Below, piece after piece: positions 1 to 48,419 of a DNA stretch of 48,419 nt. Source of the stretch: a virus (lineage: Duplodnaviria > Caudoviricetes). The stretch spans positions 1 to 48,419 of IMG/VR virus record IMGVR_UViG_3300050015_000776; one strand, given 5' to 3'. The notes under the pieces were generated by a model. That model saw nothing but the letters and a program-made list of their open reading frames with translations. It was not told where the DNA came from and did not search any database. Made by a program: the position numbers and the translations under genes. The first letter of the stretch is position 1. Each line of letters starts with the position of its first letter.

Positions 1-230
1 ACTATTGTAGTAGCCCGTGGTGTTGTTCGTCCCTGCGCTCGTCCCCATGAAACTGTTGCTGTTGCCCGTGGTGTTGGCCTGCCCTGCGCTCACCCCCATG
101 AAACTGTTGCTGTAGCCCGTGGTGTTGTTCAGCCCTGCGCTCGTCCCCACGAAACTATTGTAGTAGCCCGTGGTGTTAGCATACCCTGCGTTAAACCCCA
201 TGAAACTGTTGTAGTGGCCCGTGGTGTTGT
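1..230 (-). repeat. 48-bp tandem coding repeat (about 5 units, NTTGxxNSFxGxxAGx)
   Basis: GCCCGTGGTGTT recurs at 48-bp spacing (about 13, 61-65, 113, 161-167, 215). Confidence 0.85.
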
Positions 231-1179
231 ACGTCCCACCGCCACCAATATAGGTATTATTTAGCGTGGCTAATGGTTTGCCGAATAATAAACTGTTGGC
301 CGAATAGGAATCTTTTAAGCTAATTGCATAACTAGCCACCGGCGTAATCAATTTTACGGATATGGCCACGGTTCCATCGAAATCGGTGGTTGGGGTCAGT
401 GTAAGCGCCGCCGCACTAATGGCTTTAGGCCCACGAGTAAAAGCACCAGTATTAAACACTCCAGCATAATCATCAACCAACGACCCACCAATCGACATAG
501 AGACTGACCCAGCAGTCCGTGCCGTGATAGTCAGGACAATTTGCCAGTAGGTGCCAGCACCCATCCCCGCAATGGGGCGAGATAGTGCCGACGTGTTGCC
601 CGGAGTATGCGTAAACGGGTAAGAGCCAGTCCAACCAACTGAGGTCCATCCGGTTGCATCAATACTCTCAGTACCCAGAGTTGCTGAGTCGGTGGCTGCT
701 GTACCTGTGTTACTAATAGTTCCAGTTGTGGCTGGATTCGCAACAGGTAGATAGTCCGTGTTGGCGGCGGCAATGGACGGTACGCCAGTTCCAGTAGTAT
801 TTTTGAGAATGCCCGTTGCGAGCGTGGAGAACAAAACGCTATTTACGCCCTTGACGACAGTTGCTCCACCGGTCGCCGTGCTGGTGGCATCTCCCGAGAG
901 TGCGGAGAAAACTCCGGTTCCAGACGTGAACAGGGTGCCGTTTTGATAAAAATTACCCTGGACGTTTACGGACCCGGTTGGTGGAGCGGTGGCAGGCAAC
1001 GGTGCCCCCACCGAAACGGGCCCTGGGAATTGCACTGCGCCCGTCGCGTCGGCCTGCGGCGTGCACAACTTCGTCGTCGTGGCACTGCAGGGCGGCCGCG
1101 GGCCCGGCACTGCCGGTTGCGCGATTGCCGCTGCCGCCAGCGCGCACAGCAAGACTGCAAAACAAATGAATCGCCGCAT
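1..1179 (-). CDS. Secreted/surface adhesin- or fibre-like protein with 16-aa NTTG repeats (3' truncated at window edge; absent from the ORF track)
   Basis: Translated by hand: AGGAGG RBS, ATG at 1179, open to base 1. Starts MRRFICFAVLLCALAAAAIAQP (signal peptide), contains GILKNTTGTGVPSIAAANTDY and ends in NTTGYYNSFxGxxAG repeats. Confidence 0.85.
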   Translation of the reverse strand, partial: MRRFICFAVLLCALAAAAIAQPAVPGPRPPCSATTTKLCTPQADATGAVQFPGPVSVGAPLPATAPPTGSVNVQGNFYQNGTLFTSGTGVFSALSGDATSTATGGATVVKGVNSVLFSTLATGILKNTTGTGVPSIAAANTDYLPVANPATTGTISNTGTAATDSATLGTESIDATGWTSVGWTGSYPFTHTPGNTSALSRPIAGMGAGTYWQIVLTITARTAGSVSMSIGGSLVDDYAGVFNTGAFTRGPKAISAAALTLTPTTDFDGTVAISVKLITPVASYAISLKDSYSANSLLFGKPLATLNNTYIGGGGTYNTTGHYNSFMGFNAGYANTTGYYNSFVGTSAGLNNTTGYSNSFMGVSAGQANTTGNSNSFMGTSAGTNNTTGYYNS

Positions 1180-1188
1180 GTCAGCCTC

Positions 1189-1587
1189 CTAATTGCCCCA
1201 CTGGGCGGTCAGCGTGCAGCCGGTTACGTCGCTGGTCACAGTGAATCCGCCCGCCATGCGCATGCCCCAGGGCGTCGGAAATGGCACTGATTGTCCGGGA
1301 GGGATCGACCAGTCTGCTGGCGAATTGCCGCTACCGTCAGCCAGTACAAAATGGCACGCGGAAGTGTTGGCAACGCCGTTGCTCACCGCGAAGCCATAGA
1401 GGTGCGCGCCGCTGGTTGTAATCACGGTCGTGCCTACCGGGATAGGCCACAGCGCGATGTCCCAGCGCTCTGGCGAGCCGCCGCCCGCCGCAAGAATTGG
1501 AGGGGGCGCCGCGAGCAGCGGACCGCTGAGCAGCCAGAATGCCGCAAGCGTGGCCAGAATTCGTTCGATCTTGTTTTTGAGTGGCAT
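1189..1587 (-). CDS. Hypothetical secreted protein (signal peptide, beta-rich)
   Basis: AGGAG RBS; N-terminus ILATLAAFWLLSGPLLA; lies directly after gpW in the operon. Confidence 0.75.
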   Translation of the reverse strand: MPLKNKIERILATLAAFWLLSGPLLAAPPPILAAGGGSPERWDIALWPIPVGTTVITTSGAHLYGFAVSNGVANTSACHFVLADGSGNSPADWSIPPGQSVPFPTPWGMRMAGGFTVTSDVTGCTLTAQWGN

Positions 1588-1600
1588 GATTCTCCTTTGC

Positions 1601-1855
1601 TTAGAAGCCGAAATAAATGGGCCGCGGCGTGGGCGCGGCAGCGCTGCCAGTGGTCAGCATGGATTGGAGCGTCGAAATCCAGGCGTCGAGTTTCTCGAGG
1701 TCGCCCGCCGAGGAGCGATTGAATTCGACTTGCGCGCTTGGCCCATTGACGCGAACGATGGACTTGCCGGTGAGCAGGTCATGCTTGGCCTGCAGCGCCT
1801 CTGCGAGCCAGGTCGCGGCCTGGTCGAGCGAGAATCCAGACGGTGGCGTTGGCAT
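1601..1855 (-). CDS. Head-to-tail joining protein, gpW-like (84 aa)
   Basis: MPTPP...ALQAKHDLLTGKSIVRV...VEF...LDAWISTL...RPIYFGF matches the gpW pattern; TAATG overlap with the terminase stop. Confidence 0.85.
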   Translation of the reverse strand: MPTPPSGFSLDQAATWLAEALQAKHDLLTGKSIVRVNGPSAQVEFNRSSAGDLEKLDAWISTLQSMLTTGSAAAPTPRPIYFGF

Positions 1856-3795
1856 TAGAGGTAGGGATTGTCTGAGACGATCGGTTTGAACGCCGCGGCA
1901 TAGGCCGCCGGATCGCGGGCGGCTTGGTTCTGCCGGCCCGCGGGAGAGACAGACGCCGCGAGAGTCCGGACTCGCGCGACTTCCCGGTTCAGGGAGCTGG
2001 CGGAAGAGATTTGCCAGCCGATCAAAGCGGCATAGGCCTGGACATCGCAGTCGAGCATGTGATTGGCGGCGCCTGGCGAGCGCTTCTTCCATGCATATTT
2101 GGGCGTTGGGCCGGTGTAGTCGGGCACTCGCACTTCCGCGGTGAGCTGTTCGAAGTAATCCCGGTCGAACTCCGGCGCAAGCGGGAAGTGGATGGCGCCC
2201 GGGCCGGGTTCGCTCATGCGGAGGCGCGCGTAAATGCGCTCCTTGGCGACGTCGACGCCGATGATATTGGGCGGCGGGAATTTTCCGCGCGCCCTGCGGT
2301 TCTGAACCGCCCAGATGGGGCGGTTACCTTCGCGGCCTTTGGTCGCCCAGACACGCTTGCCTTTGCGCTCGCCGCAGAACTGCACCACTGTCTGGGTTTT
2401 GTAGCCTGAGTCGATGCAGACCGCCTTGACGCTCAGCTGCAGGCCCAGTTCCGAACACCGCTCTGCATGCAGCCAGGTCTCGAGCTGCTCCCAAGGCGAG
2501 AAGCGCTTGGGATCCTTGGATACCATCTCCGAGGTGTCGCCGAGGAACGACCGCCGCTCGAGGCGCCAGGACTCTTCGTCGGCGCCCCAGCCCACCAGTA
2601 CGGCGTCGATGCGTTCGGCGTGGACGTCGGCGCCAGCGGTCAGCACGGCGACCAAGGGCGGCAGCTCTGGCCCATAGGCCTCGCGCCGCGCGATTAGCGT
2701 GTCTGCGTCGGCGCGCGTCTCTGCGGGGTCGGAGTATGGCAGGCCCTGCTTGAGGTTGACGAAGGTCTTGCGTTTGACGGGGTCCTTGTGGACCTTCTCC
2801 CACTCGGCCGCCAGATTCAGCCAGGAGTTGCCTGGCCAGCCGTAAGGGTAATACAGCGCGTTGATCTGATAGGTGCGGATCTTCTGCGCGGCGCCGTTGC
2901 CGGGCGCCGAAGGAATCCACACGCCGTTCTGGAGCAGCGCGACCTTTTCCCACTCCTCGAATGTGCCGCCGCATTTTTCGCACTGGTAGCGGACCGAGGC
3001 CGGGTCGCCCTTATCCCAGCGCAGGCCTCCGAGGTCGCCGACACGCGCGCGGTCCTCCCCGAAGATCAGCGCTTGAAACGCTCCGCAACGCGGGCAGGGC
3101 AGGTGGAAATAGTTCTGATCACCCCGCTGAAACCACTCCCAGATCTGAGAGAGATGATAAAGCGTGGGCGTCGAAACCAGATACACCTTGCGGTTGCGAT
3201 AGCCAGCGGTCCGCTGCATGAACAGTTCGACCGACGAGCCCTCCTTGTTCAGGTCCACACGGAACGAATCGACCTCGTCCTGCACCTGGTAGCGGTAGGA
3301 ATCCGCCCTGGCGTCGGATGTGGACGCCGCGGTGCTGATTACCAGCTGCGAGTCGCCAAACTCCTTGAGCGTCGTGGTGTTCGAACTCCCCCGGGATCGC
3401 TTGGCCGAGACGATGTTCCGGAGAACTTCGTTTGCCTGGATCATCGGGTCCAGTCGGCGGCTGACGAATCGCCGGGCACTCTGGATCGAGCCCAGCACAT
3501 ATTGGATCGAATCGGGGTAGCGATGCATCCAGCAGCCGATCGCGTTAATGCCGCCCTCCGTCCCGGCGCCCTGCGCAGCCTTGGCGAGCACGATGATCTG
3601 TGCCGGGTCGGAGGGTGACAGCCGGTCCATCACTTCCTTCATATAGGGCACGCGCGACGTCCGCCAGAAGCCTGGCTCAGGGCTGGGTTTCGAGACGTAC
3701 CGGTAGCGGTCGGCCCATTCCGAGACGGTCATCTCGGGTTCGGGCCGGAAGCCGGCTACAAACGCGTCACTTACGATTTCCGTTACCGTTGACAT
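1855..3795 (-). CDS. Terminase large subunit, GpA family
   Basis: TVSEWAD..R, PY..EVMD, KAAQ Walker-A-like motif, DEVD Walker B, STPT, CPRCG...CEKCG zinc ribbon, nuclease GADV/IDSG/NHMLD. Confidence 0.95.
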   Translation of the reverse strand: MSTVTEIVSDAFVAGFRPEPEMTVSEWADRYRYVSKPSPEPGFWRTSRVPYMKEVMDRLSPSDPAQIIVLAKAAQGAGTEGGINAIGCWMHRYPDSIQYVLGSIQSARRFVSRRLDPMIQANEVLRNIVSAKRSRGSSNTTTLKEFGDSQLVISTAASTSDARADSYRYQVQDEVDSFRVDLNKEGSSVELFMQRTAGYRNRKVYLVSTPTLYHLSQIWEWFQRGDQNYFHLPCPRCGAFQALIFGEDRARVGDLGGLRWDKGDPASVRYQCEKCGGTFEEWEKVALLQNGVWIPSAPGNGAAQKIRTYQINALYYPYGWPGNSWLNLAAEWEKVHKDPVKRKTFVNLKQGLPYSDPAETRADADTLIARREAYGPELPPLVAVLTAGADVHAERIDAVLVGWGADEESWRLERRSFLGDTSEMVSKDPKRFSPWEQLETWLHAERCSELGLQLSVKAVCIDSGYKTQTVVQFCGERKGKRVWATKGREGNRPIWAVQNRRARGKFPPPNIIGVDVAKERIYARLRMSEPGPGAIHFPLAPEFDRDYFEQLTAEVRVPDYTGPTPKYAWKKRSPGAANHMLDCDVQAYAALIGWQISSASSLNREVARVRTLAASVSPAGRQNQAARDPAAYAAAFKPIVSDNPYL

Positions 3796-4411
3796 TTCCA
3801 AGCGACCCTAACTTCAGTGCAATCTCCGCGGCGATGCGCTCGTCTGTTACTCTCTTCTCGCGCCTCAGAATTGCTTCTATTTCGGCAACGTCCGTCTTGC
3901 CGACCAGCAGCGGCGCCAGTTGCGTGGGCCCGTTTTCACGATCTGCTGCAAGGATGCGTCCGATCGTTTGAAAGGTGGCGACGGCCTCTTCCACCTTGAC
4001 GACGGCTCCCATCTCGCGCTGCAGGCTGATCTGATCCTTGGCCACGCGAAGCCAGGCCGCCGTCCGCTCGGCCTCGGCCTTGGTCTTGCCGTCCGGCCGG
4101 TCTGGTTCACCTCGCCCGTTTCCTGGGCCGAACCGATTGCCGTTGCCATTGCCGCTGCCATTCCCGTTCCCGCTGTGAGCCTTTCCCTGCGCCTGGGGCT
4201 CCTGCTTGCCCCACCGTTTCGCGGAGTTCTGCGTCTGACGCGGGCTGCCGAGTTGCGCCCGCTTCCGATTCGCTTCCGACCGGCTGACCAGGCCATCCGC
4301 GCTTCGCCCGATGCCCAAAACCCTAACGCTCGTATTCGCGTTCTGGCGCGTGCACCCCCACTCTGCTGCAAGCCGAGCGACGGTTATAAGATCGTTTGAT
4401 GGGGTTGCCAC
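3767..4411 (-). CDS. Terminase small subunit (Nu1-like)
   Basis: N-terminal wHTH-like segment (VARLAAEWGCTRQ), GN-rich linker, helical C-terminus (LQREMGAVVKVEE); overlaps the large-subunit start. Confidence 0.8.
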   Translation of the reverse strand: MATPSNDLITVARLAAEWGCTRQNANTSVRVLGIGRSADGLVSRSEANRKRAQLGSPRQTQNSAKRWGKQEPQAQGKAHSGNGNGSGNGNGNRFGPGNGRGEPDRPDGKTKAEAERTAAWLRVAKDQISLQREMGAVVKVEEAVATFQTIGRILAADRENGPTQLAPLLVGKTDVAEIEAILRREKRVTDERIAAEIALKLGSLGNVNGNGNRK

Positions 4412-4414
4412 ATG

Positions 4415-5263
4415 CTATGCGCGCTCCTCTAAAAGCCGCAGTGCGTCGTCCTTGTCGTGGTCTTCGCGTTCCTGCATGCGGCCAAATTCAACATGTGCAA
4501 ACGTGGGGCCGTCCCCCTCGAGCGTTGCCTCGCGCCCGGTGAAGTTTTGCCAGCGGCGCACGATCACGTCGCAGTAGATCGGATCCAGTTCCATGAGCCT
4601 CGCCCGGCGCCCGGTCTTTTCACAGGCGATTAGCGTCGAGCCGGAGCCTGCAAAGAGATCCCCGACTATGTCACCGTTCCGGCTCGAGTTTTCGATCGCC
4701 CGAATTACCAGCGCAATCGGTTTCATGGTTCGGTGCAACCGGCTGGCCGCCGGCTTGGGTATTTGCCAGAGCGTCGACTCACTCTTGTCTCCGTACCAGG
4801 CGTCCGATTGGCCGGCGACGTGAACATAGAACATGGGCTCGTGCTGGAACTTATACCTTCCAAACCCCCAGGCGAAAGTGTTCTTCGCCCAAATGATCTG
4901 GCAACGGATCTCGAAACCGGCAGCCTCGAGCGCGTCCTGGAACTCACGTTGCCACGACGAGGAGTGGCACACATACATCGATCCATCCGTGCGCACCGCC
5001 GTGGCGCAGGATCGAAACGCAGCCAACAGGAAGATCCGGAACTGCTCGGGGGTCTTTTTGTCGCCTTGGATCTTTAACCTGTCGTCCGTATATCCTTCAT
5101 AATCAACGTTGTGGGGCGGATCAATGAACGCCAGATGCGCTTTTTCCCCGCACATCGCTCGCGACGCCTGTGCAGTGTCGGTCGCATCGCCGCACAACAG
5201 CGCGTGGCGAGGGCTCGGCTTCACGTTGAAGTCCAGCCCGCACTTCCAGCATTTGCACTTCAT
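4415..5263 (-). CDS. DNA N6A/N4C methyltransferase B (beta class) with N-terminal CxCxKC half-knuckle
   Basis: MKCKCWKCG...RHALLCGD, DPPH (motif IV variant), QIIWAK, HEP, DLFAGSGSTLIA, ELDPIYCDVIVRRWQ; ATGA overlap with the upstream MTase stop. Confidence 0.9.
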   Translation of the reverse strand: MKCKCWKCGLDFNVKPSPRHALLCGDATDTAQASRAMCGEKAHLAFIDPPHNVDYEGYTDDRLKIQGDKKTPEQFRIFLLAAFRSCATAVRTDGSMYVCHSSSWQREFQDALEAAGFEIRCQIIWAKNTFAWGFGRYKFQHEPMFYVHVAGQSDAWYGDKSESTLWQIPKPAASRLHRTMKPIALVIRAIENSSRNGDIVGDLFAGSGSTLIACEKTGRRARLMELDPIYCDVIVRRWQNFTGREATLEGDGPTFAHVEFGRMQEREDHDKDDALRLLEERA

Positions 5264-6252
5264 GCTATGGCCTCGACCGGAGCCTGGAATCTTTCCTCTG
5301 CGACCTGGTCGAACGTCTGGCCGGTTGCCGCCAGTGTGATGGAGCAGGCGCCCAGACGAGATAGGCGTTCGAGAATTACGTCGCAGTATGCCGGCGAGAT
5401 CTCGCAGCCGAACCCGGCGCGGCCCAGCAGGTGCGCGGCTGCCATGGTAGTGCCGCTGCCCATGAACGGGTCGTAAACGGTGTCGCCGGCGTCTGAGTAT
5501 GCATTCAAGAAGAACTCGACCAGCATCCGCGGGAACTGCGCGGAGTGCGATCCCTGCGTTGACTCGCTCTTGCATTCGATCACGTTCGATGGCCGCGCAA
5601 TGTCCACGAAACGGCGGTCGCTGTCGCCGGCGTCCTGCTTTCCTGCAGCAGAGCCGCGCGCTCCTGTGCCCAGCAGCCCGCTACCCGACGTCGACTTCGG
5701 ATTGTCCGGCGAGTAGTTGAAGCAGTCCTCCGAGACGTGGCCCACCGCTTTCGGCCGAAACTTGATCTCCGCCTGCCGGCAGAAGTGAAAGACCGGCTCG
5801 TGCGCGTTCTTGAACCGGTTGGGCCAGCCGCCGGGGACGCCATTGTCGGGTTTGCGCCACAATAGATCGTCAACGAAGCGCCAGCCCCACCGCCGCTTGT
5901 GTGCGATTACCAGGTCCATCACATAGAGGCTGCGTTCGCCATCCTTGGCGTGGGCTTTGATATTGAGGAAATAGGAGCCGTCCGGCGCCAGGTGCGAGGC
6001 GATGATCTCGGCCACCGCGCCGTACCACTCGATGTATTCGTCCACCGGGACGGGCTTGAAGCCGCTCGATGCATCGTATTCGCGCTGCGATGCATAAGGC
6101 TGCGAGGTGATCACGACGTTTGCGCGCGTCCCGTCGAAGAGTCGATCGACCTGCTTTGGATCGCGGCAGTCGCCGCATAGCAACCGGTGGCGCGGAGGCA
6201 CGATCGCCTCGAGCGAGCGGTGACACTTCCTGCAGGTACAGTCAAACATCAT
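5260..6252 (-). CDS. DNA N4C/N6A methyltransferase A (beta class) with N-terminal CxCxKC half-knuckle
   Basis: MMFDCTCRKCH...RHRLLCGD, TSQPY (motif IV variant), HEPVFHF, DPFMGSGTT, EISPAYCDVI; start overlaps the ParB stop. Confidence 0.9.
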   Translation of the reverse strand: MMFDCTCRKCHRSLEAIVPPRHRLLCGDCRDPKQVDRLFDGTRANVVITSQPYASQREYDASSGFKPVPVDEYIEWYGAVAEIIASHLAPDGSYFLNIKAHAKDGERSLYVMDLVIAHKRRWGWRFVDDLLWRKPDNGVPGGWPNRFKNAHEPVFHFCRQAEIKFRPKAVGHVSEDCFNYSPDNPKSTSGSGLLGTGARGSAAGKQDAGDSDRRFVDIARPSNVIECKSESTQGSHSAQFPRMLVEFFLNAYSDAGDTVYDPFMGSGTTMAAAHLLGRAGFGCEISPAYCDVILERLSRLGACSITLAATGQTFDQVAEERFQAPVEAIA

Positions 6253-6817
6253 TCTCCGTGCCGCAGTGCGGACAGATGACTCGCGAGCCAAGGAGCCACA
6301 GATCGCCAGGCCGCGTGACCGGGTTCTCCTTCGGTTCCGGAACCGCATCGTCTGCCGTTGCGCCCTCGCTGGCGCTGTCGCTTTGAAGTCCCCGCAGCAG
6401 ATCGTCGAGAGACTCGATGTCGAACCCCGTGCCGAGGAGCGTTCCGGCCTCCGCCTGAACTTCCTGCAGGAGCTGGGCCAGCGCGGCGTCGTCATAGCCG
6501 GCCAGATCGTTCGTGCGATTGTCGACGAGCAAGATCCGGAGGGCCTCTGCATCGTCGCAATCGACATAAATGACCGGGACGACCGGCAGTCCGCACTCCC
6601 GGGCGGCGAGCCAGCGGTGGTTGCCCGCCAGAATGTTCCCCGTGGAACGTTGCACTACGCAAGCGCCGAAGAATTGATTGGACTTAATCGATGCAATGAT
6701 CGCGTTCACGTCGCCCTGCCGCGGGTTCCGTGGGTGTGGCTGGATCGCCGCGATGGACACCAGCTCATACTGCTGGTCGCGGATCCCTACAGACTTGTTC
6801 GGTTTGGTTTTCGCCAT
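6242..6817 (-). CDS. ParB/Srx N-terminal-domain protein ending in a CPHCG half-knuckle
   Basis: PHPRNPR, ILAGNHRWLAA, DNRTNDLAGYD, LLGTGFD, DDAVPE..TRPGDLWLLG, then SRVICPHCGTENDV-stop. Confidence 0.9.
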   Translation of the reverse strand: MAKTKPNKSVGIRDQQYELVSIAAIQPHPRNPRQGDVNAIIASIKSNQFFGACVVQRSTGNILAGNHRWLAARECGLPVVPVIYVDCDDAEALRILLVDNRTNDLAGYDDAALAQLLQEVQAEAGTLLGTGFDIESLDDLLRGLQSDSASEGATADDAVPEPKENPVTRPGDLWLLGSRVICPHCGTENDV

Positions 6818-6923
6818 GCTGTTCAGCTCATGCCGCGAGGAAGATCCGGCTTTGGCTTGCAATCAACGTCGGATCTGAGTGATCGATGTGGGGTACGAGT
6901 TCGCTCGAAAGGTTCAAAACTCT

Positions 6924-7352
6924 ATGAAACTCAGTTCCAAACGCACGCCGTCGGCGCCGTTCGCCGGCCCCGCAGACGCACAGACGGCCACAGACGCGCC
7001 GCCGACCGCCAAGTCTAAGGGCAACGCCAGGAAGGGCAGCCAGACGCCGCCCAAGCCCACGGGCGCCAGCAGGAAGGCCACCAAGAAGGAAGCAGAGCCT
7101 GCCAAAGCAGCCAAAACGCTCGTTAAACGCGAGAAAAAGGAGCCGGCCGCTCCGCGCGAGGGCAACAAGACTGCGATGATTCTGGCGCTTCTGCGCCGCC
7201 AGGAGGGCGCCAAACTCACGGAAATCATGCAGCAGGCCGGCTGGCAGAAGCACTCCGTGCGCGGCTTCATCTCGAGCCAGGGTAAGAAGGGCGTCGTGAT
7301 CCGGTCCTTTAAGAACGAAACTGGCGAACGGTGCTACCAGATCGCAGAGTAA
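6924..7352 (+). CDS. DUF3489-family wHTH protein (moron)
   Basis: PREGNKTAMILALLRRQEGA..EIMQQAGWQKHSVRGFIS...ERCYQI signature after a Lys/Ala-rich N-terminus. Confidence 0.88.
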   Translation: MKLSSKRTPSAPFAGPADAQTATDAPPTAKSKGNARKGSQTPPKPTGASRKATKKEAEPAKAAKTLVKREKKEPAAPREGNKTAMILALLRRQEGAKLTEIMQQAGWQKHSVRGFISSQGKKGVVIRSFKNETGERCYQIAE

Positions 7353-7374
7353 TCGCGCGATCGCGCCCGCCACG

Positions 7375-7405
7375 AAGCCCGGCCACGCGCCGGGCTTTTT
7401 CTTTT
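7375..7405 (+). terminator. Rho-independent terminator
   Basis: AAGCCCGGC-CACGC-GCCGGGCTT followed by TTTCTTTT. Confidence 0.85.
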
Positions 7406-7481
7406 CGGTTTGCATCCGAATCGACTGGATCGGGGGCGGCGGAGGAGTGATGAATGAGTCGTGCAAGGAGCACCAAACAAA

Positions 7482-7706
7482 ATGTACGCCGGAGACGAAC
7501 TCTACGATGACGAGATCACGAGCGGGAATGTTGATGACTTCGCGGATCCTGGTGGAGGAAGCGCGCTCCGCGCAGCCACCAAAGCGAACCCGCGGAACCG
7601 GTCCTGCCCAAATTGCCGAAAACGGAACAGGCTCACGCCACGCGATGTGCAGCTGGGCTACCAGTGCGATGAGTGCGCGGAGCGCGCTGAACGGGGCTGC
7701 GACTGA
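7482..7706 (+). CDS. Small Zn-ribbon protein (moron)
   Basis: AAGGAG RBS; CPNC...YQCDECA. Confidence 0.7.
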   Translation: MYAGDELYDDEITSGNVDDFADPGGGSALRAATKANPRNRSCPNCRKRNRLTPRDVQLGYQCDECAERAERGCD

Positions 7707-7709
7707 CCA

Positions 7710-8033
7710 ATGGTGATACAAGGACTCACCCGGATGACCACACCAAATCAACAGACCATGCAAACGGCCGCCGGCGGATACATCGTGCTTTCCGCCCGAG
7801 GTTTCAAAACGATCAAAGTGCCCGTTCGAACGGCGGAAGAGGCCAGCACCATCTGGTGGCTCTTCGTCAAGAAGAACGAGCTCGCCGGAAGCGATCTGAA
7901 ACGGGATTCTGGAGAGATCCGATCGAACCAGGGTGAACTGGTAGCGCGCGTTTCCTATAACGGTCGCGTCTGGACGCCGGATATGAGACGCCTGCTCGAG
8001 GATCTGCCGGCGGGTTACGGGCTGCTCGTCTGA
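7710..8033 (+). CDS. Hypothetical phage protein (moron)
   Basis: VARVSYNGRVW motif, recurrent in small phage/ICE proteins; the start may be at 7734. Confidence 0.7.
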   Translation: MVIQGLTRMTTPNQQTMQTAAGGYIVLSARGFKTIKVPVRTAEEASTIWWLFVKKNELAGSDLKRDSGEIRSNQGELVARVSYNGRVWTPDMRRLLEDLPAGYGLLV

Positions 8034-8133
8034 CGATGAGCGTCCAAGCGCGCGAGCAGCCGCCTCGTAAGGGGCGGCTGCTCTTGTGGTTACGCGCTCG
8101 TCGGGCTGCGCCGCCGGACCTCCGATCATCAGG

Positions 8134-8230
8134 CTTGTAAAACCCACTTGTAAAACCCACTTTTCGGCCAGCGACTAGCGAAATCCGGAGGCACTGCCAC
8201 CTCCCGCGATTGAAACCGCTCCAAGTACCT
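8134..8230 (-). other. Putative cos packaging site (cosQ/cosN/cosB-like)
   Basis: Minus strand reads AGGTACT-N19-GGAGGTGGCAGTGCCTCCGGATTTCGCTA, resembling lambda GGGTCCT...GGGCGGCGACCTCGCGGGTTTTCGCTA. It is followed by the 13-bp tandem repeat CTTGTAAAACCCA x2 and lies upstream of the packaging operon. Confidence 0.6.
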
Positions 8231-8428
8231 AAGCTTTTTGCGGGCCGCCGCACCCACCCACGGCCGCCGCAGCCGGCCGTCCCCGCGCCCCGTGGCAGCA
8301 CCCTCGCGCCGCCCGCCGCTGCTGGCCTCGTTACCTACCCCGCCGGCGTCGACGTCGCCCCGTCCGTCGTGGCGCGACAGCCGGGCCGCGCCCGATCCCG
8401 TCTATTACAATAGAAATCGCTCCAGCAT

Positions 8429-8695
8429 CTAGCCCGCCTTCTTTTCGTCGGCGACGATCTGCAGGCCTTCCTTCTGTTTCGCCTCTGCGATCGCCTGCAG
8501 CGTGTCTGGCGGCGTGTAGTGGACGCCCGCGTCCCTAGCGGCAATACCTATTCCCGCTAGACCGCCGACCATGATGTATTTCGCCAGCGACAGGATCCAA
8601 GGCCACACGGCAAACAGGTCCGGATTGATGACGACGAATGCCGCCAGTGCAGCGACCAGGCCGCAGACGGTAGATCTCCACGAAGTTGGTTGCAT
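8429..8695 (-). CDS. Putative holin
   Basis: 88 aa, SWRSTVCG start, two hydrophobic segments ending GIAARD, charged C-terminus. Confidence 0.65.
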   Translation of the reverse strand: MQPTSWRSTVCGLVAALAAFVVINPDLFAVWPWILSLAKYIMVGGLAGIGIAARDAGVHYTPPDTLQAIAEAKQKEGLQIVADEKKAG

Positions 8696-8696
8696 A

Positions 8697-9308
8697 TCAC
8701 TTACGGAACGCGATCACCACGGCCGCGATCAAAGAGCCCATCGAAACCAGCGCCGCCACAATCGCGAACATGAATGCGCTCGAATCGTGCTTGCCTTCTC
8801 CCACACCTTCGCCGCGCCCAAGCCGATCCTTTATATCGCTGATCTTGTCGTTCAAACCAGACGTGATCTTATCGATGAGAACGTTCATCTGATCGATCTG
8901 TTTCGTCGTCCCCGCGTCCGATTTACCGATCGTCTGTGCAAAATTTGTGTTCTGCTTTTCGACGGCTTCCTTCGCCGCCTGGAGAGCCGCATCCACAGCG
9001 ACTTTGGCATCCTTTGACGATTGTTCTACTCGAACGTCCCGTTCCTTGAACTGAATCTGAATGGACTCAAATTTGACATCCTGGACCGCCTGGAGTGCGG
9101 CGATTTTCTCGTCTACCCGAGCGGGCATTTTATCCCGGGCCTCGTGAACCAGTGTGACTGCCTTGTCCATCTGGTCGAGACGCAGATTGAGGAGGTCCTT
9201 GAGTTGAGAAATCTCCCTCCGCAACTGCGCGGTCGTTAACAAGGTCGGGTCTGGCCGAGGCGTCAGATCGGCCTCCCTTCCCGGGTTAACCGGTTCGTCA
9301 GAGTTCAT
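8697..9308 (-). CDS. Coiled-coil protein with C-terminal TM anchor (lysis-associated?)
   Basis: Long heptad-rich region, then MFAIVAALVSMGSLIAAVVIAFRK; adjacent to the holin. Confidence 0.75.
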   Translation of the reverse strand: MNSDEPVNPGREADLTPRPDPTLLTTAQLRREISQLKDLLNLRLDQMDKAVTLVHEARDKMPARVDEKIAALQAVQDVKFESIQIQFKERDVRVEQSSKDAKVAVDAALQAAKEAVEKQNTNFAQTIGKSDAGTTKQIDQMNVLIDKITSGLNDKISDIKDRLGRGEGVGEGKHDSSAFMFAIVAALVSMGSLIAAVVIAFRK

Positions 9309-9643
9309 TCGTTGCCGCTACAAGCGGTGGCCTCCGCCCGAATTACTTCGTCCCACGAGCGGCGATGGCTGAAGCACAAATGCCCGCTGACCTCGAGATG
9401 CTCGCGCCGGATCCCGAAAGAACCAGGCCGCAGCTCGAGCCGGCTGATGTCGATTCTGCCGCAGGCGCTGCCGTCAGCGGCGCCGCCGAGCAAAATCTCT
9501 CCAATGACCTTCGCAGACTTCTGCCGGACGGTCGCCAGGCCCGCGTCGAGCAGATGCGCGGCGGCGGCCGGCGCCGCATAGAACACGTCCTCTGCGCCGC
9601 GGTACACGGCGACGCGGCGTTTGAAGCGCCTCGGTTTAGGCAT
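9305..9643 (-). CDS. Hypothetical protein
   Basis: ATG start; ATGA coupling to the next gene. Confidence 0.6.
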   Translation of the reverse strand: MPKPRRFKRRVAVYRGAEDVFYAAPAAAAHLLDAGLATVRQKSAKVIGEILLGGAADGSACGRIDISRLELRPGSFGIRREHLEVSGHLCFSHRRSWDEVIRAEATACSGNE

Positions 9644-9823
9644 AGCAATGTTATGGAGTGGAGACCGGGATCTGGTTGAGACGAGCGCCGCCAGTTCGGC
9701 ACAAGCGACCCGTATCGCTCAGCCCCGCGCGGGGAGGCCTGCTGCAATGAACATATCATTAAACAATTGTTCAAGCAAACCAGCGTCAACCTTCGCCGGC
9801 CTTCCACCAACTGAAGTGCTCTA

Positions 9824-10498
9824 CTAAGATTCGGCCGCGGCGACTCCAGAAATCTGCGCGGGTTCCAATGCGCACCTTTTCTCGAGCTGTTTCCTAAACG
9901 CGTCTAGGTCGATTGGTCTGATGCGTCGGGCCAGTTGGATGGGCGAACGACCGTTCGGATGCTCGACCCGCCGAAACGACAAGACGCCGGCGTCCATTGC
10001 ACTGATAACTGCTGACCTCTCGATACCCAGGAGCACCGCCGCTTGGCCGGGAGAGAGGCACCAGACTTCTCTTTTAAGCTTCGCAAGACCTTGGGCGTAA
10101 TTGAGTCGCCGCGTCCTCTCCTGATCCTCCCCTTCAGCGCGCAGGCCTTCCCTCGCTTTTTTCCGGTCCTCTTCTTCAACAGCGTCCGGGACGCGCTTTT
10201 GCCAGCGTGCAAATTCGTAAATGTTGTACCTTCCCAATTCTGGAAACTCTCCCCAATACACGACGACGACTCCAATGGATTCCAGTTCTTGAATGCCAAG
10301 GAGAGCCTCATTTTCAGACAACTCGCACTCGTTCGCCATTGCTCCGAGCGGGCGCCCTTCGACCAATTCGCCCCAGAACTCGACGCCGTTTTCAATCTTT
10401 AAAATCCGCTCTTGCTTGTGCCAGTCGAGCGCAATGTAGCACCGAGTCGCGTGATTGGTGATGCCTAACTTGAGAAGGTTCAACAGTGGATCATCCAT
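9824..10498 (-). CDS. Putative DNA-binding regulator (C-terminal excisionase-type HTH); possible late regulator
   Basis: GGAG RBS before MDDPLL; LSPGQAAVLLGIERSAV...RIRPIDLDAF; last early gene before the lysis genes. Confidence 0.6.
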   Translation of the reverse strand: MDDPLLNLLKLGITNHATRCYIALDWHKQERILKIENGVEFWGELVEGRPLGAMANECELSENEALLGIQELESIGVVVVYWGEFPELGRYNIYEFARWQKRVPDAVEEEDRKKAREGLRAEGEDQERTRRLNYAQGLAKLKREVWCLSPGQAAVLLGIERSAVISAMDAGVLSFRRVEHPNGRSPIQLARRIRPIDLDAFRKQLEKRCALEPAQISGVAAAES

Positions 10499-10591
10499 GT
10501 CTTTCTCCGATTGCGCTGCTTTGGGCTGCAGCATCGCCAACTGCTCCGCACCCGCGCTCCAAGAGCTGCCAGACGGACCCGATCGCCGGCA

Positions 10592-10903
10592 TTATCTGTT
10601 CCACCAATACTCGCGCCGGGCCTTGCTATTTCGCGCAGGCTTCGCGGGCCCGCGCTTATCCTTCCGCTTGCGAGGCAGCGGCCGGCAGGTGCAGGGGCAA
10701 CTTTCTATGCAGACCACGCCCTCGTTCTCCGGGCGCCAGTCCAGCGGCGACGTCGGTAAGTGCTTCGACAGCTCCACATATTGGGCCTCGCTGAGCACCA
10801 CCGCCCGCAACTTCAGCAGCTTGCCGTCAGGCTGCCGGCGGATCGGCCGCAGCGTGTAAATCATGCGGTGCCCGTGACCATCGCAGAGAATGCATTTCGG
10901 CAT
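10592..10903 (-). CDS. Zn-binding hypothetical protein
   Basis: CILCDGHG...CPCTC; TAATG coupling to the replication gene. Confidence 0.65.
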   Translation of the reverse strand: MPKCILCDGHGHRMIYTLRPIRRQPDGKLLKLRAVVLSEAQYVELSKHLPTSPLDWRPENEGVVCIESCPCTCRPLPRKRKDKRGPAKPARNSKARREYWWNR

Positions 10904-11907
10904 TAAACACCCCCAGGCAGCCAGCTCTGTTCCGGACCTTTGCGCGTCCCCTCTGCTTGCGCCAGATGAGCAAACCATTTCCATCCTCGCGCGCCGCCGC
11001 CCTGCTTGGCCTTGCATTTCTCGTGGATCCAATCGTCGAAATCCTGGACGGTTGCGAAGTAGGCGCCGACCTCTAGGCAAATAGCCTCATCCGGGTAGCG
11101 AGCCGGTCCGTTCTGCAAATTCCCGGCATGAGTCCGAATCTCGACGAGGCATTCGGCGATGTGGTTCCAGTGCTGCTCCCACCACGGCTGCGTTCCGTTC
11201 GCTGCTTTTGCAGTCCCGTTTCGCGGCGGCGGCGGCGGCGTAACAACCTTCGGACCCTCTTCGCCGCCGCTGTACGGAGACGGAGACGGAGACGGAGACG
11301 GAGACGGAGACGGAGACGGAGGGGGCGTACACTGGGCGTCGCGCTCAGCGTCCGGCGATACGCTGATTCCAGAAGAGTTACGGTATTTTCTAGCGTTTGT
11401 TCGCCCTATCTTTCCGTCGCGAAAGAAACCATTTTCGCTATTTTTTTCTATCGTGTTTCGCTTTTCCTTTGGTTCGGTTTGGTCCTCCGTGCCGATGCCG
11501 CCGGAGGTTGCTGACCCTTCGCCAGCGTCACGCTCGGCGTCACGCTGCGCCTGCGCTGATCGCTCCGCTTGGCGCTTCGCTGCGCGTTTCCGATTGGTCT
11601 CTTCGGCGCCGCGCCTCCGGTCCTCTTTAGACTGCAAAACGCTCGGACGCTTTTCATCCACTTTTTTGTTGTGAAGCCGTCCGTCCACCGCGAAGAAGCA
11701 CTTCGATACCACAGGCCACGCCCTCTTAAATTCTTTCGAATCGCACATGGCCAAACGGCACAGCGTGTTCTCATCTGCAGGCAGGCTGCCTTGATCCCAG
11801 CAGATATCCAAGAGGTCGCGATACACGCCACGCTGCTCTGCGCTCATCGCGAGCACGGCGGTGTCCTGGCGCCAGTTGGATATGTACCACGGGTAACTCT
11901 GCATCAT
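10903..11907 (-). CDS. Replication initiator, DUF1376/YdaU-like
   Basis: YPWYISNWRQDT..MSAEQRGVYRDLLDICWDQGSLP...DGRLHNKKV, then a low-complexity linker and (SP)n tract. Confidence 0.8.
   Translation of the reverse strand: MMQSYPWYISNWRQDTAVLAMSAEQRGVYRDLLDICWDQGSLPADENTLCRLAMCDSKEFKRAWPVVSKCFFAVDGRLHNKKVDEKRPSVLQSKEDRRRGAEETNRKRAAKRQAERSAQAQRDAERDAGEGSATSGGIGTEDQTEPKEKRNTIEKNSENGFFRDGKIGRTNARKYRNSSGISVSPDAERDAQCTPPPSPSPSPSPSPSPSPYSGGEEGPKVVTPPPPPRNGTAKAANGTQPWWEQHWNHIAECLVEIRTHAGNLQNGPARYPDEAICLEVGAYFATVQDFDDWIHEKCKAKQGGGARGWKWFAHLAQAEGTRKGPEQSWLPGGV
11274..11321. repeat. (ACGGAG)8 microsatellite encoding a Ser-Pro tract
   Basis: Seen directly in the sequence. Confidence 0.9.
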
Positions 11908-12230
11908 GCCGCTCCGCCTCCTGCAGCTTTGAACACCGTCTTCATGCGTGCGTCCAGCTCGCGCACGAGCGCCGCCTTGGTCGGCCGGTGCGCGCACAGG
12001 CGCCAGCTGAGCAGCTCGTATATCACAACCGAGCAGCTCGAGCAGAGGTCGCCGCGCGCGTCCGTCGGATCCCAGAAGCAAGGCGGGTTACATGGCTCGC
12101 GGTCTGTGCAGCGGCAGACCCTGCACCGCAGAAGCCCGTCCCGATCGTGCAGGTACTTCGGCCTCGCCGCTGGCTCGTTCCCCTTCTTCTGCCGGCGCCC
12201 ACGTTTATTTGCTTGCGTAAAATGCCGCCT
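11904..12230 (-). pseudogene. Cys-rich Zn-finger reading frame without an in-frame canonical start codon near its 5' end
   Basis: Frame encodes CRVCRCTDREPCNPPCFW...DLCSSC and its TGA overlaps the replication ATG. The nearby GTG (12202) is out of frame by one base. Confidence 0.6.
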
Positions 12231-12441
12231 TTACTTGAGGTGCACTCGGCGGCGCATGGCCCGCGCATTGACCGTGCAGATAACGGAAGTTGTCATATAG
12301 CTCCGGTCGATCGGCGACGACGTTATCGATCCGCTTCGCGATCGCGGCGAGCACGTCGTCCCAACCAGGCCGCTCAACTGCCAGGTGAGCCAAGGCAAGC
12401 AGCGTGACCTGGCGTTCCTCCTCATTCAGCTCGAGCGTCAT
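12205..12441 (-). CDS. Hypothetical protein
   Basis: ATGA-coupled; MTLELNEEERQVTLLALAHL. Confidence 0.65.
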   Translation of the reverse strand: MTLELNEEERQVTLLALAHLAVERPGWDDVLAAIAKRIDNVVADRPELYDNFRYLHGQCAGHAPPSAPQVKAAFYASK

Positions 12442-12785
12442 CTCGCACCGTCCTTTCTTTGCTCGCCCAGAGGTTCTTGAAGTCGGGTTTTCGCGACTTC
12501 AAAATCAACTTTTGAACTGTGGCCCTTTTGCCACGCTTCAGTCGGCGCGCGATAGTCGGCCGTGGCGAGGTCGTGCTGGACCGTGGCTGCGTCGATATCA
12601 AGGCCGCCCGCCAGCGCCACAGCGGCCGCCCCGGGCGCAGACAGCGCCGCTTCCAGCTCGGCCTCGACGCGCGCCTGGACCAGCTCGGCGACCACTTCCG
12701 CCGCGGGATCGCCACTGGCCACGCCCAGGCCCTCGCAGATATCTGCAGCGGTTCGCTTCACATTCGCACTGATCAAAGTGCTCAT
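12438..12785 (-). CDS. Hypothetical protein
   Basis: Tightly packed in the operon with ATGA coupling. Confidence 0.6.
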   Translation of the reverse strand: MSTLISANVKRTAADICEGLGVASGDPAAEVVAELVQARVEAELEAALSAPGAAAVALAGGLDIDAATVQHDLATADYRAPTEAWQKGHSSKVDFEVAKTRLQEPLGEQRKDGAR

Positions 12786-12789
12786 CTGC

Positions 12790-13095
12790 TCAACCAGTCT
12801 TCCTCTCCGACAGCAGTGCTGAGTTGCGGTGTCCTCCGTTGGCCCGCGAAATCTTCAGGAGATCCGGGCGATCGTCTCTCTCGTCCGGAAGATTAAAAAA
12901 CGCAGTGTTGCCGGGAGCACTACCGCATACGGCCTTTACGAGATCGACCTCGACCTTGGCAGAGTTAATAATCGTCTGTGCAACTCCGCTGATCACCCGG
13001 GCCCGTTCCAGGTCCATGGGGTTGTCAGGATCCTTCAGCGCTTCGAGCGTCTCAAACAGGTGGTCTCGGAGATCGGTTATTTTGTTCTTTGCCAT
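12790..13095 (-). CDS. Conserved phage protein (partner of the upstream HNH gene)
   Basis: MAKNKITDLRDHLFETLEAL...RARVISGVAQTIINSAKVEVD, a pattern typical of this pair. Confidence 0.8.
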   Translation of the reverse strand: MAKNKITDLRDHLFETLEALKDPDNPMDLERARVISGVAQTIINSAKVEVDLVKAVCGSAPGNTAFFNLPDERDDRPDLLKISRANGGHRNSALLSERKTG

Positions 13096-13771
13096 CCCGC
13101 TTCCTTATCTGGCGCTTCAGTGCGCCGCTCAGCTGGATCACTTCCGCCAACTCGCGCGGCAACCGGTTCCACATGCTATTCCGGCGAGCGTTGTCAGCCA
13201 TGGAGAGCAGCTCCAGGTTCTCGATCACACAGCGCGAACGATCGCCGTCCTTGAACAGCACCACGTGCTTCGGAGGTATCGGGCCATTGTGTTGCTCCCA
13301 AACATAACGACCGTACAGCGGCCATACCTTCGTGTTTCCGAAACCCGTAGGCTCTTTCCCATACATCGCCTCCCGGACCTTGATCCGGAGGTAGCCTTGG
13401 GGGTCTGGAAGTATCGTGCCGATGTGCCTCCAGTTCCTCGCCGCGACGCCAGATCGACCTCCTTTTTTGAACTGCGTTTCCTGCATCCGGCCGGCATGCC
13501 AGCCCGGACGCCTCAAACCCTTGTTCGCCGGCACATGGCCCTTCGGAAACTGCGTCCGTTCAGAACCCCGCATGGCCTGGCCTTTTCGGAGGCGGCCGGA
13601 TTCTTCGCTATCGAGAAACTCCAGCGACTTCGACAGCCCGAGCTTAAAAGCCATCCCGTATACGGCCGTGCGCCCACGCCCCAGTGCCTTGGCGAGCTCC
13701 AGAGTCGGGCGCACCGCGTAATGTTCTTTCAATCGCGCACGCTCATCATCGGTCCAGAATCTACGAGGCAC
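13052..13771 (-). CDS. HNH-family endonuclease-like protein with N-terminal HTH
   Basis: WTDDE..LKEHY, TQFPKGHVPANKG/TQFKKG repeats, VWEQHNGPIP..HVVLFKDGD....IENLELLS..DN. Confidence 0.85.
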   Translation of the reverse strand: MPRRFWTDDERARLKEHYAVRPTLELAKALGRGRTAVYGMAFKLGLSKSLEFLDSEESGRLRKGQAMRGSERTQFPKGHVPANKGLRRPGWHAGRMQETQFKKGGRSGVAARNWRHIGTILPDPQGYLRIKVREAMYGKEPTGFGNTKVWPLYGRYVWEQHNGPIPPKHVVLFKDGDRSRCVIENLELLSMADNARRNSMWNRLPRELAEVIQLSGALKRQIRKRDGKEQNNRSPRPPV

Positions 13772-14005
13772 CTAATTAGCCTCCAGCGGTCGTTCATTCT
13801 CTCCGCACACATCCAGCAGCGGCGCGCTCTCCTGGCGCTGCACCCCCTTGGGCGCCCCACAGTCGTTGTGCATCACGCGTCCGCCTTCGAAGTGGTATCT
13901 GTGGTGCTGTCCGATCGGGCCGCCACAGGCGAAACAGATCCGCCGCGGCCCGGTCGTGATCGGGCGGCCGCACGTCGGGCACACCTTTGGGGCCGACTCA
14001 CTCAT
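13772..14005 (-). CDS. Small Zn-finger protein
   Basis: CPTCG, CFACG, HNDC. Confidence 0.65.
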   Translation of the reverse strand: MSESAPKVCPTCGRPITTGPRRICFACGGPIGQHHRYHFEGGRVMHNDCGAPKGVQRQESAPLLDVCGENERPLEAN

Positions 14006-14415
14006 TTGCTCCACCGCCAGTGATAGACGTGGCCGACGAACGGCAGGCGCTCGTCCCAGAACGGCATCATCAGGAGCTCGAAGCAGCCGGTATGTTTCGG
14101 CAGCGGAGGATCGGTGATGGCCCAGACCGTCGCGTCCAGGCGAAAACCGTCCCGCCAGGCGAGCAGGTCCTTCTCGTCGCTGTCCAACTCAACCTCGTCG
14201 ACGAAGACGCGATGGTCCTCGGTTATGCGAATCGGCTCGACTTTTATACATGGGAACCGCCCCAGCAGGACCGCTCCCTTCTGCCGGAGGCCAGTGTAAA
14301 GGTGCATCGTGTTGCCGGGCTTGTCGCGCAGGCAGCGTACCGCCCGGATGGTGTGGGTCTTGCTCCCCTCAACGATGTAGGGCACGAAACGCTTGTTGAA
14401 TCCGTAGAGGCCCAT
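14002..14415 (-). CDS. ASCH/PUA-like domain protein
   Basis: F.KRFVPYIVEGSKTHTIR...PGNTMHLYTGLR...LAWRDGF. Confidence 0.75.
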   Translation of the reverse strand: MGLYGFNKRFVPYIVEGSKTHTIRAVRCLRDKPGNTMHLYTGLRQKGAVLLGRFPCIKVEPIRITEDHRVFVDEVELDSDEKDLLAWRDGFRLDATVWAITDPPLPKHTGCFELLMMPFWDERLPFVGHVYHWRWSK

Positions 14416-14416
14416 G

Positions 14417-15187
14417 TCAGCCCCTTGCCGCCGCACGCAATTCGATGATGCTCATCCGGCAGGACTCCGCCGAATTGCTGAAACCGCCTTCCTCGAGCAG
14501 TTCTGCGTCGTTCTCCATTCCATCCGCGGTGCGCACGAGCAACTTCCGCAGCCGCTCCACCCCTGCGACCGCTTCCTCAGCAAGCGCCCGGTTCTTCTCG
14601 ACCGAACGGAATAGGGCCGCCTCGTGCTCCTTGCGGGCGGCGATCTCTGCTTCGTGCTCGCACGGTCCCGAGGCTGCGAGGGCGGCACGCAACGGCTGCA
14701 ACTTGAGCCTCTGTATGGACATGAGCGGGTCGTCACCGCCCATCCGGTCCAGCCCGCTTTCCAGTTTCTCGACGTATGTCTTTACTGCCTCCCGCATCCG
14801 GCACTCCCCGCCGCCTTTCGCCGCTGCCCGCAGGCGAGCGGCAAGCCCAGTCTCTATGCCATGCAGGCCATCAATCTCTTCGAGGTGTCTCGCCAGATCG
14901 TCGAGGAACGGAGCAGCCTCCCCGCACAGCGCCTTCAGCCGCTCCACTTCTTCGGCATGCTCGCACGGCCCCGAGGCGGCGAGGGCGGAACGCTCACGCA
15001 ATTCCGTACGCCACCAGTACGCGCCCTGCCCTTCTTCGCGACCATGGAACCCGCCCAACTCTCCCAGCGCCCATCGGATAGCGGTTTGCATCCGGCACTC
15101 CCGCGCCTTTGCCATGCGCAGGTCGATCTTCGCGTTGGCGAGAGCGTCCTCCAACCCTGCAATTACCCCCGGGTTATCTTTCGTCAT
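14417..15187 (-). CDS. Hypothetical protein with internal duplication
   Basis: Two copies of ECRM...ALAASGPCEH...VERL...LRAAA. Confidence 0.7.
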   Translation of the reverse strand: MTKDNPGVIAGLEDALANAKIDLRMAKARECRMQTAIRWALGELGGFHGREEGQGAYWWRTELRERSALAASGPCEHAEEVERLKALCGEAAPFLDDLARHLEEIDGLHGIETGLAARLRAAAKGGGECRMREAVKTYVEKLESGLDRMGGDDPLMSIQRLKLQPLRAALAASGPCEHEAEIAARKEHEAALFRSVEKNRALAEEAVAGVERLRKLLVRTADGMENDAELLEEGGFSNSAESCRMSIIELRAAARG

Positions 15188-16167
15188 CGGGAAACCTCCG
15201 GCATCTCATTCCATTCGCGGCCGTCCAGCACTCGGCCAGCGGCGTGCTTGCCGAGATGAAGAAGATCGTTTCCGCAGCGTGGATCGAATTCGAAGCGATA
15301 TTTTCCGCCCGTCTTATTGATTGCCCCCTCGATCATTTCGAGACGTGCCGGCGCGTACTCGCCCCACTGCTTGAAGAAAAACTTCACCGCCGCCGCTACG
15401 CATTGGCCGCGGATGGACCGTACCCAGTCGGGGTGCATGGGCCGCGCGCCAGGTCCGGACTCGCCGCCGACAATCACCCAGTCGAGTTTGCGTGGAACGA
15501 GGGCGCCTGGGTCCACGCCTGCATTACTCAGCGCATCCAGGTACCGGCCAATTCCGCTCGCACTCGGCAGATTTTGCAGGTCCACCGGCCCTAGCAACGG
15601 CTCCACGCTCACGAAACGCACGGCCGCCGGCGTCTGGAGGAGCAACGGAATCCTCGCATCGGCGGCTTCCTGATTTTCCACAGAGACGCCGAGCCAAATG
15701 AATTCCGGCATTGTCCAGTGCATCCCGAAGATTCGATTCATCACAATGGGGACACGCGCCGCCATCACATCGCCGCGTTTCGTGAGGATCTGATACGTGT
15801 GTTGTGGGGCGCTGAACATCACCCGGAAGATTCGCTCCAGGTCCGTAAGCGTCACGTCCTTGTGGAATAAATCGCTCATCGAATTGACGAAGATTCTGCG
15901 CGGTTTTCGCCAGTGCAGCGGCACTTCAAGTTTCGACTTCACCAACTCAACTTTGCCCGTCCAGCGCGGGCCGGCCGAGGTCAACTGCACAAATCCGGCG
16001 TATATTCCCGCTGGAGATTTTGGCGCGGCGCCCGAGGCTTTGGGCCTTGCAAATCGCGCGGCGAACTTCTCCGCATAGCAGTTTCGGCAGCCCTCGCTCA
16101 CACGCGAACAGCCGCGCGTTGGGTTCCAAGTGGCGTCAGTCCATTCGATGCTTGTTTTGCTGCCCAT
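15184..16167 (-). CDS. DUF5131 (phage Gp37/Gp68, radical-SAM-like) protein
   Basis: TSIEWTDATWNPTRGCSRVSEGCRNCYA, FVNSMSDLFH, WLGVSVENQ, WVIVGGESG..ARPM, FFFKQWG. Confidence 0.92.
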   Translation of the reverse strand: MGSKTSIEWTDATWNPTRGCSRVSEGCRNCYAEKFAARFARPKASGAAPKSPAGIYAGFVQLTSAGPRWTGKVELVKSKLEVPLHWRKPRRIFVNSMSDLFHKDVTLTDLERIFRVMFSAPQHTYQILTKRGDVMAARVPIVMNRIFGMHWTMPEFIWLGVSVENQEAADARIPLLLQTPAAVRFVSVEPLLGPVDLQNLPSASGIGRYLDALSNAGVDPGALVPRKLDWVIVGGESGPGARPMHPDWVRSIRGQCVAAAVKFFFKQWGEYAPARLEMIEGAINKTGGKYRFEFDPRCGNDLLHLGKHAAGRVLDGREWNEMPEVSR

Positions 16168-16592
16168 CAGAGACCTTCCTTTGGCGCAGCCAGCTGCTTG
16201 AACGTGGTTTCGCACAGAAACTCGAACAGCGTCTGGCCATTGGGCTGCAGCATGTACGGCGCATAGACCTCCTCTGCCTTGACCATCCCTACCTCGATCA
16301 AAGCGAGCTGGGCCTGCACCCAGCGGTAGAGCTGCCGCCACGCCACGCGCTCCGCCTGTGCCTTGTCGCCGCGGACGTGCTTGAGGATCGGATCGATGCG
16401 CACTGGCAGGGCAAACGCGACGACGACGCTGTTCACCGGAATCGTGAACCGCAGCCCTGTGATTTTACCCGTCGGTGCATAGTCGCAAGCGATCTGGCGC
16501 GCGCCTGACGCTACCAGCAGCCCGCTGATTTCCGCCGCCGTTCTTCCGGAGTCGATCGAGGTCGTCCCCATGAAAATCGTGCTCTTCGCCAT
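16167..16592 (-). CDS. Conserved hypothetical phage protein
   Basis: QAERVAWRQLYRWVQAQLALIEVG..EEVYAPY...GQTLFE. Confidence 0.75.
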   Translation of the reverse strand: MAKSTIFMGTTSIDSGRTAAEISGLLVASGARQIACDYAPTGKITGLRFTIPVNSVVVAFALPVRIDPILKHVRGDKAQAERVAWRQLYRWVQAQLALIEVGMVKAEEVYAPYMLQPNGQTLFEFLCETTFKQLAAPKEGL

Positions 16593-16765
16593 CAAATGTC
16601 CCCTTCGGGTTGCCGGCTGGTTGGTGGCGTCGCCGGCGCGTCCTCGCGTTCCTTGCTGCATGCGTTGCACCAGACCATGCTTACCGGGTTCTCTGCGCCG
16701 CAATGGGCGCAGCGCCAGGTGCGAGGCGCCTCTGCTTTATCCGAGCCCTGACGCGCGTCGTTCAC
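16592..16765 (-). CDS. 57-aa RanBP2-type zinc-finger protein (absent from the ORF track)
   Basis: WRCAHCGAENPVSMVWCNAC fits W-x-C-x2-C-x3-N-x6-C-x2-C exactly; coupled on both sides (GTGA, TGATG). Confidence 0.75.
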   Translation of the reverse strand: MNDARQGSDKAEAPRTWRCAHCGAENPVSMVWCNACSKEREDAPATPPTSRQPEGDI

Positions 16766-17190
16766 AGCTCACCCTCCCCCGCAATGTAGGGCTCCGCGAC
16801 CAGTTCCAGCCGGGGCTCGGCGCGATCGCAGTACAACTTGGTCGGTCCCCAGTGGATCAGCCGGTCGTTCGAGATGAAAGCGTTAGTCTGCAGCCAGTCG
16901 CCGATCGCCTTGTGGTAATTGTCACGATCCCCTCGAATCAGATTCGGCAGGTAGATGTTCAGGGACACCAGCGTGCGCGAGCCAATCGGCAAGCGCACGC
17001 CAGCACGTCTCACCATGTTTGAGAGTGCGATCGCGCTGTACGCCGTGGCAGCCATCCACGTCAGATAGGCCTTGGACGGTTTCATTTCGCGGCGGCTCAC
17101 GCGCGAGTTGCCCTTGGTCGGCGTGCGGCCAGGGAGGATCAGCCGGAAGCCGCCACGAGTCGTCTTGCCCGCCCACAGTTGCGCCGGCAT
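16762..17190 (-). CDS. RusA-like Holliday junction resolvase
   Basis: PTKGNS...RGDRDNYHKAIGDWL.....NDRLI. Confidence 0.8.
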   Translation of the reverse strand: MPAQLWAGKTTRGGFRLILPGRTPTKGNSRVSRREMKPSKAYLTWMAATAYSAIALSNMVRRAGVRLPIGSRTLVSLNIYLPNLIRGDRDNYHKAIGDWLQTNAFISNDRLIHWGPTKLYCDRAEPRLELVAEPYIAGEGEL

Positions 17191-17421
17191 TTACTTCGGG
17201 GCCTCCTCCACCTCATACGGCGTGAATTGCGGGTTGCCCACGTTGATCGAGTTTACGAGCCGTATAAACGATCGCCTGATGTCCGCGACTTTGGGAACGC
17301 AGGCGGCCCCGGTTGCGGTTCCAAGCGCGATCAACAGGACGTCGAATTCTGCGTCGGTGATAGTGATATGAACAAGCCCGTCTTTGCGTGTCATTGGCAT
17401 TTGCACCTCCTCGCCGTTCAA
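17191..17421 (-). CDS. Hypothetical protein
   Basis: Packed in the operon; an alternative start follows a GAGG RBS at about 17400. Confidence 0.6.
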   Translation of the reverse strand: MNGEEVQMPMTRKDGLVHITITDAEFDVLLIALGTATGAACVPKVADIRRSFIRLVNSINVGNPQFTPYEVEEAPK

Positions 17422-17657
17422 AGAATCAGCCGAAGCGGATAGCAGATCGAGTTCGGCGATGGCTCGCGCTGGCTCTGCAACTCACGATCGAACTGCGAGA
17501 GGTCCTGGCCCTTTCGCGCTGCGATCCGAGTAACCAGGCACTTGACCTCGATACCGCTGTCCGTTGTGCCTTCCCAGAGCCGCGCGGGTACCGGCTCTGC
17601 GCCGGCGCGCGGCAGGATGTCCACAATCCTGCCGGTGCTTTCGATCGTGATCTTCAT
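17418..17657 (-). CDS. Hypothetical protein
   Basis: MKITIEST...PARLWEGTTDSGIEV; ATGA coupling. Confidence 0.7.
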   Translation of the reverse strand: MKITIESTGRIVDILPRAGAEPVPARLWEGTTDSGIEVKCLVTRIAARKGQDLSQFDRELQSQREPSPNSICYPLRLIL

Positions 17658-18373
17658 TGGACTTCTCGATTCCCCTTGACCGGCCTGCCCGCCTTGCGGG
17701 TTCCCAGGTGGGGCGTGCGGCCGGCCGCCTGGCGCGCGGTCGGCAGAGAGAATTCCTTCGGACCGGGCTCGAGTTTCAGGCCGGCCCGCTCCTTTTCTTC
17801 CACGCTTTCGAAGCGTCGGACCACGTTGCCCTCATCGTCCTTGAGGACCAGCTCGGCCGTCCCCGGATCCGCTTGCTCCGCGCTCGAGGCCTGCGCGAAT
17901 AGCGGCGCCTCATCCTGCGCGGTCTCTTTCTTCGCCGCGCGGTTGACCGCAGAATAATCGAGTTTGAGCGTCGCTCTGCCTTCGCCGATCGTGCGCATCC
18001 AATTGCTCAGCAGGGCGGCGGCCTCGGATGCTTGTGAGCGCACGCTGAACCGCAGTTCACTGGAGGAACTCTCGCCGTCCTTAGCCTTTACGCGCGCCAA
18101 CTCGAAATCGCTGGCTTCGATGCATGTAAGTGCAATGGCCTGCTTGCCGAGCCCTGGATCGATCGGTGTGAGCGTGAGGCTCCTGCAAACCAGTTCCCCA
18201 ATGAGCGGCGCGCCTGAGCCAACACAGTCCGGCACATCCTCCCATCCCATGGCCGCAAAAACAGGCTGCGACGGGTCGGCCGTTAAATGGATCCGCGTGA
18301 AGACGCCGACCTCGCCTTTGCGGCGCTCGTCGAAATGACGAACGAAAACGCCTCTGAACAATATGGTTTCCAT
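17654..18373 (-). CDS. Hypothetical protein
   Basis: GAGG RBS, ATG at 18373, coupled to the next gene. Confidence 0.7.
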   Translation of the reverse strand: METILFRGVFVRHFDERRKGEVGVFTRIHLTADPSQPVFAAMGWEDVPDCVGSGAPLIGELVCRSLTLTPIDPGLGKQAIALTCIEASDFELARVKAKDGESSSSELRFSVRSQASEAAALLSNWMRTIGEGRATLKLDYSAVNRAAKKETAQDEAPLFAQASSAEQADPGTAELVLKDDEGNVVRRFESVEEKERAGLKLEPGPKEFSLPTARQAAGRTPHLGTRKAGRPVKGNREVQ

Positions 18374-18381
18374 AGTCACTT

Positions 18382-19217
<836 letters not shown>

Positions 19218-19242
<25 letters not shown>

Positions 19243-19511
19243 TTGGCAACCGCCTCCGGCAACACTTCGCTGACCGAAGTAATGTCGCGCAGCTCGATGT
19301 CAGCGGCCGGACCGATCCTGCAGCCGGCATTGGGACCGGCCGAGGCAAGGCCCATGAAGCCGCGCAGATCGACCGTCCAGTACACGCATAGCCGGGCTGC
19401 GCGAAGGTTGATGGTCGGGCCATCGGTCTTGGTGGCGTATCCGAAGAACACGCCGCGGTGAGCTGTCGTCACGAGCACCGGTCGCCCGTTAGATATTGGT
19501 GTTTTTGCCAT
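19218..19511 (-). CDS. DUF6948-like Sm-fold small protein
   Basis: VLVTTAHRGVFFG...LRAARLCVYW...GLASAGP; typically found upstream of Gly-rich genes. Confidence 0.75.
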
Positions 19512-19543
19512 TTTCTTCCCTCTCTTGCGGTTGTCGGCTACCG

Positions 19544-19783
19544 CTAAAGCCCTTCCCTTAGATCGTCCGCCATGAGATCTACCCGCATCTTTCGGACCTC
19601 CCCTGGCAGCGCGCCGCGATAGTGCGCCCATGCCTCCCCTCGCACTCTCCATGCGAGCGCGATGGCAGCGCGGAGGAAGATCAGAGCGTGAATGAGCCAC
19701 CACAGCGGATCGCGGCCGCTGAAGCCCCACACCGCCAGGCAACCCAGGCCGGCAAAGACGCAAGCCAGCGCAGTGTCAACCAT
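19544..19783 (-). CDS. Small membrane protein
   Basis: Two hydrophobic stretches; GGAGG upstream. Confidence 0.6.
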   Translation of the reverse strand: MVDTALACVFAGLGCLAVWGFSGRDPLWWLIHALIFLRAAIALAWRVRGEAWAHYRGALPGEVRKMRVDLMADDLREGL

Positions 19784-19985
19784 CGATTTCCCTCCACAAG
19801 TCCTCGTCGGAGTCGTCATCATCCACAAAGACTTCGCCATCCCGTTCGAAGTGGAACTCGCCGTCCTCCGGATCCGGTGCCGCATCGAGCAGCGCCGCCA
19901 CCGGCTGGGGACCTAGGCGTAACTCTTCCCCTTCGGCGCCGACCGGTTCCTGGCCATAGAATGCATCGTTCGGGTAGAGGCTCAT
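19776..19985 (-). CDS. Small acidic protein
   Basis: ATGA-coupled to ERF; Asp/Glu-rich. Confidence 0.55.
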   Translation of the reverse strand: MSLYPNDAFYGQEPVGAEGEELRLGPQPVAALLDAAPDPEDGEFHFERDGEVFVDDDDSDEDLWREIDG

Positions 19986-21019
19986 GAGTCTGCTCCAGTG
20001 CCGAACGGGACATCGCCATCGTCCACCTCGACGCCGTGGCCGTTCACGAACTTGCCACCTGGCGCCGCGGCGCCGGCCTGGCTGGCATTTTGGCGGCGGA
20101 TCGCCAGAGCGGCTTCGCGCAGCTCGTTTACGATTGTTTGAGCGTGCTCCCGGTTGTTTAACTCGCGCTGGTTCGTGTAGCCGTTGTTTCCGAGAATGCG
20201 TGTGAATTCTGCCTCCGGGAGAATTGCCCGTGCCTCGTCGCATTTCGCATCGAAGCCCGGACGCCAGTCTGCTGGCCGCGAAACAGGCGCCGGCGCGCTT
20301 GGTGGTTTGCCGGACGGCGCCGCGGCCGCGGTCCCCGGGGCGTCGCTGGCGCGCGGAGGAATCCGCGCGTCGACGGGCGCTCCTGAATGGACCGCGGCGG
20401 CTTTGCCGTTCTGTGCGGGCGGTTGCCCCGGGAGAGGCCTCCTGGCAGGCTGCGCCTGCTTCCTGTCCTGAGCGGATGCGCGCGGGCCGGCCGCCGGCGG
20501 GGGGTCTGTCCTCCCGGTGTCGGTCTCGGTTTCCGCTGCGATCGGAAACAGGGAGCCGGCGCTCACCCGGCGCAGCCAGGTAATAAAGCCTCCGACGCGT
20601 TGGAACAGCTCGCGCGGCTCACCTGCCAGACTGCATGGCAGCTCGAGACACATTCTCAGCCGTTGACCACTGGAGTGCATGAGTAGCGTCGTTATGGCTA
20701 CCACGCCCTCCTCGATGCCAGGCCGCACGGAGGGAATCTGGACGATCGCCAGGCCAGCGTTCGCAAGCGGCTCGCGGATGCAATCGAACACGCTGCTGAG
20801 GTCGGAGTAATTGAAGCTGTATGCGCCGCCAGCGCGCGTCGTGATGTTGGCTGTCTTATTGGGCGCCGGATTGCGCAGCGTCTTGCCGGCCTCCACCAGC
20901 GCCGCCTGGAGCTGGTCGCACGGCTCGCTCAGTTCAAAGCTCGTCAGCCGCGGGCCGAGATCCTCCAATGCGACAGACCCCTGATGTCCGTCCTCGTAAA
21001 CGTATTCATCAACACTCAT
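19982..21019 (-). CDS. ERF-family single-strand annealing protein
   Basis: YSFNYSDLSSV...PLANAGLAIVQ...TTLLMHSSGQ...GGFITWLRR...ETDT. Confidence 0.85.
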   Translation of the reverse strand: MSVDEYVYEDGHQGSVALEDLGPRLTSFELSEPCDQLQAALVEAGKTLRNPAPNKTANITTRAGGAYSFNYSDLSSVFDCIREPLANAGLAIVQIPSVRPGIEEGVVAITTLLMHSSGQRLRMCLELPCSLAGEPRELFQRVGGFITWLRRVSAGSLFPIAAETETDTGRTDPPPAAGPRASAQDRKQAQPARRPLPGQPPAQNGKAAAVHSGAPVDARIPPRASDAPGTAAAAPSGKPPSAPAPVSRPADWRPGFDAKCDEARAILPEAEFTRILGNNGYTNQRELNNREHAQTIVNELREAALAIRRQNASQAGAAAPGGKFVNGHGVEVDDGDVPFGTGADS

Positions 21020-21654
21020 GGCGTCACGCACCTCCAATACGCTTGCTGATCTTTCCGTTCACAGCGCTCGATCAGACCGCGCGGCCGGAGGGTTCCATAG
21101 ATCACATTGGTGATGGCCCGTTCCCGATCGCTATCCGCGATCGATACGCCGGCATTGTCAAGCGCAATGCAGATGCCGGCGACGTCCAGTCCGTCCTGGC
21201 CGGCAGCGGTGATGTATTCGAAAACCACCTCACCGAGGCTGCCTTTGCGGGGCGCGAACGTCCGGACAGCGACCTCGTCCTGCGCAGGCCACAGGTGGCC
21301 CGAGTTGGGCTTCCTGGCCCTCGGAGGCGCCAGCTCGAGCGGAGCCGCGGGAACACAAGCTGCAGCGTCCCCGCGCGCCCCGCCGCCCACATCCGGCACG
21401 CTGGAGGAGGAGGAGGCACTGGCGCCGGATTGGGAACTCGAAACCATCTCGGGAGCGCGCCTGACGGATCGGACGGGAATTTCCGCCAGCTGACCGAAGC
21501 GTTTGATGAGCTCTTGAGCAAGCTCGAGGACCTGCTTCCGTGGAAAAGCGACATAGTCTTGCTCGTCGACGACGATGAGTCTGTAAGGCGGCGGGGCCTC
21601 GATCGCTCCATCAATCGCGCTGGCCGGCGTGAGTTGCTTGGGTTTACCGCGCAT
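21016..21654 (-). CDS. Hypothetical protein with probable C-terminal wHTH
   Basis: AAGGA RBS; ATGA coupling to ERF. Confidence 0.6.
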   Translation of the reverse strand: MRGKPKQLTPASAIDGAIEAPPPYRLIVVDEQDYVAFPRKQVLELAQELIKRFGQLAEIPVRSVRRAPEMVSSSQSGASASSSSSVPDVGGGARGDAAACVPAAPLELAPPRARKPNSGHLWPAQDEVAVRTFAPRKGSLGEVVFEYITAAGQDGLDVAGICIALDNAGVSIADSDRERAITNVIYGTLRPRGLIERCERKDQQAYWRCVTP

Positions 21655-21727
21655 TGAACGCGTCCTTTCCGCCACGCAAATGGCAAGTTCGCGCGCCGAT
21701 CGGACAGAGCACCGCGAGGCGGAGAAA

Positions 21728-22043
<316 letters not shown>

Positions 22044-22573
22044 CTTTTCAAGCGCCGCTTTCTGTGCGGCGTAATATGTGGCGAGCTTTTCGCCCGCCGC
22101 CTCGAGGTCGGCCTCGTCTGTGATGTCGTAACGCGCGTACATCGACTCGGTCTTGTGTCCACTGATCAACATGGCGACCGGGCGTGAGATGCCGGCGCGG
22201 CACATGTTCCTGACCGCGGTCCGGCGCAGGTCGTGGATCAGCAGTTCCGGCAGTCCAGCGTCCGCGCGGGCCCGCAGCCACGCCGTCTTGGTCTCCACTA
22301 TCCCGTGCCCGTCGAAATTCACGATGAACGCGCAGGTAGGAACCCTGGCTTCGTATGCGGCCTCCAGGATCGACTGCATGTCGCCATAGAGCGGTGCGTT
22401 GCGGGCGGTGCGGCCCTTGGTCTGCATCTTGTCCAGCCGGACCAGCCCGCCATCCCAATCGACCTGGCTCCATTTGAGACTCAGGATCTCGCCACGCCGC
22501 ATCCCCCAGTGGTAACCGATGTCCAGGAGGATCTGCGCGTCCGTGAATTCGCGTGCCATATGACGGCGCCTCC

Positions 22574-22738
22574 TCAACTCCACATCGTGCGCAGGTATTC
22601 CCGCGCGCCATTCAAGATCGTATTGAGCCGCTGCAGGTGTGCGGCATGGGCTGCGCGCCGGGCCTTCCAGACGGACCTCCAGATGAGCAGCGCGGTCACC
22701 GCGACGGTCACCAGGAGGATGTAGATTCCAAGTGGCAA
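22574..22738 (-). CDS. 54-aa single-TM protein (absent from the ORF track)
   Basis: GAGG RBS plus TTG; MPLGIYILLVTVAVTALLIWRSVWKARR; fills the xis-int gap. Confidence 0.6.
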   Translation of the reverse strand: MPLGIYILLVTVAVTALLIWRSVWKARRAAHAAHLQRLNTILNGAREYLRTMWS

Positions 22739-22747
22739 GTTTTCCTC

Positions 22748-23014
22748 TTACACGCCCTCGCGCGGCGCGCGATCGATATAGCGGTCGAGGTCGCGCTTGT
22801 CGAAGCGCAACTTGCCGTCGATCTTCACATTAGGGATTTCGCCGAGGGAGACTTTGTGCCGCAGAGCTATCGGCGTCATGCCAAGGTAGCAGGCCGCCGC
22901 CTCGACATCGAGCAACCGCTGTTTCGTGTCCAGCAATTTCAAGAGTTTGGCTGAGACCGCCTCCGCGATTGCGTTGATCAGTTGACCGCCGGCGTCGGTT
23001 ACCATTTCGCTCAT
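22748..23014 (-). CDS. Excisionase-type HTH (HTH_17) protein
   Basis: RLLDVEAAACYLGMT...GEIPNVKIDGKLRFDKRDLDRYI. Confidence 0.85.
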   Translation of the reverse strand: MSEMVTDAGGQLINAIAEAVSAKLLKLLDTKQRLLDVEAAACYLGMTPIALRHKVSLGEIPNVKIDGKLRFDKRDLDRYIDRAPREGV

Positions 23015-23310
23015 CGCACACCTGCCGGCGCGTTCGCGCCTCGAGCCCGGGATTTCGGCGCCCGCTTCACCGGCCCGGCGTCGCCGCCCAACAACCTCTC
23101 GATCCAGGTGGTCGCCGCGCGGTGGTCCGCCAGGTACTGGCCGACCAGCCGCCAATGGCAGCGGTGGTCCGCCAGCTCCTGGCCGACCGGCTGCCAATGG
23201 CAGCGGCCGTCCACTGAATCCGCGCGCGGTCCGGCGCCTGTCTCCAGATTCTCCAGCAGGATGGACAAGAGCCTGGCGAGGCGCCCTCTCTCTTTCATGT
23301 CGAGCAGCAT
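23011..23310 (-). CDS. Hypothetical protein with a 14-aa tandem duplication
   Basis: GGAG RBS; 42-bp repeat at 23119-23202. Confidence 0.6.
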   Translation of the reverse strand: MLLDMKERGRLARLLSILLENLETGAGPRADSVDGRCHWQPVGQELADHRCHWRLVGQYLADHRAATTWIERLLGGDAGPVKRAPKSRARGANAPAGVR

Positions 23311-23443
23311 AATTCCGGCTCCTGGCGATTCCGCGAGGCACACTTCCGCCGCGTCCTGCGAACAAGAGTTTCCATATCGTTCTCACTGGGAGCGATATTA
23401 AAAAAAGAGCGGCGTAGCTAAACCCCCAGCTGCGCCGCTTTGG

Positions 23444-23716
23444 TTAACCCACAGCCGATTCCGGTGTCGGCGGGTTGGCGGTGGCACTGGAACTCGCGGT
23501 TTCGATCGTTGCCGTAGGAGCGCACCGACTGAAACTCTTTTTCCCCCGCTCCAATTTCGCCAGGCCATCCTTGGAAAAACGGCGGAGCAACTCGCCCATA
23601 GAGATACGTCTCTGCCACGCGGCATCCTCGATGGCCTGGCGCAACGCATGGGGCAGACGAAAGCTTACAGATGGCTCCGTAAGCAATTCTGACGTATTCT
23701 TAAGACGTTTTGACAT
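23444..23716 (-). CDS. Cro-position regulator, ribbon-helix-helix-like
   Basis: SVSFRLPHALRQAIEDAAWQRRISMGELLRR; first gene of the leftward operon. Confidence 0.7.
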   Translation of the reverse strand: MSKRLKNTSELLTEPSVSFRLPHALRQAIEDAAWQRRISMGELLRRFSKDGLAKLERGKKSFSRCAPTATIETASSSATANPPTPESAVG

Positions 23717-23799
23717 AATGACCTCGACGCTGGTTATCTTAAACTACGTATTGCCGTGTTGTCTAAACAAAAGTAGGATCATGTTGCCAAGTTGCTGAA
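23717..23799. promoter_or_regulatory. Divergent promoter/operator region of the lysis-lysogeny switch
   Basis: AT-rich 83-bp gap between divergent regulators. Confidence 0.6.
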
Positions 23800-24165
23800 A
23801 TGACAGACAAAAAAGGCGCTATTCGAATATCCGAAAAACTTCGTCTGTGGCTTTCAAGAACACAACTTGAAGAACGCGTTTTAACTGAGCGGGAACCCTC
23901 CTATCGGGAGCTTTTAGACCGCCTGTTTCTTCATGTGATTGATAGCGTTGATCAAACGTTGCCGCCAGCCGCTCAGCCGAGCGGTGAAGCATCGTTTCCC
24001 TACGCCGCGGAGAACAGGGAGCTGCATGAAAAGCTGGAAGATATCCTCGCCAGCGGCGACGAAGCGACGATCACCGCCGTGGTGTCAAACATCGAGGTCT
24101 TTCGCGATCGGCTGAGACCGAGGCGCAAACGATCGTCAGGGAGAGGGAGGGCAGCAGCCGAGTGA
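23800..24165 (+). CDS. Putative repressor (RHH-like N-terminus)
   Basis: GAIRISEKLRLWL...SYRELLDRL; divergent from the cro-like gene; no S24 peptidase domain. Confidence 0.6.
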   Translation: MTDKKGAIRISEKLRLWLSRTQLEERVLTEREPSYRELLDRLFLHVIDSVDQTLPPAAQPSGEASFPYAAENRELHEKLEDILASGDEATITAVVSNIEVFRDRLRPRRKRSSGRGRAAAE

Positions 24166-24316
24166 TCGTGATGGACTGCCCAAGTGGTAGGAAAGCGCGC
24201 GGGTTTCCAAAAGTGAGCCGGATCCGCGCGCCAGAGCGAAGCGGGGTGATCCCCTTCCGGGTACCACTCAAGCGGCCTGGATCCGATTTTGAACTGGGGT
24301 AAAGGGCGGATTTGAT

Positions 24317-24344
24317 TTGACCGTGCGCGCCGGCGAGGTATCCT
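24317..24344 (+). promoter_or_regulatory. Sigma70-like promoter for moron genes
   Basis: TTGACC-16bp-TATCCT upstream of an AGGAGG RBS. Confidence 0.6.
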
Positions 24345-24391
24345 GGCATCAGACGAAACGCAAATGCGGCTAGCCCGCAGGAGGTTTTCAA

Positions 24392-24799
24392 ATGTTCGAC
24401 CTTTCCACTCTCCCCACCTGCAGCGAGTCCGATCTCGCCATTCTGATCACAGCAGCCCAAAAAGAGTTGGCGGCGCGAGCCACCGCTCCGATCGCTCTGG
24501 TCGCCAAACGCGTTGCAGTCCATTACAACTCCTACAACGGCCGGCGCTACAGCCGGCCCTGGATCGCTCGCGTAACATCCTGGCCAGTCGGTGGGCGCCC
24601 AGAGCTCGAATTCGGACGCTACCTCGGCGACGAGAAGGGCGGCGATCTGGAACTTATGGCGAAACCGGGAGACATCCTGCGCGACGGCCAGAAGGACGGC
24701 CGCGGCAACGGCGGCACAAACGACTGGGAAGTGGTCCTCCCCGACTACACGACCAACACAATCACGCAAGCCGAAGCCCGCGAGCTCTACCGCTCATAG
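24392..24799 (+). CDS. Hypothetical protein (moron)
   Basis: AGGAGG RBS; YNGRRYSRPWIARV...GQKDGRG. Confidence 0.8.
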   Translation: MFDLSTLPTCSESDLAILITAAQKELAARATAPIALVAKRVAVHYNSYNGRRYSRPWIARVTSWPVGGRPELEFGRYLGDEKGGDLELMAKPGDILRDGQKDGRGNGGTNDWEVVLPDYTTNTITQAEARELYRS

Positions 24800-24894
24800 C
24801 TGCCGAGCACGGCGGTTGGCCGCCGTAAGGCCACAAGCGGGGTTGCAAGTCCCGCAGTGAGCCGAATGCGCCAAGTGCGCAGGAGGTTGGTTAG

Positions 24895-25200
24895 ATGGCA
24901 GCGTACAGGATGGACGATAACACGGTCGTCAAAACGGAAAATGCGACTCGATATTGGAGCGAGGCTCGCGACTGGAATGGCAGCAATCACATCGGGCGCA
25001 GCTCGCGCAGTCAATGGCATGATCAGACCCTCTACCGCTCGCGCAAAGGGCGATATTATGTCGAGTTTTGCACTCGGGTTGAAGGAGAAATGGATCGTGT
25101 CGACTGGGTCTCGAACAGAGAAGCGACCCGCTGGTTGATCCTCAACGAATGCGAATTGCCAGACGACCTGAAAGAGCTGGAGGACGAAGTCACGGAATAG
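24895..25200 (+). CDS. Hypothetical protein (moron)
   Basis: AGGAGG RBS; TLYRSRKGRYY...EATRWL. Confidence 0.8.
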   Translation: MAAYRMDDNTVVKTENATRYWSEARDWNGSNHIGRSSRSQWHDQTLYRSRKGRYYVEFCTRVEGEMDRVDWVSNREATRWLILNECELPDDLKELEDEVTE

Positions 25201-25218
25201 GCATCCGGGCGGCAGAAA

Positions 25219-25257
25219 CAAAAATGGCGGGCCGGGCTGAGTGCCCGACCCGCCATT
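25219..25257 (-). terminator. Terminator between convergent operons
   Basis: AATGGCGGG(C/T)CGGGC stem with a 5-nt loop; T-run follows on the minus strand. Confidence 0.75.
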
Positions 25258-25277
25258 CATTCGTCGTTCCCGCGGTT

Positions 25278-25574
25278 CTAGCGATGGGCCGACTGCGACG
25301 GAACCGGAGGCGTGTTCGCGACCACGGCCGCGCCGAGCGCTGCGCCCGAGGCCGTGTATTGCGTGGTGACTGCCGTGATGGCATCGGCGGCAGCCTGGAT
25401 GCTGCCCTGGTCGGCGGCATCGTCTGCGGCCAATGCAGCCGCGACGGCGGTCTGCACTGACGCGGCATATGCGTTGAGCAGTGTGACCGCGCTCGCTTCC
25501 GTGGTCGTCTGCGCCGTTACCTGGGTCGTCGCCGCGGCGATCGCAGCATTGAGCCCTGAAAAATCTGCTGACAT
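25278..25574 (-). CDS. Ala/Thr-rich helical small protein
   Basis: AGGAG RBS; last gene of the late operon. Confidence 0.75.
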   Translation of the reverse strand: MSADFSGLNAAIAAATTQVTAQTTTEASAVTLLNAYAASVQTAVAAALAADDAADQGSIQAAADAITAVTTQYTASGAALGAAVVANTPPVPSQSAHR

Positions 25575-25606
25575 GGTTTTTGCTCCTGAAGTGAAGTTTG
25601 GTTCGA

Positions 25607-25795
25607 TTACGGGGAATTGGACTCAACCGCGCCGGCCAGCACCGTGCTGGATTGACGCAGCTTTTCGGTCAAATCGTTGACTGTATTTGTCAGTTTGTCG
25701 AGCTGCTGCTGCTGGACATCACGCGACAGCAAAAAGGCGACGAGATTGTCGAGCGCAGGAAACTCGATCTGAATGGACACGATGAAACTTCGCAA
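25607..25795 (-). CDS. Small coiled-coil protein
   Basis: GGAGG plus TTG at 25795. Confidence 0.6.
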   Translation of the reverse strand: MRSFIVSIQIEFPALDNLVAFLLSRDVQQQQLDKLTNTVNDLTEKLRQSSTVLAGAVESNSP

Positions 25796-25799
25796 ATGC

Positions 25800-26240
25800 C
25801 ACCTCCGCGTGAACGCGCCTGGCGCGCGGCCTGGTTTGGGCGTGGATGAATTCCGCATGCCGCCTCGCACGTCTTCATTCTAGGTGTAAAGTCTTCCACT
25901 GCTGTAAATATTTTCACCTGCCCAAACAAAGCATGGTCGATGCGCCCCGGCGTTCCCGGGGCGCATCGCGTTGACTTGTTCCGTTGGGACCGGGCCAGAA
26001 ATTCTACTTCATAAACGCACCTCGCTTGGCTCTGCTTTGTTCCCGGACGCTCCTTACCCGCCGCGCTTCGCGCCCAGCCAGCCGCGTGAATTCGCACGCG
26101 GCCCTTCGCGCCGGCCCAGGTCGGCCCGTGTGGCGTTGCCAGCCTCGAGCTGGTAGGTCGCATGCCAGGCTGGCCGCGGCGTGGCGCTCAGTCCTAAGGG
26201 GGCGGTCGCGGCCTGACCCCCGGTGCTGACTTCCCGATGA
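25800..26240 (-). ncRNA. Candidate structured RNA / attenuator
   Basis: About 440 bp with no credible ORF and several perfect stems, including a 13-bp hairpin at 25938-25968. Confidence 0.35.
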
Positions 26241-27017
26241 TCATCCGTTCCTAATAATTTGGGAAACGACCCAGAAATCCGAAGCGCTGCATGCCTCGAG
26301 CGCTTCATACGGCATCAGAAAATGCCCCTTGCGGCCCCAGTCGGGCCCCCAGGAGTTGCGCACGATGAGCGTTCCGGAGGGGATGTGCCCGAGAGACCCA
26401 TCCTGATAGTCGCGATCGCTGTAGCCTATGACGCAGACGCAGTGACCGCCTTCGACCTCGCCGCTGGGCAGCGCCATGAGACCATCCGATCCGATGTCCA
26501 TGAAGTTCGAGCTCACATCGAAGCCGATGATGACGGGGAGGCCCAGCGCAAGCGCCCCCTTAACTCCCAAGACCGTTTCGTTCACCGCGCGGTATTCGAG
26601 CGCCTCGAGCCGCTTTGCTGCCGCATAGACGGCGTCGGGGGGCTTGGCAGCGAACCGTCCTACATCGTAGGGCCACAGGCTCTCCGGCGCCGCCCCGTTG
26701 GTTGCGAGCACCTTGACGGCATCGCGGATGTTGCCTCCGGAATCCTGGTCGGCAGTGCCCTCCATCGCGCGGGTGTCGTAATACACCTGGAGCCGGGACA
26801 AAGCCTGAGTCGCCGCGCCTGGCTGGAAGTCGCAGAATGCGAATGCCGCCAGGCTGCCATGTGCTGTGCAACTCCCGAGCTGGCATTGATCCCAAACGGG
26901 CGGCATGCCCTTGAGAAGCACCGCCGTCTCCACGTCGACCGGCGGCGGCGCCGCGAACTTGCGATCGCGGGCGTCTTTCGGCTGGCGATTCCAGCCGTGG
27001 GTGAATGAGTGAAACAT
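26241..27017 (-). CDS. Papain-like (C1A) cysteine peptidase
   Basis: DQCQLGSCTAH (Q..C), GGHCV (H), IVRNSWGPDWG..G (N). Confidence 0.92.
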   Translation of the reverse strand: MFHSFTHGWNRQPKDARDRKFAAPPPVDVETAVLLKGMPPVWDQCQLGSCTAHGSLAAFAFCDFQPGAATQALSRLQVYYDTRAMEGTADQDSGGNIRDAVKVLATNGAAPESLWPYDVGRFAAKPPDAVYAAAKRLEALEYRAVNETVLGVKGALALGLPVIIGFDVSSNFMDIGSDGLMALPSGEVEGGHCVCVIGYSDRDYQDGSLGHIPSGTLIVRNSWGPDWGRKGHFLMPYEALEACSASDFWVVSQIIRNG

Positions 27018-27056
27018 AGATGCTCCTCGACAAACTGCTTTCTACCTACTTTCTAC

Positions 27057-27602
27057 CTACTTTTTACCGGCCCGGCGCTTGGCGACCTGCGCCACGACGG
27101 CGAGGGCCTTCTTGTGGAGCGAGGCTAGCTCCCTGGCCTCTGCCGGCGTGGGGAGCAATACCGCGGAGTCCACGAAATGCTGCGCCCCGCTCCGCGCGGC
27201 GGCCAATGCCGCCGGCTGGTTCGCCGCGCTCGATTGGACGGCGGCGAGGACCGCGCTCAATGCAATGGAGAAAGCGACCACCGCGAGCTGCACGATAGTG
27301 CCGGCGCCGGTCAAATCGGGTTGGACGATCGTCGCAAATTCCTGGGTGATCTTCAGCACCTTCACCGCGTTTGTGTCGTTCGTGGCGAGCTCGGCGGTGA
27401 CGTCCGCCAGCCAGGTCTCCCCCTGGGTAATGTAATCTCCGACCTGTGGCGTGAGGACGCCGACCGCGGACAGGATTTTGCTCCCGGCCGACATTGCGAT
27501 TGTAATGTAGTTTGCGATCGTGGCACCCGAAACCGAGCATCCGGCCAGGCCGACGAACGCCAAAATCAAAGCTGCGAGCTGCAAACGGGATCGTGTTTTC
27601 AT
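27057..27602 (-). CDS. Lipoprotein
   Basis: MKTRSR plus hydrophobic core and LAGC lipobox. Confidence 0.8.
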   Translation of the reverse strand: MKTRSRLQLAALILAFVGLAGCSVSGATIANYITIAMSAGSKILSAVGVLTPQVGDYITQGETWLADVTAELATNDTNAVKVLKITQEFATIVQPDLTGAGTIVQLAVVAFSIALSAVLAAVQSSAANQPAALAAARSGAQHFVDSAVLLPTPAEARELASLHKKALAVVAQVAKRRAGKK

Positions 27603-28861
27603 AAAGTCCTTCTGACAGGACCCGGCCGCGGATGCGGCTCGGGTGCGGGATGCGGAGGCCTCGGTGGTTGTGGTCCAGGAATTGGCACGTGCCTTACTGG
27701 CTGGATCAAATAGACGTCGCTGTATTCGTCCGCGACAGTCTTGTCTTGCGCCTGGAGGTCAAAATCGGAACTGAACAGGAGCAGGTTTCCACTTCGATTC
27801 GCAGAGGCCCAGGCCTCGTAATCGTATTGATTCTCACCATGCGGACGCGACCTGTGGTGCGCCAGGCGCACGGTGGGTGTTCCATCGTAAAAGACCTGCA
27901 GGATCTCGTTGGTGAAGGGGTACCATCCCGCCGGCGGCTCGGGATTGCCGGGTGCGTAAGTTGAGACGAAGCAGAAATTGGTGTGATCTGCCGTGCTGAT
28001 GTGAACCGCCAGCGACCAATCCAACTCCTGCAGGCAGGTCTGCTTGGCGTCGGACAGCCGAACTTTGATGACGGCGTTCTTGCCGACGTTCGGAGCAGGC
28101 TCCGCGGAATTGGTTATCACGACGATCTCGGATCCATCCGTATCCAGCGCAACGTCCTTGTGGCCGTTGACGCGGAAGATCTGTCGCACAAAGGCCATGC
28201 TCGGATCGTAAAGATCGATGGGCGCCAACTTGGTGGCGAGATCCAAACCCCAGGAAACGAGCACCTGGTTGTACGGCGTGAGATAGAGCGAATCGAAGCC
28301 CCGGCCTGCCGCGTCGAGCGCTGGCGAGCAGCTGTCGGTGCTGATGGTGTAGACGAAAATGTAGCGGCGATCGCCGGCGAAAACGAGGTGATCCCCGTCC
28401 ATGCTGATGTCCGACTCGCCCATGCCATAAATTGAGGAATACTCGCCGAATGTGCGAACGACGCGTGCCTGGCCGGTGGTTGCGTCGAAAACCTTGAGCT
28501 GGTTGCCATGGACGTAATAGAACTCGTGATTGTTCGCCCGGCTCCAGCGCGGCTCGCTCGAGGCGTTGACCTCGAGCGGAAGATCCCGAATATACCGCCC
28601 GGCCGAGTCGTACAGCGCGAAGTAGGACTGATGCACGAGGAGCGCGAGGCTATCGTCCTGGTTGAAAGGGCTCATGGTGGAGTACTCGACCATGATCCAG
28701 GTGAGGAATCCACCGCCGTCGGCGTTCCGGGCGTGCGCGGCGTCAGAGATCCTCTGAATCGATGTCCCGAAGGCGGGGTCGACAAACGAGCCACCCTGCG
28801 AGGGCGGCAGGAGAGTGTCGTAGTCGGGCGGGACGAGCACCGAGGGCTGTAATGTTGGCAT
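27599..28861 (-). CDS. Beta-propeller (TolB-like) protein
   Basis: FVDPAFGTSIQRISD, PRWS, RLAHHRS, LLFSSD; start uncertain (28861-28906). Confidence 0.7.
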   Translation of the reverse strand: MPTLQPSVLVPPDYDTLLPPSQGGSFVDPAFGTSIQRISDAAHARNADGGGFLTWIMVEYSTMSPFNQDDSLALLVHQSYFALYDSAGRYIRDLPLEVNASSEPRWSRANNHEFYYVHGNQLKVFDATTGQARVVRTFGEYSSIYGMGESDISMDGDHLVFAGDRRYIFVYTISTDSCSPALDAAGRGFDSLYLTPYNQVLVSWGLDLATKLAPIDLYDPSMAFVRQIFRVNGHKDVALDTDGSEIVVITNSAEPAPNVGKNAVIKVRLSDAKQTCLQELDWSLAVHISTADHTNFCFVSTYAPGNPEPPAGWYPFTNEILQVFYDGTPTVRLAHHRSRPHGENQYDYEAWASANRSGNLLLFSSDFDLQAQDKTVADEYSDVYLIQPVRHVPIPGPQPPRPPHPAPEPHPRPGPVRRTL

Positions 28862-28914
28862 GATGTTCAGTGAGAACGCCGGAGAGGCCAGAGTCCGCTT
28901 GCCCACGGAGTTAT

Positions 28915-30426
28915 TTACGGGACATACATACTGTAGAAAAGAGCAACATTTGCAGTCCCTGTGGGGATTGTCGTCACGCCAGTCTGATCCCCCGTCGCGC
29001 TGGCCGCAGAAAAGTTTCCGCCGCTACCAGCGGAAACGCTGGCATTCGCGCTGACGTTGGCAAAATAGACCATGAAATAATAGTCATGCGCATCGTCGAG
29101 CGCTATTGAAATCGGGTCGGTCGTGACAATTCCCGGAGAAACCAGCGTGGGGTTGGTTACGCCGCCGATAGTGACCGATGTCGTGTCAATCACTGCCGTA
29201 GATCCAGCCAGGGTGCGCTTGATGCACATACTCCCGATCACTGGCGAGCCTGCGCGGAACTGCATCTTCACAACCCAGCTGGCTGGAAACTGCAGCATGC
29301 CCATGCCGCTGAATCGGATCCACTGAGAATAATTCTGCAAGTTCGCGTTACTGCCCGCGAGCGTGTTCAGTGTTATGTTGACCAGCGACCCGGACGCACC
29401 GCCGCCCCCTCCACCGCCGCCCGTTGCTGTAATCACGTGGCTCGTGATGCTGATGCCCGACCCCGCCGTCAGGGGCAGTGCATAATCCACGTCGGCGGTA
29501 GCCGCCGCGGTGATGTCCAATGCCGTCCGCTTGATGATTCCATTGGCTCCGGGGTCCGCCAGACCGCCTGCTCCGCCGCCGATGGGAATCAACGGCCAAA
29601 CCCCGCTTGTGCGCGGGCCGTAAATCAATCCCGCAACTTTGTCAATATAGGCATCGCCATCTACGCCAAAGCCGAAGACGGAAGCGACGCTGTACAAGTA
29701 CATCTCATGGATGTTCAGGTACCCCAAAGTGTCGTTAACCCAATCGCTCACTGTAATCCGGTAGTACCGATACCCCATGGATGCCGCTGGAGAAAGGGTG
29801 AACATCCTCTTTTCCCGGAGGCCCCAGCCGGTTTGTGCCGTCTGCGTATCTAGCGTGGTCCACGTGGAGTTGTCATTACTGCCGGCCAATACCCAGGCCT
29901 TGGGCGGAGAGAAATAGAGCGAGGCGGGGTCCCCGCACACGATGGCATATTTCCCGAGCACGGCACTCGTGCTGCCCAGGTCCAACTTTAACCATTCCGG
30001 CCGGGTGTTGGACACCCAGCCATAGGGTTCGCCGCTAGAAATGCCGGCGAAGGTTTGCCATGCATGGGACACGCCGCCCCATGACTCATCGTCGGAAAAC
30101 GTAAGGGCATATGGCGATGGAGCGCTGTAGCCCGTCATACTGTGCGGGGCGAAATCCGTCCGAACGCCGTTAGGATTACCGGTCCCGATCCAGACCGGTG
30201 AGGTGCCAGTTCCTGCGCCCGCAGAGGCGCTCAGCACGCCCGACCCGTCCACCGTGATCGTAGTGCCGTCCGGTTTTACCAGGCCTACAATGGCGCCCGT
30301 GGCGATGGGAACATTGGCGCTTACGTTGCGCGGATTACTGGCGTCGCCCTGCCACTTGACGTTTTCGAAGCCTGTCGGCGCCGCGGGCGTCGCGTCGTTC
30401 AGGTTGATGATGGCGGGAGCTGGCAT
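28915..30426 (-). CDS. Tail fibre / receptor-binding protein with a discoidin (F5/8C) domain
   Basis: PEWLKLDLG...PKAWVLAGSNDNSTWTTLDT...YRYYRITV; GLVKPDGTTITVDGSGVLS fibre motif. Confidence 0.8.
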   Translation of the reverse strand: MPAPAIINLNDATPAAPTGFENVKWQGDASNPRNVSANVPIATGAIVGLVKPDGTTITVDGSGVLSASAGAGTGTSPVWIGTGNPNGVRTDFAPHSMTGYSAPSPYALTFSDDESWGGVSHAWQTFAGISSGEPYGWVSNTRPEWLKLDLGSTSAVLGKYAIVCGDPASLYFSPPKAWVLAGSNDNSTWTTLDTQTAQTGWGLREKRMFTLSPAASMGYRYYRITVSDWVNDTLGYLNIHEMYLYSVASVFGFGVDGDAYIDKVAGLIYGPRTSGVWPLIPIGGGAGGLADPGANGIIKRTALDITAAATADVDYALPLTAGSGISITSHVITATGGGGGGGGASGSLVNITLNTLAGSNANLQNYSQWIRFSGMGMLQFPASWVVKMQFRAGSPVIGSMCIKRTLAGSTAVIDTTSVTIGGVTNPTLVSPGIVTTDPISIALDDAHDYYFMVYFANVSANASVSAGSGGNFSAASATGDQTGVTTIPTGTANVALFYSMYVP

Positions 30427-30427
30427 C

Positions 30428-33400
30428 TCAGGCTCCGTTCACCAGGAAGAGCTGGCTCTGGTAGTACCCGGCCGGGAATTGCACCTTCTGAAGCATTCCG
30501 GAGGGCGGATCCGTCGTCGCGGGCGGAAGCGAGAAGTTGTAGGTCCGTGCTGTGAATTCCTGGTAGCTGATCGTGGCGAGCAATTGACTCCAGCCGGTCT
30601 GCCGCGTGTACACCGCGCCATGTGCAGGCTGGGCATTAACGACCGTGCCCCATCCGTCCCCATACCAGCCCTGGCCTGTCGCTGGATACGGCGTGCCCCA
30701 TGTCACGTCCGGGAAGACGGCGTGCACGATATAGATGCCCTGGGTCGCTGCGTCGACCGGGACGCCAACAGAGAAAGTCATCACGTAGGATTGCGCGCCG
30801 GCCAGGGCATCACCGACCGCGTGGGTGGAGTTTCCGGTGCGCGCGAGCGTGCCATCTGTGTTGAGCGTAAACGTCCCGCCGCCCTGCGCGAGCGTTCCCT
30901 CAATCTCGATTCCGGGGATGGCAAACGACGTGATGGGCAGTGCAAAGACGCCGCTGGCGCCTGCCAGAACGACCGTGTGTGGAGCGGTCGTGTCGAGAGG
31001 CGCCCGAAGCGCAGAGGTGCGCGAGCAGAGGTAAACCGTCCAACTCTCGGTCGTCGTTGCAGGCAGCGGCATCCTCGCGCAGAAGACGCCCCACACCTGA
31101 TCGTCGGTTGCGTTGCGATTCCCCGAATAGTCGAAGTCACCGGCGCAAATCATCTGACCCGAGCCCGTTGGAATCTCGACATAAACCGTCACGCCGACAA
31201 AGTTCTGCACTGGCAACGGAGGGCAGTATTCCCCGCTCAGATAGATGCTGGTTCCGTCCGTCGTCACAACAACAACGAACGGATAGGATGTTCCACCGAT
31301 GATGATGGGCAGCACCGGAAGCGGCCTCAGTCCCGCGAGGGACCGGCCTGGAATCGCACTTGGTGCGACGTCGGCCGGCTTGGGACCGGATGTGAGGTCG
31401 TACATCTCGTCAACGACTGTGGTGCCCTGAATTGTGAGACTGAAGTCCTTGGCCAGTGACCATTTCGTTACCCGGAATTTGACCGTCCCCTCCGCCGTCT
31501 TGGGTCCGGTGTAGCTCACAACTGCGCCCGGTTCGACGCTGAGCGCGAGCACCGTGGTTCGCAGCTCGTGGGTGCGCGCGTTCATCATGGCGTCCGGACC
31601 GTGGCCGCCGATCTCTTCCCGTGCCTTGGTCGCGGTGATGCGTGCGGCCTGGCTCTTGGTGGTCACGCCCCACACGCGCGCCTTCTTCACGGAGCGGCCC
31701 GCAACCGCCAGAACCTCCTTGTCCTCATAGCCGAGGGAGTTGTCCGCGTAATTGTAATCCGAGTCGCTGAACGTCACCTCCAGGCGCGTGAATCCGGGGC
31801 GCCGGGAGGACTCCGAATAAGAGTTGTATAACGTGTTTCCGATGGTGAAAGCGTCCGTGGCGGAGGCGTTATAGGCGAGACCGGTGCGCAGTTTTCCGAA
31901 ACAGAAATTGAAGAAGCCGAGGCAGGATCCGAGGATGTCGCGCAGCACGTCGCGGAGCGGGCGAGGGTTGCCCGAAGCATCTGCGCCGATCACGCCAGCA
32001 CAGCAGAATTGTGGTTCGGTGACGACTGCCTGAGAGATGGTCAACGAGCCGCCTTGCCCATAGGCAGGGTTGCTGGGGTCCTGTGTCGTGTAAACGCCCT
32101 GAAGAACCCACCCTCCCGGCGTGTAAACGTAGAAATAATTGTCGTTGAGGTCGGTATAGAATGTGTTGTACCCGCCGGCGGGAACCCCGCTCGGTGCGCC
32201 CCTCCCCGTGGTGTAATTGCTCGTAAGTGGCCAAGACGACGGCGGGCCGTTGATGTTGGGGATGGTGACGTTGACGTTGCGTGCGAAAAGCGGCGTCACC
32301 GCAATGTCGCAGATCGCTGCGTCCGCGACCGCCTTGGCGCAGTCGAACCACTGCTCCATTTCCGCGGCCGCGGCGTTTGCATACCAGTAGAGTTTGGCAA
32401 GATTCACGCCGTAGTCGCCCATCGCCTGCCATGCCGCAGCGGCCGGCGCCGGCGGCACCGCGTACTGGATTCCGGCCGTCGTGTCGACGTAGACATTTCC
32501 CGCCACGGGCGTGGCCGTGGGCGCGCCGGCGCCGCTGGACCAGTTGGAGGGCAGCGGGCTGGGTAGCGCGGCGCAAGGAGCGGCGCCTGCCAGCTGCGAG
32601 GACTTCCAGAGCAGATGCGTGTTGATGGTGATCCAGATAGGGTTGGCGAGGCCGCGCACCCAGGCGCGCGTGCCTGGCGCGGTCCACACCCAGCCACCGA
32701 GGCCCTGGTCAATGAATGCCTCCATGTCGTGGGTCTCGACCGCGACCGGCTGAATCCCGCTCGCATCGGTTCTGCGGATCTGGAGGAAGGAAACGCCGTC
32801 GATCGGCTGTCCATTTTGGGGCCAGGTCGTGGAGGTCGAATCCAGCGCAAAGTAATTCGAACCAGCATCTGGAGCGTTATCCTTGCTGGCTGGATTGCCC
32901 GTAGAGGGATCACCGCCCCACGCGCGGCGCAGGCCGAACATGCGTTTCGAGATGTCGCTGTCGCCCACGCCGTGCCAAGGCTGGCCGTCCAGCGTATGCC
33001 AGTGGTCGCTGCCCTGATAGAAGTCCCCGATCGGCCCTCGAGACACGATGCCCAGAGCAGCGTAATACTGCGACTCGTCGCGGCCTGACAGAAGCGGGCA
33101 CGGCACCTTGAGGGGGTGCGTGGAATCGTCAATCCAGACGTCCTGAACTGGCTGGCCATAGATTGTGTCGGAAGCGATGCTCGTGCTCGTGATCCGGTTC
33201 CCGCCGGTGTGAACGTTCACAGGCTGATCCGGGACTTGGAACTGCGGGTCGTTCCGGTCGACGGTCAAGACTGGATAGTTCTTGCGCAGGTCCCACACCG
33301 GATCGCCGGCAGACACGATGAACTTATCCGTCGGATCATCCTGGAAGTCGTTGATCTCGCCGCTCCACAGGTTCAGCAGCGTGCCCGTGTTCACGTGATA

Positions 33401-34561
33401 ATAGCTGAACTGCAACGTCGCGCCATAGAGTGTGATGGCCCGCGCCAGCTGCGAAAAGACGCGGTCCGCGTTGCCGAGGGTGACCTGGAACTGATCCGCT
33501 GCGCCGTCAATACTTTGCGTGATTTCCGAACGGTCGACAATGCGCGGCTGATAGAGCCGGGCGCCGGCGACAGTGAACTCCAGCGACAGGGAATAGATCG
33601 TGTTGTAAACCTCGACCGCCAGGGTGTCATTGCCGGTCGAAGCGCCGAGCGTCACAATAAGCAGGCTCGCGCCGGTTTGCGTTCCGGGCCCGGTGTAAAC
33701 GAGCACCCCGTTGAAATAGACCGCCTGCACCCAATCATCCGCGGCGCATCGCAGTGTCAGAGTGACGCCCGGTGTGGCGCACGTAAGGGCGACCCTATAG
33801 AGAAGTTGATCCCCAGGGCTGCGGTTGCTCGGCGTGTCCGAGATGTACTGCGCGCCGTTCTCAAAGAAGTAGAAATGGAATGTAGAACCGAGAACGGCCG
33901 GCGACCAGGCCGAATCGTCGAAGCCGCTGCCTGTCCATCCCGTCGGCGGCGTGCCCGCGCCGATGAAGAGAAACTTACCCAACCCGGGCTGCGAAATGAG
34001 AAGTGGCACCCCGTCGAACTCGACCCGACGATCCGACAGGAACACGTTGCTCCCGATCTGGACGAGTGGGATCAGTTCCTGTGTGTCGCTCAGGAGCGCA
34101 GTCAACGTGGTGGTGTCCGGGAAACGGGTCAGCGTCTCCGTGATGGTGTAGCTCGGTGTCGTCTGCGGAACTTCGCAGAGTTTGACGCTGGCCGAAAAGA
34201 AGACTCCGCCCGGGAGGGATTGAATGGCGAGCGGACCATCGAACCGCGCCACGACTGCATGAACCGAGCCGTCCGGCATCGGCAGGTTCATGTAGAACGG
34301 AATCGTCTCCGCTTTCTGCTGATCATGGAAAGCCTGCAGCGTAGCTTTGCGCGCCGGAGAGAGACGGGAGAATAGCAACGTCCAGCGGATCAGGCCATCG
34401 CCCAGCATGAATCGCTGCTCCGCCGCCGAATCGCCATGGCCGAAGCGGTGCGCGACGATTTCTGGGGCATAGGTTTTCACGGCGCCAAAGTCTGGCGTCA
34501 GTGGAAACGTGCCGCTCGGAGTCTGATCCGGGACCGCGATCGGGCCGATGTATTCTGACAT
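30428..34561 (-). CDS. Tail tip / baseplate hub protein with inserted carbohydrate-binding modules
   Basis: 1377 aa following Dit; LANPIW, RDIL, FSDSDYNY, QAAR, VEPGAVV hub-like segments. Confidence 0.8.
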   Translation of the reverse strand: MSEYIGPIAVPDQTPSGTFPLTPDFGAVKTYAPEIVAHRFGHGDSAAEQRFMLGDGLIRWTLLFSRLSPARKATLQAFHDQQKAETIPFYMNLPMPDGSVHAVVARFDGPLAIQSLPGGVFFSASVKLCEVPQTTPSYTITETLTRFPDTTTLTALLSDTQELIPLVQIGSNVFLSDRRVEFDGVPLLISQPGLGKFLFIGAGTPPTGWTGSGFDDSAWSPAVLGSTFHFYFFENGAQYISDTPSNRSPGDQLLYRVALTCATPGVTLTLRCAADDWVQAVYFNGVLVYTGPGTQTGASLLIVTLGASTGNDTLAVEVYNTIYSLSLEFTVAGARLYQPRIVDRSEITQSIDGAADQFQVTLGNADRVFSQLARAITLYGATLQFSYYHVNTGTLLNLWSGEINDFQDDPTDKFIVSAGDPVWDLRKNYPVLTVDRNDPQFQVPDQPVNVHTGGNRITSTSIASDTIYGQPVQDVWIDDSTHPLKVPCPLLSGRDESQYYAALGIVSRGPIGDFYQGSDHWHTLDGQPWHGVGDSDISKRMFGLRRAWGGDPSTGNPASKDNAPDAGSNYFALDSTSTTWPQNGQPIDGVSFLQIRRTDASGIQPVAVETHDMEAFIDQGLGGWVWTAPGTRAWVRGLANPIWITINTHLLWKSSQLAGAAPCAALPSPLPSNWSSGAGAPTATPVAGNVYVDTTAGIQYAVPPAPAAAAWQAMGDYGVNLAKLYWYANAAAAEMEQWFDCAKAVADAAICDIAVTPLFARNVNVTIPNINGPPSSWPLTSNYTTGRGAPSGVPAGGYNTFYTDLNDNYFYVYTPGGWVLQGVYTTQDPSNPAYGQGGSLTISQAVVTEPQFCCAGVIGADASGNPRPLRDVLRDILGSCLGFFNFCFGKLRTGLAYNASATDAFTIGNTLYNSYSESSRRPGFTRLEVTFSDSDYNYADNSLGYEDKEVLAVAGRSVKKARVWGVTTKSQAARITATKAREEIGGHGPDAMMNARTHELRTTVLALSVEPGAVVSYTGPKTAEGTVKFRVTKWSLAKDFSLTIQGTTVVDEMYDLTSGPKPADVAPSAIPGRSLAGLRPLPVLPIIIGGTSYPFVVVVTTDGTSIYLSGEYCPPLPVQNFVGVTVYVEIPTGSGQMICAGDFDYSGNRNATDDQVWGVFCARMPLPATTTESWTVYLCSRTSALRAPLDTTAPHTVVLAGASGVFALPITSFAIPGIEIEGTLAQGGGTFTLNTDGTLARTGNSTHAVGDALAGAQSYVMTFSVGVPVDAATQGIYIVHAVFPDVTWGTPYPATGQGWYGDGWGTVVNAQPAHGAVYTRQTGWSQLLATISYQEFTARTYNFSLPPATTDPPSGMLQKVQFPAGYYQSQLFLVNGA

Positions 34562-34953
34562 CAGATTCCGGGAAGTTCGATCAGCGCGAATTGGGATGAC
34601 CAGCGGGCGATCGAGTAAGTGCTCGGGAATTGGCCGTCAAAACGCACGGTATTGCGGCCGCCCTCGCTCACACCCGTCACATCGTAGTCCGCGAAGAGCG
34701 GATAAAAGTAAAACGACTCCAGGCCGCCCCGCCGCGCCTTCCAGAACGCGTCGAGGGTCAGCCATTGCACATAGGTTAGATGGCGCCCCAGCTGCCACGA
34801 CAGGCGCGGGTAGTCGCCATCACAGCGTGGCTGATAGCTGCCGTCCGGGTATGTGTTCAGGACCGTGGGCCACGTGTCCGTGAGGACGAAGGCGGCCCAC
34901 AGCGCTTGCGGGAGAACCGTCGCGGGCGCGGCATAAAGGAGCGTGCCGGGCAT
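34561..34953 (-). CDS. Distal tail protein (DUF2460/Dit-like)
   Basis: LDAFWKARRGGLESFYF...VRFDG; follows the tape measure gene. Confidence 0.75.
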   Translation of the reverse strand: MPGTLLYAAPATVLPQALWAAFVLTDTWPTVLNTYPDGSYQPRCDGDYPRLSWQLGRHLTYVQWLTLDAFWKARRGGLESFYFYPLFADYDVTGVSEGGRNTVRFDGQFPSTYSIARWSSQFALIELPGI

Positions 34954-34956
34954 GGT

Positions 34957-35118
34957 CTATTTGATTCCGAGCTGATAGCGAAATCCGTGTTTGACGAGCC
35001 AATTGACGACGCGGTCCTCGCGCCGTTCTATGGGAAACCAGGCAAGCAGCCAAACCGCGGGCAAGAACCACCACTTTCGCGTGGCTAAAACCCCGACGGT
35101 CAATTGAGGGCGCGGCAT
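34957..35118 (-). CDS. 53-aa Trp-rich small protein (absent from the ORF track)
   Basis: TGATG coupling to the TMP stop; MPRPQLTVGVLATRKWWFLPAVWLLAWFP...; fills the gap. Confidence 0.55.
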   Translation of the reverse strand: MPRPQLTVGVLATRKWWFLPAVWLLAWFPIERREDRVVNWLVKHGFRYQLGIK

Positions 35119-38100
35119 CAGATCGTGCCCATGGCCGGGGAAAGAAGGTTCGAAGCAAGCGCGGTGCGACCCTGGCTCTGGCCCGTGGCGCTCACCGCGG
35201 CGCCGCCCAGGAAGTTCGTCGTCGCGCGCCCGTCCATGTTCGCGACGACAGTGACGTTCGGCGTGAGAGTCTGGAAGCCGCCCATGCTCTGCAGCGAGGA
35301 CTGGTAGCCATAAGCGCCACCATTGCTGTAGGTTGCAGACTGATAGAGTGAGCCGCCCGACTCGGTCAGGTTCACGCCGCGGGCCACATTATCGGTGTAG
35401 AGGCCGGAGGTTCCGCCGGAGACGCTGCTCTTCGTCATCTGGGCATAGAGCATGATCTCCTGATGGACCTTGTCCTGCTGGAGAAAGACGCGGAAGTCCA
35501 TCTTGCCAGCTTCCGCCACCAGAGACTTTGCGAAGGTGTCGTCGATCTTGACGCCGTAGGCGTTCTTGACGTCGTTCTTCATGTCCTCCGTGGGATTGGA
35601 GCCGAAAGCCCAATGCAGGCCGCCGATGAGAGCGCCGACGCCGGCGCCGATCGCCGCGCCCAAAGGCCCGCCGAACTTCTCTCCAATGGCGGCGCCGCCG
35701 CCCGTCATCTCGAGCATGCCCATTCCGCCGCCACGCTTCCAGCCGTCCAAGGCGAGCATGGTTCCACCGGCCATGAGTGCAGCGCCACCGATGCCGCCGA
35801 CGCCGCCGGAGAACGCGCCACCGCCGGTTGAATCCGTCCCGCCCATGTCAACGCCTGGCTGCCCATCAACGCCCGCGGTGCCATAGGACTGTCCGCTCGC
35901 CCTGCTCCAGAAACCGGACAGACCGCCGCCGCCCTTGAAAAGATTCGCGATCCCTCCAATTTGGCCCAAGCCGCCCATGCCGAAACCGCCGCCGCCCATC
36001 GACGAGCCGCCAGCCATGGAACCGCCGCCCGCGCCGCCCCAGAATGGAGGCGTCGCTGCACTCATCCCGGGTCCACCGCCATAGCCGCCCCAGGCCGGAT
36101 CCCAACCAGGCGGCCCGTTCACCACGCCACCGCCGAAACCAAGAATGGCGGCGGCAGGTCCCACTGCGCCAAAGCCGCCTCCTGCGCCCGAACTGGGAGA
36201 GGCACCGAATCCTACGGATCCATCGGGCTGGACGGTCATGCCGCCCGCGCCTGGCTGGCCTCCACCAAAGCCGGCCGAGCCGGGGGCCCAGCCCGCGCCG
36301 CCGTTGAACAGGCCACCGCCGAAACCCAGGATGCCAGCAGCGGGGCCCGCGGCGCCAGAGCCGCCGCCTGCGCCGACCATCCAGCCGCCCTTGCCGCGGG
36401 CGCCGCCGCCCGTGAAGGCCGTGGCGCCCATCAGCATGCCGGCGATCCAAGCGCTGAGCGCCTCCTTGATGGGCGTGAGGAAGGCGGTGCGTATCGTCGC
36501 CATCAGAGTCTGGCCGAAGTTCTTCGTATTGGAGATCAGGGCATCGAACAGTGTGCCGGCGGAGTTTTTGATCGCGTCGAAGTGCTTTTGATACTCGCTC
36601 TCCAAGTCTTTGGCTTCCTTCAGTGCGGAGCTTTCGCGCGCAGCCTCAATCGCCACATTCACGTCGGTTTGCGATCGCTGGACCTCCTGGTGGCCTCGGG
36701 CCTCAATCGAGGCGCGCATATACGGGTCCGTTGCAGCGGCGGCCTCGTCGCCGTAGCGCGCGATGATGGCCTGCTCCTGCGCCGCCTGCGCGCGCTGCAG
36801 GTAGTCAATCTCAATGGCCAATTTGTCCTGCTCCAGCCCGACCTTCGCGCGAATCGTCTGCTGGTAATTCGTTTTGAGCGCCTCCGCGTCGGCGAGTTCG
36901 ACCGATCGCAGCCGGGCATCGCGCGCGGTCTGGAGGTCGCCGGCGGCGCCGGCCTGGCCCTGCACCCAGGTGCCATAGCTGTATTCCGCCGCGGCGGATT
37001 GCTGCGGCCCCAGCGGACCTCCTCGAGTGTTGATCTCAGAGACTGCGAAACGCTCCTCCGCTTCCTTGGCGGACTTGTCCATTTGTAAATCCGCCTGCTT
37101 TTTATTCCAGATTTTATTCATCCAGGTCCACTCGGCCATCATCCGGGAGTCGATGTTCTTGCGGATCGTATCGTTGAGCTTGCCTTCGGTCCTGAGCTGC
37201 ACGATATGCTGGTCGTGTTCCGCGATGATCTTCGCCAGTTCGGAATGTTCCTTGCCCCATGCATCGGCGGCCTCCTTCGCCGTCTCCGCTTCGATCTTCA
37301 ACACTTCCTTGGCGTGTTCGGAGAGCTCGCGCGGCTCGGGCTTGGCCGCACCGCCCTTGGGGCTGAGCACGCCGTTCTCGTAACTGAAGGCAGAGAGCGA
37401 GGAGAAATTGTTGCTGGCGGCATCACCAAGCTCCGGACGCACCTGGAGGATGCCCTTCTTTTCGTTCAGCGCCTTCTGGCGGTCCGCCCAACCTTTGTCC
37501 TGGTCGGAATACCGGGAGTAGAGAATCGCTCCGCCGATGACCGCGAGGCCCGCCGCGACGCCGATTGGATTCAGCGCTAAGACCGCATTCAAACCGGTCA
37601 TAGCAGTGACGATCTCCCGGATCTTAAATGCGATCGCAGCAACGGCAAGCGCCCCGCCGAGGACCAGAAACACTTCTGCTAAATGCTCGAGCTGGTCCTT
37701 GTGTTCCTTGATGTAGCCGATGAACTCGCGAACGGCTGTCAGGAGTTTTTTGTATTCGCCCTGGAGGTCTTGCCCGATGGCCAGTTTCAATGCCTCGATT
37801 TCGAGCCTGAGCTTCTCCGCCTGGCCCTCTGCCGTCTTGTCTGCGGCCGCGCCCGCTCCCTGAATCCGGATCCGCTCCTGCAACACCAGGTTGAGCCGGA
37901 TCAGGGTCGCCTCATCTTCGGTCACCTTGTATCCGGTCGCGGTTTCCCTCTGCTTAATCGCCCCTTCGAAGTCGATTTTCGGTAGCCCGATCCGTCTTAG
38001 ATCTCGGGCGTTGCCATATTCGACCGCGTTCATGAGGGCGGCCGCCGCCTCCGGGCGCGTGGTCCCGCTGATGGCGGCCACGTCATTTGCCATGGTCGCG

Positions 38101-38540
38101 AGCTTTTTCGCGTTGTCGACATTGATCCCCGCAACAATCAGGCGGTTCACTGCAGCGGTGGCATCGGCGGTCGCGAAACCGGCCTTCTGAAAGGACGCGA
38201 CGGCGTTCATGGCGCTCTCCGCCGCCACGCCGTTCGCTTTGGAGAGCGCGAGCATTCCAACCTGCAGACGTTCGACGTGGGCCTCGGCCTCGACGGCGCC
38301 GATCGACCACTCCTTGAGCCAGCTCACCACGCTCTTGATCGAGTCGGCGAGCAGATTGCCGGCTGTGGCGCCTTTGACGATGGAGGCTGTCATGCCGTCC
38401 ATGGCCGTTGAACTGTTCCTCGCTGCGCGCACAGCGCTCTGCTCTGTGTCGCTAAGCGTCTTGTTGAAGCTGCCGAGCGCGGCATTGGCCTGCTGCGGGT
38501 CGACCTGCACAGTGAGTTCGAGCTTTGTGGCGTCTGACAT
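35118..38540 (-). CDS. Tape measure protein
   Basis: 1140 aa, Ala-rich helical, hydrophobic patches, LNPIG motif, Gly-rich C-terminus; follows the tail chaperones. Confidence 0.92.
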   Translation of the reverse strand: MSDATKLELTVQVDPQQANAALGSFNKTLSDTEQSAVRAARNSSTAMDGMTASIVKGATAGNLLADSIKSVVSWLKEWSIGAVEAEAHVERLQVGMLALSKANGVAAESAMNAVASFQKAGFATADATAAVNRLIVAGINVDNAKKLATMANDVAAISGTTRPEAAAALMNAVEYGNARDLRRIGLPKIDFEGAIKQRETATGYKVTEDEATLIRLNLVLQERIRIQGAGAAADKTAEGQAEKLRLEIEALKLAIGQDLQGEYKKLLTAVREFIGYIKEHKDQLEHLAEVFLVLGGALAVAAIAFKIREIVTAMTGLNAVLALNPIGVAAGLAVIGGAILYSRYSDQDKGWADRQKALNEKKGILQVRPELGDAASNNFSSLSAFSYENGVLSPKGGAAKPEPRELSEHAKEVLKIEAETAKEAADAWGKEHSELAKIIAEHDQHIVQLRTEGKLNDTIRKNIDSRMMAEWTWMNKIWNKKQADLQMDKSAKEAEERFAVSEINTRGGPLGPQQSAAAEYSYGTWVQGQAGAAGDLQTARDARLRSVELADAEALKTNYQQTIRAKVGLEQDKLAIEIDYLQRAQAAQEQAIIARYGDEAAAATDPYMRASIEARGHQEVQRSQTDVNVAIEAARESSALKEAKDLESEYQKHFDAIKNSAGTLFDALISNTKNFGQTLMATIRTAFLTPIKEALSAWIAGMLMGATAFTGGGARGKGGWMVGAGGGSGAAGPAAGILGFGGGLFNGGAGWAPGSAGFGGGQPGAGGMTVQPDGSVGFGASPSSGAGGGFGAVGPAAAILGFGGGVVNGPPGWDPAWGGYGGGPGMSAATPPFWGGAGGGSMAGGSSMGGGGFGMGGLGQIGGIANLFKGGGGLSGFWSRASGQSYGTAGVDGQPGVDMGGTDSTGGGAFSGGVGGIGGAALMAGGTMLALDGWKRGGGMGMLEMTGGGAAIGEKFGGPLGAAIGAGVGALIGGLHWAFGSNPTEDMKNDVKNAYGVKIDDTFAKSLVAEAGKMDFRVFLQQDKVHQEIMLYAQMTKSSVSGGTSGLYTDNVARGVNLTESGGSLYQSATYSNGGAYGYQSSLQSMGGFQTLTPNVTVVANMDGRATTNFLGGAAVSATGQSQGRTALASNLLSPAMGTI

Positions 38541-38568
38541 GAGGTAGAATCGGGCGGGAGGATTTCAG

Positions 38569-38877
38569 ATGTTAGACCAGAACGTCCGGAATGCGCTGCG
38601 CGGGATCGCGCTCGACGATGAGCAGGATCAGCAACGCCGGTTCGCCGACGATAGAAAAGCGGAGGAGGACAGCTCCATAAACCGGTGCGCTTACTGTCAT
38701 TTACCGGTCGACCGCGCGGCGATGAAATGCCCCCACTGCCACGAAGCCGCGAATGGTTGGCTGACCTTCAAAACCTGTCTGATGCTTGGCCTCGCGATCG
38801 CGGTCATTGCCTGGCTATATTATGGAGGGCCGCTGGCGTGGCTGGATAGCATGTTGAGCGCTTTAAAGGATTATTAG
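38569..38877 (+). CDS. Moron: Zn-ribbon plus C-terminal TM protein
   Basis: GGGAGG RBS; CAYC...CPHC; hydrophobic tail; antisense within the tail operon. Confidence 0.75.
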   Translation: MLDQNVRNALRGIALDDEQDQQRRFADDRKAEEDSSINRCAYCHLPVDRAAMKCPHCHEAANGWLTFKTCLMLGLAIAVIAWLYYGGPLAWLDSMLSALKDY

Positions 38878-39227
38878 CCCCGGGGCGTCCGTTTTCCCTT
38901 CTCCTCATTGAACGCCGCTTCTTCTTCATCGATCATGCCGAGCAGCAGTAGTGTCTCGTATGCGAGCTCGCGCGCGGTCGGCCGGACCTTGGCGCAGTGG
39001 ATCTCGCGCCGGATCAGGAGTGCGCGCTGGACCAGCCGCCCGGCGCCAGTAGAGCCCAGTTCAGCGTCCAGCATGGCGCGCGGGCAGTTGGGTCCGTGCT
39101 GGCCGACCTCGTCCGTGTCCTGGCAGCCCAGAGCATCGTTGCAGAGCTCCTCACGTCGGACCAGGTCCCGGATCAGTTCCCGCGCGGAGCGATTCTCCGG
39201 ACACCACTCCGCGGCGATCAGTTTCCC
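38874..39227 (-). CDS. Tail assembly chaperone GT extension (-1 frameshift frame)
   Basis: Open -1 frame GKLIAAEWCPE... starting at the GGGAAAC slippery site. Confidence 0.8.
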   Translation of the reverse strand, partial: GKLIAAEWCPENRSARELIRDLVRREELCNDALGCQDTDEVGQHGPNCPRAMLDAELGSTGAGRLVQRALLIRREIHCAKVRPTARELAYETLLLLGMIDEEEAAFNEEKGKRTPRG

Positions 39228-39868
39228 GCCTCGTCTCCCCCTTGGAGGAACATCTCCAGCTCCTCGATCGCCGCGCGGATCGCGGCGTTCTGATGGGTGA
39301 CGGGCGGCTCGCCGACATAGTTCTCCGCCGAGACTTTCAGTTTTGCGTAGGTCTGCGCGGCGGCCTCGAGGTTGATCGTAATCTCCTGCTGGCCGTGCGG
39401 CAGATCCAGGACGCTGGCCAGGCCGAAGCGATACTGCTCGATCTCTTCGGCGTTCGGCCCGCGGAGCACATGTGCGGTTTCGATGCCCCCAAGCACCCGC
39501 ATCGCCACGCGGAAGCCCTCGGCGACGCGCGTCACGCCGGTGACGTCGCACTCGTTCAGAATCTTCATTGCGTAGGAAGCATCCGCCGGCGCGATCGCTG
39601 GCCCATCCGGGTCGGTCCGAATCGCCTCGACCAGCAGCGACGACAGTCTGGCGGCGACCTCGCGATTAGTTCTGGTCTGGGAGCGGTTGCGCCCCAGGTT
39701 CTGCTGGACGACCTTGTTTTTGCGCTGGAAGGCAATCCACTGTTCATCGGTCGGGAAGCCGAGGTGGAGCACCCGGGCGCCATCGGGTGGCAACTTGATG
39801 GCGAGCGGGCGCGAGGCGTCGAACACGGGCGGCGTTTCCGCCGCCCCGGTGATGAGTTGGTTTTCCAT
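39218..39868 (-). CDS. Tail assembly chaperone G
   Basis: Between tail tube and TMP; ends GCG GGA AAC TGA. Confidence 0.8.
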   Translation of the reverse strand: MENQLITGAAETPPVFDASRPLAIKLPPDGARVLHLGFPTDEQWIAFQRKNKVVQQNLGRNRSQTRTNREVAARLSSLLVEAIRTDPDGPAIAPADASYAMKILNECDVTGVTRVAEGFRVAMRVLGGIETAHVLRGPNAEEIEQYRFGLASVLDLPHGQQEITINLEAAAQTYAKLKVSAENYVGEPPVTHQNAAIRAAIEELEMFLQGGDEAGN

Positions 39869-39874
39869 GAGCTC

Positions 39875-40915
39875 CTACTGGCAGATGTCGGTCGTGGTGC
39901 AATGCGTCACCACACTGGCGATTCCCGCGTTGTACAACGGGTCGAGCGTGCAGTTTGCCGCAATCCAGCCGCCGGACTCGGCAAAATTCACGACCTTGAA
40001 TTTAGCCATGGGCAGCGAGATCGTCGCGAGGTCATTGGCGTTCGCAGTGAGCGTGAGCGCGACGTCTGTAAACGACGTGCCCGCCTTCAAAGCGGCCCAC
40101 TCTGTTGAGTCGCTCTTCAGCCGGACGATGAAACTGAAGCCGATGGCGCGGGTGCCGAACTCGAGTCGGCCGCGGATCGCGCCGCTGGTGGAGTCGTCGG
40201 CGCTCTGGAAGCCGCTCCCTGGGAAGAAACCGGCCGCCAGGTCGATATTGTTTTTCCACGTGAACGTCGCGCTGATGATGGTCTTCAGCGCAACATAGTC
40301 GACCGCGTGAACGGTCAAAGCCATCGACGCGCCGAGTAGCAGGTGCTCGCTCGTGCGCGCTGGGATGACGAGGGCGGACGGTTCGGTCAACTTTCCGCTG
40401 CCGACTACGTCGACCGTCAGTTGCGAAGACTGCCGGCCGGGGCCCGAGTTGACCTGCAGCGTGACCCCTTCGACCTGGCAGCCGACCAGCAGCCGGTCGA
40501 TGAGCGAATTGGGCGTGGTCCGGACCTGCTCCACAAAGGAGAAATAGGGCAGCTCGATCGGGTCGCCGGCGCCCGGAGCGAACGGCGATATGGTGTAAAT
40601 CCAGTTTGGCGTTGTGCCGCTCTTGACCACGTTGCCCATGGCGTAGGCGAGTGCCCAGGTGAGAAATTCCGAGCTGGTGTATTTTTGCAGCTTGAAGGGC
40701 CCGTCCCAGCTGACCGGAAACACCTGAGTGGCGAACTCGTGGCCTTTGCCGATTTCAGCCGCGTCGTCTTCGGTGTTCAGCACGACGCCGGTCAGATCGG
40801 GGTTCAATTTCCAGAACGACCACAGGTCGCCGACGACGTTCGCGACGCCGATGGATGCCTGTTTCTTCTTCCCGAACCCTATTCCAGTTTCGAGAATTCT
40901 TGCTGGGCTAGGCAT
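39875..40915 (-). CDS. Major tail tube protein
   Basis: Position, 346 aa, beta-rich composition. Confidence 0.8.
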   Translation of the reverse strand: MPSPARILETGIGFGKKKQASIGVANVVGDLWSFWKLNPDLTGVVLNTEDDAAEIGKGHEFATQVFPVSWDGPFKLQKYTSSEFLTWALAYAMGNVVKSGTTPNWIYTISPFAPGAGDPIELPYFSFVEQVRTTPNSLIDRLLVGCQVEGVTLQVNSGPGRQSSQLTVDVVGSGKLTEPSALVIPARTSEHLLLGASMALTVHAVDYVALKTIISATFTWKNNIDLAAGFFPGSGFQSADDSTSGAIRGRLEFGTRAIGFSFIVRLKSDSTEWAALKAGTSFTDVALTLTANANDLATISLPMAKFKVVNFAESGGWIAANCTLDPLYNAGIASVVTHCTTTDICQ

Positions 40916-41087
40916 CGCTGCTCTCCTTCACATCGGCTGTCTTTTTCTCCCCGGGCGGGTCGCATTGATGCCAGCCCTGGTTCATCAGCGGCAGCAGGAC
41001 CTCCGGGCTTCCGTCCACCTCTTTCGGCTCAACCGTTGGATCCGGTTCGCCGCTTGAGTATTTTTGCATCCACACGGTGGCAGGCAT
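40908..41087 (-). CDS. 59-aa small tail-region protein (absent from the ORF track)
   Basis: MPATVWMQ...EVLLPLMNQGWHQCDPP; GGAG RBS; abuts both neighbours. Confidence 0.65.
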   Translation of the reverse strand: MPATVWMQKYSSGEPDPTVEPKEVDGSPEVLLPLMNQGWHQCDPPGEKKTADVKESSDA

Positions 41088-41561
41088 TTAAACGTCTCCT
41101 TGTTCGTTGAAAGCGGTCTGAATTGCGAAATAATCCAGGCCCTCGACGTCGCTCTGGCGCATCATCGCCGGCGGCTCCATCGGCAGGCAGTCCGACAGGA
41201 CTTCGAGGTTGCCAAGCTGCTCGGTCTGGCCGGTTGGAACGCCCTTCCAGATGAGCCGCAGAATGTTCCAGTACGAGGGCGCGTCAGTCCCAGCCTGGGC
41301 CCGGGCGCGAACGTAAATCGTGATCTCGTGGCGCCAGCAGGAGTTACCGCCTTCGGAACCGAGCGAAGTGCCCGTGTGCGCGACCAGCATCCCTGGCGCC
41401 GCCAGGTCGCGGACAGCCTCGGAGAGGCTGATTTCGTCTGGATAACGGTTGCAGTAAGAGTTGATCCTCGTCGGGTCGGCAGCCATCTCATCGGCGACCA
41501 GGTCAGGGATCAAGCGGAGGAGTCCCGTCAGGCCCGTTACAAGTGAATTGATGTCAATCAT
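41088..41561 (-). CDS. Tail terminator-like protein
   Basis: Size and position upstream of the tail tube gene. Confidence 0.6.
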   Translation of the reverse strand: MIDINSLVTGLTGLLRLIPDLVADEMAADPTRINSYCNRYPDEISLSEAVRDLAAPGMLVAHTGTSLGSEGGNSCWRHEITIYVRARAQAGTDAPSYWNILRLIWKGVPTGQTEQLGNLEVLSDCLPMEPPAMMRQSDVEGLDYFAIQTAFNEQGDV

Positions 41562-42169
41562 TGGGGCGCGATCATCTCCTTCTGAATCACCAAGCGTTTC
41601 GCCATATCCGACAGAAATGGCCGCGTGAACTCATAAACCGCCATGCGGTCCAGCGGTGAGTAGCCGAAGAACTCGTCCTTGTGGCTCAGCGCGATCGCAC
41701 GGTTGCGCAGATCGTCCTTCGTCCAGCGCGCGATCGCTTTGTTATCGCTGACCGAGCGCAGCGTCAGGTTGTCCAGGAATTCGCCGGTGACGCAGTAGTC
41801 ACGTTTATTCGAGTGCACCCGAAGATTCGCCATCGTGAGCAACGTCCGCAGTTTCCTGGCGGACGCGCGGCGCGGGTTCTTGGCCTTGAGCAGTTTATTC
41901 CCCAGCGGGCCCGCCGCCAGGCGCCGCACGGCAGAAGCCCCGGCGTCTTGCCGGACGTCGGCGTTGCCCGAGATCATCTTCATCTTCCAGATCGCATAGC
42001 CCTTCGAGAGTGGCTGCGCGGGCTGGTCCTGCAGTGCCGTGGCGGTGTACAGTCGCTGCTTGACCCGATCCAGCGCGAATTGGCCAATCCGTTGCATCTC
42101 CAACTGAGGAAACGTGAGCCGGTCGAGCCGGAGTTGCTTTTTGACGTAAAGGCTGATGAACCGCGCCAT
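41558..42169 (-). CDS. Tail completion / neck protein
   Basis: QPLSKGYAIWK...RDYCVTGEFLDNL, virion-morphogenesis-like motifs. Confidence 0.65.
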   Translation of the reverse strand: MARFISLYVKKQLRLDRLTFPQLEMQRIGQFALDRVKQRLYTATALQDQPAQPLSKGYAIWKMKMISGNADVRQDAGASAVRRLAAGPLGNKLLKAKNPRRASARKLRTLLTMANLRVHSNKRDYCVTGEFLDNLTLRSVSDNKAIARWTKDDLRNRAIALSHKDEFFGYSPLDRMAVYEFTRPFLSDMAKRLVIQKEMIAPQ

Positions 42170-42172
42170 CTG

Positions 42173-42517
42173 TCAGGCCCTCCGGCAGTCGATCCAGATT
42201 CCGAGCAGTTCATCTCTGCGCGTCTCGTAAACGATATATGTCACCTGCTGTGTGACCGCGACGCCGGCGATGTCCACACCCGGGGTCGGCACCATGAATT
42301 GATCGCCCTTGGCGGGCACGCGGGGCAACGCCGCCAATTCGGCATACAAGTTAACGACCTGTGACGTGGGCCTCTGGCCTTCCGGGTCGGGGAACGACAC
42401 GAGCAGCTCAAGCTGGATCGGATCGCCCCCGCCCGGTTGGAACGTGACAGTGTCTCCCCGTCCGCGGCGCAGGGCCGTGTGAATCTGCGGGGAGTATTTT
42501 TCGAACAGGTTTGGCAT
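42173..42517 (-). CDS. Head-tail joining protein (gpFII-like)
   Basis: Position; G.TVTFQP, P.KGDQF. Confidence 0.6.
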   Translation of the reverse strand: MPNLFEKYSPQIHTALRRGRGDTVTFQPGGGDPIQLELLVSFPDPEGQRPTSQVVNLYAELAALPRVPAKGDQFMVPTPGVDIAGVAVTQQVTYIVYETRRDELLGIWIDCRRA

Positions 42518-42753
42518 CAGCCCTTCTTGCCGGCAGCCGCCTTTTGCGGGGTCTGCTTTTCTGCTTTCGCCCGTTCCAGTTTCTCGGCTGCTGCCGTGGA
42601 TTGGACGGACTTCGCTATCGGCGGCGGCTCTGCGCTCACCGCCGATGCGATTTTGATGAGGTGCTTCCCGACTTCTTCGGAGACCTCGATGAGGGATCCG
42701 GGGAGGTGCAGTTCCCCCCCGGACCCGACACTGGTGATCGTGGTGACGAACAT
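42517..42753 (-). CDS. gpFI-like small protein
   Basis: PGSLIEVSEEVGKHLIKI motif directly after the capsid gene. Confidence 0.6.
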   Translation of the reverse strand: MFVTTITSVGSGGELHLPGSLIEVSEEVGKHLIKIASAVSAEPPPIAKSVQSTAAAEKLERAKAEKQTPQKAAAGKKG

Positions 42754-42755
42754 GA

Positions 42756-43784
42756 CTACGCCGCCGCGGTGACCGTCGCGCAGAGCGAGGCGTTCGGACG
42801 ATATGGAACGAGCAATGGCGCGGACTGGGTCATGACCATGCGCCGACTCGGGTCTTCCTCGAGCCAGGACTTCGAGAAATAAGGAACGGCCTCGAGCGAT
42901 TCGTGGTCCTGGATCGCGCCGAAGGCTTTGACGCCTTGCATCTGACCCAGCATGAGCAGCGTGTTCACGGGCATCAGCGGCTGGGTGGTGCCACCGGCGT
43001 CCCGGTAATAGCCGGAATACGTCCAGATGTCGAACGCGTCGATGGAGCCGCGGTAGTTGCCGCCTACCCCGATCTGGGCATCCTGGAGCAGGGTCGGAGC
43101 GCCGGCAACCGGCAGGCGGTTGTACAGTCGCGCAGTGACGCTGGCGTCCTGTTTGAACAGTTTCCAGGCACCGAGGCTCATCACCACGGTCCTGGCGGCC
43201 GAGCCTGACATCTGCTGGATCATGTCGGTCCAGGTCTGCAGGTCATTGAGCGGCACCACGCCCGTCTGGCCCCAGCGAGAAGCGCCGGTCAGCGGAATGG
43301 TGAGCGACGCGTCGCGGAGAAAGTCGATTACGACCGTCTCGTAGGCGTCGCCGCTGATCGTCACCTTGCCGGTCGCCAGGATCTGTGCGGCCATCCACTC
43401 GAGGCGCCGATTGATCATGTTGCGATGGGCGAGCAGACTCTGTGCGACCAGTGCCCGCATGCGGTCCGCCGGGTTCATCGAGCCCATTAACGCTTCACCC
43501 GGCATGCGCTTGAGCGCGGCCTGCGGGTCCCAGACGTTCTTCGGCTTCACATAAGCCGGCTTGAAGGACTTGGTGGTGTAGCCGAGATTTGTCAAGATCT
43601 GGCCTTCGCGGTACGGCGAGACGAATGGAGCGAGCATCATTATGTCGCTCTCCACGTCGAAGTAAATCTCCTCCCGTGCCTCGGTTTGCAGGCCGGGGAA
43701 GAAGGTGTCGACGAGGAATTGGGGTGGAACGTTCTGGAGACTGTTCACGACCCCGGTCAGGATGTTGGTCGAAAAGATATCCAT
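42756..43784 (-). CDS. Major capsid protein, lambda gpE family
   Basis: LAPFVSP, FKPAYVKPK, RRLEWMAAQ, MTQSAPL.VP. Confidence 0.95.
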   Translation of the reverse strand: MDIFSTNILTGVVNSLQNVPPQFLVDTFFPGLQTEAREEIYFDVESDIMMLAPFVSPYREGQILTNLGYTTKSFKPAYVKPKNVWDPQAALKRMPGEALMGSMNPADRMRALVAQSLLAHRNMINRRLEWMAAQILATGKVTISGDAYETVVIDFLRDASLTIPLTGASRWGQTGVVPLNDLQTWTDMIQQMSGSAARTVVMSLGAWKLFKQDASVTARLYNRLPVAGAPTLLQDAQIGVGGNYRGSIDAFDIWTYSGYYRDAGGTTQPLMPVNTLLMLGQMQGVKAFGAIQDHESLEAVPYFSKSWLEEDPSRRMVMTQSAPLLVPYRPNASLCATVTAAA

Positions 43785-43794
43785 GGTGGTGCTC

Positions 43795-44454
43795 CTAGTA
43801 GGTCGTCTTCACATCCACCAACTGGATGTCTTTGGTTCTCAGCGTTTCCATGCAGTTGGCGATGGTTTGCCCCGTTCCGAAGATCAGAGCGTTCTGGTTT
43901 ACGGTCGCGTTGAAATACGCGATCGTCGCAACGTCGCCCGCGGAGGCATTGGTGTCTTGCGCCAGGATGCAATCGGGGATCTGTGTGCCATCGACGTCCG
44001 CCAGCGCGGACAGGATGTACTTGCCCGTGCCGGCCGCAACGGTAATGTCGAAACCGTCGCCGACGATGAAATGCGTGGTCCCATCGTCCGTGAATGCGAA
44101 CTTGACGCGGTCGGAGAAGGTCGCAGCCCCTCCTGCCGCGTATTCGCCGACGCCGATGCTGGCGCCCTTGGGGTCCAGCACCTCGAATTCGCCGACGTGC
44201 GTCACGCGCACCATGTAGATGCCTGGCGACGCAGAGGGCTGCAGCGGCGCGGTGACGTCGAGGACCAGCGTCCCGGCGCCGGTGTTACCACCCGCTTTTG
44301 CGGCCTTGCTGACGGCGCCCAGGGTCGTTCCGCCGAGGACCGAACCGCGCAAAAGGTTCTGCCCGGAGAGGAGTGTGATCGGTTTCGTGACAACGTCCCC
44401 TTCGAGCAGGAGATTGTCCCTCGTCATGGAAGTTGAGGTGAAGCTCGCTCCCAT
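43795..44454 (-). CDS. Head decoration protein (gpD-like) with an inserted domain
   Basis: SGQNLLRGSVLG ... DGTQIPDCILA...NQNALIF, with about 100 aa extra in the middle. Confidence 0.8.
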   Translation of the reverse strand: MGASFTSTSMTRDNLLLEGDVVTKPITLLSGQNLLRGSVLGGTTLGAVSKAAKAGGNTGAGTLVLDVTAPLQPSASPGIYMVRVTHVGEFEVLDPKGASIGVGEYAAGGAATFSDRVKFAFTDDGTTHFIVGDGFDITVAAGTGKYILSALADVDGTQIPDCILAQDTNASAGDVATIAYFNATVNQNALIFGTGQTIANCMETLRTKDIQLVDVKTTY

Positions 44455-45825
44455 CTAATTGCCTCCTTGAATATTTCCGGAGGCGACCAGGATCGCCCGG
44501 ATTTCGGTCTGTTCGTCGTCTGCGCTTGTGCCCCCTCCGTCAGCTCCCACATGGGGATTGGGGAGGGCCCCCATTGCCGCGGCGAACGGGCTCGCCGCCG
44601 GCGGAGTGGCCTTGGGCGCCATGGCGAGGATGCGGGCGGCCGCGTCGACATCCACGTCGGTTTGGCACGCCAGCTCACGGGCGAGCGATTCCCTGCCTTG
44701 GGCCTGCTCGTGGGTGAGAATTGCGAAAATGCGGTGGCGTTCGGTCTCAGCGACCTCGACGCGAACGTCCGCGACATCGATTGCAGGGGCGGCGGGCGTG
44801 ATCCCCGCCGCTTGAACTTCACTGGGTGGCATTGCTGCTTGACCCCCTTCCGTGGAATTGGCGGCGGGACCGCCAAGAGCGAGCGTGGAGCGCGCGGCGC
44901 GCACCTCCACGCGAAAATCGTCTAATGCCTGCGCAAAGGTGCCGATCTCGTCGGCGAAGCCGGCGTCGATCGCGTCCTGACCCGTGTAGCAGGCAGCCTC
45001 GGTGTCCCGGACCGCCTGCTGGTTCATCGCGCGGCCGGAGGCAACGTAGGAGCAGAAGAGTTGATAGGAACGGTCGACCTGGGCCTGCAGCCAGGCCTCT
45101 GCATCCTTGTTGAGCGGCGCGTCCTGGCTGAGCCAATTCTTCTTGGCGCCGGCGTATACCGGGGTCACCTTGATGCCTTCCTTCTTTTCGAACTGCGAGA
45201 AGTCGTAGTGCACCGCGATCACGCCGACGCTGCCGGCTCCGCCCGTGCGCGTCAGGTAGATCCGGCTGGATTGGGAGGCCTGCAGGAAGGCTGCGCTATA
45301 GGCGTTGTCATCGATCGCGCACCAGACGGGCTTGACCTGGTTGGCGGCCTTGACGGCATCTGCGCAGTCGAAGGCGCCCCCCACCTCACCGCCGTAAGAC
45401 TCGACGCGGAGCAGAATCCCCTTGATGCTCGAGTCGGCCGCCGCCGTCTTGAGGTACCCCGTCAGCCGCTCGTAAGAGGCGAACGACGAGGGCGGCTCCA
45501 TGGCAATCCGGTTGACCAGCGTGCCCGTGACGCTGATCAGCATGATCGAGTCGGCCCGCTCTTCGGTATTACCCTCTCCGTTTTCCCCCTCCGTCGGCAT
45601 GGGCTCATCGACCGGGACCGCCACCGCGCGGCCATAGAGCGGGACCGCATGCATGGTTACGCCGCGGCGGCCCTCGAGTTCCGCCGTCTCCGGCTGCCGG
45701 TCGCTGAGCAAAGGCACTTCGAAGTTGAGCCGCGGACTGAGCACTCCCAAAATCACCTGGAGTTTGGAATCCTCGAGCATGAGCGGCGTGTTAAACACAC
45801 GATGCGCGACGTTCAGGTAGTTCAT
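44455..45825 (-). CDS. Prohead protease, S49 family (gpC-like), with C-terminal scaffold
   Basis: SYGGEV, AYSAAF, GSVGV, AGFADEIG; scaffold tail ERHRIFAIL...A.ELA. Confidence 0.92.
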   Translation of the reverse strand: MNYLNVAHRVFNTPLMLEDSKLQVILGVLSPRLNFEVPLLSDRQPETAELEGRRGVTMHAVPLYGRAVAVPVDEPMPTEGENGEGNTEERADSIMLISVTGTLVNRIAMEPPSSFASYERLTGYLKTAAADSSIKGILLRVESYGGEVGGAFDCADAVKAANQVKPVWCAIDDNAYSAAFLQASQSSRIYLTRTGGAGSVGVIAVHYDFSQFEKKEGIKVTPVYAGAKKNWLSQDAPLNKDAEAWLQAQVDRSYQLFCSYVASGRAMNQQAVRDTEAACYTGQDAIDAGFADEIGTFAQALDDFRVEVRAARSTLALGGPAANSTEGGQAAMPPSEVQAAGITPAAPAIDVADVRVEVAETERHRIFAILTHEQAQGRESLARELACQTDVDVDAAARILAMAPKATPPAASPFAAAMGALPNPHVGADGGGTSADDEQTEIRAILVASGNIQGGN

Positions 45826-47444
45826 ACGGCCACCTCCTGCCCAGGCTGTGCTGGCGCGTTTCTGGGATCGTCAGACGGGTACGGGGAGCCCACCATGGGC
45901 GCGCGTGGAGGGAGCTTCGATAGCGAGCCCGGCGGCAGCCCCATTTCCTTTTCCATGTCGAGCGCCTTGCGCAACTCGCTCGCGCGCTGCTCCATATCCT
46001 CCTGCCAGTCGGCGCCCTGTTCCGCCGCCTCCCGCTCGAGCGTTGAAAGGCCGGCGTCCATGCGAATGACCGCGGCGTCCGCCTCCTTGACGGGATCGAC
46101 CCATCCCCGGCCAGGCCAGATCCAGCGGGAACGGCAGTATGCGTACCGGTTGTTGTAGAAGTCCGGCGCGTCGACCAGGCCCGCGTTGACCGCCTCCTCG
46201 AGCCACAGCTCGTAAACTGGCTGCAGCCAGAGGAAGGTCAGCCACTCCCGCCGGCCCAGGAAAAAGCGCCAGGCCTCAAGCAGGGCGGCGCGTGCGCTCG
46301 AATAATTGGTTTTCGAGAAGTCCTTCGCCAGCAGCTCATACGGAATCCCGATCGAAGCAGCGATGTGACGCAGCAGCGAGGTCGTGTAGGCCTCGTATTG
46401 CGCGCTGGGCCTGCTCGGGATGAACGGGTTCAGTTTGGTGCCGGGCGGTAGCTGGATCGTGGCGGCGCCCTTGAGCGGCGCGATCAGTCCCCGGTTCTGC
46501 ACCATGTAGTCTTTGGCCCGCTGGTCGCCGTCGTCTCCGCCGAACATTGAAAGGAGCGTCTCGGGCGGCAGCGGCGTTTCGACGTAGGCCGCGATCATCG
46601 CGTTGATCACCGCGGATTGCAGCTCCGTGCGCTGGTAATTGTCGAGCATCCGGAACTGCCCGATCACCGGCGCCAGGATGGGTTTGCCTCGATTCTGACC
46701 GCAGCGCTCGGCGTCGTGCACATGGATCACGCGCTTCCGGCCCCAGGAGGTCTCCGCGGGGATCCGGTCCCATTTGAATGGCTGCTGCGCGAAAATGGAC
46801 AACCAGTCCCCCGGGTGACAGGTCGAGATCCAATACGCAAGTGGCCGGCCGTGATCGTCGATCTCAATGCCGCCACGGAGGATTTGCGTGTCAAGCTGGC
46901 CGAACGGAGAAGAGAGCCGGTCGGACTCGATAACTTGAAGACGGGTGGACCATTTGAACCCACGGCGCGGATCCCAGATCGGCAGAGCCAGGCCCTCTCC
47001 GTTCATCGCGGCACCCCGGAAAACCTGGGTCGTCAGCCCGCGCAGATTCGACCGGCCCGTTACATCGCACTCGGCAGTGTCCGCCCAGGTCCGGAACTGC
47101 GCCTCAGTATCGTTGCTCCACTGTTCGCCCCACGCCTTGTCCTTGCCGAGCGCGCGGTAGTCGGGCGTCGAGCTGAGCCGCGGCCCCGTGCCGACGACGT
47201 TGTCAGTGAGAGTCTGGATGCCGCCGTGTGCCAGCCCGTGATTGCGATCGAGGTCGCGCGACCGCGATCGCAGCGTGACGAGCTCGGGCAACAGGTCAGA
47301 GTCTGCGGAGCCATACCCGGGCGCCCAGTTATAAAACTCCTTCGCACTGCTCGCGCCGAAATATGAGTTGCCGAATGTGGCCATGCTCATGGGCGCGCCG
47401 CCGGCGCGCGCCGCCAGGCGCCTCTGCTTGCGGGATTGTTTCAT
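45822..47444 (-). CDS. Portal protein, lambda family
   Basis: LRSRSRDLDRN, GGIEIDDHGRP.AY, QNRG.P, NYSSARAALLE, WVDPVKE. Confidence 0.95.
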   Translation of the reverse strand: MKQSRKQRRLAARAGGAPMSMATFGNSYFGASSAKEFYNWAPGYGSADSDLLPELVTLRSRSRDLDRNHGLAHGGIQTLTDNVVGTGPRLSSTPDYRALGKDKAWGEQWSNDTEAQFRTWADTAECDVTGRSNLRGLTTQVFRGAAMNGEGLALPIWDPRRGFKWSTRLQVIESDRLSSPFGQLDTQILRGGIEIDDHGRPLAYWISTCHPGDWLSIFAQQPFKWDRIPAETSWGRKRVIHVHDAERCGQNRGKPILAPVIGQFRMLDNYQRTELQSAVINAMIAAYVETPLPPETLLSMFGGDDGDQRAKDYMVQNRGLIAPLKGAATIQLPPGTKLNPFIPSRPSAQYEAYTTSLLRHIAASIGIPYELLAKDFSKTNYSSARAALLEAWRFFLGRREWLTFLWLQPVYELWLEEAVNAGLVDAPDFYNNRYAYCRSRWIWPGRGWVDPVKEADAAVIRMDAGLSTLEREAAEQGADWQEDMEQRASELRKALDMEKEMGLPPGSLSKLPPRAPMVGSPYPSDDPRNAPAQPGQEVAV

Positions 47445-47496
47445 GGGTTCCAGGAAGACGGTCAGGCGCCAAGCGGCGCACTCAATCAAACGCGGT

Positions 47497-47676
47497 CTAA
47501 CCCTCCACGACGCGCAGGCGCGGCGTGGCTGCGGGATCATCCCGCTGCGAAAGTTCGTAGATCAGCCGTCCAATCGCCATCTCCAGCGAGTTGCCGCTTG
47601 CTTCGGCGATGCGCACGCCCTTGCGCTCAAGCCAGGCGGTCACCGTGCGGCCCTGCAGTTCGTAGTGAATCGTCAT
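47497..47676 (-). CDS. Small hypothetical protein
   Basis: ATG directly after the upstream stop. Confidence 0.5.
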   Translation of the reverse strand: MTIHYELQGRTVTAWLERKGVRIAEASGNSLEMAIGRLIYELSQRDDPAATPRLRVVEG

Positions 47677-47677
47677 T

Positions 47678-47938
47678 TCACGCGTCAATTCCCACCACAC
47701 CGACCAAAAGCGTCGAAGGCGAACATTGCAGCCCCGTGCAGATCCGCGTAAGTTGCGTCTGCGTGGCACGCCTGCCCTGCCACCAGAACCATCCGACATA
47801 GCCCGCGGGCGTTCCGCAGCCCATCACGAACTGCTCGACGGTCAGGCCCGGATGTTCCGCTGCCGCGCGGATATGCGCCTCGGTGTGCGGATCATCCACG
47901 CCGGTCTCGCGGTTCAGGAGTGCGATGAGTGCGCGCAT
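47678..47938 (-). CDS. Hypothetical protein
   Basis: Packed in the operon. Confidence 0.5.
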   Translation of the reverse strand: MRALIALLNRETGVDDPHTEAHIRAAAEHPGLTVEQFVMGCGTPAGYVGWFWWQGRRATQTQLTRICTGLQCSPSTLLVGVVGIDA

Positions 47939-47967
47939 TTAGGTGCCGTCGAGGACAAAAAGGTTGC

Positions 47968-48419
47968 CTACTGGTTGATCCACGCCGCCCCGTTCCACCA
48001 CCATCCCGAGTAGCTCAAAAAGCCGCTGGTATAGCTGGCCTGCACGTTGGCGTATTGCGTAACCATCATGGCCGAAACCGTTGCACTGGGCGTGCTGGCG
48101 CTGATCGTCAAAGCGCCCACAGACTCTACGGTTGTTCCTGCCACAATCGCCGCATTCTCAGCAGCACTCGCGCCGGACCATGCACTCACCGGGCAGGTTG
48201 TTCCATTTGTCCCGAGATTGCAAACGAGTGGTACTGGCTTGGTCGTGGTGTTCCAGAACACATACTGCATGGAGATGTTGCCGCTGGATGCAATTGGTTG
48301 AGAACCAATGTTGACGATCTGCTTGGCCGGAAGGACCGTGCCCCCCGATGCTGGACCGTTGCAGGGCGTGGACGCAGGTAGCGTGAACGTGAAAGCATTC
48401 GCCGTCGCCGTGCCAGCCG
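47968..48419 (-). CDS. Ser/Thr/Ala-rich surface- or structural-type protein, 5' truncated
   Basis: The frame is open from the window end (AGTATANAFTFTLP...) to ...GWWWNGAAWINQ. Confidence 0.7.
   Translation of the reverse strand, partial: AGTATANAFTFTLPASTPCNGPASGGTVLPAKQIVNIGSQPIASSGNISMQYVFWNTTTKPVPLVCNLGTNGTTCPVSAWSGASAAENAAIVAGTTVESVGALTISASTPSATVSAMMVTQYANVQASYTSGFLSYSGWWWNGAAWINQ

What the first reader, a model, noticed from the sequence alone, without database searches (positions are those of the whole stretch)
4415..6817. Split ParB-methyltransferase with CxxC half-knuckles: one ParB subunit, two interchangeable methyltransferases
Established: phage packaging-region ParB-MTase fusions read continuously ...TRPGDLWLLG-xHRLLCGD.... 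Seen here: the protein is cut at exactly this point. ParB ends DLWLLG-SRVICPHCGTENDV-stop. MTase A starts MFDCTCRKCHRSLEAIVPP-RHRLLCGD. A second, divergent MTase B starts MKCKCWKCGLDFNVKPSP-RHALLCGD. All three genes are translationally coupled. Each added peptide supplies only one CxxC, which is half of a Zn site, placed at the broken junction. Inference: Zn-bridged heterodimerisation (zinc hook/clasp) rebuilds the holoenzyme, so one ParB/Srx module can dock either of two MTases. Finding the same adaptor on two paralogues argues against an accidental break.
Basis: partly seen in the sequence, partly recalled or inferred. Interest (0 to 1): 0.88.

Follow-up and report, generated by a model that had tools for sequence, protein, structure and literature searches.

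The report
Split phage methylase with zinc-ribbon plug
A ParB–DNA-methyltransferase enzyme that phages usually make as one protein is encoded here, and in dozens of other phage loci, as one ParB gene plus two methyltransferase genes whose cut ends each carry half of a zinc-ribbon motif, which likely lets one ParB protein plug into either enzyme.

Summary
Observation confirmed, and it is a family rather than an accident. ParB and both N6/N4 methyltransferases match adjacent halves of the one-piece phage family phrog_498. The cut falls in the turn of a predicted β-hairpin. Tail-based scans gave 89 distinct ParB tails; none of 124 loci was fused in frame, and 106 of 108 downstream cores carry a Cys head. 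In the reverse scan, 50 of 50 headed methyltransferases had such a tail upstream. Junction phase varies, which argues against a frameshift. A natural one-piece protein (P0005) carries both knuckles as one 4-Cys ribbon at this spot. A second split type keeps all four Cys on ParB and gives its methyltransferases a Cys-free basic head. The best reading is a zinc ribbon completed in trans; binding and zinc were not modelled or shown. Corrections: heads here have three Cys, and both catalytic motifs are atypical (SQPY, DPPH). Nuclease genes sit in the cut in only 8 of 96 loci. I did not find it in print; this scan noted it twice before on other genomes. Interest 0.68.

The parts
6242..6817 (-). ParB-like subunit, 191 aa (P0001): ParB_N domain, acidic linker, GDLWLLG strand, Cys tail
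   Evidence: PF02195 E 1e-8; phrog_498 profile positions 28-205
6287..6307 (-). GDLWLLG, first strand of the hairpin that is continuous with H-x-LLCGD in one-piece relatives
   Evidence: AF2 model of fused homologue L050: strands 27-30 and 33-37 joined by a 2-residue turn, pLDDT 92-98
6245..6286 (-). ParB tail, x4-CPHC-x6: first zinc knuckle (C182, C185)
   Evidence: Matches the first half of zinc-ribbon profiles, below cut-off: DUF7577 positions 2-13 of 27, Zn_Ribbon_1 2-10 of 23; conserved in relatives
5260..6249 (-). Methyltransferase A (SPPY-type β-class N6/N4; motif IV reads SQPY here). An in-frame ATG at 6252 is an alternative start
   Evidence: PF01555 E 2e-34; core 77% identical to a fused gene in L020
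6190..6249 (-). Head of A, C-x-C-x2-C then 11 residues to H: second zinc knuckle
   Evidence: Sequence; register conserved, 11 residues in 59 of 77 heads
4415..5263 (-). Methyltransferase B (DPPY-type β-class N6/N4; motif IV reads DPPH here)
   Evidence: PF01555 E 2e-22; fold matches CcrM, M1.HpyAVI, M.MboII; core 68% identical to fused L050 and 25% to A
5207..5263 (-). Head of B, C-x-C-x2-C then 11 residues to H
   Evidence: AF2: hairpin strands 2-4 and 11-13 with C5 and C8 in the turn, pLDDT 84-89
3767..4411 (-). Terminase small subunit, 3 nt after the B stop (context: ParB-Tls locus)
   Evidence: phrog_57; junction
1855..3801 (-). Terminase large subunit, gpA type (context)
   Evidence: PF05876 and PF20454
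6879..7352 (+). Divergent DUF3489 gene upstream of ParB (context)
   Evidence: PF11994 E 2e-18

Best explanation
This is a phage ParB–N6/N4 methyltransferase encoded as one ParB gene and two methyltransferase genes, cut inside a zinc ribbon inserted in a predicted β-hairpin turn, and the pieces likely rejoin as proteins: ParB's CPxC and a methyltransferase's CxxC would bind one zinc ion together, so that one ParB would dock either enzyme. Shown: the genes, the cut site, co-occurrence of tail and heads, a one-piece relative with all four Cys in the same register, a second split type cut after the second knuckle, and catalytic cores that interleave with fused relatives on a tree. Predicted: the hairpin geometry. 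Inferred: zinc binding across the two chains, strand complementation by GDLWLLG, and sharing of one ParB by two or three enzymes in place of the tandem ParB-A plus ParB-B fusions that related phages carry. The biological role (marking phage DNA at packaging, or anti-restriction) is taken from the literature on ParB-Tls loci and is itself untested.
For: P0001 matches phrog_498 positions 28-205 and both MTases match from position 200. Census of tail scans: 124 loci with a true linker, 89 distinct; 0 fused in frame; 106 of 108 downstream cores have a Cys head; of 43 distinct loci with at least 2.1 kb downstream, 28 show two MTases, 2 three, 10 one and 3 none (the regex undercounts). Reverse scan: 50 of 53 distinct head matches are MTases, and all 50 have a tail within 2.6 kb upstream. 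P0005 (451 aa, ParB plus N6_N4_Mtase, 13 contigs) has LG-x4-CxxCG...CxxCG-x8-HRLLCGD in one chain and aligns end to end with P0001 (38%) and P0003 (55%). Type II split: 27 loci, 21 distinct; four Cys on an acidic ParB tail (mean charge -3.4), short basic heads (mean +2.9; a Cys in 1 of 37 nine-residue windows), two or three MTases in 15 of 21. AF2 hairpins. Tail similarity tracks head similarity after allowing for ParB and core similarity (partial Mantel 0.58, 28 loci). Tail and head net charges are opposite (Spearman -0.81, 58 loci). The split/fused label changes at least 12 times on the core tree. Tandem double fusions occur in 12 of 97 loci counted.
Against: No complex model, binding or zinc data. 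The charge anticorrelation rests on only 3 independent well-supported contrasts and is not significant by sign test; the Mantel test does not remove shared ancestry or linkage, and own second heads rank no better than own second cores. Heads usually carry a third Cys (86% at position -5), so another ligand set is possible. Only one clear one-piece ribbon protein was found, and its tree position does not tell ancestor from re-fusion. Both enzymes here have atypical motif IV and may be weakened, although their overall count of broken conserved columns (2 each) is within the family range. Invariance of the tail motif in alignment A1 is circular, because the scan selected for it.
Confidence: 0.75

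Rival explanations
1. The pieces associate, but by β-strand and linker complementation with charge pairing; zinc is bound within one chain or one homodimer (for example the three head Cys plus a His or a Cys from the other MTase protomer) and is not the bridge.
For: The type II split docks Cys-free heads, so an intermolecular zinc site is not required for this architecture. 69 of 77 heads have three Cys. In Aeh1 NrdA the tails were not needed for heterodimer formation (PMC3045599, passages read).
Against: In type I the two Cys pairs are split exactly as in the one-chain ribbon of P0005; a ParB tail with only two Cys has no complete site of its own; heads with CxxC never appeared without such a tail (50 of 50).
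Confidence: 0.12
2. Each half-site homodimerises like the Rad50 hook (ParB2-Zn and MTase2-Zn); ParB and the methyltransferases are co-expressed but do not bind through these tails.
For: CPxCG is the hook-type motif (recalled). Stand-alone phage ParBs with a C-terminal CPxCG and no DLWxLG strand exist (L005, L008, L011). β-class methyltransferases are often dimers (recalled).
Against: It does not explain strict co-occurrence in both directions, fixed registers on both sides of the cut, the one-chain ribbon or opposite charges (suggestive only).
Confidence: 0.06
3. A programmed +1 frameshift or bypass at the ParB/A junction makes a one-chain ParB-A fusion with a complete ribbon; B works alone.
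For: In this window the A frame is open for 464 codons, far into ParB, and a fused ribbon is a viable architecture (P0005).
Against: The phase of the adjacent MTase varies: +1 in 28, +2 in 33, 0 in 1 distinct loci. Nuclease genes or a remnant fill the gap (up to about 800 nt) in 8 of 96 loci. Second and third MTases carry the same head 0.7-1.9 kb downstream.
Confidence: 0.04
4. The tails are functionless scars of a homing-endonuclease insertion, and the locus is decaying.
For: HNH or DUF559-like genes sit in the cut in 8 of 96 loci. Motif IV is atypical in both enzymes here. Some relatives have damaged first MTases (L246, L273, L467).
Against: Tail Cys codons vary synonymously (TGC/TGT in all four combinations). 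Heads persist on cores only about 32% identical within a locus (median). The N-termini of three inserted HNH-type proteins did not appear among the top 60 scores of the head profile.
Confidence: 0.03

Closest known systems
One-piece phage ParB–N6/N4 DNA methyltransferases of the ParB-Tls locus (PF02195 + PF01555; phrog_498)
   Same: Same two domains in the same order, same position before the terminase genes, cores 68-77% identical to fused genes. Described as frequent in phages (PMC12704722, passages read; PMC6536676, passages read).
   Different: Here it is split at the hairpin turn, with added Cys half-knuckles, and one ParB gene serves two or three methyltransferase genes. The word 'split' does not occur in the main text of PMC12704722; its supplements were not read.
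Aeh1 split ribonucleotide reductase NrdA-a/NrdA-b (PMC3045599)
   Same: A phage enzyme gene cut in two, with new C- and N-terminal tails of opposite charge at the cut; a homing endonuclease in the cut (abstract and passages read).
   Different: Those tails are not zinc motifs ('zinc' 0 occurrences), were not needed for the heterodimer, and join one pair. Here one socket faces several plugs, and most loci have no nuclease in the cut.
Interprotein zinc sites: CD4/CD8α–Lck zinc clasp and Rad50 zinc hook
   Same: A zinc site shared between two chains; the clasp is heterodimeric (PMC12198760, passages read; Rad50 papers seen as search listing only).
   Different: No sequence homology was tested or is claimed. 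Here the site looks like one rubredoxin-type ribbon cut between its knuckles, with a one-chain relative, and zinc binding is unproven.
ParB-dependent phage T-dioxygenases, 5mYOX/ParB (PMC13229309)
   Same: A separate phage ParB lacking a DNA-binding domain activates a cognate DNA-modifying enzyme (abstract, discussion and passages read).
   Different: Different enzyme; no stable complex was trapped there, and 'zinc' and 'CxxC' have 0 occurrences.

Membership tests
Phage ParB–N6/N4 MTase fusion (phrog_498, ParB-Tls locus) | N-terminal ParB/Srx domain with the G-x-H-R motif | tested here: met
   PF02195 E 1e-8; AGNHR present
Phage ParB–N6/N4 MTase fusion (phrog_498, ParB-Tls locus) | β-class N6/N4 core, motif IV before F-x-G-x-G | tested here: met
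   PF01555 over cut-off for both; fold hits CcrM, M1.HpyAVI, M.MboII for B
Phage ParB–N6/N4 MTase fusion (phrog_498, ParB-Tls locus) | Canonical catalytic motif (D/S/N)PP(Y/F/W) | tested here: not met
   A SQPY, B DPPH, unchanged in independent contigs; the close relative L003 has SPPY and DPPY
Phage ParB–N6/N4 MTase fusion (phrog_498, ParB-Tls locus) | Single polypeptide | tested here: not met
   Stop codon and frame change at 6242-6252
Phage ParB–N6/N4 MTase fusion (phrog_498, ParB-Tls locus) | Placed next to terminase genes | tested here: met
   terS 3 nt after B, then terL
Phage ParB–N6/N4 MTase fusion (phrog_498, ParB-Tls locus) | DNA methylation activity and target | not testable with these tools
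   No assay or methylome
Interprotein zinc site (clasp or hook) | Each chain supplies an incomplete Cys set | tested here: inconclusive
   ParB tail has two Cys; heads here have three
Interprotein zinc site (clasp or hook) | Cys pair at a hairpin knuckle | tested here: inconclusive
   Predicted for the head of B; the ParB tail was not modelled and matches half-ribbon profiles only below cut-off
Interprotein zinc site (clasp or hook) | Zinc-dependent complex between the chains | not testable with these tools
   No complex model or experiment available
Genes split by a homing endonuclease and rejoined by acquired tails (Aeh1 NrdA type) | Endonuclease gene in the cut | tested here: not met
   None in the window; 8 of 96 distinct relatives
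Genes split by a homing endonuclease and rejoined by acquired tails (Aeh1 NrdA type) | Tails derived from the mobile element | tested here: inconclusive
   Inserted HNH proteins begin CxxC-x3-F like the heads, but the three tested did not score on the head profile
Programmed frameshift or bypass | Conserved phase and spacing at the junction | tested here: not met
   +1 in 28, +2 in 33, 0 in 1; inserts up to about 800 nt
Split intein | HINT fragments at the new ends | tested here: not met
   The added tail is 14 residues and the heads 19-21; no intein family in Pfam or PHROG scans

The most novel reading that the evidence does not exclude
A natural plug-and-socket system: a zinc ribbon cut in two acts as a portable, charge-coded connector on which phages exchange methyltransferase cores. 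One ParB nucleotide-binding scaffold would load two or three different methyltransferases (possibly an A:B pair on a ParB dimer), and phage lineages would have mutually orthogonal socket-plug pairs. The same inserted ribbon was cut at two different points (types I and II) to the same end.
Probability: 0.35. Interest if true: 0.85.

Novelty: new variant of a known kind. Interest (0 to 1): 0.68.

Why it matters
What the ParB domain does for the common phage ParB–methyltransferase fusions is open: targeting during packaging is only a proposal (PMC6536676 citing earlier work). A natural split form separates the two parts, so one can test directly whether ParB, and its nucleotide, activates or directs the methyltransferase. 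If the docking is real, it adds a prokaryotic heterodimeric zinc connector of under 20 residues per side, with dozens of natural cognate pairs and a one-chain reference. That bears on how gene fission is made harmless and then exploited, and could supply orthogonal heterodimerisation tags.

Tried and rejected
No complex prediction was obtained, so docking is unmodelled. Protein searches with short regions were nearly blank: only P0001 and P0004, none among longer proteins, only P0005 itself; these word-based searches are weak evidence of absence. The first head pattern was mostly chance matches. Most tail-pattern hits in genome and metagenome collections were unrelated (86 of 99 and 50 of 119 failed the linker filter), and that filter also dropped 7 true loci that were added back. 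No match to a type I tail among 50,697 GenBank phage records (41-residue query, low sensitivity); one search listed only ordinary ParB matches, which I did not open. No RNA holder was listed. Origin of heads from the inserted HNH N-termini: not supported. Phylogenetically independent test of charge pairing: too few contrasts. The careful tree did not finish; the quick tree was used, with long-branch warnings. Context test with this window's terminase and DUF3489 proteins hit only 1-3 of 21 long loci, so terminase adjacency was not established across the family. The 2013 paper that named the ParB-Tls locus could not be found; it or its supplements may mention such split forms. Literature searches without a description of this split.
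Full report
The observation. The window is a 48.4-kb virus record with integrase, portal, major head and terminase genes. On the minus strand lie ParB (6817-6242), methyltransferase A (6249 or 6252 to 5260) and methyltransferase B (5263-4415), followed 3 nt later by the small and then the large terminase gene. ParB ends GDLWLLG-x4-CPHC-x6-stop. A and B each start with C-x-C-x2-C and reach H-x-LLCGD 11 residues after the last Cys. ParB and A overlap by 8 nt (second ATG), A and B by 4 nt. The junctions are real DNA: the same proteins occur in two other IMG/VR contigs, and contigs from runs not flagged as a possible source bridge both junctions with no difference.

What the pieces are. P0001 matches positions 28-205 of phrog_498 and both methyltransferases match from position 200, so they are the two halves of the one-piece phage ParB–N6/N4 methyltransferase. 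An AlphaFold2 model of a fused homologue (L050, linker plus core) puts LWLL and HRVLC on two strands joined by a two-residue turn, with the linker ordered. The cut is at that turn. A model of B shows its head as a small hairpin with C5 and C8 in the turn, and its core matches β-class enzymes such as CcrM and M1.HpyAVI. No solved structure matched the head or the GDLWLLG strand by sequence.

A family, not an accident. After a filter for the true linker, 124 loci (89 distinct) remained. None continued in frame into a methyltransferase, and 106 of 108 downstream cores had a Cys head; the two exceptions are a frameshifted copy and a false motif. Of 43 distinct loci with enough downstream DNA, 30 showed two or three methyltransferases by a regex that undercounts. 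The reverse scan, for heads alone, gave 53 distinct matches; 50 are methyltransferases and all 50 have a tail upstream. The 13 genome loci lie in assemblies labelled Planctomycetota, Acidobacteriota, Lentisphaerota, Armatimonadota and Parcubacteria. The closest ParB to this one (68%) is in a Bryobacteraceae assembly, a hint at the host only. A tail profile run over 1.84 billion cluster representatives returned, in its best 150, about 82 two-Cys tails and 22 four-Cys tails at the C-terminus (counted by eye), 30 plain fusions and 16 others.

Not recoding. In this window the A frame is open far into ParB, so a +1 shift could in principle fuse them. But the phase of the adjacent enzyme is +1 in 28, +2 in 33 and 0 in 1 distinct loci, nuclease genes or a remnant fill the gap in 8 of 96, and second and third enzymes carry the same head 0.7-1.9 kb away.

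The two halves are one ribbon. The tail matches the first half of several zinc-ribbon profiles, below their cut-offs. A scan that dropped the Pro requirement found L596, whose full-length form P0005 (451 aa, 13 contigs) has both knuckles in one chain between LG and HRLLCGD, with the same four-residue spacer before the first Cys. It aligns end to end with P0001 and P0003. Whether it is an ancestor or a re-fusion cannot be told from the tree; either way the halves fit one ribbon in register. The same scan showed a second split type in 27 loci (21 distinct): all four Cys stay on an acidic ParB tail, the methyltransferases start with a short basic strand without Cys, and 15 of 21 loci have two or three enzymes. 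I infer that a ribbon was inserted in the turn and then cut at two alternative points.

Interchangeability. A's core is 77% identical to a fused gene and B's 68%, while A and B share 25%. On a tree of 136 cores (dereplicated from 163) the split/fused label changes 19 times, at least 12 on well-supported branches (quick tree). So the head is portable across cores. Related phages often carry an A-type and a B-type enzyme as two full fusions in tandem (12 of 97 loci); the split form serves the same pair with one ParB. Tail similarity tracks head similarity beyond ParB and core similarity (partial Mantel 0.58), and tail and head charges are opposite (Spearman -0.81 over 58 loci; here -1 against +2). 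These two results are suggestive only: there are 3 independent supported contrasts, the sign test is not significant, and linkage is not removed.

Mechanism. Most likely the last 40 residues of ParB lie on the methyltransferase as they are predicted to in the fusion, GDLWLLG pairs with H-x-LLCGD, and one zinc bound by two Cys from each chain closes the cut (confidence 0.75). This step is inferred: no complex was modelled and nothing was measured. The third head Cys (86% at its position) may be a packing residue or a ligand, which keeps alive the rival that zinc is not the bridge (0.12). Homodimer hooks (0.06), frameshifting (0.04) and decay (0.03) fit worse. In this phage both motif IV variants may weaken activity; the 87%-identical relative L003 has canonical motifs and is the better test case.

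Origin. I tested this: HNH genes (L372, L422 by Pfam; L495, L274 and a deleted remnant in L500 by motif) and DUF559-like genes (L294, L457, L428 by motif) occupy it in 8 of 96 distinct loci, on either strand; the head follows within 60 nt in 68. The HNH N-termini begin with CxxC but the three tested did not score on the head profile. A nuclease may have made the cut, as mobE did in Aeh1 nrdA, or colonised it later; my data do not order the events.

Comparison and novelty. ParB–N6/N4 fusions and the ParB-Tls locus are in print (PMC12704722, PMC6536676, PMC4738411; passages read). Tails that rescue a split phage enzyme are known from Aeh1 NrdA (PMC3045599; abstract and passages), shared zinc sites from the CD4–Lck clasp (PMC12198760; passages), and a separate ParB activating a phage DNA-modifying enzyme from PMC13229309 (abstract, discussion, passages). 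Searches found no description of this split; the library lacks most subscription papers and I read no supplements. It is not a member of the one-piece family (single chain not met) but works like it. This scan has reported the same family twice on other genomes (e1-6352912, e1-5356474); those notes are unchecked and not independent support. Verdict: a real, widespread new variant of a known kind, with a well-constrained but unproven docking mechanism. Interest 0.68.

Noticed in passing
L578, L579, L582, L584, L586-L589, L595, L601, L603, L606-L608, L610, L611, L615, L617, L619, L620, L626, L634, L639, L641-L644; L465: Second split type: ParB keeps a full 4-Cys acidic ribbon as its tail, and one to three methyltransferases start with a short basic Cys-free strand.
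   Followed up: partly
L596:1657-2706 (-); P0005: One-piece ParB–methyltransferase with a complete 4-Cys ribbon in the hairpin turn; not folded.
   Followed up: partly
window 6094-6105 and 5111-5122 (-): Motif IV reads SQPY in A and DPPH in B, and B also has HRT where the family has HPT; same letters in independent contigs. Activity unknown.
   Followed up: partly
L372:2817-3449, L422:356-850, L495, L274, L500; L294, L457, L428: Free-standing HNH genes (one reversed, one reduced to an internally deleted remnant) and reversed DUF559-like nuclease genes inserted between ParB and the first methyltransferase.
   Followed up: yes
P0077, P0104: ParBs with a C-x-C tail variant that read on past the tail; P0104 runs into an HNH-like C-terminus. 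May be lost stops or gene-calling errors.
   Followed up: no
P0019; L402, L450, L421, L464, L480, L499: Tails that read on in frame. P0019 runs from tail into a head and then loses frame; several others look like chimeric or error-prone assemblies.
   Followed up: partly
L050:1502-2464 and 2425-3753: A stand-alone A-type methyltransferase with neither ParB nor Cys head, directly before a fused ParB-B gene.
   Followed up: no
L273, L428, L467, L246: Damaged or degenerate first methyltransferases: 5'-deleted remnant, TAPP in place of motif IV, frameshifts.
   Followed up: no
L005, L008, L009, L011: Stand-alone ParBs closely related to P0001 that end in CPxCG without the DLWxLG strand; in L011 a C5-type methyltransferase (by motif) follows. 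A possible source of the tail.
   Followed up: no
window 18382-19242 (-): ORF with a long Gly-Ser/Gly-Tyr repeat.
   Followed up: no
window 10903-12081 (-): Primosomal-type protein with a Pro-Ser repeat.
   Followed up: no
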